Assembly (NCBI GenBank): GCA_963714275.1
Contig: CAVQNT010000002.1
Span: 480,001-544,000, forward strand
Direction of reading: 5' to 3'
Length of the DNA stretch: 64,000 bases
DNA from: Candidatus Bathyarchaeota archaeon
GTDB lineage: Archaea > Thermoproteota > Bathyarchaeia > Bathyarchaeales > DTEX01
How positions within the stretch are numbered: position 1 is the first letter of the stretch; every line of letters begins with the position of its first letter. Positions 1 through 64,000 of the stretch are shown here, one piece after another. The notes under the pieces are model-generated. The model made no database searches. It had not been told where the DNA came from and saw nothing but the letters and a program-made list of their open reading frames with translations. A program made the position numbers and the translations under genes.

Positions 1-497
1 TTCATTTATTGTCCTCAAAGACAAAAGGGTGGGCAAAATAGTGTGCGTAAGAAGCAAAGAAGAATACAACGAGTTCAAAGAAAACGCTATCGGCGAAGTT
101 CTAGCATACTGCTCAATTCAGCCTATTGAGGAGCAAGTCTTAAACACAAAAACTGGTCTGTCCGTCATGACGGAAAAGGCAACAATTTTCATCGAAAAAA
201 GCCAGAAAATCATTGAGATACAAAAGCAGCTGTTCGGTTTGGATTGTCAAAAATGCGGCAAAGCGACGTGCTGGGAGCTGGCTGATGCCATTTATAGAGG
301 CGAAGCTGAAGCTCGAAGAGTGCTTCCCGTTAAAAACCAAACATGAACTCAAAGCTACAATCATAGTTAAAAACGCCGAGGTTCCGGTTCAACCCTTCAT
401 CGCTGAAATTGTGCGAAAAACGGTTCTCGGCATGATTTCAACCCTAAAAGGAGTCGACATCAAAGGCGAAGAACAAATCTACATAAAAATATCGTAA
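1..497 (+). CDS. 3' part of a MobB-like (molybdopterin-guanine dinucleotide biosynthesis B) protein with Fe-S subdomain; 5' truncated by the window, frameshift near 320
   Basis: ORFs 29..346 (LDCQKCGKATC, putative Fe-S motif) and 213..497 (EEC...VPVQPFIAEIVRKTVLGMISTLKG) join into the C-terminal architecture I recall for archaeal MobB. Confidence 0.55.
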
Positions 498-600
498 AGT
501 ATCCCGTATTTACTGCATCTACTTGAAAATACAAAAAATCCCTTGGTACCGAACCAAAATTTAGTTTGGTTTACTACATAGTTACATTAAAATAAGATGT

Positions 601-714
601 TTAAGAATGGGTGGAAGTTAGACCATCAAGACCTTGATTAACGAAGCCTTACTATTCGCCAAATTTCTAAGGCATGAACGAGAAACATGGAAACCAAGAA
701 TAACTATTCTTAAG
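601..714 (+). pseudogene. C-terminal fragment of a Cas1-like gene (copy A)
   Basis: Frame from 601 reads LRMGGS*TIKTLINE-ALLFAKFLRHERETWKPRITILK, with an in-frame TAG at 619-621. Homologous to the minus-strand copy at 3584-3706. Matches the Cas1 terminal-helix pattern (recalled, not searched). Confidence 0.6.
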
Positions 715-788
715 CTAATGCTTTTATTATATTTAATAATAAGAAAATCGTAAGCAGGCAACTGCCATATATTTAGGAGAAGGCAGAT

Positions 789-1538
789 TTGTCTCGAAAG
801 AAAGAGAAAAAGCGAACAAAAACAGATTTGTTTCAAGAAAAAGGAAAAAAGCAGACTAACGTCTTGATTTTTTCCATATTGCTTTTAGTAGTTGGTTTAG
901 TAGCATTTGGAAGTGGCTTATTTCAGATATACCAATCAAGAGCAACTGAACTAGTAGTTTATTCAGTGACTAAACCTTGCAAAGCATATGACCAAAATGG
1001 CGAATTGGCAGCGTGGGTAAATGTAACAATGACGACCAATGTATCCGTTCCCCAACCAAGTATTCCAGTAAACATAACATTGCAAGTGAGAGGGATTTAT
1101 GTCCCTTCTGGCAATTGGACATATGCTTATTTGGAGGGAGCTACAGCTGCATTTCCAAATAAAGAACCTCATGACTGGAATCATGAAGTCAAGAGCGTCA
1201 TTGTTCTTAAACAGTTGAATGAATACTCTTTTGACTACATTGGTAGTAGAATCATGAATTATACATATGGAGGAACTTGGAACATCTATATACAAGTGGT
1301 CAGTGATACAATCTTTATTGTTAATAATATTCCTCCAAACCCAACGAATCTCCCTATGGCAATATATACTGTACCAAATGCTGTTGATATTGCCTCAGCG
1401 GAATATATTGCGCAGATGAAAGCTTCGGAGGAATCCACAAAAACTACTGCCTTTTGGTCAGGCATTGCATTAGTGGTTGCTGGTTTAAGTTCAATTATCA
1501 CAACAATTATCACCTATTATCAATACAAGTATAGGTGA
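789..1538 (+). CDS. Orphan membrane protein (two terminal TM helices around a beta-rich extracellular domain)
   Basis: 249-aa ORF; basic N-terminus, hydrophobic segments near both ends, several N-x-S/T sequons; AT-rich. Confidence 0.75.
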   Translation: MSRKKEKKRTKTDLFQEKGKKQTNVLIFSILLLVVGLVAFGSGLFQIYQSRATELVVYSVTKPCKAYDQNGELAAWVNVTMTTNVSVPQPSIPVNITLQVRGIYVPSGNWTYAYLEGATAAFPNKEPHDWNHEVKSVIVLKQLNEYSFDYIGSRIMNYTYGGTWNIYIQVVSDTIFIVNNIPPNPTNLPMAIYTVPNAVDIASAEYIAQMKASEESTKTTAFWSGIALVVAGLSSIITTIITYYQYKYR

Positions 1539-1560
1539 TATATTGAGTTTTAGCATATAA

Positions 1561-1803
1561 TTTGTGCGTGTTTTGTGTCTCTGTCTGTGGGGCATGGATG
1601 GGTGAGAGAGTGAGAGCGTCCGAGGGTGGCAGAGAAAGATTAAAATTTAATCCCCAAACCCAAACCCAAACCCAAACACACACAGACATTAATTAACTAT
1701 CATTAACTCTTACTCTCTCTCTTTCTTTCCCCCTGTGTGTGTCGGTCAGTCAGAGTCAGTCAGTCAGAGAGTCAGTCACACACGCACAAACAAACACACA
1801 CAC
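1561..1803. repeat. Low-complexity/microsatellite block: (CCCAAA)4, (GTCA)n, (CA)n and (CT)n, bounded by inverted repeat TTTGTGCGTG/CACGCACAAA
   Basis: Read directly: IR at 1561-1570 and 1781-1790; palindrome GATTAAA-A-TTTAATC at 1638-1652; CCCC AAA CCC AAA CCC AAA CCC at 1652-1673. Confidence 0.85.
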
Positions 1804-1912
1804 ATTAGCATTTCAACAAGTTAATCTCACTTTCCAAAAGAAAATCATGCAACTCAGAAAAAGGCACAGTTTCAATAAGCGCGTCACCAAAATCTAATTT
1901 TCTGTCTTCAAG

Positions 1913-3450
1913 TTAACTCTTTTTTAAAAGTATTATTCTTCCCTTCAACCCTTCTAATGTTGTCATGAAAAGCAAAACAATATCATCCACCTGTCTTAAT
2001 GTAAGAGCATTCATAATAGCATCTTTTAGTTTTTCCTCGTTTAACCATGTAGCTTCATGGTGAGGGATTGGTCGTTGTTTTAGAGAATCAACTTTGATTG
2101 CTATTATATCATGAATTTGATCCTGTGCACTTTCAATTGAACTTAGGAGGTTGTATGAACTAGCTCTTTTCACTTCTACCTTTTTATCGTTTATTGTCAA
2201 ATCGGGATGTTTGCCAAGTCTTACCTCAAGTCCATAGGATTTCGATATTCTCGCAAGGTAGCATTCTGAGGAAACATTGTATAGGTATTTTCTAAGTTCT
2301 TGGGTTGTCAAAATACCGTTCCAAATCCTTTTCTTCTCCCACTTCTGAAAGCTTTTAATATGTCCTCTAATTTCTTCTCCAAACTCTTCTATCTTGGGAG
2401 TTACGTTGATACCTAAAGATTCAAGTCTTCGAAGATTAATTGCAAGATTAAAGATGTAAACGTCTATTCCTTCTTCGATTCCAGTTTTAAGTATTATAAT
2501 AAGCGAACTTGTTTCAAGAGCCATCTGTAAAATCTCTGAATCTACATGAGTTTTTTCTAACAACCAATTCCATGACTCCACTACCTCTTGAATGCTCTGA
2601 GCCCCCAAGTATTCAGGGTTATACAAGATATGACCCAGACCGACGAAGTTCCCCTCGACCTTGAGACCAAATGAATCAAAATTTACTTCAATTTTTCCTT
2701 CTGTTTCTCTAAAGAGTTTCCCTATATCAAACTTCGCAATTTCTTTACCTTCATTATCTCTCAAGATTGATGGCTTTTTTTGGTTTAAAGCATTCCACAT
2801 ATTTTTGAAAAACCTTTCCTCGTTCCGTTCTCTTTCCTTTGATGTTGCCCTGATTTCTAGCTCAAAATTCTGAGATTCTACTGAATGTGCTTCCAAGTAA
2901 GAAAGAAGTATTCGATTCTCAAGGATACCGTCATCAAGCATCTTTCCAATGAAATCTTTACCAACCCTAAATTGGTAAATGTGTATTAGTTCAAGAATAA
3001 AAATCGCTAATCGTTCGGCATCTAATGAAAATATAAGTGGTCGGCTTAAGAGACTAATGGACTTCTGATTAACCTCTCTGAAAAGGTCTTCGGTTCTACT
3101 TTCACTCATTAAAACAACATTGTCAAAATTTATGAAACCCTTTTCTACAACCAACCTCTTTGTTTCGGGGTATTTTTTTAACCGCCTCTTTCTTTTAAGT
3201 GTCTCAGCAACGTACAAATTGAGATAGTCAGCTCTTCCCAAGCTTTGACTTCTTTAGACTTGAAGTCTTTAAGATTTAGCATGTCCAAATGAGAGTAGGC
3301 TTGCCATTCTTCTTTTCCCAGAAGTTCCCATCGTATTTTAGGTGTTTCTTTAGTGCGCAATAAGGCATTATGATTTATGTATCCTCTCTCAAACAGTTCA
3401 CATCCGACAAAGTACCATAGATCATTAGAGATAACAATTCTTTTTGCCAT
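1913..3450 (-). CDS. Orphan protein with C-terminal PD-(D/E)xK nuclease-like domain; probably one gene frameshifted near 3240
   Basis: ORFs 3178..3450 and 1913..3241 overlap; the C-terminus has SSE...HPDLTINDKKVEVKR...AQDQ, a restriction-endonuclease-like motif. Confidence 0.55.
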
Positions 3451-3583
3451 ATGTCTATAAGTATAGGTTCAGTTTATCTAAAACTTTTTCTTATCACCAT
3501 ATGACTGTGCCGCGATAAGCCTTACTAAGAAACAATTCCATTCAAAACATAAACCTATTATTCTTGTGTCGACAAAAGATTTT

Positions 3584-3706
3584 CTATAGAGATGCAATTC
3601 TTGGAATCCATATTTCTCGTTCACGTCTTAGAAACTTGGCAAATAGGAGAGCCTCTTCATTGATCAAGGTTTCAATAGTCTGCCTTTTACTTACTCTTAT
3701 CCTTAT
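3584..3706 (-). pseudogene. C-terminal fragment of a Cas1-like gene (copy B)
   Basis: Minus frame reads IRIRVSKRQTIETLINEEALLFAKFLRREREIWIPRIASL*, stop at 3584-3586. No ATG, and an upstream stop at 3728-3730. About 79% nt identity to copy A over 27 aligned codons (hand alignment). Confidence 0.65.
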
Positions 3707-4363
3707 TTTATATTTGTCTATGTCCTTTCATTTAACCTGACAATGCCTGCCTTTTTCTATCGTCTCATAATTTTATCGCTGTCTCCATTGCATGTTGTAG
3801 ATCTTTTGCCAACTCTGAAAGTCTGTCCTCAACCCTTCAATAACTCTCTTTTGTTCCATCACTTCTCTCTGGAGTTCTTGAACCTATTTGTATTATATAT
3901 CTTCCATTCTCCACTAAAAAAAATTTAATTTCTAGAGTAAAATAAACCGATAAATGATGTGAATAAGATATTCTATCTCATTAACGTTTTAAGAAAATTA
4001 TATAGATTTTTTCTAATAAAATATTTCTTTATAAAGAAAAAAATTGCATAACTTTTTTATTCAAACAGTGTTTGTGCCCCAAAATAACAGAACGAATGCG
4101 CCGTAAAACAGAACAGGTCTTCTCGGATTATCGAGTGTTACACAAAATTGAAAACCAGTTGTTACACAAATCAAATTAGCCTATATAATAGGCTTGAACC
4201 TAAATTAGCAAAATTTCCGAAAACAGACACATTAGGACATGATCAATAACTAAAAAAACAGGCATCATGGTTTAGTTCATGAAAAAGTTAATATCCCTCT
4301 TGTATGAATGAATGAGGTCAAAACAATGAAGGGTTCGTTCACAGAACCCGAATGGTGTAACGG

Positions 4364-6190
4364 ATGAGTGTAGCTAAGCCTGTTCTTTCGTATGCAAAAT
4401 CAATTAAAACGCAGGCTGAGCTTTCACGTTCAGTCGAAGCCTTCAAACGACTGCTAAAGTATCAAAAATCATATGTTCACTTCATAATTTCTATTGTAAT
4501 ATTATCCATTTTCAGGTCATATTTGTTCACGCTTGAACCCCTCTACACTTCGGACATAATAGACCAAGTCATCATCGCGGGACACGAAGAACTGCTGTTT
4601 GACTTGGTAATGAAAATTATGGTCACCATGATAATTTTCGGAATACTAAACCTCATCATAGGCTACATCCACGGCTACTTCGCCCAGATGGTAACCCGAG
4701 ATGTCAGGTCCGACTATTACTCCTCGCTTCAAAGCAAATCCTTCAACTTCTACGATTCAACAGCGGTCGGCGACCTAGTCTCACGAGCAACAATGGACCT
4801 GCAAGTAGTCGGAGACTTCCTCAGAACATGGGTCAGTGTCATATCCAACGCGGTCTTCACCATCCTAATCGTCTTCACAATCATGTACTCAATAAGCCCA
4901 ACCATGAGCCTAATTTCCATGGTACCTATGATCCCAATTTTCTACCTCACGACTCAGCTCTGGATAAAAACCATGCCGATGTTCAGAAAAATGATGCTCA
5001 TACTCGGAAGACTCGGCGCATACGTCCAACAGAACATCATAGGCATGAAAGTAGTAAGAATCTTCCAAAGAGAACACGAAATGGAAGACGGCTTCAAACA
5101 GGTCGAACAAATATTCGTCGACACAGCAATAGGCGCAGGCAAAATCCAGTCAAAATACATGCCTTCTGGACAAGCCATCCTGACCCTCGGCATCACAATG
5201 GTTTACGTTTACGCTGGGTCACTGATAGCTTCGCCCTCAACAATGTTCACGATAGGCCAGCTCACACTCTTCGTAAGATACATGATGAGACTCAGTTTTC
5301 CCCTACGAGACCTAAGCATGCTCTCAGGAACATGGATAAACGCCTCAGCAGGGCTCGAAAGAGTCTACGAAATGATGGACACACCCGTCGACGTTGAAGA
5401 CAAACCTGACGCACAAGACATCACAATAGAAAAAGGCGAAGTCGAATTCAGAAACGTAACCTTCGGATACGACAAAGAAAAACCCGTACTCAAGAACCTA
5501 AACTTTACAGTCAAACCCGGAGAAAAAATCGCAATCCTAGGAGCCACAGGCTCAGGAAAAACATCGCTCATATTCGACATCCCAAGATTCTACGACGTCA
5601 ATTCAGGAAGCATCCTCATCGACGGTGTAGATATTAGACGGTTCAAACTCACATCGCTAAGGAGGCAAATGGGAATCGTTCTACAGGACGTGTTCATGTT
5701 CACAGGAACAATCAAAGACAACATTGCATTCGGCAAACCAGACGCGTCAATGGACGAAATCATACGCGCAGCGGAACACGCGAAAATACACGACTTCATA
5801 CAATCACTGCCCGAAGGATACGAAACCGCCGTCGGAGAACGGGGCATAACCCTGTCAGGCGGACAAAGACAAAGACTGACCATTGCGAGGGCACTCTTAA
5901 CAAATCCAAAGATACTGATACTCGACGATTCCCTATCGTTTGTTGACGCAAAAACAGAACAGCAAATCCAGGACGCCATCGAAGAAGCCATGAAGGGCAG
6001 AACCTGCTTCATAATAGCACAACGGCTTTCGACAATAAAAGACGCCGACAAAATCATGGTCCTAGACAACGGCGAAATAGCCGAGTTCGGAACACACGAC
6101 GAACTCATAACCAAAGGAAAAATCTACCACAGAATCTACCAAACGCAGTTCCTAGAGAAAGCCCCAGAAGAAATCTTGGAGGTCGGGTGA
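4364..6190 (+). CDS. Heterodimeric ABC exporter subunit (TMD-NBD, degenerate-site half)
   Basis: GATGSGKT Walker A, LSGGQ signature, non-canonical LDDS Walker B and AQR switch; N-terminal TMD. Confidence 0.92.
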   Translation: MSVAKPVLSYAKSIKTQAELSRSVEAFKRLLKYQKSYVHFIISIVILSIFRSYLFTLEPLYTSDIIDQVIIAGHEELLFDLVMKIMVTMIIFGILNLIIGYIHGYFAQMVTRDVRSDYYSSLQSKSFNFYDSTAVGDLVSRATMDLQVVGDFLRTWVSVISNAVFTILIVFTIMYSISPTMSLISMVPMIPIFYLTTQLWIKTMPMFRKMMLILGRLGAYVQQNIIGMKVVRIFQREHEMEDGFKQVEQIFVDTAIGAGKIQSKYMPSGQAILTLGITMVYVYAGSLIASPSTMFTIGQLTLFVRYMMRLSFPLRDLSMLSGTWINASAGLERVYEMMDTPVDVEDKPDAQDITIEKGEVEFRNVTFGYDKEKPVLKNLNFTVKPGEKIAILGATGSGKTSLIFDIPRFYDVNSGSILIDGVDIRRFKLTSLRRQMGIVLQDVFMFTGTIKDNIAFGKPDASMDEIIRAAEHAKIHDFIQSLPEGYETAVGERGITLSGGQRQRLTIARALLTNPKILILDDSLSFVDAKTEQQIQDAIEEAMKGRTCFIIAQRLSTIKDADKIMVLDNGEIAEFGTHDELITKGKIYHRIYQTQFLEKAPEEILEVG

Positions 6191-8025
6191 AGCAGATGGG
6201 CAGCCCCTTCGGAGTCTTCTCAAAATACGAGGAGTCGAGAAAAAGAACCATCCCAGACCGAGTCCTAATCAAAAGACTCTACAGATTCATAAAACCCTAT
6301 AAAAGAAACCTCACAAAAGGCGTCGTCGCCATCATCCTAAGTTCAGTAACAGGACTACTTTCGCCTTACCTCCACAAGGTGGCAATCGACCAAATAATAC
6401 AGCCCCTAAACCTTTCAGGCTTCATATGGTGGATACCAATTTTCGTAATCGTAACTCTCAGCAACTACCTGCTTCAATACATCCAAGTTTTCCAGATGAG
6501 AATCGTCGGCGAAAACGTCGTCGCGGGAATAAGAGACGAAATGATGTCCAAGCTGCAGGCAATTTCGTTACGGTACTTCTCCGAAGGCGAAATCGGAAGA
6601 ATCATGTCAAGACCCATAAACGACTCAAATACAGTCAGAATCTTCCTAAGAATGGGACTAACAGAAATCATCACGGACGTGGCGTCAATACTCGGCTCCC
6701 TCATCGTAATCTTCGCCCTCAATGTCGAGCTCGCCTCGCTAGCAGTCGCCATCGTCCCCGTAGCGATCGCAGTATCGTGGCTTCTCGGAAAACTGTCAAG
6801 AGAAATCTACCGGAAAGTCCTCTCAACCCTTGGAGGACTAACGTCAAAAATAAACGAAAACCTTTCTGGCATAAAGGTAATAAAATCCTTTGTTCAGGAA
6901 GAAAAAGCAGCTGAAGAGTTTAAGGCAGCCCAGAAAAAAAATATTGACGCAAACCTCAGGGCTTTACTCGTTTCTTCAGCTTATCAACCCGTAGTCATGA
7001 CGATGAGGGTAATCGGAACCTCCCTGATTCTCTGGTTCGGCGCATTAATGGTCATCAACGGAGAAATCACATTAGGAACCCTCGTAGCCTTCATAGAATA
7101 CCAGTTCAGTTACTTCATGCCACTCATGACACTAGTCGCCGTATACGACCAGTACCAGTCAGCCATGGCAGCAATCGAAAGAATGTTCGACCTAATAGAC
7201 ACAGACGTCGAAGTGGAAGACCCAGCCACAGAAAAAGCAGTCGAATTAGGAACAATAGAAAACGTAAGGTTTGAAAACGTCACGTTTGGCTACGACCCAA
7301 AGGTTCCAGTAATAAAAAACATCAGTTTCACGCTTGACGAATCCAAAAAACTCGCGATAGTTGGACCGACAGGCGCAGGCAAAAGCACAATAATAAATCT
7401 TTTGGCAAGGTTCTACGACCCGTTAGATGGAAAAGTATTCATCAATGGACATAACTTAAAGGACATTAAGTTGTTGTCTCTCCGTCGACACATGAACATC
7501 GTTCTTCAAGACTCTTTCCTTTTCCCGATGAGCATCATGGACAATATCAGGTTCGGAAAACCAGAAGCATCCGACGAGGAAGTCATCGAAGCTGCAAAAA
7601 CCGTGGGCGCGCATGACTTCATAATGAAGCTTCCAGGAGGATACAACTACGTTCTGCACGAAAGCTCATCAAACATCTCCATAGGACAACGGCAACTCAT
7701 CAGCTTCGCAAGAACCCTTCTGATGAATCCTAGGCTCCTAATTTTGGACGAGGCAACCTCAAGCATCGACCCATACACCGAGCTCGTAATCCAGAACGCT
7801 CTGAAGAAGCTGCTTGAGAACAGGTTAGCAATCATCATAGCTCATAGGCTTTCAACCATAAGGCTTTGCGACGAGATTATAGTCATAGACCAAGGGAACA
7901 TAGTGGAAAAAGGAACACATTCTGAGCTCATGAAAAAAGGCGGAATCTACAGCTCATTCTACAAAATGCAGTTCAGAGAAGAAGAAGGCATAGAAGAAAC
8001 ATCAAAAGCTGCACTGAAAGCATAA
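6187..8025 (+). CDS. Heterodimeric ABC exporter subunit (TMD-NBD, consensus-site half)
   Basis: GPTGAGKS, LDEATS, AHR switch, non-canonical ISIGQ signature; 4-nt overlap with the upstream gene. Confidence 0.92.
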   Translation: MKQMGSPFGVFSKYEESRKRTIPDRVLIKRLYRFIKPYKRNLTKGVVAIILSSVTGLLSPYLHKVAIDQIIQPLNLSGFIWWIPIFVIVTLSNYLLQYIQVFQMRIVGENVVAGIRDEMMSKLQAISLRYFSEGEIGRIMSRPINDSNTVRIFLRMGLTEIITDVASILGSLIVIFALNVELASLAVAIVPVAIAVSWLLGKLSREIYRKVLSTLGGLTSKINENLSGIKVIKSFVQEEKAAEEFKAAQKKNIDANLRALLVSSAYQPVVMTMRVIGTSLILWFGALMVINGEITLGTLVAFIEYQFSYFMPLMTLVAVYDQYQSAMAAIERMFDLIDTDVEVEDPATEKAVELGTIENVRFENVTFGYDPKVPVIKNISFTLDESKKLAIVGPTGAGKSTIINLLARFYDPLDGKVFINGHNLKDIKLLSLRRHMNIVLQDSFLFPMSIMDNIRFGKPEASDEEVIEAAKTVGAHDFIMKLPGGYNYVLHESSSNISIGQRQLISFARTLLMNPRLLILDEATSSIDPYTELVIQNALKKLLENRLAIIIAHRLSTIRLCDEIIVIDQGNIVEKGTHSELMKKGGIYSSFYKMQFREEEGIEETSKAALKA

Positions 8026-8173
8026 AGCATACAAGACTTTGATGAACCTAAGAAGAAGACTCTACTAAGACTGAAGAGGCATTGACCATTAAATGTCTCA
8101 TTGATTATTAATAAAGAGCGTAAGAGTTATCCCGTTAACAGTTTCGTTTGACTCTTCTGGGAACGATTGGTAG

Positions 8174-9349
8174 TTACTTCCTAACTGCCCTGTCAAACAG
8201 TGGCACACCTAAAGCAATTGTTACAACGCTAATGATGACTAGGATGAACAGTTCGAATATTACTCCATCTAGACCAACCCCTAAAACCATCACCTTTCTT
8301 AACGCGTCCACAGCGTATGTCAGTGGCAAAACCTTGGAAACGTATTGAAGAGGAAGAGGCATCTGCTCTACTGGAAATAATACACCTGAAAGGAACATCA
8401 TGGGGAACTGAAGGAACCCTAAGATGAACTGGGCTGACTCCTGTTCCTTTGCTATGGCGGTGGCTACTATTCCTATGCCCAAGAAGCTGAGGGTTCCCAA
8501 GACTAAGATTACGGCTATGAGGAATGGGTCCCCGCGCACATGAACACCGAACACGAAGATGGCTAAGACGATGATGAGGGTTCCCTGTAACAAGTTCCGG
8601 ATCGTTTGAGCCAAAGTTTTACCCAGTATAATGGAGACCCTTGATATCGGAGCCATCAACAGACCATCCAAGGTTCCGATCTCCCTCTCTCGGGCGAGGG
8701 CAACTCCGACACCTGTCAGTCCTGACATCATCACTCCTAAACCTATGAATCCAGGAGCAACGAAGTCGAAGTAGCTGCCTCCACCAGTAACTATGCTTTG
8801 GACATCAGTCTGGATGGGTTGAAGAATGAATTGCGGATTAGCTCCTGGAATGCTTCTGACTATCAATGAGAAGGCAAACTGGTGGGATACTGCGTTGATG
8901 AGAGCGCTGAAACCTTGGATTATAGCAGAGGACAAGGCGATATTTGTGGGGTCGTTCAGAATCGTTATTTTTGCCTGATTATTTGAAAGCAGAGATTGGG
9001 TCAGGTTCTCAGGTATCACCACCGCGCCTTTAATCGTCCCCGCGAATATCATGTTCTTAGCATCGTCCACTGTATCGACATCAACTAGCTTGAATGCGGT
9101 CGAATTGAAGAGTGCTTGATGAATCATGTCGGAAACTTGCTTCCCCAAAGTGCTATTGTCTAGATTAATGATTCCGACAGAAACATCGTGTACAGCGTTT
9201 GTGGAACTGGGGAACATGTAGCCAAACATGGCAATAAGGAAAACAGGCATCACAATGCTGAAGAATAGCCCAATTCTATTCCTCTGAAACTCTTTTAAAT
9301 CTTTGTAGGCTATGGTTAGGATCTCTTCAACCGTTTTCAGTGGCTTCAT
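8174..9349 (-). CDS. ABC-2 type permease (YhhJ-like, with extracytoplasmic domain)
   Basis: REREIGTL, FLSGVLFP and PLTY motifs; probable start at MKPLKTV (9349). Confidence 0.88.
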   Translation of the reverse strand: MKPLKTVEEILTIAYKDLKEFQRNRIGLFFSIVMPVFLIAMFGYMFPSSTNAVHDVSVGIINLDNSTLGKQVSDMIHQALFNSTAFKLVDVDTVDDAKNMIFAGTIKGAVVIPENLTQSLLSNNQAKITILNDPTNIALSSAIIQGFSALINAVSHQFAFSLIVRSIPGANPQFILQPIQTDVQSIVTGGGSYFDFVAPGFIGLGVMMSGLTGVGVALAREREIGTLDGLLMAPISRVSIILGKTLAQTIRNLLQGTLIIVLAIFVFGVHVRGDPFLIAVILVLGTLSFLGIGIVATAIAKEQESAQFILGFLQFPMMFLSGVLFPVEQMPLPLQYVSKVLPLTYAVDALRKVMVLGVGLDGVIFELFILVIISVVTIALGVPLFDRAVRK

Positions 9350-9350
9350 C

Positions 9351-10151
9351 TTAAAATCTCCTTCCAAAATGGAATCTTGGTCTGTGAATCTGATTGTTTT
9401 TAACGGGTTCATCGCGGATTTTGGTTCCGGTGAGTTTTATGAAAGCATCTTCCAATGTCGCATCTTGGCCGACTGAAGCCTTAAGGTTACTAGGCGTGTC
9501 TAGAGCAATGATCTTCCCGTAGTCGATGATCCCTATTCTGTCTGAAAGGCGGTCTGCCTCATCCATATAATGTGTCGTTAGGAGAATCGTCCTTTTGTCT
9601 TCGTGGTTCAGTCGTTTTACGAGTTCTCGGATGTTGTGGGCGGTTGTCGGGTCAAGACCAATTGTAGGTTCATCTAGGAAGATGATTTCTGGATCATGGA
9701 TAAGTGCTCTGACAATGTTGAGGCGTTGCCTCATGCCTGAGGAGAAGCTGCCAACGCGGGTTTTCCTAAAATCCCACAGATCAACTAACTTCAGGAGTTC
9801 TTCACTTCTCTGCTTGAGAGATTGAGAATCCATGCCGTATAATCGACCGAAGATACCGAGGTTCTCCAACGGTGTCAAACGATCATAGGCTACAAGCTTC
9901 TCGGTGACAACGCCGATCTTCTTTCTTACCTTATCCGCTTCTTTCACAACGTCGAAACTATCAACTTCAGCCTTACCCTTAGTTGGTATGAGAAGAGTGC
10001 AAAGCATTTTTATCGTAGTAGTTTTACCAGCACCGTTTGGACCAAGAAGCCCGAAAATTTCGCCTTGGTTAACATCGAAGCTGATCCCGTTAACCGCGAC
10101 GAAGTTGCCAAAAGATTTGGTTAAATCTTCAGTGTGAATCGCAAAAGACAT
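9351..10151 (-). CDS. ABC-2 type ATP-binding protein (DrrA-like)
   Basis: GPNGAGKTT, FSSGMRQR, LDEPT, TTHYM. Confidence 0.92.
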   Translation of the reverse strand: MSFAIHTEDLTKSFGNFVAVNGISFDVNQGEIFGLLGPNGAGKTTTIKMLCTLLIPTKGKAEVDSFDVVKEADKVRKKIGVVTEKLVAYDRLTPLENLGIFGRLYGMDSQSLKQRSEELLKLVDLWDFRKTRVGSFSSGMRQRLNIVRALIHDPEIIFLDEPTIGLDPTTAHNIRELVKRLNHEDKRTILLTTHYMDEADRLSDRIGIIDYGKIIALDTPSNLKASVGQDATLEDAFIKLTGTKIRDEPVKNNQIHRPRFHFGRRF

Positions 10152-10186
10152 GCATTAACCTCCAAAAGTATGCCCTAATATTTTTT

Positions 10187-11483
10187 TTATTCGTACCTCA
10201 ATGCTTCGACGGGTTTGAGTTTTGATGCTCGCCAAGCAGGATACAAGCCGAAAAGAACGCTCGTAGCAACCCCGAAAACTAACGCGCCTACGAGAACTGT
10301 AGGAGTTAAAACCGGGGTTATGCTGAAAATTGCTCCAGTTCCTTGACCGTTCAATTGACTGTTTCCCCCTCCACCCAGTAGGGCTAGACCGAATCTTGAA
10401 ACGAAGTTTGATAACCCAAATCCAAAGCCTATGCCAATCACTGCGCCTAATATACCAACCAAAGCAGCTTCGCAGAGAAATATCACCAGAACTGTCCGGT
10501 TCTTCATACCTAATGACTTTAGGATCCCAATTTCTCTGGTACGCTCCATTACTGAAACGATCATGATGTTCATTATGCCTATTCCTGCAACCAGTAACGA
10601 AATCCCAGCTAATCCAGTGAGTAAAAGTTGAACCGTTGAGAGTATACTGGAGAAGGTATTCAACAATGCTGCAGGGGACATAACTGTTACCTTATTGTCA
10701 AATAAAGTTTCTGTATCTGCAGTCACTGAGTCTATAGTTGTCTGCTCGCTGTTAACAAGTTGAATCATAATTTGGTTAACTTGGTCAGTTTCGAAAATTG
10801 TCTGGGCTGTTGATATCGGGATGTAAACTTGAGTGTCCGAGGGTCCGCTTATACTAAACCCCCCGATTTCTTTAAGAACACTCACAACATGAAACACGTA
10901 ACTCTTTGTTACTGGTTTAGTAATAGATCCAGTGGTCCAAGTCACATTAATGTAGTCGCCTACTTCAGCGAAAATGGTTCCATTCTTCCAAGGATCAGCT
11001 ATCCTAGCACCTAAAATTATGGTGTCGTTTGCCAGGTTAAGTGGTATTGACCCGCTTTCCGCGAGAAACGATGTGCTGTAGAGCTCTGAATATTCAGTGA
11101 AATTGATGCCTACAGCGGAAACTGTTAATGTTTTTCCACCTGAAGAAAGGCCTATGGCTTTTGATGTTATGGCTGTGGACAGTTTGACACCTGTTATCCC
11201 GTTGATCGCATACGAGTCATTCAAGGTTAAGTATTCATCTGAAGATCCTCCGCCACCACCTAGTCCAAACCCGATTCCTCGACCTGCTGTCACTGTTAAG
11301 ACATCCAAAGCGAAACCGCGTTCAAACTGGCTAGTTATCACGACCCTGAAGCCTTCGCCGAGTGAGAGGAGAGCAACAATAGATGCGATGCCGATAACTA
11401 TCCCTAATGTAGTAAGGGCAGCTCTTCAGCTTCCGCAGTCTAATGCCGCCCCAAGCATAAGAGAAAATATCCAGAATGTTCAT
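10187..11483 (-). CDS. MacB/FtsX-like ABC permease, single frameshift near 11425
   Basis: MNILDIFSYAWG...KL joins (R)AALTTLGIVIGIASIVALLSLGEG after removing one base; C-terminal ERTREIGILKSLG and YPAWRASKLKPVEALRYE. Confidence 0.88.
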
Positions 11484-11484
11484 T

Positions 11485-12181
11485 TCAGTCACTTTCTCCT
11501 TTGTTGCTTGTTTCTTCAATTCTGCCGTCTAGAAGACGAATAATATGTTTGGCATGTTTCAGCTATGTTTTGGTCGTGTGTGATCATGATGATTGTGACT
11601 CCTCTTTCCTCGTTCAGACTTTTGAGTAAAACAATCAACATGTCTGCTGTTTTTGAGTCGATGTTTCCAGTCGGTTCATCTAACAAGAGAAACCGAGGAC
11701 TATTCGCGAGAGCTCTTGCAATGGCTACCCTTTGCTGTTCTCCCCCGCTTAGCTCAGTCGGGTTATGTTCAGCACGTTCACCTAGGCCAACAGATTTTAA
11801 AAGCTCCTTGGTCTTTTCTTTTCTTTCTCGCCTGTCAACTCCTGCTATGGCTAAAGGAAGCTCCACGTTCTCGCTAGAGGTGAGCCTCGGAATCAAGTTG
11901 AAGAATTGAAACACAAAGCCTATATGCCGTCTTAACTCCGCAATTTGATCGTCATTTAAAGCTGAAACGTCCACTCCGTCAATCAGCACTTTTCCCTCCG
12001 TCGGCTTGTCGAGGGCACCGATCATGTTCAGAAGGGTTGACTTACCAGATCCTGAAGGACCGACAATTGCGAGGAAATCGCCACTGTCAATATTCAAGTT
12101 CACACTGCGCAGGGCGTTGACCGGAACCTTACCAAGCATGTAAGTTTTCTTCAGGTTAATTGTCTGAACAATCGTTGCCAT
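11485..12181 (-). CDS. LolD/MacB-type ABC ATP-binding protein, frameshift near the C-terminus
   Basis: GPSGSGKST, LSGGEQQRVAIARAL, DEPTGN; the shifted frame restores HAKHIIRLLDGRIEE with a stop at 11485-11487. Confidence 0.9.
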
Positions 12182-12212
12182 GTCAGGTCACACATTTTCT
12201 TGTCTAAAGCTA

Positions 12213-13169
12213 TCACTTGGTCAGGTATCTCCATGAGAGTGCTATCCCAATGAATGAGACCACAACTGCGAAGATGCTCAGAAAGGTTAAGTCAAACATC
12301 AATAATGAAACATCCAATGGAAGAATTATGAGTTGCCTAAGGGCATCTGTCAAGTAGCTTATTGGGTTTGCATGTGCTATTACCTGAATCCAATCCGGCA
12401 TCATGGATATTGGGAAGAAGGTGTTGCTTGCAAACATCAGTGGCAGGTTAATTAGGTTCACGATTGCCATTTGTGTTTCCTGTCTGGTTGACCTCAAAGC
12501 AAGCGCTAAGAACACTGAAGATAGTCCAACGCAAAGTAGGAATATTGCAGCATATACGCCTAGTATGTTAAGCGGATTGAAGGTTGAGCTGACTTGCAAA
12601 CCGAATATTACTGCGAGTATGAGGATTATTGTAGCTTGGAACATTGCCCTTAAAGCTGCGTTGAGAACCTTTGAGAATATTATTGCTCCTCTAGATACGG
12701 GGGTGCTAAGAACCTTATTCAGAAATCCTAAACGTCTATCCCAGACAATAGACATACCACTGAACATCGTTGTAAACATCACAATAAAAGATATCATGCC
12801 GACGGACATGTAGCTGAAGTAATCCTTGACGCCGAAGATGTTTTGCATCGCATTTGGGCCAATGTTAGCGAGTATCCCTTGGAACATTGCTGAAAGCTGA
12901 CTGCCAGGAATAGTTATGTACCCAACTACTGCAGGTGTGGCATAACTACCGGGTAAAGTAAGGTTGGGTATGTTTATGTTGCCAAAGTTGCCACTTGAGA
13001 ACATATTACCTATGTTCATCGCTTTTCCGAATAGTCCCATCCATAGTACTGGCTGAAGTATTGCCATTAAAAGAATTATGGGTTCTTTTAACCATTTTTT
13101 TAGCTCTCGTTTAGTTAAAGCCCAGATGCCATGAAATTTGCTTGGATGATACTCATTTATCTTGCTCAT
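12213..13169 (-). CDS. ABC-2 type permease (DrrB-like)
   Basis: WDRRLGFL, NLPLMFASNTFFP and NPISY motifs; multiple TM segments. Confidence 0.88.
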   Translation of the reverse strand: MSKINEYHPSKFHGIWALTKRELKKWLKEPIILLMAILQPVLWMGLFGKAMNIGNMFSSGNFGNINIPNLTLPGSYATPAVVGYITIPGSQLSAMFQGILANIGPNAMQNIFGVKDYFSYMSVGMISFIVMFTTMFSGMSIVWDRRLGFLNKVLSTPVSRGAIIFSKVLNAALRAMFQATIILILAVIFGLQVSSTFNPLNILGVYAAIFLLCVGLSSVFLALALRSTRQETQMAIVNLINLPLMFASNTFFPISMMPDWIQVIAHANPISYLTDALRQLIILPLDVSLLMFDLTFLSIFAVVVSFIGIALSWRYLTK

Positions 13170-14170
13170 CTTGCCCTTGCCCTCCCCATGGTTATCCTTT
13201 GTGCTCTAAAAGCCTCCTTAGACTCTTCTGTGTCACGTATGGATTTGCCTGTGAATTCTAGGTAGACCTCGTTCAGAGTAGGTTCTGTAAGCATAAGTTT
13301 CGTCACAGTGTAACCTTTTCTCCTTAAAGTTTCAATTACTAAGGGCGCTGTTACTTCTCCATTCTCTACCTTGATTCGATACGAGCCATCTTCCTTCTTG
13401 ACCTCCTTTACATTCTTTACAGAGCGAATAAGTTCAGTCACATTAGAATCATCCTTAATGTTTAAGGTAATAATGTCGCCACCTAAGCTATGCTTCAGAT
13501 CTTCAGGTGTGCCAACCACAACTATTTTTCCATGATCAATTATTGCAATACGGTCACAAAGTGAATCCGCTTCTTCAAGATAGTGCGTAGTCATGAAAAG
13601 TGTCATACCGTATTCCTTCTTCAATTTCCTGATATAGTCCCAAGTTGCAGTTCTAGTTTGAACATCTAAGCCCAACGTGGGCTCATCAAGAAAAAGAACT
13701 TTAGGCCTGTTTATCAGTCCGCATGCTAGCTCAAGCCTACGACGCATTCCACCAGAGTAGGTTTCAACATTCTTGTCCTTAAAATCGGTTAGCTCAACAA
13801 GTTTTAGCAAATCCTCAGAACGCTCTTTTGCAACATCATGTGGAATTCCGTATAAATCAGCACATAAAATGATGTTTTCCAAACCAGTCAAATCTTCATC
13901 AGCAGTGTACTCCTGTGGAACAACACCAATCACCTTCCTAACATCATCGTGTTGCTTGGAAATGTCGAAGCCTAAGACAGAAGCCGTGCCTTCAGTAGGC
14001 TTCAATAATGTAATTAACATATTTATCGTTGTAGTTTTCCCAGCACCATTTGGACCAAGAAAGCCAAAAATTTCACCATTTTTCAAGCTAAAGTCTATAT
14101 GATCTACTGCAATCAAATGCTTGTTAAAGACTTTCGTCAGTCCCTTGGCTGTAATTATATCATCACTCAT
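13166..14170 (-). CDS. ABC-2 type ATP-binding protein (DrrA-like, with C-terminal accessory domain)
   Basis: GPNGAGKTT, YSGGMRRR, LDEPT, TTHYLEEAD. Confidence 0.92.
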   Translation of the reverse strand: MSDDIITAKGLTKVFNKHLIAVDHIDFSLKNGEIFGFLGPNGAGKTTTINMLITLLKPTEGTASVLGFDISKQHDDVRKVIGVVPQEYTADEDLTGLENIILCADLYGIPHDVAKERSEDLLKLVELTDFKDKNVETYSGGMRRRLELACGLINRPKVLFLDEPTLGLDVQTRTATWDYIRKLKKEYGMTLFMTTHYLEEADSLCDRIAIIDHGKIVVVGTPEDLKHSLGGDIITLNIKDDSNVTELIRSVKNVKEVKKEDGSYRIKVENGEVTAPLVIETLRRKGYTVTKLMLTEPTLNEVYLEFTGKSIRDTEESKEAFRAQRITMGRARAR

Positions 14171-14717
14171 CTTTTGACTCCCCTAATTTCCGGTTTATGT
14201 CCTCAAGTTTTTCTGCTGTCTCATCTAGAACCTTGCAAGCTTGATTCAGGGCTTCCTCAGAGAATTTTTCTTCCAAACTGCCTCCAATCTCGAAAAATGC
14301 TGACATCAACCTGCGCATCGTTTCTCTGATCTCAACCGTTTTTTCTGGAGGTATTTTGAACCATAATGCTCCTAGAAAAGGAGGAGTGAAAAGTTTTGCT
14401 TCTTTCCTGAATCTTGTCCTAATTTTTTTCTGCTCCTCAAGAAGATTCTTACCATTTTGTGTGAGCTGATAACGTTTGAGTCCATTCAGATCAGTTGGCA
14501 ACTCCTCCACATAATTGTTATCCTGCAACCAAGCTAAGAGCGGATAAACTGAACCTGGACTCGGTTTCCAATGTCCATTTGTCCTCTTCTCTATTTCATC
14601 CATTATCTCTGACCCAGACATCGGCTTCTCGCCTAAGGACTCAAGAACATGATAACGTATGAAACCTTTAGGTACCATTGCTGTATGTCTCATCCAGTGT
14701 CTTCCATGCTCAGCCAT
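14163..14717 (-). CDS. PadR-family transcriptional regulator
   Basis: KPMSGSEIM...WKPSPGSVYPLL...YQLTQNG PadR wHTH motif; probable start at MAEHGRHW (14717). Confidence 0.88.
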   Translation of the reverse strand: MAEHGRHWMRHTAMVPKGFIRYHVLESLGEKPMSGSEIMDEIEKRTNGHWKPSPGSVYPLLAWLQDNNYVEELPTDLNGLKRYQLTQNGKNLLEEQKKIRTRFRKEAKLFTPPFLGALWFKIPPEKTVEIRETMRRLMSAFFEIGGSLEEKFSEEALNQACKVLDETAEKLEDINRKLGESKDE

Positions 14718-14720
14718 TTT

Positions 14721-14770
14721 TATATCACCATTGATATCGCCATTGATTTCAATAGTGATATTTAAACATA
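14721..14770 (-). promoter_or_regulatory. Putative PadR operator (GATATC-like units at 12-bp spacing) and TATA box
   Basis: TATATC 14721, GATATC 14733, GATTTC 14745 and GATATT 14757 lie between a minus-strand TTTAAATA and the padR start. Confidence 0.5.
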
Positions 14771-14944
14771 ATGGAATCATCCCCTAAATCATACATTATT
14801 AGTCGAGTTAAAAAAAAACAATTTCTCATCATAAACGCATAAGTAATGCCACTTTTTATCATGATGTAGGATGAGATTCGTGCAAATCTACGTTTAATTC
14901 CACGCATTCATGAATCTTGAAGATCTTACGTAAATTATGTCTTT

Positions 14945-15320
14945 TTACTCGTTATGTCGGGGCTTACCATTGAATTTTGTTAAGTCAATTATCGGTAGTT
15001 CATTTCCGTCAGGATTTGCCAAAATCGCGAATTTTCCACATCTTACTTTAAAAGGCTCTAAGACCACCCAATACCCTTTCTTTTTATATTCATCACAAAA
15101 TATTTGAACATTTTTACTAGAAAACTGAATGAAGGATTTGGTAAACTTGAATCATCGTGGACTACTATCTCAGAATCTCCTTCTGGAAAAACGAAACCTA
15201 TCATCCCCAATTTTTTCAGTCCAAACACGCTTTAAACCCAGAACATTCTCATAAAACTCAGCTGCCTTTTCAAGGTCCACAAAAAAACATAATATTGTCA
15301 ATCTAAAGCAATGCATCCAC
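14945..15320 (-). pseudogene. VOC/glyoxalase-family gene remnant
   Basis: Manual translation IDNIMFFVDLEKAAEFYENVLGL...FSFLV...VRCGKFAILANPDGNELPIID; in-frame TAG near the 5' end plus frameshifts; absent from the ORF track. Confidence 0.75.
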
Positions 15321-15372
15321 ATGTTTCACCTTTTTTTGTCATATAATATCCAAAAACATTAATTTAAAAAAG

Positions 15373-15457
15373 TGCGGGAGGTGGGATTTGAACCCACGAA
15401 CCCCTTCGGGACAGGCGCCTCAGGCCTGCGCCTTTGACCTGGCTTGGCAACCCCCGC
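15373..15457 (-). tRNA. tRNA-Leu(GAG)
   Basis: GCGGGGG...CTCCCGC-A acceptor stem, anticodon loop CT-GAG-GC, long variable arm, GGTTCAAATCC T-loop; CCA not encoded. Confidence 0.95.
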
Positions 15458-15597
15458 ATGAGTTGAGCATATTTAACGGTGTATCCTTAATTAAGTTTTT
15501 TTGGAATCAAGTCCAAGGTTTTTCTCAACCAATAAATACTTGTAGGCTACCAATCATAAACGAAACCTGTCGCCAGAAACAGAGAGGCAACAAACGA

Positions 15598-16584
15598 ATG
15601 TTCAATGAACTGGTAATCTTTGCCCTCGGATTAGCCTCTTCCTTCGCAACGATGCCGTTGGTCATAAAAAAGATGAAGGAGAAACAGATTGGCGGACCCG
15701 ACATACACAAGAAGGATCGTCCATTCGTTCCAGAAATGGGCGGCTTAGCAGTCTTAGCAGGCACAACCGTAAGCGTTGTAGCGGTAGTAATGCTTTTACC
15801 AGAAATGTTTGGTGTCGCAGCGAGTTTTCTCGGTTCCACCCTTATTGCGGGTCTTATTGGGGCGATTGATGATTTTAAATCTTTGAATGCGAAGGTTAAG
15901 CCCCTCCTTACATTGTTCGCTGGCTTGCCCATACTTGTTTTGCACACTTACAATCCCATGGGCTTAGTTTTCCCCATAATTGGACAAACGCGGATGACGA
16001 TGGTTTACCCGTTTCTCATTCCCATCGCTATCGCTGTAACCTCGAACGCCGTAAACATGATGGACCCATTCAACGGAACAATGTCTGGACCATGCGCCTT
16101 GATAACCGTCTTTATGTTGCTGTCGGCGCTTCTTCTCGGACGAAGCGAAGCCTTGATCCTGTGCCTTTGCCTGCTTGGACCGTTGCTGGTGCTTTTCTAC
16201 TTTAACAAATTCCCCTCAAGAGTCTTTTCTGGCGACGTTGGCAGCCTCAGCATCGGCGCAGCGTTAGGAGCCATCGCCGTGATTGGTAGACTCGAAGTAG
16301 TAGCCGTGGTTGCCTTCGCTCCCCAAATAATGAACGCCTTCTACGGGCTTTCCTCCATGGGCAGACTTTACGAAAGACGAGAGGTTTCACGCCCCGTCGC
16401 CATTCTCGAAGATGGAAGACTGATGGCGACCAAAGACCTAAAAGCACCGATAACTCTTGCTCGAGTAATCCTTGCCAGAGGTCCTCTATTCGAAAATGAG
16501 GCTGCGAAGATATTCTTTGTTTTAGCTGCAATATCAGGAATCTTAGCTTTGGCAACTGCATATTTGATTATGGTGACACCATGA
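15598..16584 (+). CDS. MraY/GPT-family polyprenyl-phosphate HexNAc-1-phosphate transferase (AglH-like)
   Basis: PEMGG, GAIDD, NAVNMMD and FSGDVG motifs; true start is probably the ATG at 15598 because the longer ORF overlaps the tRNA. Confidence 0.88.
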   Translation: MFNELVIFALGLASSFATMPLVIKKMKEKQIGGPDIHKKDRPFVPEMGGLAVLAGTTVSVVAVVMLLPEMFGVAASFLGSTLIAGLIGAIDDFKSLNAKVKPLLTLFAGLPILVLHTYNPMGLVFPIIGQTRMTMVYPFLIPIAIAVTSNAVNMMDPFNGTMSGPCALITVFMLLSALLLGRSEALILCLCLLGPLLVLFYFNKFPSRVFSGDVGSLSIGAALGAIAVIGRLEVVAVVAFAPQIMNAFYGLSSMGRLYERREVSRPVAILEDGRLMATKDLKAPITLARVILARGPLFENEAAKIFFVLAAISGILALATAYLIMVTP

Positions 16585-16817
16585 TTCGCAGGATCCTCGA
16601 TTTTGTCTTCATCCTTCTCTTTGTTTGGGCATGCATGATACTAGGATTGGTGGTGATCGACCGGGTGATCGTGCCCATGCAGCTTCCCGGAATCACGGAC
16701 ATTTTCTTAACAGGCATACTAAAAGTCGGCGTCAGCGCGAGTTTGGTTCTGTTTTGGCTGTGGCTTTGGAGAGAAATCGTGAAAAAAATGTTCTGGCACG
16801 CAATGAAGGAACAATAA
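16581..16817 (+). CDS. Small two-TM membrane protein
   Basis: 78 aa, two hydrophobic helices, ATGA overlap with the upstream gene. Confidence 0.7.
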   Translation: MIRRILDFVFILLFVWACMILGLVVIDRVIVPMQLPGITDIFLTGILKVGVSASLVLFWLWLWREIVKKMFWHAMKEQ

Positions 16818-16862
16818 AGCTATATGAACAACTTGCTTGCTAGCTGACTAAAGTGGTAGACA

Positions 16863-17930
16863 ATGAAAATCGCCATTGACATTCTAACCCCGAAACAGTG
16901 CATGTTCTTTTCAAAGCTCTCTGAAAAACTTGAAAGCAGAGGTCACAAAGTTTTAAGGACAACCCGAAAATACCGCGAAGTAAACCAACTGCTGACATTA
17001 AAAGGAATGGATGCCAAGGTCGTCGGAGAACACGGCGGAGGAAATCTAGCTGACAAGCTAAAAGCTAGCGCACAAAGAATTTTCGAATTAACCACCATAA
17101 TGAACGAGTTCAAGCCTGACGTGGCTATCTCGTTTTCGTCTCCAGAAATGGCTCGAACCGCATATGGACTAGGAATCCCTCATGCCTGTATCAACGATTC
17201 TCCCCATGCGGAGGCAGTTGCTAGACTAACAGTTCCGCTTTCCACGAAGCTCCTAACACCGAAAATAATCCCCAAAAAGGCTTGGACAAAATACGGAATA
17301 TCCCCAGATAAAATCGTTCAGTACAACGCCTTGGACCCTTGGGTATGGCTTAAGGACTTTAAGCCTGACCATCGAATCATTGGTCAACTCAGGCTGGATC
17401 AGTCAAAACCGATAGTAACTTTTAGAACCGAGGAGACTTTCGCCTCATACCTTTTAGGCAGAAGTCCAGCTGGGTCAACAATCATACCGCTAATAAAACA
17501 GATCCTGAAAAAAAGGAGCGACATTCAGGTTGTTGCTGTTCCAAGATACGAAGAACAGAAGAAAACCTTTCTGGAAGTCTTTGGAGATACGATAACTATT
17601 TGTGAATCTGTTGTTGATGGTTCAAGTCTTCTATCTTATTCCTCATTATTTGTTGGCGGAGGAGGAACCATGACCACAGAGTCCACACTGTTAGGTGTCC
17701 CAACTTTCTCCTGCTATCCGGGTGAACCCTTCGTGATGTTGAAATATCTCGTTAAAAACAAATTAGTTTCACTTGAAAGAAACCCCGTTAAACTATTAAA
17801 AAAAATTCTATTAACATTAAACAATCTGGAGACCGTTAGAAAAACGCAATCTGAAAGAATTCAAAGGCTGGTTAAGGATTTCGAGGATCCAATAGAGGTA
17901 ATCGTAAAAGAAGTTGAAAAGTTGGATTAA
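16863..17930 (+). CDS. DUF354-family GT-B-like protein
   Basis: MKIAIDILTPKQ N-terminus, GEHGG, GGGGTM..E..LLGVP. Confidence 0.82.
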   Translation: MKIAIDILTPKQCMFFSKLSEKLESRGHKVLRTTRKYREVNQLLTLKGMDAKVVGEHGGGNLADKLKASAQRIFELTTIMNEFKPDVAISFSSPEMARTAYGLGIPHACINDSPHAEAVARLTVPLSTKLLTPKIIPKKAWTKYGISPDKIVQYNALDPWVWLKDFKPDHRIIGQLRLDQSKPIVTFRTEETFASYLLGRSPAGSTIIPLIKQILKKRSDIQVVAVPRYEEQKKTFLEVFGDTITICESVVDGSSLLSYSSLFVGGGGTMTTESTLLGVPTFSCYPGEPFVMLKYLVKNKLVSLERNPVKLLKKILLTLNNLETVRKTQSERIQRLVKDFEDPIEVIVKEVEKLD

Positions 17931-18031
17931 CGCCTCCAATTAGGCTTCGTTAACCTTAAAATACCCAGACAAATAGAATATTGTTTTACCCTTCAAGCAA
18001 CCTGAATAACCAACCTATTTGGTGGAATTAA

Positions 18032-19402
18032 ATGACGGATGCAATGATGCTCAAGGAAAAAGGCTTAGCGGATCCCAATGAACGCGGAAACTACGTTGTA
18101 ACAGTGGTCGGATGCGGAAGGATGGGATTACCCACAACATGTTTGTTTTCTGACGCAGGATTCAAGGTCACATGCCTGGACACTGATCCATATGTCGTAA
18201 GTCAGATTAACAAAGGAATCAGCCCTTTTGTTGAGCAGGGACTAAGCCAGCTGCTAAAAAAGAACTTAAAAGAAGGACGCATCTCAGCAACGACGGACCC
18301 GAAAGACGCGGTTGCGAAAAGCAGCATCATAATCTTGACTGTTGATACGCCTCTTGACGAAAAAAAACAGCCTGACTATTCAAGCTTGGAAGGTTCATGC
18401 AGAAATGTCGGGTTGAACATGAAACGTGGAACGTTGTTAATAGTTGGGTGCACAGTCGGTCCTTCTGTGACTGAAACTTTGGTTAAAGAAACCTTGGAAG
18501 CGTCTTCTGGACTAAAAGCAGGCGTAGATTTCGACTTAGCCTACAGTCCAATTCGGGCAACCGTTGGCAAGACAATTGAAGACATGATCAAATATCCCAG
18601 AATCTTGGCGGGTATTGACAAGCAAAGCCTGACAGCAGCAAAAGCGGTGCTTAAAACAATCACAAAGGGCGAAATAATTGAAATTTCCAATTTTAGAACA
18701 GCTGAAGCTATCAAGCTTTTTGAGAACATTTACCGTTATGTCAACATCTCCTTAGCCAATGAGTTTGCACAGTTTTGCGAATCAGCGGGAATAAACTATT
18801 TCCAATCTATGAAGGCAGCCAACACGCAACCATTCTGCCATTTGCTCAAACCAGGAATCGTTGGCGGAAACATCCCTAAAGATCCGTTTCTGCTGCTTAG
18901 TGAGGCTGAAGATTTGGGCTTAAAATTAAAGATGACCACATTGGCTAGAAAAATAAATGACGATATGTTGAAACATGCTTACATATTGGTTAAAGATACC
19001 CTTCGCCACTGCGATAAGCCTGTAAGAAGGTCACGCGTCGTAGTGTTAGGAGCGTCATATCGTCCCAATGTGAAAGAAACCAGAGGGTCACTTGTACCGG
19101 AGCTAGTTAAACTCCTGAAAAGGATGGGCGCTCGGGTCAGCGTCTTCGATCCCTATTTCACATATAAGGAACTACGAGATTTAGGATATACGACTGAACC
19201 AACTTTAGAAAAATTGGTTGAAGGTGCAGATTGTTTGCTCATCGCCATAGGACATAACAAATTCAAACGTTTAACATTAGGAAAAATCGGCGTGCTCATG
19301 AAGAAACCTTCTGCCCTTGTGGACTTGGCTCACGTAATCAGCCCTTCAAAAGCAATGAGTGAAGGCTTTGTTTACCGCAGTCTAGGAATAGGAGCGTCTT
19401 AA
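18032..19402 (+). CDS. UDP-GlcNAc/ManNAc dehydrogenase-family protein lacking the catalytic Cys
   Basis: GCGRMG Rossmann motif, AEAIKLFENIYR..N...ANE and a C-terminal UDP-binding domain; active-site loop reads PGIVGGNIPKDP instead of GGHCIPKDP. Confidence 0.85.
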   Translation: MTDAMMLKEKGLADPNERGNYVVTVVGCGRMGLPTTCLFSDAGFKVTCLDTDPYVVSQINKGISPFVEQGLSQLLKKNLKEGRISATTDPKDAVAKSSIIILTVDTPLDEKKQPDYSSLEGSCRNVGLNMKRGTLLIVGCTVGPSVTETLVKETLEASSGLKAGVDFDLAYSPIRATVGKTIEDMIKYPRILAGIDKQSLTAAKAVLKTITKGEIIEISNFRTAEAIKLFENIYRYVNISLANEFAQFCESAGINYFQSMKAANTQPFCHLLKPGIVGGNIPKDPFLLLSEAEDLGLKLKMTTLARKINDDMLKHAYILVKDTLRHCDKPVRRSRVVVLGASYRPNVKETRGSLVPELVKLLKRMGARVSVFDPYFTYKELRDLGYTTEPTLEKLVEGADCLLIAIGHNKFKRLTLGKIGVLMKKPSALVDLAHVISPSKAMSEGFVYRSLGIGAS

Positions 19403-19403
19403 A

Positions 19404-20354
19404 ATGAAAAAACTGAAAATTGCAGTTGTTGGAGTAGGGTTCTGGGGAAGAAACCACGTAAGGGTTCTCAGCGAGTTGCCTGATGTCGAATTGGTGGCAG
19501 TTTGCGACGTAGACCAGCAGAGAACAGCAACGGTCGCTGAGAAGTATGGGCTAAAAGCATACAATGACAGCGCCAAAATGTATGGGAAAGAGGAATTTGA
19601 CGCTGTAACCCTTTGCGTTTGGTCAACTCGGCTCTCTGAAGAAGCGTTGAAGGCTTTGAAGGCTCAAAAACATGTGTTTGTGGAAAAGCCTATGGCAAGA
19701 TCTTCAGTGGAGGCTCAGAGAATAATCAATATGGCTAAGGAAAAGAAGCTTCACTTGACAGTTGGATTCATCGAAAGGTTTAATCCTGCAGTGAGAAGGC
19801 TGAAGGAAGCGTTGGCAGAAGGGAAAATAGGGTCTCCTGTTTCAGTGACAGTAAGGCGAGTCACGAAGTGGCCTGAAAGAATAGGAGACGTTGGCGTTGT
19901 TAAGGACACAGCCATCCACGACATTGACATGGTGCGTTTCATCTTCGATGAGGATCCAATATCGGTTTACGCGAGGGCAGGTCACCTTAGGCACTCAAAA
20001 TTCGAGGACTACGCACAAATTATGCTGTCCTTCTCAAACGGGAAGTCAGCGTTCCTGGAAGCGAATTGGCTTACTCCATACAAAATCAGGAAACTCACGA
20101 TTACCGGAAGCGATGCCATAATCTCTTTGGACTACATCACGCAGGAGATGACTATTGAAACTCTCGGTCAAACCTTGACTCCACGATACGAGTTTGAGGA
20201 ACCACTGAAACTGGAGCTACAACACTTCGTTCAATGCGTTAAAAACAACAAAACGCCTTTAGTCTCAGGTCTGGACGGATTGAAAGCGCTAAAGATTGCC
20301 GAAGCAGCCCTAAAGTCCGCTAAAAATGGACACTTAATAAAGCTCAGATATTAA
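19404..20354 (+). CDS. Gfo/Idh/MocA oxidoreductase (WbpB/WlbA-like)
   Basis: GVGFWG, VEKP, GFIERFNP, DTAIHDID. Confidence 0.88.
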   Translation: MKKLKIAVVGVGFWGRNHVRVLSELPDVELVAVCDVDQQRTATVAEKYGLKAYNDSAKMYGKEEFDAVTLCVWSTRLSEEALKALKAQKHVFVEKPMARSSVEAQRIINMAKEKKLHLTVGFIERFNPAVRRLKEALAEGKIGSPVSVTVRRVTKWPERIGDVGVVKDTAIHDIDMVRFIFDEDPISVYARAGHLRHSKFEDYAQIMLSFSNGKSAFLEANWLTPYKIRKLTITGSDAIISLDYITQEMTIETLGQTLTPRYEFEEPLKLELQHFVQCVKNNKTPLVSGLDGLKALKIAEAALKSAKNGHLIKLRY

Positions 20355-20405
20355 ATAAAACATCCAAAAACCCAATGGTTTATTTAGATTTTTTTGGTCG
20401 AAAAA

Positions 20406-20678
20406 TTAGTTTTTCAGGTTGCAAGGTTTTCCTTCAGTTAATATTTTTTGTGGGATTTTTTCTTTCCATTTTTGGAGGAAAGCCAGCTCGTCCTTTTCTT
20501 CCCGTAGCTCGTCAGGCAGCATTTCAGGTATCTCGTCCCGTATCGGGTACCAGCGGCTGCATTTGGGGCAGATGATCATGCCGTCAATTATTTCTTCCTT
20601 TTCTTCGAACACATGAAGCTCCAACGGATAATACTTGTCGATCGGGCAAGCCAGAATGTCCATCAACCTTCTTTTCAT
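20406..20678 (-). CDS. trm112: Trm112-family methyltransferase activator
   Basis: LMDILACPIDK...CPKCSRWYPIRDEIPEML. Confidence 0.85.
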   Translation of the reverse strand: MKRRLMDILACPIDKYYPLELHVFEEKEEIIDGMIICPKCSRWYPIRDEIPEMLPDELREEKDELAFLQKWKEKIPQKILTEGKPCNLKN

Positions 20679-20679
20679 T

Positions 20680-21579
20680 TTACGATACTCCTTCAGTCAT
20701 TCCTATTTTTATGAAAGGCGGGCTGGTCCTATTAATCTTTTCATGAACGTTTATGTCGAGGACGACTTGGAACCATCTTGGACCAACGGGTCGAACAATC
20801 CTTCCGAACGTGTACTCGAAGTTAACGTTCGCGTCTCTTAGTTTTTCTGAGACTTTCTTCTCAACTTCCTTGACAGGATCTACGCCTTTTTCAGCATGGA
20901 CAAAATCGTAGTAGTGAATTTTTCCTCCAGTTGGTTTTAAAGCTGTTAATGCATAATCGAGGTATTCGAAGGCTTTTTCGGGTAATGGCATAAGTACTCT
21001 GTCAGCAATATTCAGTAATCTTTTTATGACGATTTCTTTTGCGTCTCCCTCAACCGCCTCAATGATGTACCTTGCTTTGTTCAGCCTAATGTTTTCCTCC
21101 ATGAATCTGATTGCGTCTGGATTCATATCAACTGAATACACTTTCAGAGGATTCGCAAGTTTAGCGATGAGAATGGAGAAGCAGCCCACGCCTGCGAACA
21201 TGTTAACAACCACTTCGCCAGTCATGACCTGTTTGGCTACTCTCATTCTCTCGAAAGAAAGCCTTGGTGAAAAGTAACACTTTTCCAGATCAACCTTGAA
21301 AAGGCAACCAAACTCTCTGTGAACGGTTTCAGTTTTCTTTTCGCCCGCAAGCCACTCAAGCCTTCTTAGACGAAGCTCACCCGCAACTGGACCTGTTTGA
21401 CGCACGATGGTTTTAACATGTGGATTACTTTGCAGTACTACAGCGATTTCTTTGGCTTTATGTTCCATTGTTTCTGAGATTCTGACGACTGCAATGTCTC
21501 CAATGATGTCGTACGATTTACTGATGTTCTTTAGTTCCCAAGGTTCAAAAATTTCGCCAAGTCTCTTCTTTAGGCTCAT
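20680..21579 (-). CDS. Trm5/Taw2-family (Met-10+) tRNA methyltransferase
   Basis: YDIIGDIA, YFSPRLSFER, NMFAGVG, DRVLMPLP. Confidence 0.85.
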   Translation of the reverse strand: MSLKKRLGEIFEPWELKNISKSYDIIGDIAVVRISETMEHKAKEIAVVLQSNPHVKTIVRQTGPVAGELRLRRLEWLAGEKKTETVHREFGCLFKVDLEKCYFSPRLSFERMRVAKQVMTGEVVVNMFAGVGCFSILIAKLANPLKVYSVDMNPDAIRFMEENIRLNKARYIIEAVEGDAKEIVIKRLLNIADRVLMPLPEKAFEYLDYALTALKPTGGKIHYYDFVHAEKGVDPVKEVEKKVSEKLRDANVNFEYTFGRIVRPVGPRWFQVVLDINVHEKINRTSPPFIKIGMTEGVS

Positions 21580-21637
21580 GCGGACTTAGGCACTCTCGTG
21601 AGGTTTAATTATTTTCGGAAGTTCCTTGATTGCGTCT

Positions 21638-23089
21638 TTAATGACAGACTCTGCTTTCCGAATCGATGATTGCGAGTATAATGAAATATACGCATCCTCC
21701 AATCAAGGTTAAAGCCACAGTAACAGTTAACCTTGTTGGATGTGGAAGAACGTACAACAACAAAGCCATCACAGCTGCTGCCCCAATGAACTTTATTATG
21801 TGGTTCAGAGGCATCTGGAAGTGAAGGCTCTTCTTAGCAATTATGTAACGAACTACGACTAGCCCTAAGTCTATTGTAAGGACAATTGAGGCAATAAAAA
21901 GGGCAGAGTCAACAGCTGTTATCGCCACATAACTTAAAACATAATACGCAAGAGGCAAAGCGATTGCAGCTTGAAAATATGGCAAGGTCAAAAAAAGGAA
22001 CAGTTTACTCCTAATCATCTTTTTCCATGGAATTTTAGCCTCAGCGTCCAGTTTCTCTACGCCAGACACAACAGCACCAAAAATTGATGAAAAACATAAG
22101 GCTAACATGTCGATTGAAAGCAAAGTAAGAATCGGTCTTGCAACACTGTATTCAAGGTTAAGAATTGTCAAATATGAGTCAGCCATAACCACAGCGCCAA
22201 ACGCCATCGGTATTGCGAACATCAAAACCAACTTCAAAGATGATGTTATGTCTTCAGGCTGGTTTTTGGACAAAAGACTCGGGTAAAGCGCATACCCAAT
22301 TAATGCAGAATAACCCACTATTCCAGCAATAGTTAAGGCTGCCCCATAATAACCTCTAGCCAACTTTCCCCCATAAATAAAAAGAAGAAGAAGAATTGAA
22401 TCAGCCAAACGTTGACCGACTAAGCCATACAGTGTGAACGGAGAAGCCTTAACCCATTCCTTGACATAATTCCATTTAACGTTCTCACGAAGCTTAGGCA
22501 ACATTGTTTTGAAATAAAAGATAAGCTGAATGATAGTTGCCAATATAACAGCAATGACCGCTCCAATTAGTCCCAACCCAAACCATATTATCGAAGCGTA
22601 ACCTATGCACACTTTGGATATTTCAAAAATCATGAAACCGAACCCGAGAGCCTGAGGCTTTTTTGCCTGCAATGAAGCTTCTAAAGCAGACAGAAGGTAA
22701 ATTTCAATTATTTGAACACTGATTAGCAAGTAAACGATTATGAACTCCGCACTTACCTGAAATAATGGTAATGCCATAGGCAAAATCAGCAAATAAAGCA
22801 AAGCAAATGGAACAGAAATTATAATATTAGAAAATAATACAGTCACTGAAGAGCCAGCATGATTTCTTGCCACAAATCTTGTTGCCCAAAAAGGGAAAAT
22901 GCTTGATGCCAGAGTGAAATATGTAAGGACATCGGAAATGTTGCCATAAACACCGAATGTTTCAGCTGTGATGCTGCGTGCAACCATCAACGTGAAGATG
23001 AGACCGGTCCCTATACTGAGCATCCGTGCAAGAAAAATTATTAATCCCGAGTATCTAAGTCGGACTTCACCGTTAACCATATAATTCAC
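21638..23089 (-). CDS. Polysaccharide/oligosaccharide flippase-like multi-TM protein
   Basis: About 12-14 hydrophobic segments, inside the glycosylation locus; the C-terminus may be extended by a frameshift. Confidence 0.7.
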   Translation of the reverse strand: MNYMVNGEVRLRYSGLIIFLARMLSIGTGLIFTLMVARSITAETFGVYGNISDVLTYFTLASSIFPFWATRFVARNHAGSSVTVLFSNIIISVPFALLYLLILPMALPLFQVSAEFIIVYLLISVQIIEIYLLSALEASLQAKKPQALGFGFMIFEISKVCIGYASIIWFGLGLIGAVIAVILATIIQLIFYFKTMLPKLRENVKWNYVKEWVKASPFTLYGLVGQRLADSILLLLFIYGGKLARGYYGAALTIAGIVGYSALIGYALYPSLLSKNQPEDITSSLKLVLMFAIPMAFGAVVMADSYLTILNLEYSVARPILTLLSIDMLALCFSSIFGAVVSGVEKLDAEAKIPWKKMIRSKLFLFLTLPYFQAAIALPLAYYVLSYVAITAVDSALFIASIVLTIDLGLVVVRYIIAKKSLHFQMPLNHIIKFIGAAAVMALLLYVLPHPTRLTVTVALTLIGGCVYFIILAIIDSESRVCH

Positions 23090-23144
23090 AAATATGATTT
23101 ATTCGTTAATTTAAAAAGGTAACAACAGACTGACTGGTTACTAT

Positions 23145-24020
23145 TTGTCGCATAGAGGTTGGAAGCTTTTGGCGAAAGAAAACGTGCTTGTCATTGGCTT
23201 AGGTGAAGTAGGACGCCCATTATATGAGCTGCTAAAAGAAAACCCAAGCTTCAATGTTTTTGGCTTGGACCTAAACAAAGAGAAGATGCACGACATCGGG
23301 CATCATAAATCAGACCTCCCCTCCGAAATTGAGGTTATGCATGTTTGCATTCCATGTTCTGATAAAACAAAATTCGTGAACACCGTTGTTGATTATGTAT
23401 ATCGTTTCAACCCAAAGCTTGTGATTATCAACAGTACAGTCGAACTTGGAGTCACATTAGATGTTTACAAGCGTTGCGGAAATTACCTTGTCGCGCATTC
23501 GCCTGTTCGCGGAGTGCACAAAAGCACTGATTACATGAAAAAGGAGCTTAAACGATGGACAAAATACATTGGCGGAGCCACTCCCGAAGCTGCTGAGCAC
23601 GCTAAGAAGCATTTTGAAAAATTATGTTTCAAGACCAAAGTCTTGAAGAGCTGTGTCGAAACTGAGATAGCGAAACTTTTTGAAACCACATACCGTGCTT
23701 GGATGATTGCCTGTTTTCAAGAAATGCACCGGATCAGTAGGCACATTGGTGCAAGCTTCGACGATGTGGTTGATTTTATTGAGGACACGCACCGTGTAAG
23801 GCTTGATAGACCAGTGATGTTTCCTGGAGTCATAGGCGGACATTGCCAAATCCCAAACACTGAGCTCCTCATGAAAACCTATGATTCAAAATTTCTGGAA
23901 ATGATTCTAGAGTCCAACGAAAAACGTAAAGAAGAGGTAAAGGATCCAAAAATCGTTGAAGAGGTCGAAAAAATCAAAAAAAGAGTTAAGGCTCACGAAA
24001 ATCAAACACTCGCTCCATAA
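23145..24020 (+). CDS. Short nucleotide-sugar dehydrogenase (GDP-mannose/UDP-sugar DH family, no C-terminal domain)
   Basis: GLGEVG, INSTV, EIAKLFETTYR, PGVIGGHC with the catalytic Cys. Confidence 0.8.
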   Translation: MSHRGWKLLAKENVLVIGLGEVGRPLYELLKENPSFNVFGLDLNKEKMHDIGHHKSDLPSEIEVMHVCIPCSDKTKFVNTVVDYVYRFNPKLVIINSTVELGVTLDVYKRCGNYLVAHSPVRGVHKSTDYMKKELKRWTKYIGGATPEAAEHAKKHFEKLCFKTKVLKSCVETEIAKLFETTYRAWMIACFQEMHRISRHIGASFDDVVDFIEDTHRVRLDRPVMFPGVIGGHCQIPNTELLMKTYDSKFLEMILESNEKRKEEVKDPKIVEEVEKIKKRVKAHENQTLAP

Positions 24021-24107
24021 ACCAGTAAAATTTTATTAGGGAAACCATAAGCTGAAATATAAACGGTATCGGTATGTATCACAGAAAAATCAGCACGAGA
24101 GTATAGA

Positions 24108-26368
24108 ATGTGTCGAAGGCACTCGAAAGCTATTTCGAAATTGAAAAAAATTCCGTCTTTACGACCAAAATTTACGCATTCTAAGTTACTAAAAAGTACG
24201 TTGATGGTTCTTATTCTCGCAATAGCGTTCTTGGTTAGACTATTGCCTGTTAGGTGGGGATACTACCTAAACGAGTTCGACCCATATTACCAGTTCAGGC
24301 AGACAGAATATATCGTCAAAAACGGTTTACTTGGGGCGAATGGTTGGATTTCGTGGCACGACTATCTAAGCTGGTACCCGTGGGGGAACGTAATACGCTA
24401 CGCCTCGTACCCGGGTCTGGCGATATTAGCAGCAACGTCGTTCATGGCACTAAACACGTTGGGATTTCCGTTCACTTCCTTTCCTACGCTTGATCCTTTG
24501 CTTTCGGATCCCATTTACGTTTTCTGCGTCATCTTCCCAGTTTTAATGGCAACATTGGCATCTCTGGCAATATACTTTCTCGGAAAAGACCTTGGAGGCG
24601 AACCAGTTGGGATGTTTGCTGCCTTATTTCTAGCGTTGGATTCGTCGTACATTAGCCGAACGGCACTTGGGTTCTTTGATGATGAAAGTGTCGGAATTTT
24701 AAGTCTTGATTCTTTTCTGTCTCTTTTTCTTAAGGTCTATAGAAAAAGAAAAACCATCGAAAATAAGACTATTATATGCAATTGCTGCTGGTTTCACATT
24801 AGCCTACCTCAGCGGTTCGTGGGGTGCAGCTCGGTATCCAATTGTAATGACTGCCCTGTTCGCCTTATGTCTGTTAATGATTGGAAGATACTCAACACGC
24901 CTGTTTATGTCGTATTTAACCGTCTTCGCCATAGCTCTCCCAATTGCCGCTTACGTTCCCCGCCTTGGCACCTCGTTCATAATGGGAACAGAAGTTTTAC
25001 CCGTTTATGGAGTCCTCTTCCTCCTTTGTATTGCCGAAATTAAACAGCGATTAAAGACAAGAAAAATATTTTATTATTTGAGTTTAACCTGCCTTTTTGT
25101 TATTTTATTTGCCTTCCTTTGGGAAAAAGGATTTATTAGTTCAATTGGAACAAAGTTTTTGGCGGTTCTCAATCCATTCTCTCGGTTTCGAGAGCACTAT
25201 CTTTGAGTCCGTCGCTGAGCATAGACCTTCAGCTTGGGGAACCTTCTATTATAACTGGGGAGTAGGCACATTCTTTTTGCCAGTTGGCCTTTTCTTTGCC
25301 ATAATATCCGCGACTGACGTATGTATTTTCATGGTGATCTTTGGGTTAACATCAATGTATTTTGCAAGTTCACTTATCCGAATAACTGTCATGGTATCAC
25401 CAATTATTAGTCTGCTTTGGGCTTTAGCCTTAGTGCGCTTAATGAAGCCTTTCATCTTGTTTTTTAAGGAGCCTTCAGACGCAAGTAAGCGGAAGACGCG
25501 GTTCAGGGGCGTCATCGGGAAAGAGACAGCTGCTGGAATCATTATACTAATGTTTGTCCTACTCAATTTGACATATGTTATTGGCACTGATTTTATGGTT
25601 TCTCCAACATCCAGAGTAGGACCGAGGGTTTTTAGTCAGGCTTATACGCCTACGACAATTGCTGCTGCTGGTATGTCAGTAGGGCAAGTATCAGCCACAG
25701 TCAGAGATTGGCTTAACGCGTTATCGTGGATGCGTGAGAATCTACCTCCTTCGCCAGAAAGTCCAGGAATGAATGGTACAGTAATTGCTAGCTGGTGGGA
25801 TTACGGATACTGGATAACGACGATCGCAAACAGGACATCTTTAGCGGACAACGGTTCATGGAACTTGACGCAGATCCAGCAGATTGGGCTTATGTTCATG
25901 TCAAACGAAACTGAGGCGATTAACATACTTAGGAAATACAATGCTACCCACGTCGTGGTTTTCGTAACTTTTGCAGTTCAAACCGATTCGAGTACCGGAT
26001 ATCAATATCCAGTATTTGCTCAATTAGGAGGCGACAACGCGAAGTGGCAGTGGATGGCCAGAATCCCGGGGCTTGATGACACGTCCTTTGGTAACTACAC
26101 GCTTGGAGCAGATTACCTGGATCTTAATAATGATGGATATTATGATTCGGGTGATTCTTACATCGCCAATGCAAAAGGTCAAAATTCGACACTTTTCAAA
26201 CTTATGCAATACGGAATGCAGATGACTTATTATTCAGATTCAAATGTTAATTTACAATATTTTCAAGAAGCCTACTTTTCTCAGAAACAGGGTTCTCCGA
26301 GTCCAGCTTCAGGAACTCACTATTATCCTCTGGTGTGCGTTTATAAGGTCAAATATCCAACAGATTAG
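24108..26368 (+). CDS. aglB: Oligosaccharyltransferase AglB/STT3, split by two frameshifts
   Basis: EFDPY, GFFDDE, SVAEH and WWDYG motifs distributed over ORFs 24108..25043, 24706..25206 and 25097..26368. Confidence 0.92.
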
Positions 26369-26423
26369 TAATAACCATAAAACCAAAAGTTTAACATGAA
26401 ACATAAAAAGAGGGTTTAAGTGT

Positions 26424-27573
26424 TTGATTGATAATGAAGCCATTAGGAATATTTTGACATTACGCTATGATCCGCATGGTCCCACTTCCCTTCCAAAACT
26501 GAGTTGGGAAGACTTTATTGAATATAACGGAATAGACTCAACTTATACCAAGCCTCTTAGAAGGAGCCATAAGAAAAACAGTTCAAACTTATGCTCCACG
26601 CAGGATTGGTGTAGGTATAAGCGGAGGAGTGGACAGCACAACTGTTCTTTCACTTCTAAGAAAATGTTTCCCAAATCAAGAGATCAATACATACTGCATT
26701 ACTTTTGGTAACGACGATCAAGAAGCGAAGGACGCAGAATATGTTGCTGAGATTTACTCAACTAACCACAAGCATATTAAAATAGAAAACCCTTTCGCGG
26801 ACTTAGGTAAACAGATCGGCATTACAAACGAACCACGTTGGAACCTTTACCCCTACTACCTATTTGCGGAGGCGTCTAAAAGTTGCGATATTCTTCTCAC
26901 AGGAGATGGCGGAGATGAGCTGTTTGGAGGATACGTCTTCAGATATGGGTATGTTTTACGAAACAAGACTGAGCCTCTTGTACAAAGATACCTTGAAGCC
27001 CATAATCGAGATTGGGTTGAGGACCAGACTGAACTTTTCGCTTTTTCATTCAGTTGGAACGATGTCCATAATCTTCTAAAATCATATTTCGATAATCCCC
27101 TTCCCCTTTTAGGAAAAATTTTCCTTGCGGATTATAATGGGAAGCTTCTTTATGATTTTGCCAAAACAAACATCGCGTTCTCAGAGTTCTTTGGTCTAAA
27201 AGTAGTGGCTCCCATGCTTGAACCTGAGGTGCTTCATGTAGCAACACATATACCATACAATTTAAAGTATGATGAAAAAAACAACATTGGGAAAGTAATT
27301 CTCAGACAAATTTTGCTTGAAAACACTGGCTACAGACCTGCTACAAAAGCTAAAATTGGGTGGGGGATGGACATATCTTGGATGTGGGACAAATACGTCA
27401 AGGATATGTGCATGGAACTGTTTGATTCTGCACGGTTCATCAAACTTGGGATTGTCAACAAAAATTGGGTTCCCAAGGGTCTCAGAAAAGCAGATGAGCA
27501 TGACCCACGCTATATCAACAAGATGTTGGGTCTACTAGCACTTGAGCTGTGGCTCAAAGTGAAGGGTTTATGA
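26424..27573 (+). CDS. Asparagine-synthase C-terminal-domain protein (no glutaminase domain), frameshifted
   Basis: ISGGVDST PP-loop across the shift, TGDGGDELFGGY, GKVILR. Confidence 0.8.
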
Positions 27574-28392
27574 AGAGGGAGCTTAAAGTTGCTGTTCTAA
27601 TCCCTTGCAGAGACGGAGAATTAACCCTTCGAGTCACAATTGAAAGCCTTCTGAACCAAACAGTGAAAACTTTCATCGCAGTGGCTGACGACGCAAGCGT
27701 AGATGATACGCCCAAAATACTAAAAGAACAATGTGAAACTGGTAGAGTTCATTCAGTAAGGTACCCTAGACGTGAACTCAGAAACTATGCCAAGGTTCCT
27801 GTTCTGCTTAATATGTTACTGGGTGTGCTTTCCCCAGCGGATTTCTATATGATAAGTGGCGACGACTGCATTTACCCGCCTGAATACCTTAGTAAACTAA
27901 TATCATTCATGCGTAATGATAATGTTGACCTCAGCTTCTGGCTGTCACGATGTCAAGAATTATAGGCATTTAACCTTACCTAGTGGAAGTGGCCGTCTTG
28001 TTACTGCAACGTTATTTAGAAGAATAACGCCGTTGCCTATCAGCATAGGGTGGGAAAGCTGGATGATCTATAAGGCTCAGTCTCTAGGAAGGAAGGTTGC
28101 GGTGTATCCTGTCGAATTCGAACACAGACGAGAATATTCTTTTGGAAGCACGTGGACTTTCGGTTATAGCGCATACGTAAATGGTGTTCCATTCATTTTC
28201 ACTGTATTTCGGGCTATGAAATCCCTATTTACAGGTCTCCATACGCCAGTTAACGCCGTTTCTATCCCTCTTGGCCAATTAGAATACATGGTGAAAGGAG
28301 CTGAGAAGCTTGACTGCGCACCTTTCGTTAACAGCATGTATAAGTGGAGAATAAAGCAATCCATTACAGGAGTCTTACATGGTCGACATTAA
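27570..28392 (+). CDS. GT2 glycosyltransferase, frameshifted
   Basis: VLIPCRD, DDASVD, GDDC; continues in ORF 27916..28392. Confidence 0.8.
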
Positions 28393-29565
28393 GGACTTGA
28401 AGATACACTCACTTTGGCAATCTAGACTAACGACGCCTTCCCAATTGTTCAGGCTCTCAGAGATCGTCAAATCGATGCTGATTTATACGTATACCGTCCA
28501 GCACATGTTTGCAGTTTACCCCAGTGGGAAATGTGCGATTTAGACATCAACGACATAGGAGACCCGTACAACCCAAATTGGGAAGCCCTAAACAAATTTT
28601 TTGTTCAACCTTCATGGATGCACGTTCTCAATTTCCGTCAAGGCATTATCTCGAAGCCTCTAAGGCTGTGGCAAATCATCCGTGCATTTAGGAAGTATGA
28701 CCTTATAATTGCGCATGTTCCCTTCTCCATATACGCGCAGTTTTCGTTTAAACCATACATTTCTTTCGATGCTGGGGCGATACGTTATTTTGAGGCAAAT
28801 GATTTTCGTACGAAGCTTTTCAAACGGGGGTATTCGAAGGCAAACGCAATTATTTTAACAAATCCTGACACTATGGACTTGTTCGATAAGTACGGTTTTA
28901 AATATCATTTCGTTCCTTTCTTAATAGACACTTCAAGATATAAATATCAAAAACCCAACGAAAGTTTACCATATGAGTACATCTTCTTTATGCCTTCAAG
29001 ACAACAATGGAAAGAGAAGGGAAACAACCTATTCGTAGAGGCCTTTGCACAATTTCACAAAGAACATAGAGATTCTGTTCTGGCAATGGCTGATTGGGGT
29101 ACGAATCTTAATGAAACTAAAGCCCTTGTTGAAAAACTAAACATTGGTAAGTCGGTCATGTGGTTACCGTTAATGTCGAAACCGAGACTTATTAAATGGT
29201 ACAATCTCTCCACAGCTATAGCAGACCAGTTTATATTAGGTTCATATGGTACAACAGCTCCTGAGGCAATGGCGTGTGAGAAACCAGTTATGATTTACCT
29301 CTCTGAAAAACATAATCTGAAGGCGTTCGGCGAATTCCCACCTGTGCTAAATATTATAGAAAAAGATGATATTTTAAAATACCTGTTCATGTGTACAGAT
29401 TCTACGTTTAGAAGTCGCATGGGTCAACTTTCAAGAGAATGGGTTGAAAAGCACCATAGCCCCGAGATTGTAATAAATTCCCATATCTCGATTGCGTTGA
29501 AAGTCATTGAGGATCTGAAAAGAACTAAGCAGCGACAAAAAGGATTAGTTATTGAAAAAGGCTGA
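28379..29565 (+). CDS. GT4 glycosyltransferase, frameshifted at the 5' end
   Basis: KGN..F..AF, DQFILGSYGTTAPEAMACEKPV. Confidence 0.82.
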
Positions 29566-30370
29566 TGTATTCATGAGTCGAAGCAATATTAAAGCAGCGG
29601 AATCGAAAGTTTTGGATACAAGAGGAAGTTTTGATTACCAATGGAAAAACATTCCAGAAGGAGCATATCTTCTGTCCGATGCTGTATTCAGGGAAAATGT
29701 TGATAAAATCCTTTTAGATGAGTTGGATGTGTCTCAAGAATTTCTGAAAGATTTGTTAGTCGTAGACGCGGGATGTGGAAATGGCCGATGGACGTATGGT
29801 TTATTGAAGCTTGGTTGCAAAGTAGTCGCTTTCGATTTTACAATATCTGGCTGTAAGGAAACAAAAAATAATACAAAGCAGTTTGATACTGTTGACGTTA
29901 TTCTTGCTGACATCCTTCATACGCCATTAAAAGAAAACCTATTTGATATCGTTTTTTGTTGGGGAGTCTTGCACCATACGGGGAACATAAAATTGGCTTT
30001 CCAAAATGTGGCTGGTATTGTAAGACACGATGGTCTTTTACATATTTACGTTTATGGACCTAAGGGCGTGAGAATCAGGATATGGCGGAAAATTCTTTCT
30101 CAGTTTTCGTACAGCAATAGGCTTGCATTGATAAAAGCTTTAACACCAATAACTAACAGGTTTTCGAAATTAAGGGTAATAATTCCTTTCTCATCTTCGA
30201 TTCATGGGTCATTTGATGCTTATTCTCCTAGTATAAACGTCGAAAGCTCAAAAGAATATATTATCTCATTATTCGAAGAGAACGGTTTCAAATCTATCAG
30301 AAAGCTTAATCCAAGATGGTGCAACGCTGCATTATCTTCTGATATTCATATGCAAGGTGAGAAAAAATGA
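29552..30370 (+). CDS. Class I SAM-dependent methyltransferase
   Basis: VVDAGCGNGR, FDIVFCWGVLHH. Confidence 0.88.
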   Translation: MKKADVFMSRSNIKAAESKVLDTRGSFDYQWKNIPEGAYLLSDAVFRENVDKILLDELDVSQEFLKDLLVVDAGCGNGRWTYGLLKLGCKVVAFDFTISGCKETKNNTKQFDTVDVILADILHTPLKENLFDIVFCWGVLHHTGNIKLAFQNVAGIVRHDGLLHIYVYGPKGVRIRIWRKILSQFSYSNRLALIKALTPITNRFSKLRVIIPFSSSIHGSFDAYSPSINVESSKEYIISLFEENGFKSIRKLNPRWCNAALSSDIHMQGEKK

Positions 30371-31272
30371 AGAGAATCTTCGTAACAGGTGGAGCTGGTT
30401 TCATAGGCAGTCATCTAGTCGAAGAACTTGTGAAACTCGGTCATGATGTCACAGTGGTTGATAGCCTAAGCAACGGAAAATTGCAAAACCTTGACGCTGT
30501 GAAGGATAAATTGAACTTTCAGAAAAATGATGTGTCCAAACTTCCATCATTTCAAGATGACTTTGATGTAATCTATCATCTTGCATGTTTTCCAAGAAGT
30601 CAGAGTTTCGCAAATCCGAAAAGAGATGTTGAGGTAAACGTCATCGGCATGGTAAATATTCTTGAATTGGCAAAGAAAAATAAGGCTAAGGTCATATTTA
30701 GTCCAACTCCGGCATATATGACACCTCAAAAATTCCAATAGATGAAAACACTCCTGACAACCCGAAGACACCTTACGATTTGGATAAGCTTCAGGCTGAA
30801 AACTATTTGAAACTCTATAACAAAACATACGGGATTAAATATGTCGTTTTCCGTTTTGCTACAGTCTATGGAACAAGACAAAAGGTTTCACCAGAATGGA
30901 AGCCTATTGTCATGGAGTTCGTTACAAAGTTAAAGAATAAAGAGACACCAACAATATATTGGGATGGCGAGCAAACAAGAGACTTCATCAACGTAAAAGA
31001 CATAGTAAAAGCCCTAATTCTGGCAATAAAAAACAAGAAAGCTGTGAACGAAACCATGATTCTCGGTTCAGGGAAGGAAACGAGTATAAACGAGCCTATA
31101 CGGTATCGTATCAAGATTAATGGATGTTACAATTACACCCATTCGTAAACCAATGCAACTTGGAGATATTAAACGAATGCTGTACGACTGCAAAAAGGCT
31201 CAGAAAATTTTAGGATGGAAACCTGAAATCGCACTTGAAGAAGGCATAACTGAAATTATAAATCAGATTTGA
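30367..31272 (+). CDS. NAD-dependent epimerase/dehydratase (extended SDR), frameshifted
   Basis: TGGAGFIGSHL, YDLDK (YxxxK), GEQTRDFINVKD; stop at 31270-31272. Confidence 0.85.
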
Positions 31273-31367
31273 AAACTAATTCTAAGCAATTATGCCACCT
31301 AGTTTAAATACTCCTTCATTCTTCCTTAGGAAAAATATAGGTTAAGTCTGTGAATGGTGTTTTGGTC

Positions 31368-31547
31368 ATGGAAGTGAAAAAGGTGACTGAGCCTGAACAG
31401 AAGTCTGGGATTCTTTACCAGTGCATGAAGTGTGGCGCCATGGTCAGGTCTACTGATCTTGAGCTCGGTATAAGGTGCCCCTTCTGCCGCTACCGTGTGC
31501 TCATGAAGGTTAGACCACCTATTGTAAAGCGGATTAAGGCTCGTTAA
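31368..31547 (+). CDS. rpoP: RNA polymerase subunit Rpo12 (RpoP)
   Basis: YQCMKCG...IRCPFCRYRVLMKVRP zinc ribbon. Confidence 0.92.
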   Translation: MEVKKVTEPEQKSGILYQCMKCGAMVRSTDLELGIRCPFCRYRVLMKVRPPIVKRIKAR

Positions 31548-31698
31548 CTGATAATTCGTTGGACTTCTATTATATTAGGACTGAACCCTTGAATGTTGAT
31601 TGTGACAGTTTTGGGTCTAGGCTATTTCAAGCCTTGTTTGGATTTATAGCTTTAAATGAAAGAACTGTTTCAGTGAGCAATGATGGAACGGAATTGAA

Positions 31699-32955
31699 AT
31701 GGCAGATTACAAAATCAAGAACATAGATTTGGCAAAAGACGGCGTCCTTCTCATCGAGTGGGCTTCAAAACACATGCCTGCGTTGAGCCAGATAAGGCAA
31801 AGGTTCGAGAAGGAAAAACCACTCAAAGGCTTAATGATCGGCGCATGCCTTCACGTAACCAAGGAGACGGCAGTCTTAGTTGAGGCTTTGAAGGCAGGCG
31901 GAGCCAAAGTTGCGCTCTGTGGGTCTAATCCACTTTCAACCCAAGACGAGGTTGCAGCTGCCCAGGCAAAAAGCGGAATAAGCGTTTACGCTTGGCGGGG
32001 AGAAACAACAGAAGAATACTACTGGAGCCTAAACAGGGTGATTGACCAAAAGCCCATGGTTACTTTGGACGATGGCGCAGACCTAGTTGGCACATTACAC
32101 ACCTCTAGAAAAGAGGCTCTTGCTTCTGTCAAAGGTGGAACAGAGGAAACCACAACTGGAGTGGTCCGGCTGAGGGCTATGAGCGAAAAAGGCGACCTCA
32201 AGTACCCCATAATCGCAGTGAATGACGCTTTTACTAAGTACCTTTTCGACAACCGTTACGGAACGGGTCAAAGCACAATAGATGGCATCTTGCGTGCAAC
32301 GAACGTGCTTTTAGCTGGGAAAAGGTTCGTTGTCTGTGGTTACGGGTGGTGCGGACGAGGCATCGCGTTTAGAGCCCGAGGTTTAGGCTCAAACGTGATC
32401 GTGACCGAAGTTAATCCGCTTCGTGCACTTGAGGCTGTGATGGACGGTTTCCAAGTGTTGCCCATTACAGAAGCTGCGGAGGATGGCGACATTTTTGTTA
32501 CAGCGACTGGAAACATCAATGTCATCCGGAAGGAACATATGCTGAAGATGCGAGACAACGCATTAATGGCTAACAGCGGGCACTTCAATGTTGAAGTGGG
32601 CATAACCGACCTTACAGATGTCACCGTTTCAAAAAGGATGATTCGACCAAACCTTGAGGAGTACACTCTGAAGAATGGGCGAAAGATCTTTTTGCTTGCG
32701 GAAGGCAGGCTGGTGAACCTCGCGTCAGCTGAAGGTCATCCTTCCGAGGTTATGGACATGTCTTTTTCTAATCAAGCCTTGTGCGTTGAATACTTGGCCA
32801 AGAATCCAGGGTTAAAGGCAGGGGTCTACAGTGTGCCAAAAGAAATCGACGAGACGGTTGCGAATTTGAAGCTCAACGGAATGGGAATACGCATAGACGA
32901 GATGACTGAGGAACAGAAAAAATACATCACGAGTTGGGAGTCCGGAACAATCTAG
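31699..32955 (+). CDS. ahcY: Adenosylhomocysteinase
   Basis: [43 protein letters not shown]. Confidence 0.97.
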
Positions 32956-32968
32956 GAACCCAAAATTA

Positions 32969-33814
32969 TTGGCAGCGCCTTACGCGTGTTCGGTGAAACA
33001 TTTGGATGTCAACTACATAGCCATTCTGAAAGAAATTGCGGGAGAAGTGTACTCAGCTGTAAATTCTCTTTTGGGAACAAGCAAATCCAAGCAAGTCTTA
33101 GGCAAAGGATTCGGAGGAGACCAAACGTTGCTCGTTGACGATGTTGCTGAGAAGGCAATAATCCGTTATCTTAAAAGGCAAAGAATTGCCTGCACCTTTA
33201 TAGGCGAAGAACGCGGTGTCCAAAGGCTTGGAAATAAGTCTGGTTTTTTCCTTGTCGCTGACGCTGTTGACGGATCAACCAACGCGACGAGGGGCATAAA
33301 CTTTGTATCAACATCATTAGCCACAGCTTTAACAGATGACTTGGGTCGCATAGAAGCTGCTTTGGTCATGAATTTATGTGACGGCGAGACGTTCGAGGCT
33401 GAAAAAGGTAAAGGCGCAAGAAGTAATGGTAAAGAAATTAGGACTTCTGATGTTGTTTCTCTTGGAGAAGCAGTTTTAGGCATCGATGTTTCGCGTTCGC
33501 CTGATTCTGTGGAACCGACAATTCCCTTCATGCAAAAAGCCAAGAGCGTAAGGTCTTTCGGTTCAGCGGCTTTGGAGATTTGCCACGTTGCTTCGGGGCG
33601 TTTGGATGCTTACGTGGATTTGAGAGGTATGTTGAGGACGCTTGACTTTGCAGCAGCAATGCTGATTGTCGAGGAGGCTGGAGGAATCTTTGTTCAACAT
33701 GACGGCAAAAGATTTAATGGATATCGTTTGAGCGAGCTGAGCCGCTTCTCCGTATTAGCTGCAGCTAATGAAAACATTTACCGCGAAATCGCATCTAATA
33801 TTTTACATAAATAG
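32969..33814 (+). CDS. Inositol monophosphatase / FBPase family
   Basis: GEE, DAVDGSTN, RSFGSAALE, DFAAA. Confidence 0.88.
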   Translation: MAAPYACSVKHLDVNYIAILKEIAGEVYSAVNSLLGTSKSKQVLGKGFGGDQTLLVDDVAEKAIIRYLKRQRIACTFIGEERGVQRLGNKSGFFLVADAVDGSTNATRGINFVSTSLATALTDDLGRIEAALVMNLCDGETFEAEKGKGARSNGKEIRTSDVVSLGEAVLGIDVSRSPDSVEPTIPFMQKAKSVRSFGSAALEICHVASGRLDAYVDLRGMLRTLDFAAAMLIVEEAGGIFVQHDGKRFNGYRLSELSRFSVLAAANENIYREIASNILHK

Positions 33815-33834
33815 AATCATCTCCGTGAAGGTTT

Positions 33835-34705
33835 ATGGCGCTGAAAGTTACACAGTCAATGTTGCTGAGTCCAGATGCAGCCTTTCTGTTACGAAACGGT
33901 TCAGAGCGAGTCATGGTGATTTCTGACCTTCACATAGGATGGGAAGTTGCCTTAGCTAAAGAAGGTGTTCACGTGCCCTCTCAGACAGGCCGCCTTCTTG
34001 AAAGACTCAAAGACATTCTTGGCTCTGAGAAGCCTGACCGACTCGTCATTCTTGGGGACATCAAGCACACTGTTTCAAAGATCGAATTTGGAGAATGGCG
34101 GGACGTGCCTTGGTTTTTCGAGGAGGTTTGCAAAATTGTGTCTAAGGTGCAGGTTGTGCCTGGCAACCACGATGGCGACTTAGAAGCATTGTTGCCTGAG
34201 TCTGTGGAGCTTTTATCTCCGCGAGGAACCATAGTAGGAGATGTGGGGCTTTTCCACGGTCACACTTGGCCAGACGTGAAAATGCTTGGTTGCAGCACGT
34301 TAGTCGCTGGGCACGTTCATCCCATCGTTGTTTTTTATGATCCCATGGGTTTCCGTATAACGAGGCAGGTTTGGGTTCGTGCGCCATGCGACAAACTGCT
34401 TTTGGCGAAGTCTGTGTTGAAGGGAAACGGTGCAGGCGTAAAAAAGGGGGAGGAGCTGAAAAAATGTCCTCAAGGTCAAATTCAACACTGAACTCAGAGC
34501 TGAGGCATTCGTCATAGTGCCTTCTTTCAACGATTACTTAGGCGGGCAGGCTGTGAATGGTTCTTCCATTCCTAAAAGAAAGAAGTTTGAGGGATTCATT
34601 GGACCTGTCCTACGTTCAGGAAGCGTTAACCTTGATAAGGCTGAAACCTACCTTTTAGATGGGACTTTCTTGGGGACGATTGACCATCTCAGAAAACTCA
34701 GCTGA
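33835..34705 (+). CDS. Calcineurin-like metallophosphoesterase, frameshifted near the C-terminus
   Basis: DLHIG, GDIKH, GNHD, HGH and GHVHP; PSFN...YLLDGT in the shifted frame. Confidence 0.85.
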
Positions 34706-34728
34706 GACAAACAATATTACCCTTTTGG

Positions 34729-35169
34729 ATGAATAGATTTAAATGTGAAATTTGTATGGAAAAAGGCAAGGTTGAAACTCGGTCTCTTCAGGACATCTGC
34801 GACGAAGCGAAGGAGAAAGGACAGCTTACCGAAGACCAATTGGCAGGGCTAAAAGCAGTTTTTGGTCAACGTTTCAGTAACGCTTGGGAAGCTGTGGAGG
34901 ATTCGCGTGTAAAAAGGTATTTTTTTAAGCCGAGTGACCGTGTGGTTTGGATTGTTGTTGGGAGAAAACGGGATTACCTTGTTTTATCCGCCGCGGGTTA
35001 TTGTTCCTGCGACGACTTCTACTACAGCGTCATGGAGGGAAAGGCTTTCCTCTGTTATCATCTTATCGGTCAGAAGATTGCTGAGGCTTTGGGGCGGTTC
35101 GACCGGATCGAAGAAGACGACGACCTCTATGAAGTGTTGATGAAGGAGTGGAAGGAAGTAACATCTTAA
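34729..35169 (+). CDS. SWIM zinc-finger protein
   Basis: CSC...CYH motif. Confidence 0.8.
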   Translation: MNRFKCEICMEKGKVETRSLQDICDEAKEKGQLTEDQLAGLKAVFGQRFSNAWEAVEDSRVKRYFFKPSDRVVWIVVGRKRDYLVLSAAGYCSCDDFYYSVMEGKAFLCYHLIGQKIAEALGRFDRIEEDDDLYEVLMKEWKEVTS

Positions 35170-35190
35170 ATATTTGCATTCACACAATAC

Positions 35191-35403
35191 ATGAAGGCTG
35201 GACGAACTATGTCTGTTGAAGAATATTTCAGCACAATCATCTGGATCCTGATGGGACTTACGTTCATCGCCATCTCGCTCATATTTCTTTACATGATTTA
35301 TGGCGAAAAAGAGGAAGCAACCGAAACCTCAAGCTCGACGAAAACAATAACGGTCACAAATAACATTTTAAAGTTTACAAGTAAGATTCCAGCATTCCTG
35401 TAA
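35191..35403 (+). CDS. Small single-TM protein
   Basis: One hydrophobic helix; fills the intergenic gap. Confidence 0.5.
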   Translation: MKAGRTMSVEEYFSTIIWILMGLTFIAISLIFLYMIYGEKEEATETSSSTKTITVTNNILKFTSKIPAFL

Positions 35404-35522
35404 GCGTGTCTGGTTTCTACATTTTATGAAGTCAGGAATGCTAAGCACAATTGTCGAATCCGCCATTATGCGATTGTTAGAAATACATGATGCTTCAGAT
35501 AGGCTTTAATGTACTTTCATGA

Positions 35523-36719
35523 ATGTTCAAAAAGGTTGAAGTGCCAAGGATGCCACTTGAGGATATCATACAAAAGATTCTCAGTTTCCGCTCAGACATG
35601 ACACGCGAAGAACTACAAAAAATGATTGAGGCGAAGGTTGAAGAGGCCAAGGGCTTCTTGACACAAGAAAGTGCAGCTCGGGCAGTCGCTGTGGAGCTCG
35701 GAGTCGAACAGTTGAAGATTCCGTCCACGCACAGAATAACTGTTAAAGACTTGGTTTCAGGTCTTGGCGATGTCACGATTTCAGCTCGTATCATTTATGT
35801 TGGTCCTCTCCAAAAAATTTCTAACCAAGATGAAAAAGAAGTGAAGCTGAGGCACTTAGTTATTGCTGATAAAACTGGAGAACTGAGGGTCGTTATTTGG
35901 GAACACAAGGCTGACTTGGCTGATTCGTTAAGTTTGCTTGGTCATGTTGCCCAATTCTCACATGGTTACGTTCGCACAGGTTATAACGGAAGACTTGAAC
36001 TGAGCATCGGTTCGAAAGGAAGCATCGAGGTCGCTTCGTCTGACGTGTCCAGGGACGATTTCCCGTTGTTGACTGAATTTCACAAAAAAATCGGAGAGTT
36101 AACAAAAGACGCCAAAAAAGTGAATGTGATCGGCAGCGTTGCTGGGGTTCATCCAGCTTCAAGTTTCAGCCGTGAAGACAGCAAAGAAGGGATGCTGAAA
36201 AAACTTGAATTGCAGGATGAAACGGGCATAGTTACGATTGTTTTCTGGAACTCCAAGGTTCAGGAATCAGCCGACATTAAGAGCGGAAGCTTGCTGCAGG
36301 TTTTTGGGGCAAAAGTCAAGGAGTCACTTAATGGAGGCGTTGAACTGCATGTGGACTCGTCTGTTGGCTTTGTCCTTTTGAAGGAGTTACCTGGCGGATA
36401 CGAGAATTTTTCATCTAATCCCACAAAGATAAGAGACCTTAAACCCGGTTTGAAGGTCATGGTTGAGGGAAACGTCGTCACCCAGCCCGTAATTAAGGAA
36501 GTGACAACATCTCAAAACGAGAAAATTAATTTAGCCTCTTTTGAACTTGACGACGAAACTGGTAGAATCAAAGTGTTGTTATGGCGAGACTTTGTGGTGC
36601 TTGCTGAAAATTTGGAAGTTAACAAAAAAATTAGGATAAAATGTATCTACGTGGATTATGGCTCATTCGATAAGTTGATACTTTCATCTAATTCAGGAAC
36701 AGGATTAGACAGAATCTGA
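35523..36719 (+). CDS. Replication protein A-like multi-OB-fold protein
   Basis: Three repeats of the D.TG.I...W OB-fold motif. Confidence 0.85.
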   Translation: MFKKVEVPRMPLEDIIQKILSFRSDMTREELQKMIEAKVEEAKGFLTQESAARAVAVELGVEQLKIPSTHRITVKDLVSGLGDVTISARIIYVGPLQKISNQDEKEVKLRHLVIADKTGELRVVIWEHKADLADSLSLLGHVAQFSHGYVRTGYNGRLELSIGSKGSIEVASSDVSRDDFPLLTEFHKKIGELTKDAKKVNVIGSVAGVHPASSFSREDSKEGMLKKLELQDETGIVTIVFWNSKVQESADIKSGSLLQVFGAKVKESLNGGVELHVDSSVGFVLLKELPGGYENFSSNPTKIRDLKPGLKVMVEGNVVTQPVIKEVTTSQNEKINLASFELDDETGRIKVLLWRDFVVLAENLEVNKKIRIKCIYVDYGSFDKLILSSNSGTGLDRI

Positions 36720-36763
36720 TTTTTTTCTTAACAAACCTAGTGAAGTTTCTGTCTGAACCTTGC

Positions 36764-37183
36764 CTATTTTCTGACTAGCACTATTTCCATCGAAGATACG
36801 TTGGACTTTGGTCTATCAGGACTTGAGAGTTCTACTGTGCTAATGTCGATTTTTTCGATTACCACATCTTTCATGAACACGCGTCGGAGAAGCTCCGCTG
36901 TGTCGACTGCTCTGCTGATGGCTCTTCCCCTAGCCTTCACTACTACCTTCTTGGCGCCAGTGTTGAACGAGGTTAAACAAGCAACCACGTATGCCATCAC
37001 TGGTTTCTGACCAATAAAGACATGGTTCTCTTCAGTTTTCGCTACAGGTTTAGGTTCTGATTTTTCTACGGGTTTTTCAACAGGTTTAGTCACTGTCTTT
37101 TCCACTGGTTTTGCCTCTGGTTTTTCCACAGGTTTTCTCGCAGGTTTTTTTTCCGTTTTCTTTACAGTTTTTCCTTCAGCCAT
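36764..37183 (-). CDS. albA: Alba chromatin protein with Lys/Pro-rich N-terminal extension
   Basis: IGQKPVMAYV...KARGRAISRAVD...NVSSMEIVL Alba core preceded by about 50 aa of KPVEK-like repeats. Confidence 0.92.
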   Translation of the reverse strand: MAEGKTVKKTEKKPARKPVEKPEAKPVEKTVTKPVEKPVEKSEPKPVAKTEENHVFIGQKPVMAYVVACLTSFNTGAKKVVVKARGRAISRAVDTAELLRRVFMKDVVIEKIDISTVELSSPDRPKSNVSSMEIVLVRK

Positions 37184-37295
37184 ATCGTGTTTTCCTCCTT
37201 AATATTTAGTAGTTGAGCACATCGGTTTGTTGGTTTAGATAGCATATGAACTTCATTGGTCTTCTTATATCTTTCTGTAGGGGGTAAAATACCGA

Positions 37296-39100
37296 TCAAA
37301 ACAGAGAAAGCAGTACAGTGAAGGCAAATCCAAACGCTGGAAAGACTATTGTTGAGGTTTTTTTCGCCTTTTTCGCCCCTTCGTCAACGATCAATGATAG
37401 TTTATCGATTTGCCGTTCGCCTATTACCCTTACGCCTTGAACCGTCATTCGTTGCCAAGAAACCTCTGCAGGTTCAAGGGTTCCCAAAGCCAGTGCAGCG
37501 GTCTGCTTAACGTTTTCTATCAGTCTTTGGTGGTCAATAGCCTTTCCGACTGGGTTGTATCCCATCTCATTCATGACCACAGCATTCACCACGTGAGTGT
37601 CAGTTGTAAAAATTTCGCCACTGCTTATGCCTAGTTCAAGTAAGCCTTCGAGTATTTTTTCACGTAAGCCAGACACCATGTTGTTTCCATCAATAGTGAC
37701 ATAAGCGGTTGTCTGGTCATCCATCCTGACCACAGTTACGGTTATTCCGCCGGGTCCCATTCCGTCTTCAACGCTGAATTCTATGGGGACAACTTTCGCT
37801 ACACCTACCTTAAAACGTGATTGTTTGCGACTGGACGCAAGTTCAATGATTGCTTTGGATGCTTTTTCTATAGGCTTAACGGCTTTCTCAACATCGAAAA
37901 GTCCCTGAATGCTGTTATGGGCGTCAATTGCGACAACCCAAGACAATCCTTTTTTCTGGGCTTCCTGCAAAATGGCTTCATTTAGTTCTAACGGCAGATC
38001 CTCCATTGTTTCAGGCGCAAGCGTCAACGTGACTAGTGCGCAGTCACCGAATATCTGGCATCCCGCTGTGGCTCCGTCCAGTTTGGTGGTCTCGAACGGC
38101 GTCGCCTTGGCGCTGAAGGCATCAAACTTCACGGACTCAAGAACGAGTTCTATGAGTTTCGCATTCTGAGTTTGGGAAGCTAAGTCGAGTCGTGACCTGA
38201 AATGCCATGCGGAACAGAGACGATACATCCGAGCTTCTTTTCCAAGGCTGTCTGAATCATGCTTGGGATTGCGCTGCTTCCAATGTTCTTGAACGGTCCT
38301 GGATGAACGGCGGGGACAACCATCACGGTCTTTAAACTGTTTCCCGTCTTGAACGCTATGAGCGAGACTGTAATGTCCCGTTCTTCGCTGAATTGTTCAA
38401 GGACATCTTCAAAAGGCTTCACGAGACCTTCAGTCCAATTCGCGAGAAACGCCCTAAACATTTTCACTGATGGAATCCCAAGCGACCTAGTGCGTAAAGT
38501 ATTCATATCTGCGATGAAGGTTTTGACGCCAACAAAAGCCAATGAACCTGCCAGAAACATATAGAGCATTGAGTAACCTTGAACTGCGAGCGGCAAATGG
38601 CTAATCAGAAACAGAAACAAAAACAATGTTGGCTGTAATGTCGCAGCGAGAATAATCCTTGAGGAACTCATGAACGAAAGAACACAAAAAACGAGGAAAC
38701 TCAACGATAAAGCAACAAAGAATCCCATAGCCACCACTTTGGGATAAATGACAACATCGCCAAGCCAAAAGGAAGCCAAAGCTGCAAAACAAACAGCCCC
38801 CGTGATAATTAGGTTAGAAGCCAGAGAAATGAACGAGCATCTTCTCAGGTCAAGTATAAGGTCATTTTTTAGAGTAATTTTGCATATCACGTAGTCTGCG
38901 ATAAAGGTTTCAGTAAAAAGCATCGCTCCGACTGCGATTCCCCAAATTAGGCTTTGCGGAGAAGACGAGAGCTGGAGTTGCCCTATGACGCCTGTTGCGA
39001 CGCATTGAATACATAGGCACGCCACTATTTTCGCGTATGATGGAAGAGTGAAAAGCAACGAGTATCGGCTGACCGCTTTTTCTACATGCTTTCTCTGCAA
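37296..39100 (-). CDS. DUF2070-family membrane protein, frameshifted near 38190
   Basis: HPGPF..IGS, IDAHN, DGNNM and TTDTH motifs; N-terminal TM region. Confidence 0.82.
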
Positions 39101-39329
39101 TGCAGCGTCTCCAAAGTGACATACGATAGTGACATTAACCTGTTCAAAAACTTTGAGGTTTTTACACCATTATGCTCATTCTAGAAGATTGATCTAAGCT
39201 TTTTGGACCAAAAAGATGAAAAAAACAGCTTAACCCTTGATATGAAGAGCCATTAATTAATCCCAATCTGAGCGTCAGAGGAACAGAAAGGCTTATTTGC
39301 CTATTAAAACACTTTTCTGGTGAAGGTTA

Positions 39330-39608
39330 ATGTCAGGCAATTCACCTCCGCCTACAGTTTTATTAATGCTTGAACGTCATCTGGGGCGAAAAATCCACGT
39401 TATCCTAGACCAATCTTACGGGTACGAAGGAACCTTAGCTGCAGTGTCAAGAGACCCGCCCGGACTTTGGCTTTCAGACGGCAAAGCAACCGTTCTCAGA
39501 TCAACCATTACACAACCCATACCGCAAGTCGTAAGCCGCGAAGACCGAAGCGAAGTCTTCATAAACCTCACTTCAGTCCAAAGACTGGAAGTACTACACG
39601 AAGACTAA
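39330..39608 (+). CDS. Divergent Sm/Lsm-fold-like small protein
   Basis: Helix followed by IHVIL..YEGTL..LWLSD..VFINL..V..LEV, the Sm1/Sm2 strand spacing. Confidence 0.55.
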   Translation: MSGNSPPPTVLLMLERHLGRKIHVILDQSYGYEGTLAAVSRDPPGLWLSDGKATVLRSTITQPIPQVVSREDRSEVFINLTSVQRLEVLHED

Positions 39609-39971
39609 ACAAACCTTCAAAAACCATTATAAACCAACCTTTTAAGCCCCAAAACAACTGAGCAACTGCGCCACAAAACAAATCAGGCCTTCACAGGTCG
39701 CGGTTTGTCATTCAAACAGAAAATTCTAATGTCACACAAAACAGACAGCCTTCCGAAGAAGCATTTGTTGTTCAAAACGCAAATTCGGATGATGAACAAA
39801 TCAGACCTATCTTTGCAGTTGCCAATTGTCACAAAAATCAGACCAGACGAATCCGCATGAATCGAACGACCAAATGGCATCTAAAAGAGCAATCCATTCT
39901 GATATGCGCTGTATCTTAAAGGTTATTACGGACCAGCAAGCCATACTTATCAAGAAATGGGCAGATGAAAA

Positions 39972-40601
39972 TTGCTGACAAAGTTAAAGAAGACCGTTCA
40001 ATCATGGATGAAGACTCAGGCAATGGCAGCTCATAAAATCGGGCTGACACCGAATGTGATTAGCGGTCTAGGCGTCGTCCTCGGCGTAGCCTCAGGCCTC
40101 GTCTACTGGCAAGCTGGACTGACCATTGATAGCCCCAGCATTTATCCTTCTTATCTTGTAACAGCAATTGTTTTGCTTCTCACCTCGGGATACTGCGACG
40201 CTCTTGACGGTGCCCTAGCAAGGCTGCATGATGAGACTTCGGTTGCTGGCGGTTTTTTGGATTCGCTGCTGGACCGATATGTCGATGCTTCAGTTTACTG
40301 CGGTTTGATAGTTGGTGGGCTGTGCGACGCTTTCTGGGGACTTTTAGCGTTAATCGGCTCTTTGCTTACGAGTTATACCCGAGCAAGGTCCGAAGCAGCT
40401 AACGTTCCAATGGAAACAATCGGCGTCGTTGAAAGGGCAGAAAGATTAATCATAATTGCCTTAGCCAGTCTTATGAGCATCGTTTGGCTGGATGCCATAC
40501 GCTGGTCCATAATACTCTTAGCTGCCGCGACAAACATAACTGTCCTTCAACGTGTACTCTACTTTTTGAGAAAGGCCGGTTCTCAGAAAAATCCTAATTG
40601 A
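39972..40601 (+). CDS. CDP-alcohol phosphatidyltransferase (archaetidylinositol-phosphate synthase-like)
   Basis: DALDGALAR...GGFLDSLLDRYVD signature. Confidence 0.9.
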   Translation: MLTKLKKTVQSWMKTQAMAAHKIGLTPNVISGLGVVLGVASGLVYWQAGLTIDSPSIYPSYLVTAIVLLLTSGYCDALDGALARLHDETSVAGGFLDSLLDRYVDASVYCGLIVGGLCDAFWGLLALIGSLLTSYTRARSEAANVPMETIGVVERAERLIIIALASLMSIVWLDAIRWSIILLAAATNITVLQRVLYFLRKAGSQKNPN

Positions 40602-40636
40602 CACTATTTTACTACGTTCTTCTCTGTTTTCCAGAT

Positions 40637-40915
40637 TTAGAAAGGGCGTCTTCGAGAATCTCTTGCCCTGACCTTCACTATGCCACGGTGCACCGCGCAT
40701 GAGACACAATAATACTTCGTGTCAACATGGGTCGGCATGTATGCCCCTTTCTGGCGAAGCTCCTTATACAAGGCTGAATCAACAAGCGTAACCCTACGTG
40801 TGGATTTCTTTGCCTTGTCTCTCGGAACGAGTTCTCCGCATTTACTGCATTGAACGACGCTACTGTGACCTTTCTGGCCTTTCGCGCGACCTCTGCTTTT
40901 CCGTTTAAATGGCAT
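40637..40915 (-). CDS. rps26e: Ribosomal protein eS26
   Basis: MPFKRKSRGR...CSKCG...VPRDKA...YCVSCAVH. Confidence 0.95.
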   Translation of the reverse strand: MPFKRKSRGRAKGQKGHSSVVQCSKCGELVPRDKAKKSTRRVTLVDSALYKELRQKGAYMPTHVDTKYYCVSCAVHRGIVKVRARDSRRRPF

Positions 40916-41067
40916 AATATATACATTCCTGTGCATTATTTCTGGATTATGTAGATAAAACATGAGTATGCGTTCTTATACCTTGCGTTTTTTAGCTACT
41001 CGCATATTGTTCGATTCCATTCGTTTATGCAACTTTTTAAGTCACCAGATAAATTACAAGCAACCGA

Positions 41068-42003
41068 ATGGAGACTAACCTGATGGGTCCATTTGACATA
41101 GTAACGGTTGGTCATTTCTCAATCGACCTCATCAAACTTCCAAACATAAATGGGACTAAACCTACGCTTGGAGGACCTCCCGCATACGTGTCTTTAGCAG
41201 CCAAAAAACTCGATGCTGATGTCTCCGTCATTTCGAAGGTTGGCATGGACTTTCCTGACAAATTTCAACAGTTTCTGGAACTTAGAGGAGTTGACCTGTC
41301 TGGCTTAAAGAAAGACGGAAACGCATCGACAACCAGTTTTCTACTCGATTACGGATCAAGCGGAAAACGCAAGATTGTTTTGAGAAACAGGGCTCCATCA
41401 ATAGAAGTAGACGACATACCTAACGCATTAAATTCTAAAGTTGTCCACATCGCGCCCATCGCAAACGAGATTCCTCATGAAACATTACATAAGCTAAAAA
41501 CCTCTGGCTCAATAGTGTCTCTGGACCCCCAAGGTTTTGTCCGTAAGTTCAAGGAGAACGGAAAAGTGTGCCTTGGGCAGCTCGAAGACTCAGAGGTCCT
41601 GAAAGGAGTCGACGTTCTTAAGGCTTCATACGATGAAGCTAAGGCTATCACTAGGCAGCCAAACCTTGTTAATGTGGTCAAAAATTTTATTAAAAAAGGC
41701 ATCAAAATAATCATCATAACCAGAGGAGCAGAAGCCACGTTATTGTGTGTTGAAGGCAGGCTGTTTTCGGTTCCGTCTGCGAAGCCCAGAGTCGTAGTTG
41801 ACACAACTGGAGCTGGCGACGTGTTTATCGGAGCATTCCTAACCAAGTTTGTGCGTGGCGAGGAACCTTTGTGGTGCGCCTGCGTAGGTTCAGCTGCAGC
41901 CTCCTTTGTCGTTGAGAAGTATGGTCCAAATGGATTCGGCGCACAAAAACAAGTTTGTGCAAGAGCCACAGAAGTTTATAATGAGGCTTCAGTTGTTTCG
42001 TGA
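41068..42003 (+). CDS. PfkB-family carbohydrate kinase
   Basis: LGGPP, DPQG, DTTGAGD. Confidence 0.9.
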   Translation: METNLMGPFDIVTVGHFSIDLIKLPNINGTKPTLGGPPAYVSLAAKKLDADVSVISKVGMDFPDKFQQFLELRGVDLSGLKKDGNASTTSFLLDYGSSGKRKIVLRNRAPSIEVDDIPNALNSKVVHIAPIANEIPHETLHKLKTSGSIVSLDPQGFVRKFKENGKVCLGQLEDSEVLKGVDVLKASYDEAKAITRQPNLVNVVKNFIKKGIKIIIITRGAEATLLCVEGRLFSVPSAKPRVVVDTTGAGDVFIGAFLTKFVRGEEPLWCACVGSAAASFVVEKYGPNGFGAQKQVCARATEVYNEASVVS

Positions 42004-42055
42004 ATCTTTGTTGGTCAATCTATTACTTGACATATTGATTTCTAAATTTACATTA

Positions 42056-42313
42056 CTAGATTTCATTGTTTTTGTCATCCACTTCGAATAAGTGGCAAAG
42101 AATATCGTAAAGTTCCTGTCCACCGTCCATTTTTAAGAAAGTTTCCTTCTCAGATTTCAGGATTTCTCTGGCTGTTCTGCGGGTTTTTTGCCATTCGATT
42201 TCGTTCCACATCACCTTGTAGTTTTTGAACTCGAGCCATGCACGGACTATTAAGACAATGAACATGGCGACCGTTAAAACCAAGTTTAATAAATAGATGT
42301 CAAGCAAATCCAT
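42056..42313 (-). CDS. Small single-TM hypothetical protein
   Basis: 85 aa, N-terminal TM helix, upstream GGAGG. Confidence 0.6.
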   Translation of the reverse strand: MDLLDIYLLNLVLTVAMFIVLIVRAWLEFKNYKVMWNEIEWQKTRRTAREILKSEKETFLKMDGGQELYDILCHLFEVDDKNNEI

Positions 42314-42435
42314 AATTCGATGATGCCTCCATTTTTAGAAAAAATAGGCATCAACACATATAAGGAGAATGTTCCATAAAATCGTTAAACCTTTTAAGTT
42401 TAGTAATCATAGATGCAGTTAATAAATATAGACCG

Positions 42436-42702
42436 GTGTTCAAGTTGGGCAAAATTTCCAAAGGCGAGAAATGCAGCGTCAAAGGATGCGCGAAAGAAGC
42501 AGTCCGTTCCTTACCTATTGACGACGTGACCGCTGCAGGCATAGAGGTGCATGGAACTCGCCGCGTCTACCTTTGTAGAGACCATTACAAACAATACAAG
42601 AAATCCGCCAAAAAAGAACAGATGGTCGGCAAATGGCGGTACGGTGGACGAATTAAAAAATTTGACAGTTCTTTTAACACATATGTCAAGACTGGAGCGT
42701 AA
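42436..42702 (+). CDS. Small Cys/His zinc-binding archaeal protein
   Basis: CSVKGC...YLCRDHYK. Confidence 0.7.
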   Translation: MFKLGKISKGEKCSVKGCAKEAVRSLPIDDVTAAGIEVHGTRRVYLCRDHYKQYKKSAKKEQMVGKWRYGGRIKKFDSSFNTYVKTGA

Positions 42703-42802
42703 TTGGTTTTTTAGGTAAAATAGTCAATCCCCCTCCCCCTTCTTTCACAGACCCTTTTTATACGATTCTCTCGGACATTAGGCTAAGCAAATCAGACTAT
42801 CA

Positions 42803-43117
42803 TTGTCTAGGTGGTACATGAACATGGAGTTTCTGGTTTTAACCTCGCAATACTTGAAACAGCCTGAAAGAGAACGCATCATCGTGCAGGCCGTTATCGA
42901 GTTGGCTGAAGCCGTTGGAATCGAACGGATAGTTATGAGAAGAAGCAACGTTTACTGTACAGGCGTGTATGTCAACAATGGGGACGGGAAGTTTCTGCTT
43001 TACAACGATTGGGAAAAAGATTGGGATCAGAAAAAAATAATTAAAAACATGAGGGCTTCATTACAGTTTTCGCCTGACCATGATAAAAATTGTCAGCTCA
43101 TCCTAACAATTGCGTGA
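42803..43117 (+). CDS. Hypothetical protein
   Basis: 104-aa ORF filling the gap, plausible composition. Confidence 0.6.
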   Translation: MSRWYMNMEFLVLTSQYLKQPERERIIVQAVIELAEAVGIERIVMRRSNVYCTGVYVNNGDGKFLLYNDWEKDWDQKKIIKNMRASLQFSPDHDKNCQLILTIA

Positions 43118-43263
43118 CAAGTTAAATTTGTTAGTATTTGATTATGTTTTCTTTGGTTTTTCTCGTTATGTTTGTAGCACCATTTTTGGGTTTACCACGA
43201 TAATCTTTATCTTTTGAGGTTAATTAGAACTGTAGAAGAATCACTGTAAATGGGGTCAAAAAA

Positions 43264-45144
43264 TTGAGGATACTACAGCTGCATTCGAACTACATTGAGT
43301 ACCGCCCTGTTGAAAAGGAAATCCCATCAGCTGAAGAATGCGAGCGGAAAACCTATCGACTTGAGGAGCTGGTTGTTCTGTTCATGTGCGTTGAAAAGGG
43401 AGACACGGTTGATTCCGCTTCCAGGGTAGTGGATGGTTTAAAAGAGTATTTGGGAACGGTTAAATGTAACCGAATATTGGTTTACCCCTACGCTCATCTC
43501 AGCAGCGACCTTGCCAAACCTGCGGAGGCACTTAAAATTCTCAATGAGATGGAAAGATACGTAAAAGCTTTTAGGGATTGAAGCTTACCGTGCGCCTTTT
43601 GGCTGGTGCAAAGAGTTCTCGATATCTGTTAAAGGTCACCCGTTGGCTGAGCAGTTCAGAACTGATGTGACGGGAGAGAAGGAAGTCTGAGGTTGTTTCG
43701 AAGGCTTTGGAGGCTGAGCAGAAAATAAAGTCACACTGGTTCATCATGCAATCGGACGGCAAATTGGTTGCGGTTGACGAATTCGACTTTTCTGGTCACG
43801 AGAATCTCAGGAAGTTTGCTGATTACGAGATTTCGAAGGTTAGAACGGTTCAGCAGGTTCCGCCCCACGTTAATCTTATGCGGAGACTTGAGCTTGTCGA
43901 TTATGAACCTGCGACTGACCCAGGAAACTTCAGGTGGTACCCTAAGGGTAGACTGGTCAAGTCACTTATTGAACGGTACGTGACTCAGAAAGTCGTTGAT
44001 TACGGAGGGATGGAGGTTGAGACTCCAATCATGTACGACCTTGAACACCCAAGTCTGGCTAGCTCATCTTCACAGGTTCCCCGCTCGGCAGTACCTCCTC
44101 AAATCTGACGACAAAGAGTTCTTTTTGAGGTTCAGCGCCTGCTTCGGCCAGTTCCTCATGGTTCATGACGCTCAAATTTCGTATCGGCATCTTCCACTTA
44201 AGATCTACGAATTGACAAGGTACAGTTTCAGGAGAGAAAAAAGCGGTGAGCTCGCTGGTCTCCGAAGGCTTAGAGGCTTCACGATGCCCGACGTTCACGC
44301 CCTATGCGGCGACTTAGATCAAGCGAAGCAGGAGTTTGTTAAGCGGTTCAAGATGTGCGTCGACACTCTTCACGGCTTCGACTTGGGTCCTGAAGACTAC
44401 GAATTGGCCATTCGGTTCACACGAGACTTTTACGAACAGAACAAGGGCTTCATCGTTTCTTTAATGAAACTAATTGGTAAACCAACATTGATCGAGATGT
44501 GGGACGAACGGTTCTTCTATTTTGTACTGAAGTATGAGTTAAACTTCGTCGACAACCTCAACAAGGCTTCAGCGCTTTCAACAGACCAGATTGACATCGA
44601 GAACGCTGAAAGATACGGTATAACCTACGTCGACGAGAAAGGCGAGAAAAACCATCCGCTGATTCTTCACTGTTCGCCAAGCGGAGCCATTGAAAGAGAC
44701 CTTTACGCGATGCTGGAAAAGGCTTACATGGAACAACAGAAAGGCAAAGCCCCAACATTACCGCTGTGGCTTTCCCCAACCCAAGTCCGAGTGATCCCCA
44801 TCACGGAACAGTTCTTTAATGAAGCTGAGAAAACCGTTGCTGATCTCGCTGAGCTCGGTATAAGGGCAGACTGGGATGACAGACCTTTAACAATGCAAAA
44901 GAAGGTGAGGGAAGCAGAGATGGAGTGGGTTCCCTACATCGTCGTTATTGGGCAAAAAGAGATTGACTCAGGCGTCTTGGCTGTCAGAGACCGAGGACAA
45001 ACGGAATCTGGAAAGGCTGGGAAAATGAGAAACCTTAAGCTGGACGAGCTGGTTTCTGAAGTAAAAGACCGAACCCGAGGGAAACCCTTTCAACAGTTGC
45101 CTTTGCCTGCTGAGCTGTCGAGAAGACCACGTTTCTACGGTTGA
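43264..45144 (+). CDS. thrS: Threonyl-tRNA synthetase, archaeal type with N-terminal editing domain; two frameshifts
   Basis: [43 protein letters not shown]. Confidence 0.95.
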
Positions 45145-45211
45145 TTCTGCTGATTCTCAAGGTTCATAGACAAATATATATGCAGTATTATGTTCATTGA
45201 ATTTAGGTTAG

Positions 45212-46125
45212 ATGCGAGGTGCATGTGACTTGACCCAGAAAGAGCTCCTTGTTTACATAGATGGCAAGTATTACCCAAGGTCTGGGGCTAAAGTTTCCGT
45301 TTTTGACCACGCTTTACTTTACGGAGATGGCGTCTTCGAAGGTATAAAATCGTACAATGGTGTTGTTTTTAGGCTCAAAGAACACTTGGATCGGATTTAC
45401 TTTTCTGCAAAAGCAATTATGCTCGAGATACCATTATCCAAGGAAGAAATGGCGAAAGCAGTTTTGGAAACCCTCAGAAAAAACAATCTTGAGGACGCCT
45501 ATGTTCGTCTTGTTGTGACAAGAGGGTTGGGGGACCTTGGGCTTGACCCGAGGAAGTGTCCAAAGTCCACGGTTATTATCATTGCTGTTCCATTGCTGCA
45601 GCTTTACGACGAGGAGAAACGGAGGAAAGGCATAAGCATGGTCGTTGCGTCGGTTAGAAGGGACCCTGTAGACGCGACGACTCACGAAATTAAGTCGTTA
45701 AACTATCTTAACAGCATCCTCGCGAAGATCGAAGCCAACAACGTAGGTGCAGACGAAGCAGTAATCTTGGACACACACGGTTTAGTCAGCGAAGCAACAG
45801 CTGAAAACATTTTCATCGTCAAAGACAACGAAGTCATGACTCCACAGTCAGCCAGCGGACGACTGGTCGGTATCACAGCAGGCGTAGTAAAAAGCATGAG
45901 CTGAAAAACTTGGCTACGCAGTGGTTGAAAAAGGAATCACTGTGGCTGAGCTATACGCAGCTGACGAAGCGTTCCTCACAGGCACAGCAGACTGAACTAA
46001 TGCCAATCAGAGAAGTTAACAAACGGCAGATAGGCGAAGGAAAAATGGGTCCTGTAACTGAAAGGCTGCTCAAGGAATTCGGCGCCTTCGTGAAAGATTC
46101 TAAACATGGAACTCCAATCTGGTAG
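45212..46125 (+). CDS. ilvE: Branched-chain amino acid aminotransferase, frameshifted
   Basis: YGDGVFEGI, KSLNYLN, EATAENIF. Confidence 0.92.
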
Positions 46126-46132
46126 GTGCTGA

Positions 46133-47133
46133 ATGGTGCGGGTTTTACTCCTGACCGGGAAGGAGATTGAACCCCTATTTTCTATGCCTGAAGTTATGGA
46201 GGCTGTTGAGTCAGCTTTCAAGGAGAAGGGGTTAGGTTTCGTTCAGATGCCTCCGAAGATTTATCTTTCATACACGAATTACAATGGCGACTTGCGGGCT
46301 ATGCCTTCCTATCTTGAAAGACTCGGCATGTCTGCTGTGAAGGTTGTTAACGCGCATCCTGACAACCAAGCTAAATTCGGCTTGCCCACGGTTATGGCAA
46401 CCATTATTTTAGTTGATCCTAGAAACGGGGCTCCTCTCGCCATCATGAACGGTACACACATCACAGCAATGCGGACAGGCGCAGGCTGGAGGTTTAGCAG
46501 CCACATATCTGGCGCGTCGAGACTCGAAGGTTGTTGGGCTTGTCGGTGCTGGAACTCAAGCTCGGACGCAGCTGGAAGCTTTGCTGGTTGTTTATGAGAA
46601 GCTTGATTTGGTTAAGGTTTGGAGCCGTACAAGGGAGTCTCGGGAAAAGTTTGTATCTGAGATGAAGGCTGCATACGAGGATTTGGCTGATGTTGTTTCT
46701 GTAGATAGAACTGAGGACGCCGCGCGGGATGTGGACGTTCTTGTTACAACTACGCCTTCAAGGACACCTATTGTCATGAACAAGTGGGTTACAGAAGGCA
46801 CACACATTACATGCATAGGCGCTGACGCTCCGGGAAAGGAGGAACTTGAACCAGCCATTTTGAAACATGCAAAAATCGTCGTGGACGATTGGGAGCAGGC
46901 TTCGCATTCGGGAGAAATCAACGTTCCCTTAACCCAAGGCGTTATCTCAAGAAACGACGTTTGGGGCGACATTTGCGAGATACGCTGCTGGACTAAAACC
47001 TGGAAGGACGTCTGAAAGCGAGGTCACGGTGTTCACGTCGACGGGTTTAGCGGTCCAAGACGCTGTTACTGCGAAACTTGCGTATGACAGGGCGGTCTCA
47101 AAGAGAAAGGGACGTTGGGTTGAGCTGTTTTAG
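46133..47133 (+). CDS. Archaeal alanine dehydrogenase (ornithine cyclodeaminase/mu-crystallin family), frameshifted
   Basis: GDLRAMP, KVVNAHP, TAMRTGA, IGADAPGKEE, FTSTGLAVQD. Confidence 0.85.
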
Positions 47134-47466
47134 TCATTGCATTTTCGGATTAACGTTTTTCTTTCCAGGCACTGACGAAATTTCTGAAAAATATTATACG
47201 TTCATTGAACATAGTTGTTTCTGAACGATGACATGATCGAAGTACTTGACTCAGTTAAGAATGATTGCATGACGAGTATCCGAGTCCATATAGAGATAAG
47301 CAGTCGCATGAAGATTCTTAATGCAGTAGGAAAATCTTTTATGGCTCAATTCTCGGAAGATGTGGGGAATTTTAGTAATTTTTTTTTGATTACTGACTTC
47401 AACATTTATGTTTAATAAGCAAGAAGCAGCCTATTGAATTTTGGCTATTCATGCATGAGGGATTGC

Positions 47467-49174
47467 ATGTCGGTTCTCAAATACTCAGAAATGCGGAACT
47501 GGGACATCATTGTCGACTCCGAAGCAATTCCATCCGAAAAGTATGCAGCGCAAGAATTCCAGCATTTTTTTGAACAAGCCACAGACATTCTTCTTCCTGT
47601 GCATAATTCTAACGAAAAAGCTTCTAACCATGTCTACATTGGTAAGAGCGCTGCGTTGAGTGAAAGCGGCATCACGGTTGACGCTTCTAAGTTAGGCGAA
47701 GAAGGTTTACACATAATCATAAAAGATGATGTTTTAGTCATTGTTGGGGGAAGACCCAGAGGCACGCTTTACGGGGTATACCAGTTCATCGAAGACGAGC
47801 TGGAGTTCGGTTTCTGACCCATGACCACACGCATGTTCCCGATTCTTCTAAGGCAAAGTTACATTGCAGAGAATACGTCTACAAGCCTCCGTTCAGTTTC
47901 CGTTGGAGCTATTACGCGGAAAACTCGAAACATCCCGAATTCGCAGTGAGACTACGTGTAAACACGGTCACAACTGACGAGAAGCTGGGAGGTAAAACAG
48001 GTCAGAACCTCATCAGCCACTCGTTTCACAAGCTGGTCCCATTCAGCAAGTACGGAAAGGACCATCCGGAGTATTACGCCTTGGTTGACGGCAAACGGGA
48101 CACGAACACGGCTTGGAGCGGTCCACAGCTGTGCGTGACGAACCCCGAGGTAGTCAAGGTTGTAGCTGAAGCTGCAATCCGTTTTTTGGATGAACACCAA
48201 TTTAGTAACATTAGCGTCAGTCAGGCGGACACGGACAAGTACTGCTGTTGCGACAGGTGCCAAGAAATCAACATGTGCGAAGACACGCCTATGGGGTCTC
48301 AGCTGAGCTTTCGTTAACGCTGTTGCTGAGCTGGTCGAAAAGGCGCATCCGAACGTTAAAGTCGGAACGTTGTCTTACTGGTACACTCGGAAGCCGCCCA
48401 AGACCGTTCGACCGCGACGCAATGTTCAGATTCAGCTCTGCAGCATTGAGTGTTGCACTTTGCATCCGATTGATGACCCAGACTGTCCGAGGAACACCGA
48501 GTTCTGTCACGACGTGAACGAGTGGGGCAAGATTTGCGACGACATTTGGATTTGGAACTACAACACCAATTTCACCGCTTACGACCTGCCCTTCCCGAAT
48601 CTGCGAAGCATCGGTCCGAACGTGCGCTATTTCCTACGCAACAAGGGGAAAGGCGTGTTCATGCAAGCAAACGGGAACGGAACCTCAGGCGAACTTTCTG
48701 ACCTACGGAACTACGTTATTTCGCGGTTGCTGTGGAATCCCGATCTTGACGACCAAAAACTAATTGAAGAGTTTGTGCAGTCTGCATTACAAGTCTGCTG
48801 CTCAGCCGATTTTGGATTACATCGAAATGTTGCATGACAACGCTGAGGAGTCAGGCGTGCATCCAAACTGTTTCCCCAAGCCTGAGGAGGTTGGGCTTCG
48901 CCCCGAAATAGCCCGCAAAGCCCTCGATTTCTTTAACAGGGCATTGGAGCTTGCACACGATGAAGCCTGTCTATGCGAGGGTGGAGAAGGCTTCCATTTG
49001 CGCCTACAGAGCCATGATTGAGGCAGGAGGCGCCTTGACTGAGGTTGAGTTAAGTCTCTCGTTGACCATTACATTGCGTTGTGCCAGCGTTACGACATGA
49101 CGTATGCTGCGGAACACAAAGAAGCTTCCCAGTTCTTCGAAAAGCTCAAGCAGCGGGTAAAGGACGCTTCGTGA
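47467..49174 (+). CDS. DUF4838-like glycoside-hydrolase-related protein, several frameshifts
   Basis: GGRPRGTLYGVY N-terminal domain, HSF...HPEYYALVDGKR...QLCVTNP and LLWNP; joins four ORFs. Confidence 0.72.
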
Positions 49175-49304
49175 CTTTTCAGAAAAGTGAGTTAGCCTAA
49201 TTTTACATAACTTGGCACTAAACTCTCCAACATTCTTCGTTAATGGTTAAGTATGTTTTTAGGCTTCATGGTTTTTACCATGATTATTTTCGGAGTTCAA
49301 TAAT

Positions 49305-49636
49305 GGCTGGTGTGCTGGCTGTAACCCGTCTTTTGTTTTAGGCAGCATTCGACTTTGCGGGCTACCTGCGTCTCGCACAGGCATTCATTGACGCTTGTTT
49401 GCCCTTCCACCCCGCAGGACAGCCGTTTCACCGTTTCCGCCTAGCCTACTCGGCGACTATGAGGCGCCTCATCGTCACGGGCTGAGCGGACGTTCCGTTT
49501 CTGTTCTGGAGCCAAGGCTCTCGCCCCACGCCTTGCAGCGTTGCGGACTGTGCGGTGGACGGAGTTTCCTCAAACACTTCCTTCCCCCATGACGAGGTAA
49601 GGGTGTGTCCGTGAGCCACCCACCAGCTCACCAGCC
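49305..49636 (-). ncRNA. rnpB: Archaeal RNase P RNA
   Basis: Minus strand has GAGGAAACTCCG, ACAGAAACG, GGTGAAACGG and AACAAAAGACGGGTTA conserved regions, with complementary ends GGCTGGTG/CACCAGCC (P1). Confidence 0.93.
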
Positions 49637-49691
49637 AAAAATAGACTTTATTTGACTTGTTGGATAAGGATTACGCTTTCCATAAAACATC

Positions 49692-51926
49692 CTAAGACGA
49701 TTTAGGTCTGTACCGGGCTGGCTGTCGACTGAACCGAGTAACGCCGTTGACGGAACCGCACTGGGGACACTTCGCCTGTTCGCCGAGGAACGTTTTCTGG
49801 CAACTGCTGCAGAACGTTAGGGTTCGGTCAAAAGCGTACAATCCAATCTTGTGGTCCTGAAAGATTCTTCGGGTCGTCGAAGAAGCTTTTCAGCGTCTAC
49901 ATCTGTCTCGTCAAGCGGAATCTTGGCTAGGTGGCTTCCGGGAGCCAAAGCCTCAAAACGGGATTCGATGCGGAGGCAATCGTCCAAAGGCAACTTGGTT
50001 TCTGAAGGAACAACCATCATGCTCGTGTAGTAAGGATGGTCTCGTCCGCCAGCCACGTGAACCTCGCCTAAACCGTACCTCTCGACGTCCAACTCCGCCA
50101 CCCTCCTCGCAGCGTCAAAGTCAGGCGTCAAACCCACGGCAAACCTCAACTTCCTGTTCCTAGAGTACGCCTTTTGCTGTTTTGTAACGTAAGTAACAAT
50201 TTCCTCAGCGAACCTCAAGGCTTCTTCGCCCTCGTAAACGTTTTTTCCAATCAAGGCGTAGAGAGCTTCGTTCAACCCGACGAAGCCAAGCATGTAAGAA
50301 GAGTTTTCAAGCCTGAGATAGGAGTCTTTAGCCTCCTTTTGCGCAAGAAAAGGTAGAAGCCCCTCCTGTGCACGCCTCGAAACCGCGCGGCTTTTGATGT
50401 CTAAGGCTCTGGAACCCATTTCTGTAAGGTCAGCTAGATACCTGAAAAACCTGTCCTTATCTTTTTCAGCCTCGTACACTGCCCTTGGAAGGTTCAACGT
50501 CGCACGGTCAACGCACGCGGTTCGTATGGTGTCGAGCTCCCAATCCTCCCTCCAATCGTCCGAAAACCGTAAGCCATCCGCAGCGTACGAAACTTTCTGC
50601 CCATTGGAAGCAAGATTGGCGAAGTAAGGAAGCCCGTTCACGGAAAGCCCGTGAGCCTCGAATAGCAACCTCTCGGCTTCTGAGTCCCCAAAGGTTTCAG
50701 GACGCATCTTCACGATGATGCTGGGACAAAAAATCGGCTTGACATTTCCCATCTCCTTCAAACAGTCCAAAACCAGTGACGCGATAAGACGGCTCTCGTC
50801 AACGAAATCCGCATAAACACCCGCAGCTTCCCCGCCTGGACCAACAGCCTCAACGTTTGCGAGGAACTTGGGCAAGACAGTTTCCAGCCCCAACGAGATT
50901 CCCGTCGGAACCGTCACATTCACGGAGCCGAGGAAAAGCCGCAGGTCCTCCTTAACCTCCTCCTTCGAAAGACCTTTGACAAACGGAGCCAAAAAAAAGT
51001 TGAAATAGTCAACCGCCTGCTCGCATGTAATCTCAGCTGAGGCAATCTGCAGCATGTCAGCAACCAACGAAAGCGCTGATCTCAAGTTCTTGGGCGGTCC
51101 CAAAGAGGCACGTGAAACACTGTTTTTAGGAGCCAAACCGTTTTTCAGGAAAACTCTGAGGTCGTGCATGAATCCTGAGGTCTTGAGAATCCACGAGCCG
51201 AGTTCGTTGAGGTTCAGCGAGCCAGAAATGTGGGCGTCCGCTATGTCCCTCGGCAGGACGTTCAGAAGAGTGTATTCCTCGACGACGCGGCTTCCTGCTG
51301 CAGCGCGGACCTTTTCGACGTCAGACTCCCTTCACGCTCATTTCCCTCATGAGCAACGTAACGTCGTACACTGGGAAGCCGAGACGGGTGAGCTTATGCC
51401 TGTACTCTTCATAACCGTGTTCAACAAGAATCGCGTTCACAAACTCCCTGATCAACGGAGCCGTCAAGTACTTCGTGCCGAGCTTAAGCAACCGCTTCTC
51501 AGCTTCCCTCGAAACCTTCTGAGCCATCTCCGCTGGAACGTCTGCTTCCCTCACGAGCGACTCAGCGATCTTGTTTCGGTCAAAGTTCTCTATTGCCAGC
51601 CGCGAGGTTCGGACAAGCAGCCTCTTCTTGAGGGCGCTGTTATCAAGTTCGTCAGCAAACTCAACAAGCGTCTTACCCATGTCCGTCAAAACGTACTTCC
51701 TTGATTCAGGATCAGGTTCAATCAGGTCCATGCCTGTAAGGGTTTTAAGGTGGTAAGCGAACCTTCCGGCGTCACGGCTTGGGCTTAGCTTAAGAATGTT
51801 CATGATCTCCGTGTAGGATAGGGGTCCCTTTTCGTAGAGCAGCCTAAGAATGTTGAGCCTTAAGGCTGAGGCGACTGCCTTGAGTACCCTTGCCCCTAAC
51901 CTTCTTCTTCGAGCCAAGCCTTCCAC
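49692..51926 (-). CDS. ArsR-like wHTH + ATP-cone + class III RNR (NrdD)-fold + Zn-ribbon fusion, catalytic residues absent; frameshifts near 51325 and 49880
   Basis: N-terminal LRLNILRLL...LSYTEI...FAYHLKTL wHTH; VRTS..ENFDRNKIAESL ATP cone; DAHISG, TLNLPR and GFVGLNE NrdD motifs; C-terminal CSSC..CPQC then SRQPARY. Confidence 0.85.
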
Positions 51927-52130
51927 AGCGACCTTTCAAACGTTTCGACTCAAACATCGTCTGTTTGGCGACTTACCAAGTTCATCGATTAAAGCCTAAA
52001 CGGTTTACTATAATAATTTCGAGTATGCCGTTAAAAGATTTTGGTAACAATTAAGGGTTCCTTTAAACTGCAAGCAATTTCTGACGAAGAACTGAAAAGA
52101 TATTTATATCCATCCAATAATTTTAGACCC

Positions 52131-52958
52131 ATGCACCCTCAACCAACGGTCAAAGAACTTGAAGAAAAAGCAGCTGAAATCAGGAGAGGTATTCTCGAAA
52201 TCATGGCAGGCGGAAAAAGGGGGCACCTCGGAGGCTCAATGTCAATCGCAGACATCGTAGCGGCACTGTATTTTCACCAGATGAAGGTTGACCCAAAAAA
52301 CCCCAGCTGGACGGACAGGGACCGCTTCGTGCTCAGCAAGGGCCACAGTGTCCTCGCACAGTACGTTGCCCTCGCCGAACTCGGATTCTTCCCAAAAGAA
52401 GAGCTGAAAAAAGTCAAGAGTCTCGGAAGCATCCTTCAGGGGCACCCGGACCACCTTAAGACGCCTGGAATTGAAGCTTCAACAGGGTCGCTGGGGCAAG
52501 GGCTTTCAATTGCCTGCGGCATGGCGTTGGGAGCCAGAATCGCCAAAAGGAAATACCGTGTCTACGCTGTTGTCGGCGACGGTGAAAGCACGGAAGGAAT
52601 GATTTGGGAAGCAGCCATCTTCGCCGCCCACTATGGGCTTGACAATCTGACGGGCATCACGGACCAGAACAGGCTTATGGCTTCGGGCACCACAATCGTG
52701 GGTTCGCTGGCTCCAAAGTGGCGTGCCTTTGGCTGGGAAGTTACTGAAATAAACGGGCACAACATGGCTGAAATTTTGGACGCGTTGGATTGGGCAGCAA
52801 CGGTTAGGAATCGCCCCACCATGATAGTGTGCAACACGGTTAAGGGTCGAGGCATCTCCTTCGTCGAAAACAACGCTGATTACCATCATTGCGCGTTGAC
52901 CGCTGAACAGTACGAAAAAGCTTGGAACGAGCTGACCCAAAAGGGAGGCGTGCGTTAA
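52131..52958 (+). CDS. Transketolase, N-terminal subunit
   Basis: GHLGGSMS, DRFVLSKGH, QGHP, GSLGQG, GDGE. Confidence 0.92.
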   Translation: MHPQPTVKELEEKAAEIRRGILEIMAGGKRGHLGGSMSIADIVAALYFHQMKVDPKNPSWTDRDRFVLSKGHSVLAQYVALAELGFFPKEELKKVKSLGSILQGHPDHLKTPGIEASTGSLGQGLSIACGMALGARIAKRKYRVYAVVGDGESTEGMIWEAAIFAAHYGLDNLTGITDQNRLMASGTTIVGSLAPKWRAFGWEVTEINGHNMAEILDALDWAATVRNRPTMIVCNTVKGRGISFVENNADYHHCALTAEQYEKAWNELTQKGGVR

Positions 52959-53909
52959 GTGCAGAAAATGATGGACATGCGGGACGCTTACGGAGAAACG
53001 CTTGCGGAAATCGGCGTGGACCCGCGTGTGGTAGTTCTTGACGCTGACCTGTCGCATTCGAACAAGTCAGACATCTTCGGAACGAAGTATCCTGAAAGGT
53101 TTTTTGAGGCTGGAATCGCCGAGGCAAACATGGTCGGGGTTGCAGCTGGGCTTTCTCTCGCCGGGTTCATTCCTTTCATTCACACTTTCTCGGTTTTTGC
53201 TGTTGGGCGAGTCTATGACCAAATACGAGTCTCGATTTGCTACCAAAACGCCAATGTCAAAGTTGTCGGCACAAGCGCGGGATTATCTGACGCCCACGAT
53301 GGCGCGACGCATCAGTCCATAGACGACGTGACGTTGACGAGGGTTCTCCCAAACATGACCGTGGTTGTGCCCTGCGACTGCGTAGAGGTCCGCAAAGCCA
53401 CAAAGGCAGTTTACGAGCATTCTGGTCCAGTTTACCTTAGGATTGACCGTATGCCCGTTCCGTTCGTTTACGAATCAATAGAAAACTGCGAATTTAAGCT
53501 GGGGAAAGCCAACGTCCTAAAAGAAGGCTCCGACGTCACCATTATCGCCTCTGGATACCCCGTTGCATTAGCCGTGAAAGCTGCTGACCAAGCCCAGAAA
53601 GAAGGTATAAACGCTGATGTTCTTGATGTGCACACGGTTAAACCTTTAGACCAAAAAGCAATCATCAAGTCTGCCAAGAAAACGGGGGCTGTCGTGACGG
53701 TTGAGGAACACAGCGTGATCGGTGCCTTGGGAGGAGCCGTCACCGAGGTTCTTGGGGAAAGGTTTCCTGTTCCAATAAAACGGATTGGAGTCAAAGACAG
53801 GTTTGGCGAGTCAGCTCTGGACTGGAATGAACTCATGAGTGCCCATGGAATCACGGTTGAAGCCATTGTTGATGCATCTAGGGATATTTTAAAGAGAAAA
53901 AAGGTCTAG
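52959..53909 (+). CDS. Transketolase, C-terminal subunit
   Basis: GIAEANM, DGATHQ, GPVYLR, VEEH. Confidence 0.92.
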   Translation: MQKMMDMRDAYGETLAEIGVDPRVVVLDADLSHSNKSDIFGTKYPERFFEAGIAEANMVGVAAGLSLAGFIPFIHTFSVFAVGRVYDQIRVSICYQNANVKVVGTSAGLSDAHDGATHQSIDDVTLTRVLPNMTVVVPCDCVEVRKATKAVYEHSGPVYLRIDRMPVPFVYESIENCEFKLGKANVLKEGSDVTIIASGYPVALAVKAADQAQKEGINADVLDVHTVKPLDQKAIIKSAKKTGAVVTVEEHSVIGALGGAVTEVLGERFPVPIKRIGVKDRFGESALDWNELMSAHGITVEAIVDASRDILKRKKV

Positions 53910-53915
53910 TCCCTT

Positions 53916-54737
53916 TTAGAAGAGAGCATAGCCGCCACAAACTGAGATGCATTGCCCAGTGACGTAATCCGAGAGGTCTGTGACGAGAAACTCGACCACT
54001 TTCGCCACGTCTTCAGGTGTTCCAAGGCGACCCAGCGGGATTTGGGCTTTAATCTTTTTTGCTTCTTCTCCCCGTCTGCCCTCAGCGACCGCTCTTGAGG
54101 TGACAATCCACGCGGGTGCTACACAGTTAACGTTTATGTTGTATGGTCCAAGTTCAGCTGCGAGGCAACGCGTGTAATGGATTACTGCTGCTTTCGCAAC
54201 GTTGTACGACATTGCCTTCGCCATTTCGGGAGCCACGTGCAAGCCTGCTTGGGAAGCTACATTCACGATTTTTCCGTGTCTCTGCTTCTTCATTGGAATG
54301 CTAGCAGCTTGGCAGCACAGGATTGTGCTGGTGAGGTTCACGTCCATAATAAACTGGTGGTCCTCCATATTTGCTGAAGACGGGTAAGTATTTGGTGGTC
54401 CAGCCTCTGCGCCTAAGCGGTTAAGGTTTCCGCCAGCGTTGTTTACTATGATGTCGATGCATCCGAACTCGTCAATTGTTTTCTTGAACATGGCGTCGAC
54501 TTGGTTCTTGTTGGCTATGTCGGCTTGGATGCCTATGGATTTTCTGCCCATGTTCCTTATTTCGTCCATCACGGTCTGTGCAGTGAGCTTTTCGCCATAA
54601 TCTTTTGCTGAGCCTAAATTAATGTCGTTCACGACGACATTTGCCCCAATCTTTGCCAAGTGGAGGGCGTAAGCTCTGCCTAAACCTCTCCCTGCGCCTG
54701 TAACCAGAGCCACTTTTCCTGCAAGCTTTAACGACAC
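53916..54737 (-). CDS. Short-chain dehydrogenase/reductase
   Basis: TGAGRGLG, NNAG, YNVAK. Confidence 0.9.
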   Translation of the reverse strand: MSLKLAGKVALVTGAGRGLGRAYALHLAKIGANVVVNDINLGSAKDYGEKLTAQTVMDEIRNMGRKSIGIQADIANKNQVDAMFKKTIDEFGCIDIIVNNAGGNLNRLGAEAGPPNTYPSSANMEDHQFIMDVNLTSTILCCQAASIPMKKQRHGKIVNVASQAGLHVAPEMAKAMSYNVAKAAVIHYTRCLAAELGPYNINVNCVAPAWIVTSRAVAEGRRGEEAKKIKAQIPLGRLGTPEDVAKVVEFLVTDLSDYVTGQCISVCGGYALF

Positions 54738-54782
54738 AGCTAAACCTCCGAATCATAAATGGCTTAACAACGATTTAAAATT

Positions 54783-55427
54783 TCAAAACATTGTTTTGTT
54801 TATTTTATGAAGGCTCTTTTTGGCTTGGATTACAGTTATTGTTTCGAATGCAACCTTCTGTTCCGCAATTACCGTCGCCTCGAAGCCTTGTTTAATGAAT
54901 TTATCTATTGTTTCATTTACATCAGAAAGTGTAGATTGCACCAGAAGGATTCGTCCATCAAGCTTCAAATGTTCAGGTGCGTGTGCAATGAATCGGTCGA
55001 TGAGTTCTCTGCCTTTCTTTCCGCCTGACCACGCGTAGTCGATCCAGCTGCTGGGCTTCTCATTCTCGGTTGGCAAGTATGGTGCATTAAAAAGAACGAC
55101 ATCGAATAAGGTTTCCTTCCTTAACGGTCCAAACAGGTCTCCCCTTACCACATCAACTCGGTCGGAAACCCCGTTATCTTTGGCATTGAGTTTTGTGCAC
55201 CTAACGGCGTCTGGGCTTACGTCCACAGCAACGACCCTTCTGGCTTTTTTGGTAGAAATGACGGAAAGTATCCCGCATCCTGCGCCTATGTCTAAGACTT
55301 CATCGCCGATTTTGACTGTTAGGTTTTTGGCGAAAAGAAACGTGTCTTCCGCTGGTTCGTAGACGCCGCTGAAGACGGTGAAGGCTGTGTCTTTGAAAAA
55401 CACTTTTTTGTTGTCAGATTTTGCCAC
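54783..55427 (-). CDS. HemK2/Mtq2-type release-factor glutamine methyltransferase
   Basis: VYEPAEDT, DIGAGCG, FNAPY, WSGG..GR. Confidence 0.88.
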   Translation of the reverse strand: MAKSDNKKVFFKDTAFTVFSGVYEPAEDTFLFAKNLTVKIGDEVLDIGAGCGILSVISTKKARRVVAVDVSPDAVRCTKLNAKDNGVSDRVDVVRGDLFGPLRKETLFDVVLFNAPYLPTENEKPSSWIDYAWSGGKKGRELIDRFIAHAPEHLKLDGRILLVQSTLSDVNETIDKFIKQGFEATVIAEQKVAFETITVIQAKKSLHKINKTMF

Positions 55428-55606
55428 CGGGTACGCCTCGATGTATCAATTGTTGATTATTTGATTAATATTCTATGGGATGATTGATGCTTATCAAACG
55501 CTTCATTGGTATATTTCTGTCTTGGTGATGATAACAAAAGGTATTTGTAATCCTCGTTTCTTTTATTGTCGATAAATAATTAGCTCTCCTGAAAGGGTTT
55601 TTGTAA

Positions 55607-56235
55607 ATGGAAGGGAATGGACACAAGTTCCTGTACGTGAATCCAGAAAAATGCTTAGGTTGTTCGCTGTGTGAGTACGCTTGTTCTTTAGAGAAGACTG
55701 AGGAATTTAATCCCCTAACATCTAGGATTCGGGTTGTTCGCATACACCCTTTCGTAAACGTCGCATTAACGTGCAAAATGTGTGACAACCCGCCTTGCGT
55801 GAAGGCGTGCCCCACGGAATGTCTGTCCCAGACAAAGGAATCAGGCGTAATTAACGTTGACAACGAAAAATGCACCGGATGCCGCTGGTGCATCGAAGCC
55901 TGCCCATACGGCGCCATACAGTACGACGAAGACACGGGCGCTGTGGCAATCTGCGACCTTTGTGACGGAAAACCAGAATGCATAGACATCTGTCCCACTG
56001 AAGCAATCGATTTTTCATCGTCAGATGAGGAAGTTAAGATAAAGTGGGCTGGAGCCCAAAAAGCTGGACAGAAGAATCAAAGAAGTTCATGCGCATGGCA
56101 GAAGGTGAAAAAATAGACATTTTCGCTGATTCCACCAAAAACATGGAGAAAATAGAAGAAAAGCTCGAATTACTATGCCAGAAAAAAACGCAGATAAATG
56201 AAGCAAAAAAACATCAAAACCCTTCATGTACATAA
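55607..56235 (+). CDS. 4x[4Fe-4S] ferredoxin-like protein, frameshift near 56055
   Basis: CLGCSLC, CKMC...C...CP, CTGCRWC...CP, CDLC...C...CP. Confidence 0.85.
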
Positions 56236-56365
56236 AACATGTTGCTGAGTGCCAGAAAGAAAACACATAGCTCGCTGCAGCAAACATTAAGCCCTTTACA
56301 AAGATGAATGGTGAGCAAATTTTATAGAACAGAAAGATATATTGTGGGCTGTAAACCAGCGAAAT

Positions 56366-56443
56366 GGGGTCGTCGGCTAGCTTGGTTTAGGCTCCGAGCT
56401 TCGGGCGTTCGGGACCCTGGTTCAAATCCGGGCGACCCCACCA
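56366..56443 (+). tRNA. tRNA-Pro(CGG)
   Basis: GGGGTCG...CGACCCC-A-CCA, anticodon loop TT-CGG-GC, GGTTCAAATCC. Confidence 0.95.
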
Positions 56444-56616
56444 GTCTTCATTTTAGATTATAGTTTACATGGTTCTATCTGCATTAACCTAGATACATAG
56501 ATGGTTGCAGCTGTTGAAAACAGAATGGACGAAAGATAAAATGGCAAGATTAGTCGAGCTAACAATTTGGAAATATGCTGGCTTATTTGCCATTAAAAAA
56601 AGGTGGTTTAGTTAAT

Positions 56617-57474
56617 CTATTTTTCGAGGTATTTTTTGGTCATTTGTTTGAGGAATTTTAGTCCTTCTGAGGCTAAGGCATCTGCGCTTGGTGCCATCTT
56701 CCGCCATATCGCTGTTGAGGCGGCGATTTTTTCCATGTCCATCGTGAAGGATTCCACGACTATCCATCGGTCGTATTTTACCTCTGACAACGCTCGGAAC
56801 ACGCCGTCCCAGTCAACGTGCCCGGTTCCCGCCATTCCCCGATCGCTCTCGCAGCAATGCATGTGCCAAAGCATGGAACCAACATCCTTTATGGGCTGGT
56901 AGAAGTCTTTCTCTTCGATGTTCATGTGGAACGTGTCCAAGTGAACCTTAATGTTGGGTTCGCCTACGGCTTTCGCCAACTTCACAGCGTCAGCCGCCGT
57001 GTTGAGGAAGTAAGTCTCGAACCTGTTCACGGGCTCCAACCCAAACGTCACCCCGTATTTGCTGGCGTATCGGCACACTTCCTTCAGCGACTCCACGCTG
57101 TGCTTCCATTCGGTTTCGGTTCTGGGTTTACCCGTTATTTTTCCCCAAGAAGTGTAGATGACGCCGTTTATTGAGTCGCCACCGAGCTCTGAGATGGCTT
57201 CTACGCAACGTTTCATGAATTCGACGCCCCGTTTCCTAGTTGTTTCGTCTCCGCTGGTTATGTCCTTGTCCAAAGGCAACCCCAATGAGCCTATGCCTAC
57301 AACGTCGTGGCGCTTTAGTTCCTTCTTCGTCTTTTCGATGTCGATGGCTTCAAGTTCCGTCAAAGGAATTTCGACACCGTCAAAACCCATGTCCTTGATT
57401 TTTTTAATGAGCTTCAAGGCAGGGACGTCTAACCTTTCAGCCCACAAATAAAGGTGCACGCCAAATTTTACCAT
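56617..57474 (-). CDS. D-psicose/D-tagatose 3-epimerase-family protein
   Basis: GFDGVE, LEPVNRFET, LDTFHMNIEE, H..ESDRG..G.G..DW, VESF. Confidence 0.88.
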   Translation of the reverse strand: MVKFGVHLYLWAERLDVPALKLIKKIKDMGFDGVEIPLTELEAIDIEKTKKELKRHDVVGIGSLGLPLDKDITSGDETTRKRGVEFMKRCVEAISELGGDSINGVIYTSWGKITGKPRTETEWKHSVESLKEVCRYASKYGVTFGLEPVNRFETYFLNTAADAVKLAKAVGEPNIKVHLDTFHMNIEEKDFYQPIKDVGSMLWHMHCCESDRGMAGTGHVDWDGVFRALSEVKYDRWIVVESFTMDMEKIAASTAIWRKMAPSADALASEGLKFLKQMTKKYLEK

Positions 57475-57569
57475 GCCTCAGAATATGTTTAACGATGTGA
57501 TATAAGTTTTCCCTTAACCCGTAATGGAGTAGATAAAAAAAATATACTATGGTTTTCTGTCAAAATTTT

Positions 57570-58529
57570 TTAGAATTTCTTGAGCAGCGAAGCCAGTTTT
57601 CGTGTGTTTCCCAAAATTCCGTAGTAATCCTCAATCATCTCCTGTATTTCCTGTCTCAATTGTGTCTGTGCAGCTTCAACATTCCCAGTCTTCCGCATTT
57701 CCTTCTCGAAAACTTGACGAATAGCTGTGCCAATGTTGATTTTTGTGACGCCGTTTCTTATGCCCGAGAGGACGCTTTCTCGTTCTATGCCTGAACCACC
57801 GTGAAGAACAATGGGCACGTTCGTGGCTGAAACAATCTTCCGAAGATGGTCAACGTTGAGTCGCGCGTTCAACTTCTTCTCGTCCTTCGCTGCCCCACTG
57901 ATAGCTCCATGAATGTTACCGATGGCTACGGAAAGCCAGTCCACGCCCGTCTCCTCCACGAACCTTTTCGCCTCCCCAGGGTCAGTGAATCCCCTGCCTG
58001 AACGGAAAAGCTCCTCGTAAGGGGGCAACGGTCCCTTCTCGTGCCCGTAGACAGCGCCAAGCTCAGCCTCAACAGGAACCTGTTTTGCGTGAGCCATCTC
58101 GACCACTTTTCTGGTAACATCAATGTTTTCTTCGAGACTCAGCCTAGACCCATCAATCATCACTGAGTCGAACCCGAGACTAAGCGCCTCCCGCATCATA
58201 GCATTCCAGTTCACACGGTCGCCATCCTCGTTAACGACCGGAACATGGTCCAGATGAAGCCTAGAAAAAGCCCTCTCCCCATATTTAGTGTATTCCCGTT
58301 TCACTGCGCTAAGGCTTTGTGCGCCAAACTTTTCCAAGTCCGGAAGCGCCACCTCGAGAAGACCAAAACACTCAAGTTCTCTAAGCGTCGCCACAATCGG
58401 TTCTACCATTGGTAAATAGGCAACGTTGAAGGCAGGAACCAGAATGCGAGTATTGAAGGCTCCACGCATCACTTCATCCAATGTAGACTCGAGAAGCACC
58501 CTTTCAAAGTCCAAATTTGAACGGTCCAT
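57570..58529 (-). CDS. Class II fructose/tagatose-bisphosphate aldolase
   Basis: HLDH, SVMIDGS, EAELG, GNIHG, LHGGSG, KINIGT. Confidence 0.9.
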   Translation of the reverse strand: MDRSNLDFERVLLESTLDEVMRGAFNTRILVPAFNVAYLPMVEPIVATLRELECFGLLEVALPDLEKFGAQSLSAVKREYTKYGERAFSRLHLDHVPVVNEDGDRVNWNAMMREALSLGFDSVMIDGSRLSLEENIDVTRKVVEMAHAKQVPVEAELGAVYGHEKGPLPPYEELFRSGRGFTDPGEAKRFVEETGVDWLSVAIGNIHGAISGAAKDEKKLNARLNVDHLRKIVSATNVPIVLHGGSGIERESVLSGIRNGVTKINIGTAIRQVFEKEMRKTGNVEAAQTQLRQEIQEMIEDYYGILGNTRKLASLLKKF

Positions 58530-58704
58530 ATAGGTTTCCCGTTTCTCTTTATAGGAGATTCGTCCAATAAAATTATTGTCCACTATTCCGTTTCAGGGAC
58601 ATCATTTTTTGGGACCTTTCAACGTTCGATTAATTATTAGCTCCTTGGGGAAACTCTCATTAGCACCGTGAAACATATTTTGGCTCGTTTCTGGAGGAAA
58701 ACGT

Positions 58705-60222
58705 ATGGGCTCCTTCCTCGTGGGCGTCGACCTCGGAACCTCAGCGTGCAAAACAGTAATCTTCAACACCGAAGGCAAGAAGGTTTCGGAAGCCCAACAA
58801 GAATACCCCGTTTACCACCCTCAACCGAAATGGGCTGAGCAGAACCCCCGAGAATGGTGGAATGCTGCTGTCGAAACAGTGAAGAAAAGCCTAAAGAAAG
58901 CAGGCATCCGAGAGGACGAGATAGCAGGATTGGCAGTTGACTCCCAGAGAGAGGCGGTTGTGCCCATAAACAAAAAAGGCGAAGAACTTTACAACAGCAT
59001 CATCTGGCTTGATAACCGCACTGCTCCACAGGCTCGCAGAATACATGATCTAATACCTCAAGAAAAGGTTCTGTCAGAAACTGGTGTGCCGATTAGCCCC
59101 ATTTACTCAGCAGCCAAGATTATGTGGCTCAGAGACAACGTTCCCGAAGTCTACGAAAAAACCGCTTGCTTCCTATGCGCGAAGGACTACATCGTCTACA
59201 GGCTCACGGGTGAAGCTGCGACGGATTACTCGATGGCTTCCCGAACCATGCTCTTCAATGTCACAAAAAAAGCGTGGTCAACCGAAATATGCTCAACCCT
59301 AGGCATATCAGTCGAGAAGCTTCCTCCAGTGAAGGAATCCGTGGCTGTCATCGGCGAAGTCTCAGTTAAAGCTTCACACGAAACTGGCTTACCGAAGGGG
59401 CTTCAGGTGGTAAATGGTGGCGGAGACCGACCGTGCGAATGCCTCGGTGCTGGTGTAACTCAGTCGGGTTTGGTTAACACGGGAACAGGTACAGGTTCAG
59501 TATTCGAGGTTCCTCTGGATAAACCTGCGATTGACAAGCAAGGAAGGGTCCCATGTTGTGTTCACGTGATTCCAGACATGTGGGAGTACGAGGTCATCAT
59601 CGCAACCACAGGCGCAACTTTACGGTGGTTCAGAGACACGTTCGGTGGCGAAGAAAAGGCTCAGGCACAAAGACATAACTTAGACCCGTATGATTTGCTT
59701 ACGGAAAAAGCTGAAAAAACAAGATTAGGCGCAGATGGACTCTTTTTCTACCCGTACTTAGCTGGGATTTTTCTACCAAAATACGACGAGAAGGCAAGGG
59801 GAGTCTTCTTCGGCATCAACCTATCGCATGAAAAAGGGCACTTCGTACGAGCGATTCTTGAGGGAGTCGCCTTCCAATACCTTGAAACTTTAACGCTTCT
59901 GGGCGAACTCGGAGTAAAGGTCAATGAACTCAGCATGGTAGGTGGCGAAACCCGAAGTTCGCTTTGGAATCAGATTAAGGCTGATGTTTGTGGCAGAAGA
60001 ATCCGAATACCCGAAGTTGACGACGCTGCGGCATTGGGAGCTGCCCTCCTTGCGGGAACCGGAGTAGGACAATACACGAACCTAAGAAAGGCAGCTGAAG
60101 AAACAGTCAAAAACAAAAACGTTTTCACGCCGAACCCAGAAAACCATGGGCTGTACGCTGAGGCTTACAGAAACTACAGAATCGTCTATTCGCAGGTCGA
60201 AAAGGGTTTCATGGTTTATTAA
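58705..60222 (+). CDS. FGGY-family sugar kinase (xylulokinase-like)
   Basis: GVDLGTS, WLDNR, GGGD, RAILEGVAF. Confidence 0.9.
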   Translation: MGSFLVGVDLGTSACKTVIFNTEGKKVSEAQQEYPVYHPQPKWAEQNPREWWNAAVETVKKSLKKAGIREDEIAGLAVDSQREAVVPINKKGEELYNSIIWLDNRTAPQARRIHDLIPQEKVLSETGVPISPIYSAAKIMWLRDNVPEVYEKTACFLCAKDYIVYRLTGEAATDYSMASRTMLFNVTKKAWSTEICSTLGISVEKLPPVKESVAVIGEVSVKASHETGLPKGLQVVNGGGDRPCECLGAGVTQSGLVNTGTGTGSVFEVPLDKPAIDKQGRVPCCVHVIPDMWEYEVIIATTGATLRWFRDTFGGEEKAQAQRHNLDPYDLLTEKAEKTRLGADGLFFYPYLAGIFLPKYDEKARGVFFGINLSHEKGHFVRAILEGVAFQYLETLTLLGELGVKVNELSMVGGETRSSLWNQIKADVCGRRIRIPEVDDAAALGAALLAGTGVGQYTNLRKAAEETVKNKNVFTPNPENHGLYAEAYRNYRIVYSQVEKGFMVY

Positions 60223-60233
60223 CTTCGTTGATG

Positions 60234-61429
60234 CTATGGCAATGTTGTTTTAAATTTTTTGTCAGAATTCAGACTGTTTGTTTGGAATTTTTCGCGTGCT
60301 ACCTTTAGCCCTGCGCCTTTCTGGAATTTGTACGCTTGGTTGACTAAGGCGTTTTCGAGCGCATCAATTGTTTGTAGGGTTTCATCTTCTGCTATGATGC
60401 CCATGCAGCCAATACGGAATATGGCGTCTTTCAGTTTTCCTGCGCCTGGCGAGATTACCACGTTGTACTGTTCGTCCATGATTTTCCGAACCTTGGCGTT
60501 GTCGACTCCGTCTGGCTTGTTGAACGCGATGACCGTGTTCGACCTAACCTTTCTGTCAGGAAGTGACGATAAACCCAAAGCTTCAACAGCATTATAGAAC
60601 GCTTCACTGCAGGTACGGTGCCGCCTAATGCGGTTTTCGAGCCCTTCCTCGCGTACCATTTTTAGAGCTTCATCCAAAGCGTAGAAAAGTGGTAAAGCTG
60701 GAGTAAAAGGCGTCTCCCTTATTTTACCGAACTCACGCATCTCAATCATGTCGAAATAGAAAGGCTTCTCCACTTTTTCGATGGTTTCCCAAGCCTTCGG
60801 GCTGACCGAGAACAGGGACAAGCCCGGAGGGCAGGCTAAACACTTTTGGCTTGCTGTAACGCATATATCGACTCCCCATTTGTCCACGGGCAGGTCGTCT
60901 CCGCCAAGGTTCGAAACAGCGTCCACGATGAGAAGAAGGTTGTTTTCCTTGGCGATTTCTCCTATTTCGGGAAGTTCGCGGACCGTGACGCCTGTCGAGG
61001 TTTCGTTGTAAACGACGAACATGGTTTTCGTGTCTTTTTCTTTTTTCACAGCTTCACGTATCTGGCTGGCTGTTGGAGCGTTTCCCACCTTGATTGCAGC
61101 TCAACCGCATGTCCGCCCCGTCGCGTAACGGCTTCTTTCGCTCTTTCGCTGAATAACCCAAACACGGGAACGATGACCTTGTCGCCCGGGTTAATGGAGT
61201 TTCCTACGACGCATTCAAGTCCGCCTGTACCTGACACCGTTAAAACATAGACATCGTTTTTAGTTTGGAAAACGTATTTCGCGTTTTTGGCTATCGATTC
61301 GTACATAGCTTTGAACGCTGGTCCCCGATGGTCAATCATCGGCTTAAGCATAGCCTTCATTACGCGGTTAGGAACGTTTGTTGGTCCTGGAACCATGATA
61401 AGCTTTTTTTCGGTCATTCCATCAGCCAT
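60234..61429 (-). CDS. Class V PLP aminotransferase (serine-pyruvate/alanine-glyoxylate type), frameshifted
   Basis: MVPGPT, NETSTG, DAVS, ASQKCL, FRIGCMG. Confidence 0.9.
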
Positions 61430-61586
61430 CGCAAATGTTTAAAACAAGCCAAACATGTACTGTTATGTCATATTAAACCTTAACGCATCTGGAAACTGAT
61501 ATAAAGTAATATATGATGTTAGCCAAAAATGTTGAATTTCGTTTAGGCTTTAGCATATATTCATCTTAAAATCGTGGTGAAGGCAA

Positions 61587-62015
61587 ATGAGCAATGTAAA
61601 CAGCTGGATAAAGTCTCTGCTTGACAACCTCGAAAGCTTAGACAACGAAACAGTTGTAAAGGTTTTGGAGGATTGCGGGCGAAGCTGTTGCCGTTCCAGC
61701 GGTTATTACAAGAAAGCTTTGGACAGCATGAGCAAAGCGAAGGACGTCAACGAGTTCGTGGATAGGCTTGTGAAGGCGTGGAGTCACCTTCATAGAGAAG
61801 GCGAAAATGTCTACGTGGTCTACGACAGATGCTACTGCCCACTGGGTCGTGCACTTCTAAAAGATTATCCCAACCAACTCTCATTATATTGCAACTGCAG
61901 CAGAGGATGGATCAGGGAGATGTTTGAGTCCGCTTTGAAAAAACCCGTGAAGGTTGAGCTCGAAAAATCCATTATACGGGGAGACGACCTTTGTAGGTTC
62001 AAGGTGACACTCTGA
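61587..62015 (+). CDS. Cys-rich small protein (DUF6144/4VR-like)
   Basis: CGRSC, CYCP, YCNCSRG, SIIRGDDLCRF. Confidence 0.7.
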   Translation: MSNVNSWIKSLLDNLESLDNETVVKVLEDCGRSCCRSSGYYKKALDSMSKAKDVNEFVDRLVKAWSHLHREGENVYVVYDRCYCPLGRALLKDYPNQLSLYCNCSRGWIREMFESALKKPVKVELEKSIIRGDDLCRFKVTL

Positions 62016-62040
62016 ATAATGACTGGAAAAGAGGTGTTGA

Positions 62041-62446
62041 ATGATAAAAAAAAGAAACTGAAAGATGGGACATTTCCGTTTGTGGATTGAACTGCGCGAA
62101 ATGCGAAATTTTCTTAGCTGGACACGGCGACGAGGAAGCGATGAAGACGATGCTTGGGTTCTTCAAGGACGTTAAACCCGAGGCTATTGTTTGTGGCGGA
62201 TGCCGAGGTCAACTTGATGTTCACTGGAGCGCTGACTGCAAGTTCCTTGCGTGTACAAAGAAGAAGGGCTTGAAATACTGTTTCGAATGCGCGGAGTTTC
62301 CGTGCGGCGACCTGAAAGCCTTCGCTTCGGATGGACCTCCGCATCACAAGAAGACCATTGAGAACATGAAGAGAATGAAGGAAATCGGAATCGAATCTTG
62401 GCTCATGGAACAAAAGAAAAAGGGGCAATGCGTATTCTGCCCATAA
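62041..62446 (+). CDS. DUF3795-family Cys-rich protein, homopolymer frameshift at the 5' end
   Basis: VCGLNCAKC, CGGCR, C...C, CFECAEFPC. Confidence 0.8.
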
Positions 62447-62481
62447 CCGTCAACCATAAGAATGTTTGATGGGAGTTTGCC

Positions 62482-63291
62482 ATGAAGAGAAAGCTGTTGA
62501 TTACGTTACTTTCTGATTTTGGCTTAAGAGACCCGTATGTCGCAGAAATGAAAGCTGTCATACTGTCCATTTACCCTGACGCATTAATTGTTGACATAAG
62601 CCACGAGATTGAAAAATACGACGTACAGATGGGAGCCTACACGCTGGCCAGAGCTGCACCTTATTTTCCTAAAGGAACAATCCACGTAGCCGTCGTCGAC
62701 CCAGGCGTCGGAACCGAAAGAAGACCCATAATCGTCGAAACCAAACGCAGCTTCTATGTTGGTCCAGACAATGGGCTTTTGATGTTTTCAGCCCAAAAAG
62801 AAGGAATCGTCCACATCTACGAGGTCACAAACCGCAAATACATGCTAAAAATGGTCTCGAAAACGTTTCACGGACGCGACGTCTTTAGTCCTGCAGCCGC
62901 CTACTTGGCTAAAGGAGTCCAAGCGTTGGATTTTGGTCCAGAGGTAAGTAATCCTATTGTGCCAAGCTTTACCAAGACATTGACGCTTGACCGCGAGATA
63001 CGTGGCGAGGTGATTCACGTAGACGAGTTTGGCAACATCGTAACAAACGTCACCGAAGAACATCTTAAGGCAATGGACATTAAAGAAGGTGTACGACTTT
63101 CAGTTACCTTAAAAAACAATGAGGTTTTGGCTAAATTATGTTCAGCCTACGGTGATGTTCCAGCGGATTCTCCTTTGACGGTTATTGGCAGTGGTGGCTT
63201 TCTCGAGGTTGCTGTGAATCGAGGGAACGCTGCTCAGACTTTCGGGATAAAAACTGGAGATAAGGTCATTCTCAAACCTCCATCTGAATGA
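62482..63291 (+). CDS. SAM hydroxide adenosyltransferase / chlorinase-fluorinase family (DUF62)
   Basis: LLSDFG, VVDPGVG, GPDNG, TFHGRDVF, DEFGN. Confidence 0.92.
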   Translation: MKRKLLITLLSDFGLRDPYVAEMKAVILSIYPDALIVDISHEIEKYDVQMGAYTLARAAPYFPKGTIHVAVVDPGVGTERRPIIVETKRSFYVGPDNGLLMFSAQKEGIVHIYEVTNRKYMLKMVSKTFHGRDVFSPAAAYLAKGVQALDFGPEVSNPIVPSFTKTLTLDREIRGEVIHVDEFGNIVTNVTEEHLKAMDIKEGVRLSVTLKNNEVLAKLCSAYGDVPADSPLTVIGSGGFLEVAVNRGNAAQTFGIKTGDKVILKPPSE

Positions 63292-63377
63292 CCAATGTTG
63301 CGGGTTTGCTTTTTGTTCATAACGTCGGCAACCTTATTAAGAATCAAAATGGGATAACAGATGAACGAGCGTGAGCG

Positions 63378-64000
63378 TTGATGTTTGAGCTGGGCGTGAT
63401 AACGGACGAAATCTCGTTGGACATTGAAAAGTCTGTTTCGGTTGCCAAAGATTTAGGTTTAAACTGCATTGAGCTGACGGAGCTGCTGGGACAAAAACGT
63501 GAAGGACCTGACAAACGCCGAGGTACGAAAAATAAAGTACATAGCGGAACGTGCTGGGCTCAAGGTCATCTGTGTCTCTTCGCCGTTTTTTAAGTGCAAC
63601 ATTACGAGCGAGTCTGAGGTTAGGGAACATCTGGGTTTCCTTCCCAGAATAATCGAGATAACGAAGCTTTTTGACGCCAAAATTGTCAGAGGCTTCGCTT
63701 TCTGGTCCGTAAAAGACACGAACCAATACTGGAGCGCCATGATTGGGAAGCTGCGTGAAGCTGCCGACTTGTGCCGCGAAGAAGGCGTGGTTTTAGCCCT
63801 CGAGAACGAGTATTCCACGATTGTGGGAACTGGAAAAGAATCAAGGAAAGCCATCGAAGAGGTCGGTTTGAAAAGTCTTAGGCTGGTTTGGGACCCAGGA
63901 AATGCTTTCTGCGCGGGCGACGTTCCTTACCCAGATGGTTACCTTCAAGCCCGAGACTACATGGTTCACATGCACCTGAAGGACGCCGTCCGCGACAAAG
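63378..64000 (+). CDS. Sugar phosphate isomerase/epimerase (xylose-isomerase-like TIM barrel), frameshifted, 3' truncated by the window
   Basis: GVITDEIS, LALENE, WDPGNA, HMHLKD. Confidence 0.82.

What the first reader, a model, noticed from the sequence alone, without database searches (positions are those of the whole stretch)
49692..51926. Catalytically dead class III ribonucleotide reductase fused to wHTH and ATP-cone: candidate nucleotide-sensing transcription factor
Seen: after joining two single-base frameshifts, the ~740-aa protein is wHTH - ATP cone - NrdD barrel - Zn ribbon. Three catalytic positions are substituted in frame. The first active-site Cys region reads WILKTSGFMHDL (active enzymes ~RP.NC..HDL). 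The thiyl-radical finger loop reads SYAADGLRF (active MGCR). The glycyl-radical motif after the Zn ribbon reads SRQPARY (active SR[IV]TGY). No NrdG activase is adjacent. Knowledge: class III RNR chemistry needs the Gly radical, and ATP cones bind ATP/dATP and act as the sensor in the bacterial repressor NrdR. Inference: this is a pseudoenzyme retained as a (d)NTP-sensing DNA-binding regulator, an archaeal functional analogue of NrdR built from the whole RNR scaffold, or a regulatory partner of an active NrdD.
Basis: partly seen in the sequence, partly recalled or inferred. Interest (0 to 1): 0.85.

Follow-up and report, generated by a model that had tools for sequence, protein, structure and literature searches.

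The report
Dead RNR fused to DNA-binding domain
An archaeal protein built from a whole but chemically dead anaerobic ribonucleotide reductase with a DNA-binding domain on its front end, conserved across a phylum and usually parked beside the real reductase genes, is probably the missing archaeal switch that matches production of DNA building blocks to need.

Summary
Window 49692-51926 (- strand) encodes wHTH + ATP-cone + class III RNR (NrdD) barrel + Zn ribbon in three frames. Both frameshifts are assembly errors: contigs from 4 of 4 independent runs lack the extra base at 51325 and carry the missing base behind 49879, and a 96%-identical 744-aa homologue is intact.

The protein cannot do RNR chemistry. 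In 115 full-length relatives the radical Gly is 0/115, the first Cys 0/115, the NxN flap 0/115, and the finger-loop Cys a variable 37/115.

It is still under strong purifying selection (dN/dS 0.05-0.14). All 76 wHTH-bearing sequences form one clade beside active NrdDs. The family spans the phylum, including Thaumarchaeota-type genomes.

It sits directly upstream of an active nrdD, or of class II nrdJ in genomes with no NrdD. A palindromic A/T-rich box is conserved at its own promoter and at nrdD promoters.

Best reading (about 0.55): a dimeric, ATP-cone-controlled regulator of RNR genes. DNA and nucleotide binding are untested. The "partner of NrdD" reading is disfavoured. I found no description in the searched papers.

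The parts
49692..51926 (-). Whole gene: wHTH + ATP-cone + dead NrdD barrel + Zn ribbon. About 744 aa once the two assembly indels are discounted.
   Evidence: The intact 744-aa homologue P0001 is 96% identical.
51660..51890 (-). ArsR/SmtB-type winged helix-turn-helix (residues 13-89).
   Evidence: Pfam DUF7347 38.5 bits and HTH_5 27.1 bits. The N-terminal model matches SmtB, CzrA, HlyU and PagR at TM 0.75-0.77 (normalised to target) and rmsd about 2 A, but Foldseek E is only about 1e-2.
51402..51614 (-). ATP-cone (residues 105-175), with the variant motif VRTSR in place of the usual VxKRDG.
   Evidence: Pfam ATP-cone 31.1 bits. It is the most conserved domain: 50 of 90 columns are >=95% conserved. 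The same cone variant occurs in the adjacent active NrdDs.
51325..51325 (.). Assembly error 1: one extra base, which creates the stop after ...MSVKGV.
   Evidence: This letter is left out in contigs of 4 of 4 runs at full depth. The same indel appears against L056 and against P0001.
49820..51331 (-). NrdD-like ten-stranded barrel core, catalytically dead.
   Evidence: Pfam NRDD 201.4 bits. TIGR02487 scores 231.6, below its 326.35 cut-off. VIA-align Z 36 to 4u3e, 4coj and 8p2s.
51158..51193 (-). WILKTSGFMHDL: the position of the first active-site Cys, and just after the degenerate HxHD motif (NLNE here).
   Evidence: The Cys column is 0/115 Cys. In HxHD the second His is 0/115 and the Asp 5/115.
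50564..50590 (-). SYAADGLRF: the former thiyl-radical finger loop (Leu in place of Cys), followed by the family-specific DWxxDWELD motif.
   Evidence: The Cys column reads C 37, L 32, S 12, F 11, H 10 of 115. G451, W458, D461, W462, E463 and D465 are >=97% conserved.
49879..49882 (.). Assembly error 2: one base missing.
   Evidence: An A is put in behind 49879 in contigs of 4 of 4 runs: at full depth in X2-X4, and 5.74 of 14.9 in X1. The window lacks one base at 49882 against L056.
49758..49811 (-). Zn ribbon, CxxC...CxxC.
   Evidence: The second CxxC pair (C720, C723) is 115/115. C706 and C709 of the first pair are invariant in the 35-sequence alignment and >=97% conserved in the 115.
49710..49730 (-). 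SRQPARY: the pseudo glycyl-radical loop (Ala for Gly, Arg for Tyr).
   Evidence: The Gly column reads A 99, T 7, S 3 and G 0 of 115. The model's C-terminus aligns to the end of the solved NrdDs.
51927..52040 (.). Promoter region, shared with the divergent transketolase gene. It holds the box-like element ATACTCGAAATTATTATAGTAAAC (52003-52026); the conserved block CAAAATCTTTTAACG (52029-52043) starts here and runs 3 bases into the transketolase ORF.
   Evidence: The element is homologous to the ATACTTTAATTTTTTAAACTA box of other lineages. PWM scores in the closest relatives are only 9.5-9.8 bits, so this part is tentative.

Best explanation
The gene encodes an intact, catalytically dead paralogue of class III ribonucleotide reductase that has become a transcription regulator of deoxyribonucleotide supply.

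Proposed mechanism, with each step marked as shown or inferred:

1. SHOWN. The barrel keeps the NrdD fold but has lost the glycyl radical, both cysteines, the NxN flap and the HxHD triphosphate motif. It can neither be activated nor reduce nucleotides.
2. INFERRED. The barrel serves as the dimer scaffold, as in NrdD. It presents two N-terminal ArsR-type wHTH domains to a 16-20 bp A/T-rich inverted repeat (consensus about GTyTAA-N4-TTArAC).
3. SHOWN as conserved sequence. Such a box sits 45-60 bp upstream of the gene's own start in many lineages, and next to the TATA-like element of nrdD promoters. INFERRED: the protein represses itself and the RNR genes by occluding BRE/TATA.
4. INFERRED. The ATP-cone, the most conserved domain, is joined to both neighbours by flexible linkers. 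It reads ATP versus dATP and changes DNA binding, as it does in bacterial NrdR.

The two frameshifts in the window are assembly errors.
For: Dead as an enzyme:
- Of 115 full-length relatives: Gly 0, first Cys 0, NxN 0, second His of HxHD 0, finger-loop Cys 37 and variable.
- Of 82 wHTH-bearing cluster representatives: first Cys 0, HxHD 0.
- The importance of these motifs is taken from passages of PMC11226230.

Still functional:
- dN/dS is 0.05-0.14 overall, 0.006-0.11 for the wHTH, 0.009-0.135 for the cone and 0.058-0.17 for the core, in 13 of 13 pairs.
- The gene is intact in 4 of 4 runs.

Fold:
- Model pLDDT 87; Z 36 to NrdD structures.
- The wHTH resembles ArsR/SmtB repressors and the cone resembles NrdR.

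Single origin: all 76 wHTH rows fall in one clade (support 99) with no active member inside, sister to active NrdDs.

Gene order links it to RNR genes of either class:
- An active-looking NrdD lies directly downstream on the same strand in 28 of 54 loci that have >=1.5 kb of downstream flank. All 24 complete downstream NrdDs have RxxGY, HxHD and ENxN.
- The same arrangement occurs in 10 further genomes.
- A glutaredoxin-like gene lies between the two in 23 loci, and pyrB/pyrI lie next to them.
- It lies directly upstream of class II nrdJ in 5 of 5 loci of family f11 and in 5 of 5 loci of a Thaumarchaeota-type family.
- 5 of 5 high-quality genomes have this protein, no other NrdD, and 2-3 NrdJ matches each.

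Cis element:
- The exact 13-mer TAATTTTTTAAAC occurs 31 times in 80 loci, every time upstream of this gene.
- The 18-mer occurs exactly once per genome, at this promoter, in 5 of 5 genomes.
- TTTTTTAAAC is in 43 of 95 of its upstream regions against 0 of 567 control upstream regions.
- A PWM trained only on unlinked nrdD-promoter palindromes scores >=10 bits in 38 of 75 of its promoters against 13 of 450 controls.
- The 12-mer TTTAATTTTTTA has 4 copies per genome in G204 and G205, two of which are this promoter and the grx-nrdD promoter.
Against: - No DNA binding, nucleotide binding or expression has been measured.
- The box is A/T-rich and lies where an archaeal BRE/TATA would be, so it could be an unusually conserved core promoter, or the site of another factor.
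- In the window's own genome the PWM shows no enrichment: 53 hits >=11 bits against 71 after shuffling.
- The window's own promoter carries only a degenerate version of the box.
- The loci counted are related to one another, so the counts overstate independence.
- 26 of 54 Bathyarchaeia loci with enough flank have no RNR gene next door. So do 15 of the 20 loci and 5 of the 10 loci.
- The cone lacks the usual KRDG signature (VRTSR instead), so ATP/dATP binding is not assured.
- Genuine NrdR sits upstream of nrdD in 7 of 24 nrdD upstream regions examined, in genomes of families that also carry this protein. It is therefore not simply NrdR's replacement.
- Two near-complete genomes of the window's own family show no such gene (G020, G056).
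- 2 of 82 wHTH members keep an RxxGY-like string (P0134, P0156).
Confidence: 0.55

Rival explanations
1. It is a DNA-binding regulator or architectural protein with a different or broader target set, such as pyrimidine synthesis (pyrBI) or replication, and the dead barrel senses some other metabolite. The RNR neighbourhood would reflect general nucleotide-metabolism clustering.
For: - pyrB lies next to the gene in many loci: 11 of 38 loci with >=5 kb of downstream flank, and in several other families.
- A new invariant motif (G451, W458, D461, W462, E463, D465) fills the former active-site loop. This could be a new ligand site.
- In the window's own lineage the neighbours are a methyltransferase, an SDR and transketolase, not an RNR gene.
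Against: - The neighbour that recurs across distant lineages is the RNR gene itself: three NrdD types and NrdJ, always directly downstream on the same strand. pyrB is convergent.
- The box recurs at nrdD promoters.
Confidence: 0.17
2. It is a protein-level regulatory partner of RNR: a hetero-oligomer with active NrdD, or a scaffold. The wHTH would be used for protein contacts or for tethering.
For: - NrdD works as a dimer, and the dead paralogue keeps the fold.
- It is often co-located with nrdD.
Against: - 5 of 5 high-quality genomes have it but no other NrdD.
- In those genomes, and in Thaumarchaeota-type genomes, its neighbour is class II NrdJ.
- The wHTH recognition-helix region (DAGRFAYHLK) is invariant, as expected for a conserved DNA target.
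Confidence: 0.1
3. It is still an enzyme, with chemistry that does not need a glycyl or thiyl radical and that uses the new conserved residues in the barrel.
For: - The core is under purifying selection (dN/dS 0.058-0.17).
- There are family-specific invariant acidic and aromatic residues.
Against: - Every known substrate-binding and radical motif is lost.
- The Thaumarchaeota-type subgroup has a much more degenerate barrel that ends right after the Zn ribbon, yet keeps the wHTH and cone.
- Conservation is highest in the cone and wHTH.
Confidence: 0.08
4. In this particular genome the gene is a real pseudogene, broken by two frameshifts.
For: The window sequence as given has a stop after residue 201 and a second frame change.
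Against: - Near-identical contigs from 4 of 4 runs (4 studies) lack both indels.
- The essential nrdG of the same assembly is also split, as are other genes in the window. This points to indel errors in the assembly.
- The two indels leave 504 codons between them free of stops.
Confidence: 0.04

Closest known systems
NrdR, the bacterial RNR repressor (Zn ribbon + ATP-cone)
   Same: Both join a DNA-binding domain to an ATP-cone, are encoded next to RNR genes of any class, and are associated with 16-bp palindromic boxes at RNR promoters. For NrdR this comes from the abstract and passages of PMC12051234. The cone of this protein gives its best fold matches to NrdR structures.
   Different: The DNA-binding domain is an ArsR-type wHTH, not a Zn ribbon. 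The protein is about 744 aa, not about 150 aa, and carries an entire dead NrdD barrel. The box sequence differs and I saw single boxes, not NrdR's pairs. True NrdR coexists with it in some Bathyarchaeia. No sequence-family membership was found.
Class III ribonucleotide reductase NrdD (T4, T. maritima, P. copri, S. thermophilus structures)
   Same: ATP-cone + ten-stranded barrel + Zn ribbon + C-terminal loop. Z 34-36. It is the sister clade of active NrdDs.
   Different: It lacks the radical Gly, both Cys, the NxN flap and HxHD. It scores below the TIGR02487 cut-off. It has an added N-terminal wHTH. It occurs in genomes without any active NrdD.
ArsR/SmtB family repressors (SmtB, CzrA, CadC, HlyU, PagR)
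   Same: The wHTH fold (TM 0.75-0.77, rmsd about 2 A) and the Pfam HTH_5 match. From recall: members of that family bind inverted repeats as dimers.
   Different: There is no evidence of a metal-sensing site. NCBIfam HTH_metalloreg scores 32.9, below its cut-off of 55. Here the wHTH is an appendage of a 650-aa sensor or scaffold.
Other dead RNR large subunits, such as the herpesvirus R1 homologues
   Same: An RNR catalytic subunit kept after loss of catalysis for a non-enzymatic role.
   Different: Those are class I, viral, and act in host-cell signalling, with no DNA-binding fusion and no link to RNR gene regulation.

Membership tests
Active class III RNR (NrdD) | NrdD fold (ten-stranded alpha/beta barrel with finger loop) | tested here: met
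   Z 36.5, rmsd 2.9 A over 528 residues to 4u3e. Foldseek E 1e-25.
Active class III RNR (NrdD) | C-terminal glycyl-radical motif RxxGY | tested here: not met
   The window reads SRQPARY. The Gly column is 0/115 (A 99). 2 of 82 wHTH representatives keep an RxxGY-like string.
Active class III RNR (NrdD) | Thiyl-radical Cys at the finger-loop tip, and the first active-site Cys | tested here: not met
   The window has Leu and Gly at these positions. In the family the finger-loop position is C 37/115 and variable; the first Cys is 0/115.
Active class III RNR (NrdD) | Substrate-binding NxN flap and HxHD motif (defined in PMC11226230, passages read) | tested here: not met
   NxN 0/115. Second His of HxHD 0/115, Asp 5/115.
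Active class III RNR (NrdD) | Score above the curated family cut-off (TIGR02487) | tested here: not met
   231.6 bits against a cut-off of 326.35. The genome's real NrdD scores 664.7 bits on Pfam NRDD.
Active class III RNR (NrdD) | Cognate activase NrdG available or adjacent | tested here: inconclusive
   NrdG exists in the genome, but beside the canonical nrdD on C6, and there is none in the window. Five genomes with this protein have no other NrdD; NrdG was not searched in those genomes.
NrdR | N-terminal Zn-ribbon DNA-binding domain | tested here: not met
   The N-terminus is a wHTH. The only Zn ribbon is C-terminal and NrdD-derived.
NrdR | ATP-cone domain | tested here: met
   Pfam ATP-cone 31.1 bits > 25.8. 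Fold matches to NrdR cones at E 1e-4 to 2e-2. Nucleotide binding itself is not testable with these tools.
NrdR | Nucleotide-dependent binding to paired 16-bp NrdR boxes at RNR promoters | not testable with these tools
   Only conserved single palindromic boxes of a different sequence were seen.
ArsR/SmtB wHTH regulators | wHTH of HTH_5 type | tested here: met
   HTH_5 27.1 bits > 22. TM 0.75-0.77 to SmtB, CzrA, HlyU and PagR. NCBIfam HTH_metalloreg is below its cut-off, 32.9 < 55.
ArsR/SmtB wHTH regulators | Sequence-specific binding to an inverted repeat as a dimer | not testable with these tools
   The inverted-repeat box is conserved at its own promoter. The homodimer prediction could not be run.
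Pfam DUF7347 | Score above the gathering cut-off | tested here: met
   38.5 bits > 27.6. The domain is precomputed on most of the 120 listed homologues.

The most novel reading that the evidence does not exclude
A phylum-wide archaeal master regulator of dNTP supply. An entire class III RNR was duplicated once, lost all radical chemistry and gained a wHTH. It now uses the enzyme's own allosteric machinery (the ATP-cone, and possibly the dimer-interface specificity site) as the sensor of a transcription factor. That factor controls whichever RNR the cell has, class II or class III, together with its own gene. It would take the role of NrdR in Bathyarchaeia, ammonia-oxidising Thaumarchaeota and their relatives.
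Probability: 0.4. Interest if true: 0.85.

Novelty: new variant of a known kind. Interest (0 to 1): 0.78.

Why it matters
How archaea control transcription of ribonucleotide reductase genes is largely unknown. NrdR is called a bacterial repressor (PMC12051234, abstract and passages), and only 6 of 1274 NrdR entries in RNRdb were archaeal in 2009 (PMC2795772, passage).

This family offers a concrete, testable candidate. It is present in at least 137 of 201 sampled Bathyarchaeia genomes (my count from the table). It also occurs in other classes of the phylum, including complete Thaumarchaeota-type genomes, where it sits directly in front of the B12-dependent RNR gene.

It would also be a striking case of a large enzyme recycled whole into a sensor for a transcription factor.

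It also matters for annotation. Databases name these proteins 'anaerobic ribonucleoside-triphosphate reductase', 'ArsR family transcriptional regulator', 'helix-turn-helix domain-containing protein' or 'hypothetical'. Genomes that have only this protein could therefore be wrongly credited with a class III RNR and an anaerobic dNTP route.

Tried and rejected
- Genome-wide regulon prediction in the window's genome with the 16-bp PWM. There were 53 hits >=11 bits against 71 after block shuffling, so the PWM is too weak for this.
- Shared k-mers between the window's own promoter and the genome's nrdD promoter. Only two 8-mers were shared, which is not informative.
- Sequence search of the N-terminal 201 aa against PDB. 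Only weak hits came back (eL14 0.012; PagR 0.061; ArsR 0.85), so it was not used.
- Homodimer prediction of the barrel core with complex prediction.
- Expression. No RNA holder was listed among the 24 runs, so nothing can be said.
- Earlier findings of this scan were not open to the session.
- Literature. None of the following gave a description of a wHTH-fused or dead NrdD:
  - NrdD / Bathyarchaeota / helix-turn-helix
  - anaerobic RNR / pseudoenzyme / ATP-cone / transcription factor
  - DUF7347, 0 papers
  - class III RNR / archaea / regulator / ATP-cone / winged helix
  - NrdD-like, NrdD homolog, NrdD paralog, RNR-like protein, inactive NrdD
  - Nitrosopumilus / RNR / ArsR / ATP-cone
  - Nmar_1626-1628
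  - ATP-cone / archaeal / HTH / NrdR
  - term look-ups inside PMC9531940, PMC11226230, PMC3019208 and PMC2795772
- Supplementary files were not opened. The sequence sets behind the RNR phylogenies of PMC9531940 and PMC11226230 may contain members of this family without comment.
- A real pseudogene in this genome: rejected.
- The wHTH as a separate gene: rejected, because it is fused in one ORF in the intact homologues.
Full report
**1. What is in the window**

On the - strand, 49692-51926 holds three ORF pieces: 51926-51324, 51331-49820 and 49841-49695.

- Pfam places an ArsR-like wHTH on the first piece (DUF7347 38.5 bits; HTH_5 27.1 bits) together with an ATP-cone (31.1 bits).
- The NRDD family covers the second piece (201.4 bits).
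- The tail of NRDD plus a Zn ribbon fall on the third piece.
- The curated NrdD equivalog TIGR02487 scores 231.6 bits, below its 326.35 cut-off.

**2. The frameshifts are errors of the assembly**

- An intact 744-aa protein, P0001, is 96% identical over the middle piece. Comparison with it locates one extra base near 51325 and one missing base near 49880.
- A 90%-identical locus, L056, shows the same two indels inside the gene.
- Logan contigs from four runs of four studies were laid on the stretch; some pieces have 0-5 differences. At 51325 one letter is left out in 4 of 4 runs, at full depth. Behind 49879 an A is inserted in 4 of 4 runs: at full depth in X2-X4, and 5.74 of 14.9 in X1.
- The same assembly also splits nrdG, which sits beside the real nrdD.
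- Other genes in the window are split too: an OCD/mu-crystallin gene at 46133-47015 and a DUF4838 gene at 47434-49021.

The gene is therefore intact in nature. The corrected sequence keeps the substitutions.

**3. Dead as an RNR**

I aligned the genome's canonical NrdD with 115 of the 120 listed homologues. The five shorter than 700 aa were dropped.

| Position | Count in 115 relatives |
|---|---|
| First active-site Cys | 0 Cys |
| Finger-loop Cys | C 37, L 32, S 12, F 11, H 10 (variable) |
| Radical Gly | 0 Gly (A 99) |
| Tyr following the Gly | R 51 / K 49 |
| NxN flap | 0 |
| HxHD, second His | 0 |
| HxHD, Asp | 5 |

- Bimai et al. describe the NxN flap as one of the most conserved NrdD motifs, and HxHD as the motif that recognises the triphosphate (PMC11226230, passages read).
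- Of the 150 cluster representatives from the exhaustive search (430 proteins at E <= 1e-30), 82 carry the wHTH. None of these has the first Cys or HxHD.
- Three of the 82 match a loose RxxGY pattern. P0134 and P0156 match at the aligned position and P0267 matches by chance. All three lack both cysteines.
- Of the 68 representatives without a wHTH, 30 have RxxGY, 28 have the first Cys and 33 have HxHD.

**4. Still a working protein**

- dN/dS in 13 of 13 pairs of intact orthologues is 0.05-0.14 overall. It is lowest in the wHTH (0.006-0.11) and the cone (0.009-0.135), but also low in the barrel (0.058-0.17).
- The cone is the most conserved domain: 50 of 90 columns are >=95% conserved. A family-specific motif (G451, W458, D461, W462, E463, D465) replaces the finger-loop region.
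- The AlphaFold model of P0001 has pLDDT 87, with low-confidence linkers at 98-112 and 181-184. It superposes on T. maritima, P. copri and T4 NrdD at Z 34-36.5, including the C-terminal loop.
- A separate model of the N-terminal 201 residues (pLDDT 77) matches ArsR/SmtB repressors at rmsd about 2 A and TM 0.75-0.77. Its cone matches NrdR. Foldseek E-values are modest, 1e-4 to 2e-2.

**5. Origin and spread**

- A FastTree of the barrel core (132 rows, 558 columns) puts all 76 wHTH rows in one clade of 88 rows with support 99. The other 12 rows are truncated or HTH-less sequences, none with RxxGY. The clade is sister to active NrdDs, and the state wHTH/dead versus active changes once. This is a quick method with some long branches, so the placement of individual rows is unsure.
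- In 201 genomes of the class, 185 have a match at E <= 1e-20. By my count from the table, 137 have a full-length match at <= 1e-90.
- 48 genomes have only canonical-NrdD-level matches, including two near-complete genomes of the window's own family.
- 555 places in the species-representative genome collection encode relatives. The best 80 are all labelled Bathyarchaeia/Bathyarchaeota, or more broadly Thermoproteota or 'uncultured archaeon', except one labelled Krumholzibacteriaceae.
- In 251 genomes of the phylum, 103 match at <= 1e-60, including whole families outside the class (f45 21/22, f46 8/8, f51 4/4).
- A family of complete 1.2-2.2 Mb genomes (f39, 18/34) carries a divergent subgroup. 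Relatives of that subgroup are named Thaumarchaeota/Nitrososphaerales 'ArsR family transcriptional regulator'.
- Other members are named from Culexarchaeum and Thorarchaeota.
- The divergent subgroup ends right after the Zn ribbon.

**6. Neighbours**

- The window's genome has one canonical nrdD-nrdG on another contig, no NrdJ and no NrdR. Only two ATP-cones were found in the whole genome.
- In the 80 loci, an NrdD-family gene starts within 1.2 kb downstream on the same strand in 28 of the 54 loci that have >=1.5 kb of flank.
- All 24 complete downstream genes have RxxGY, HxHD and ENxN.
- A glutaredoxin-like gene lies between the two in 23 loci, and pyrB/pyrI follow.
- Ten further genomes have the same tandem with a third NrdD type, whose ATP-cone is of the same variant.
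- Five of five high-quality genomes (96-100% complete) have no NRDD-family match other than this gene, but have 2-3 NrdJ matches each.
- In 5 of 5 loci of family f11 the gene lies directly upstream of nrdJ. The other 15 of those 20 loci have no RNR neighbour, though pyrB is often adjacent.
- In 5 of 5 loci of the Thaumarchaeota-type family it again lies directly upstream of nrdJ. In 5 loci of four other families it does not.
- This pattern argues against a role as a subunit partner of NrdD and for a role tied to RNR genes of either class.
- In the window's own lineage the neighbours are an MTS-type methyltransferase, an SDR and, on the other strand, a split transketolase.

**7. Cis elements**

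- A near-palindrome, TAcTTTAA-TTTT-TTAAAcTA, lies 45-60 bp upstream of the start.
- The exact 13-mer TAATTTTTTAAAC occurs 31 times in the 80 loci, always upstream of this gene.
- The 18-mer occurs once per genome, at this promoter, in 5 of 5 genomes.
- TTTTTTAAAC is in 43 of 95 upstream regions of this gene against 0 of 567 other upstream regions in the same orientation.
- Variants of the same inverted repeat (GTTTAATCTTTTAAAC, GTCTAAAATAATAGAC, GTTTAAAAAATTAGAC) stand upstream of the gene in other families.
- Unlinked nrdD promoters in the window's family and its relatives carry GTCTAAAAAATTAGAC-type palindromes 6-8 nt upstream of a TTTAAAT element. In the window's own genome the sequence is ATCAAATTTTTTAAAC.
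- A PWM built only from 11 such nrdD boxes scores >=10 bits in 38 of 75 promoters of this gene against 13 of 450 control promoters. Several of those control hits are the same intergenic region read from the other side.
- The grx-nrdD promoters downstream of the gene share the 12-mer TTTAATTTTTTA in inverted orientation, a word with only 1-4 copies per genome.

Caveats:
- The element is A/T-rich and overlaps the expected BRE/TATA position.
- The loci are related to each other.
- The PWM has no genome-wide specificity.
- The window's own promoter has only a degenerate copy, at 52003-52026.

**8. NrdR**

- In 7 of the 24 nrdD upstream regions examined, the gene directly upstream of nrdD is a typical NrdR, with a CxxC...CxxC Zn ribbon and an ATP-cone ending in VAYIRFASVY.
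- These genomes belong to families that also carry the dead paralogue. The two proteins are therefore not simple substitutes for each other.

**9. Reading**

The best-supported model is a dimeric, ATP-cone-controlled wHTH regulator that acts on its own promoter and on RNR promoters.

- Shown: loss of catalysis, selection, fold, single origin, gene order, and conserved boxes.
- Inferred: DNA binding, dimerisation, nucleotide sensing, and the direction of regulation.

I found no description of such a protein in the searches listed under Tried and rejected. Supplements were not opened and may hold relevant sequence lists.

Noticed in passing
L162-L167 and L169 (upstream of nrdD; genomes G207, G082, G032, G226, G038, G086, G094): Typical NrdR genes (Zn ribbon + ATP-cone, ending ...VAYIRFASVYRRFEEPEDF...) lie directly upstream of nrdD in several Bathyarchaeia. 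NrdR is usually described as bacterial.
   Followed up: partly
Proteins P0183, P0197, P0207, P0229, P0232, P0241: A second apparently dead NrdD lineage without an HTH. It has two ATP-cones plus a barrel that stops at about profile position 500 of 562, so there is no Zn ribbon and no glycyl-radical domain. Most members have no finger-loop Cys. They branch among active NrdDs.
   Followed up: partly
L001 769-1546 (G000 contig C6); window 46133-47015 and 47434-49021: nrdG next to the genome's real nrdD is split into two overlapping ORFs. In the window, an ornithine cyclodeaminase/mu-crystallin gene is in two pieces and a GH67N/DUF4838 gene is in three or more. The assembly seems rich in single-base indels.
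   Followed up: partly
Intergenic region before grx-nrdD in L085-L134, e.g. L117 about 12380-12480: A roughly 40-bp conserved block, TTATACAGAATTTTATAC-N8-(G/C)ACTAAAAAATTAAATA, lies upstream of the glutaredoxin-nrdD pair. Similar CTACATTTTTGTAG-type repeats lie before nrdJ in L183 and L188.
   Followed up: partly
P0156 (764 aa) and P0134 (739 aa): Two wHTH-bearing members keep an RxxGY-like string at the radical position (ARRLGYLEP; RRAEGYV) although both cysteines are gone. These may be relics of the active ancestor.
   Followed up: no
L045 7059-12065 (G185 C1): Here the dead paralogue lies inside a 1,668-codon open frame (genome search reports an open frame of 1681 aa). This may be an N-terminal extension, a fusion or an insertion.
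   Followed up: no
L114, L115, L118, L126, L090 (upstream of cluster 6, 47 and 48 genes): A different perfect palindrome, of the type GTCAAGAAATCTTGAC, recurs in divergent intergenic regions a few kb from the gene. It turned up as control hits of the PWM.
   Followed up: no
L204-L207, between the dead paralogue and nrdJ: A conserved stretch, ATGAAATTCATAGTAGCGGTGT, lies about 90-110 nt before nrdJ in Thaumarchaeota-type loci. A conserved CTAGTCACAAGTCTTATTTAG lies before the paralogue itself.
   Followed up: no
Representatives longer than 1000 aa (e.g. P0166, P0171, P0182, P0202, P0212): Many active NrdD relatives are 1000-1700 aa and match in 2-3 separate stretches, as expected for inteins. 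No wHTH-bearing representative among the 150 is that long.
   Followed up: no
G020 and G056 (same family as the window's genome): Two near-complete genomes (100% and 96%) of the window's own family show only a canonical-NrdD-level match and no dead paralogue. The gene can therefore be lost.
   Followed up: no
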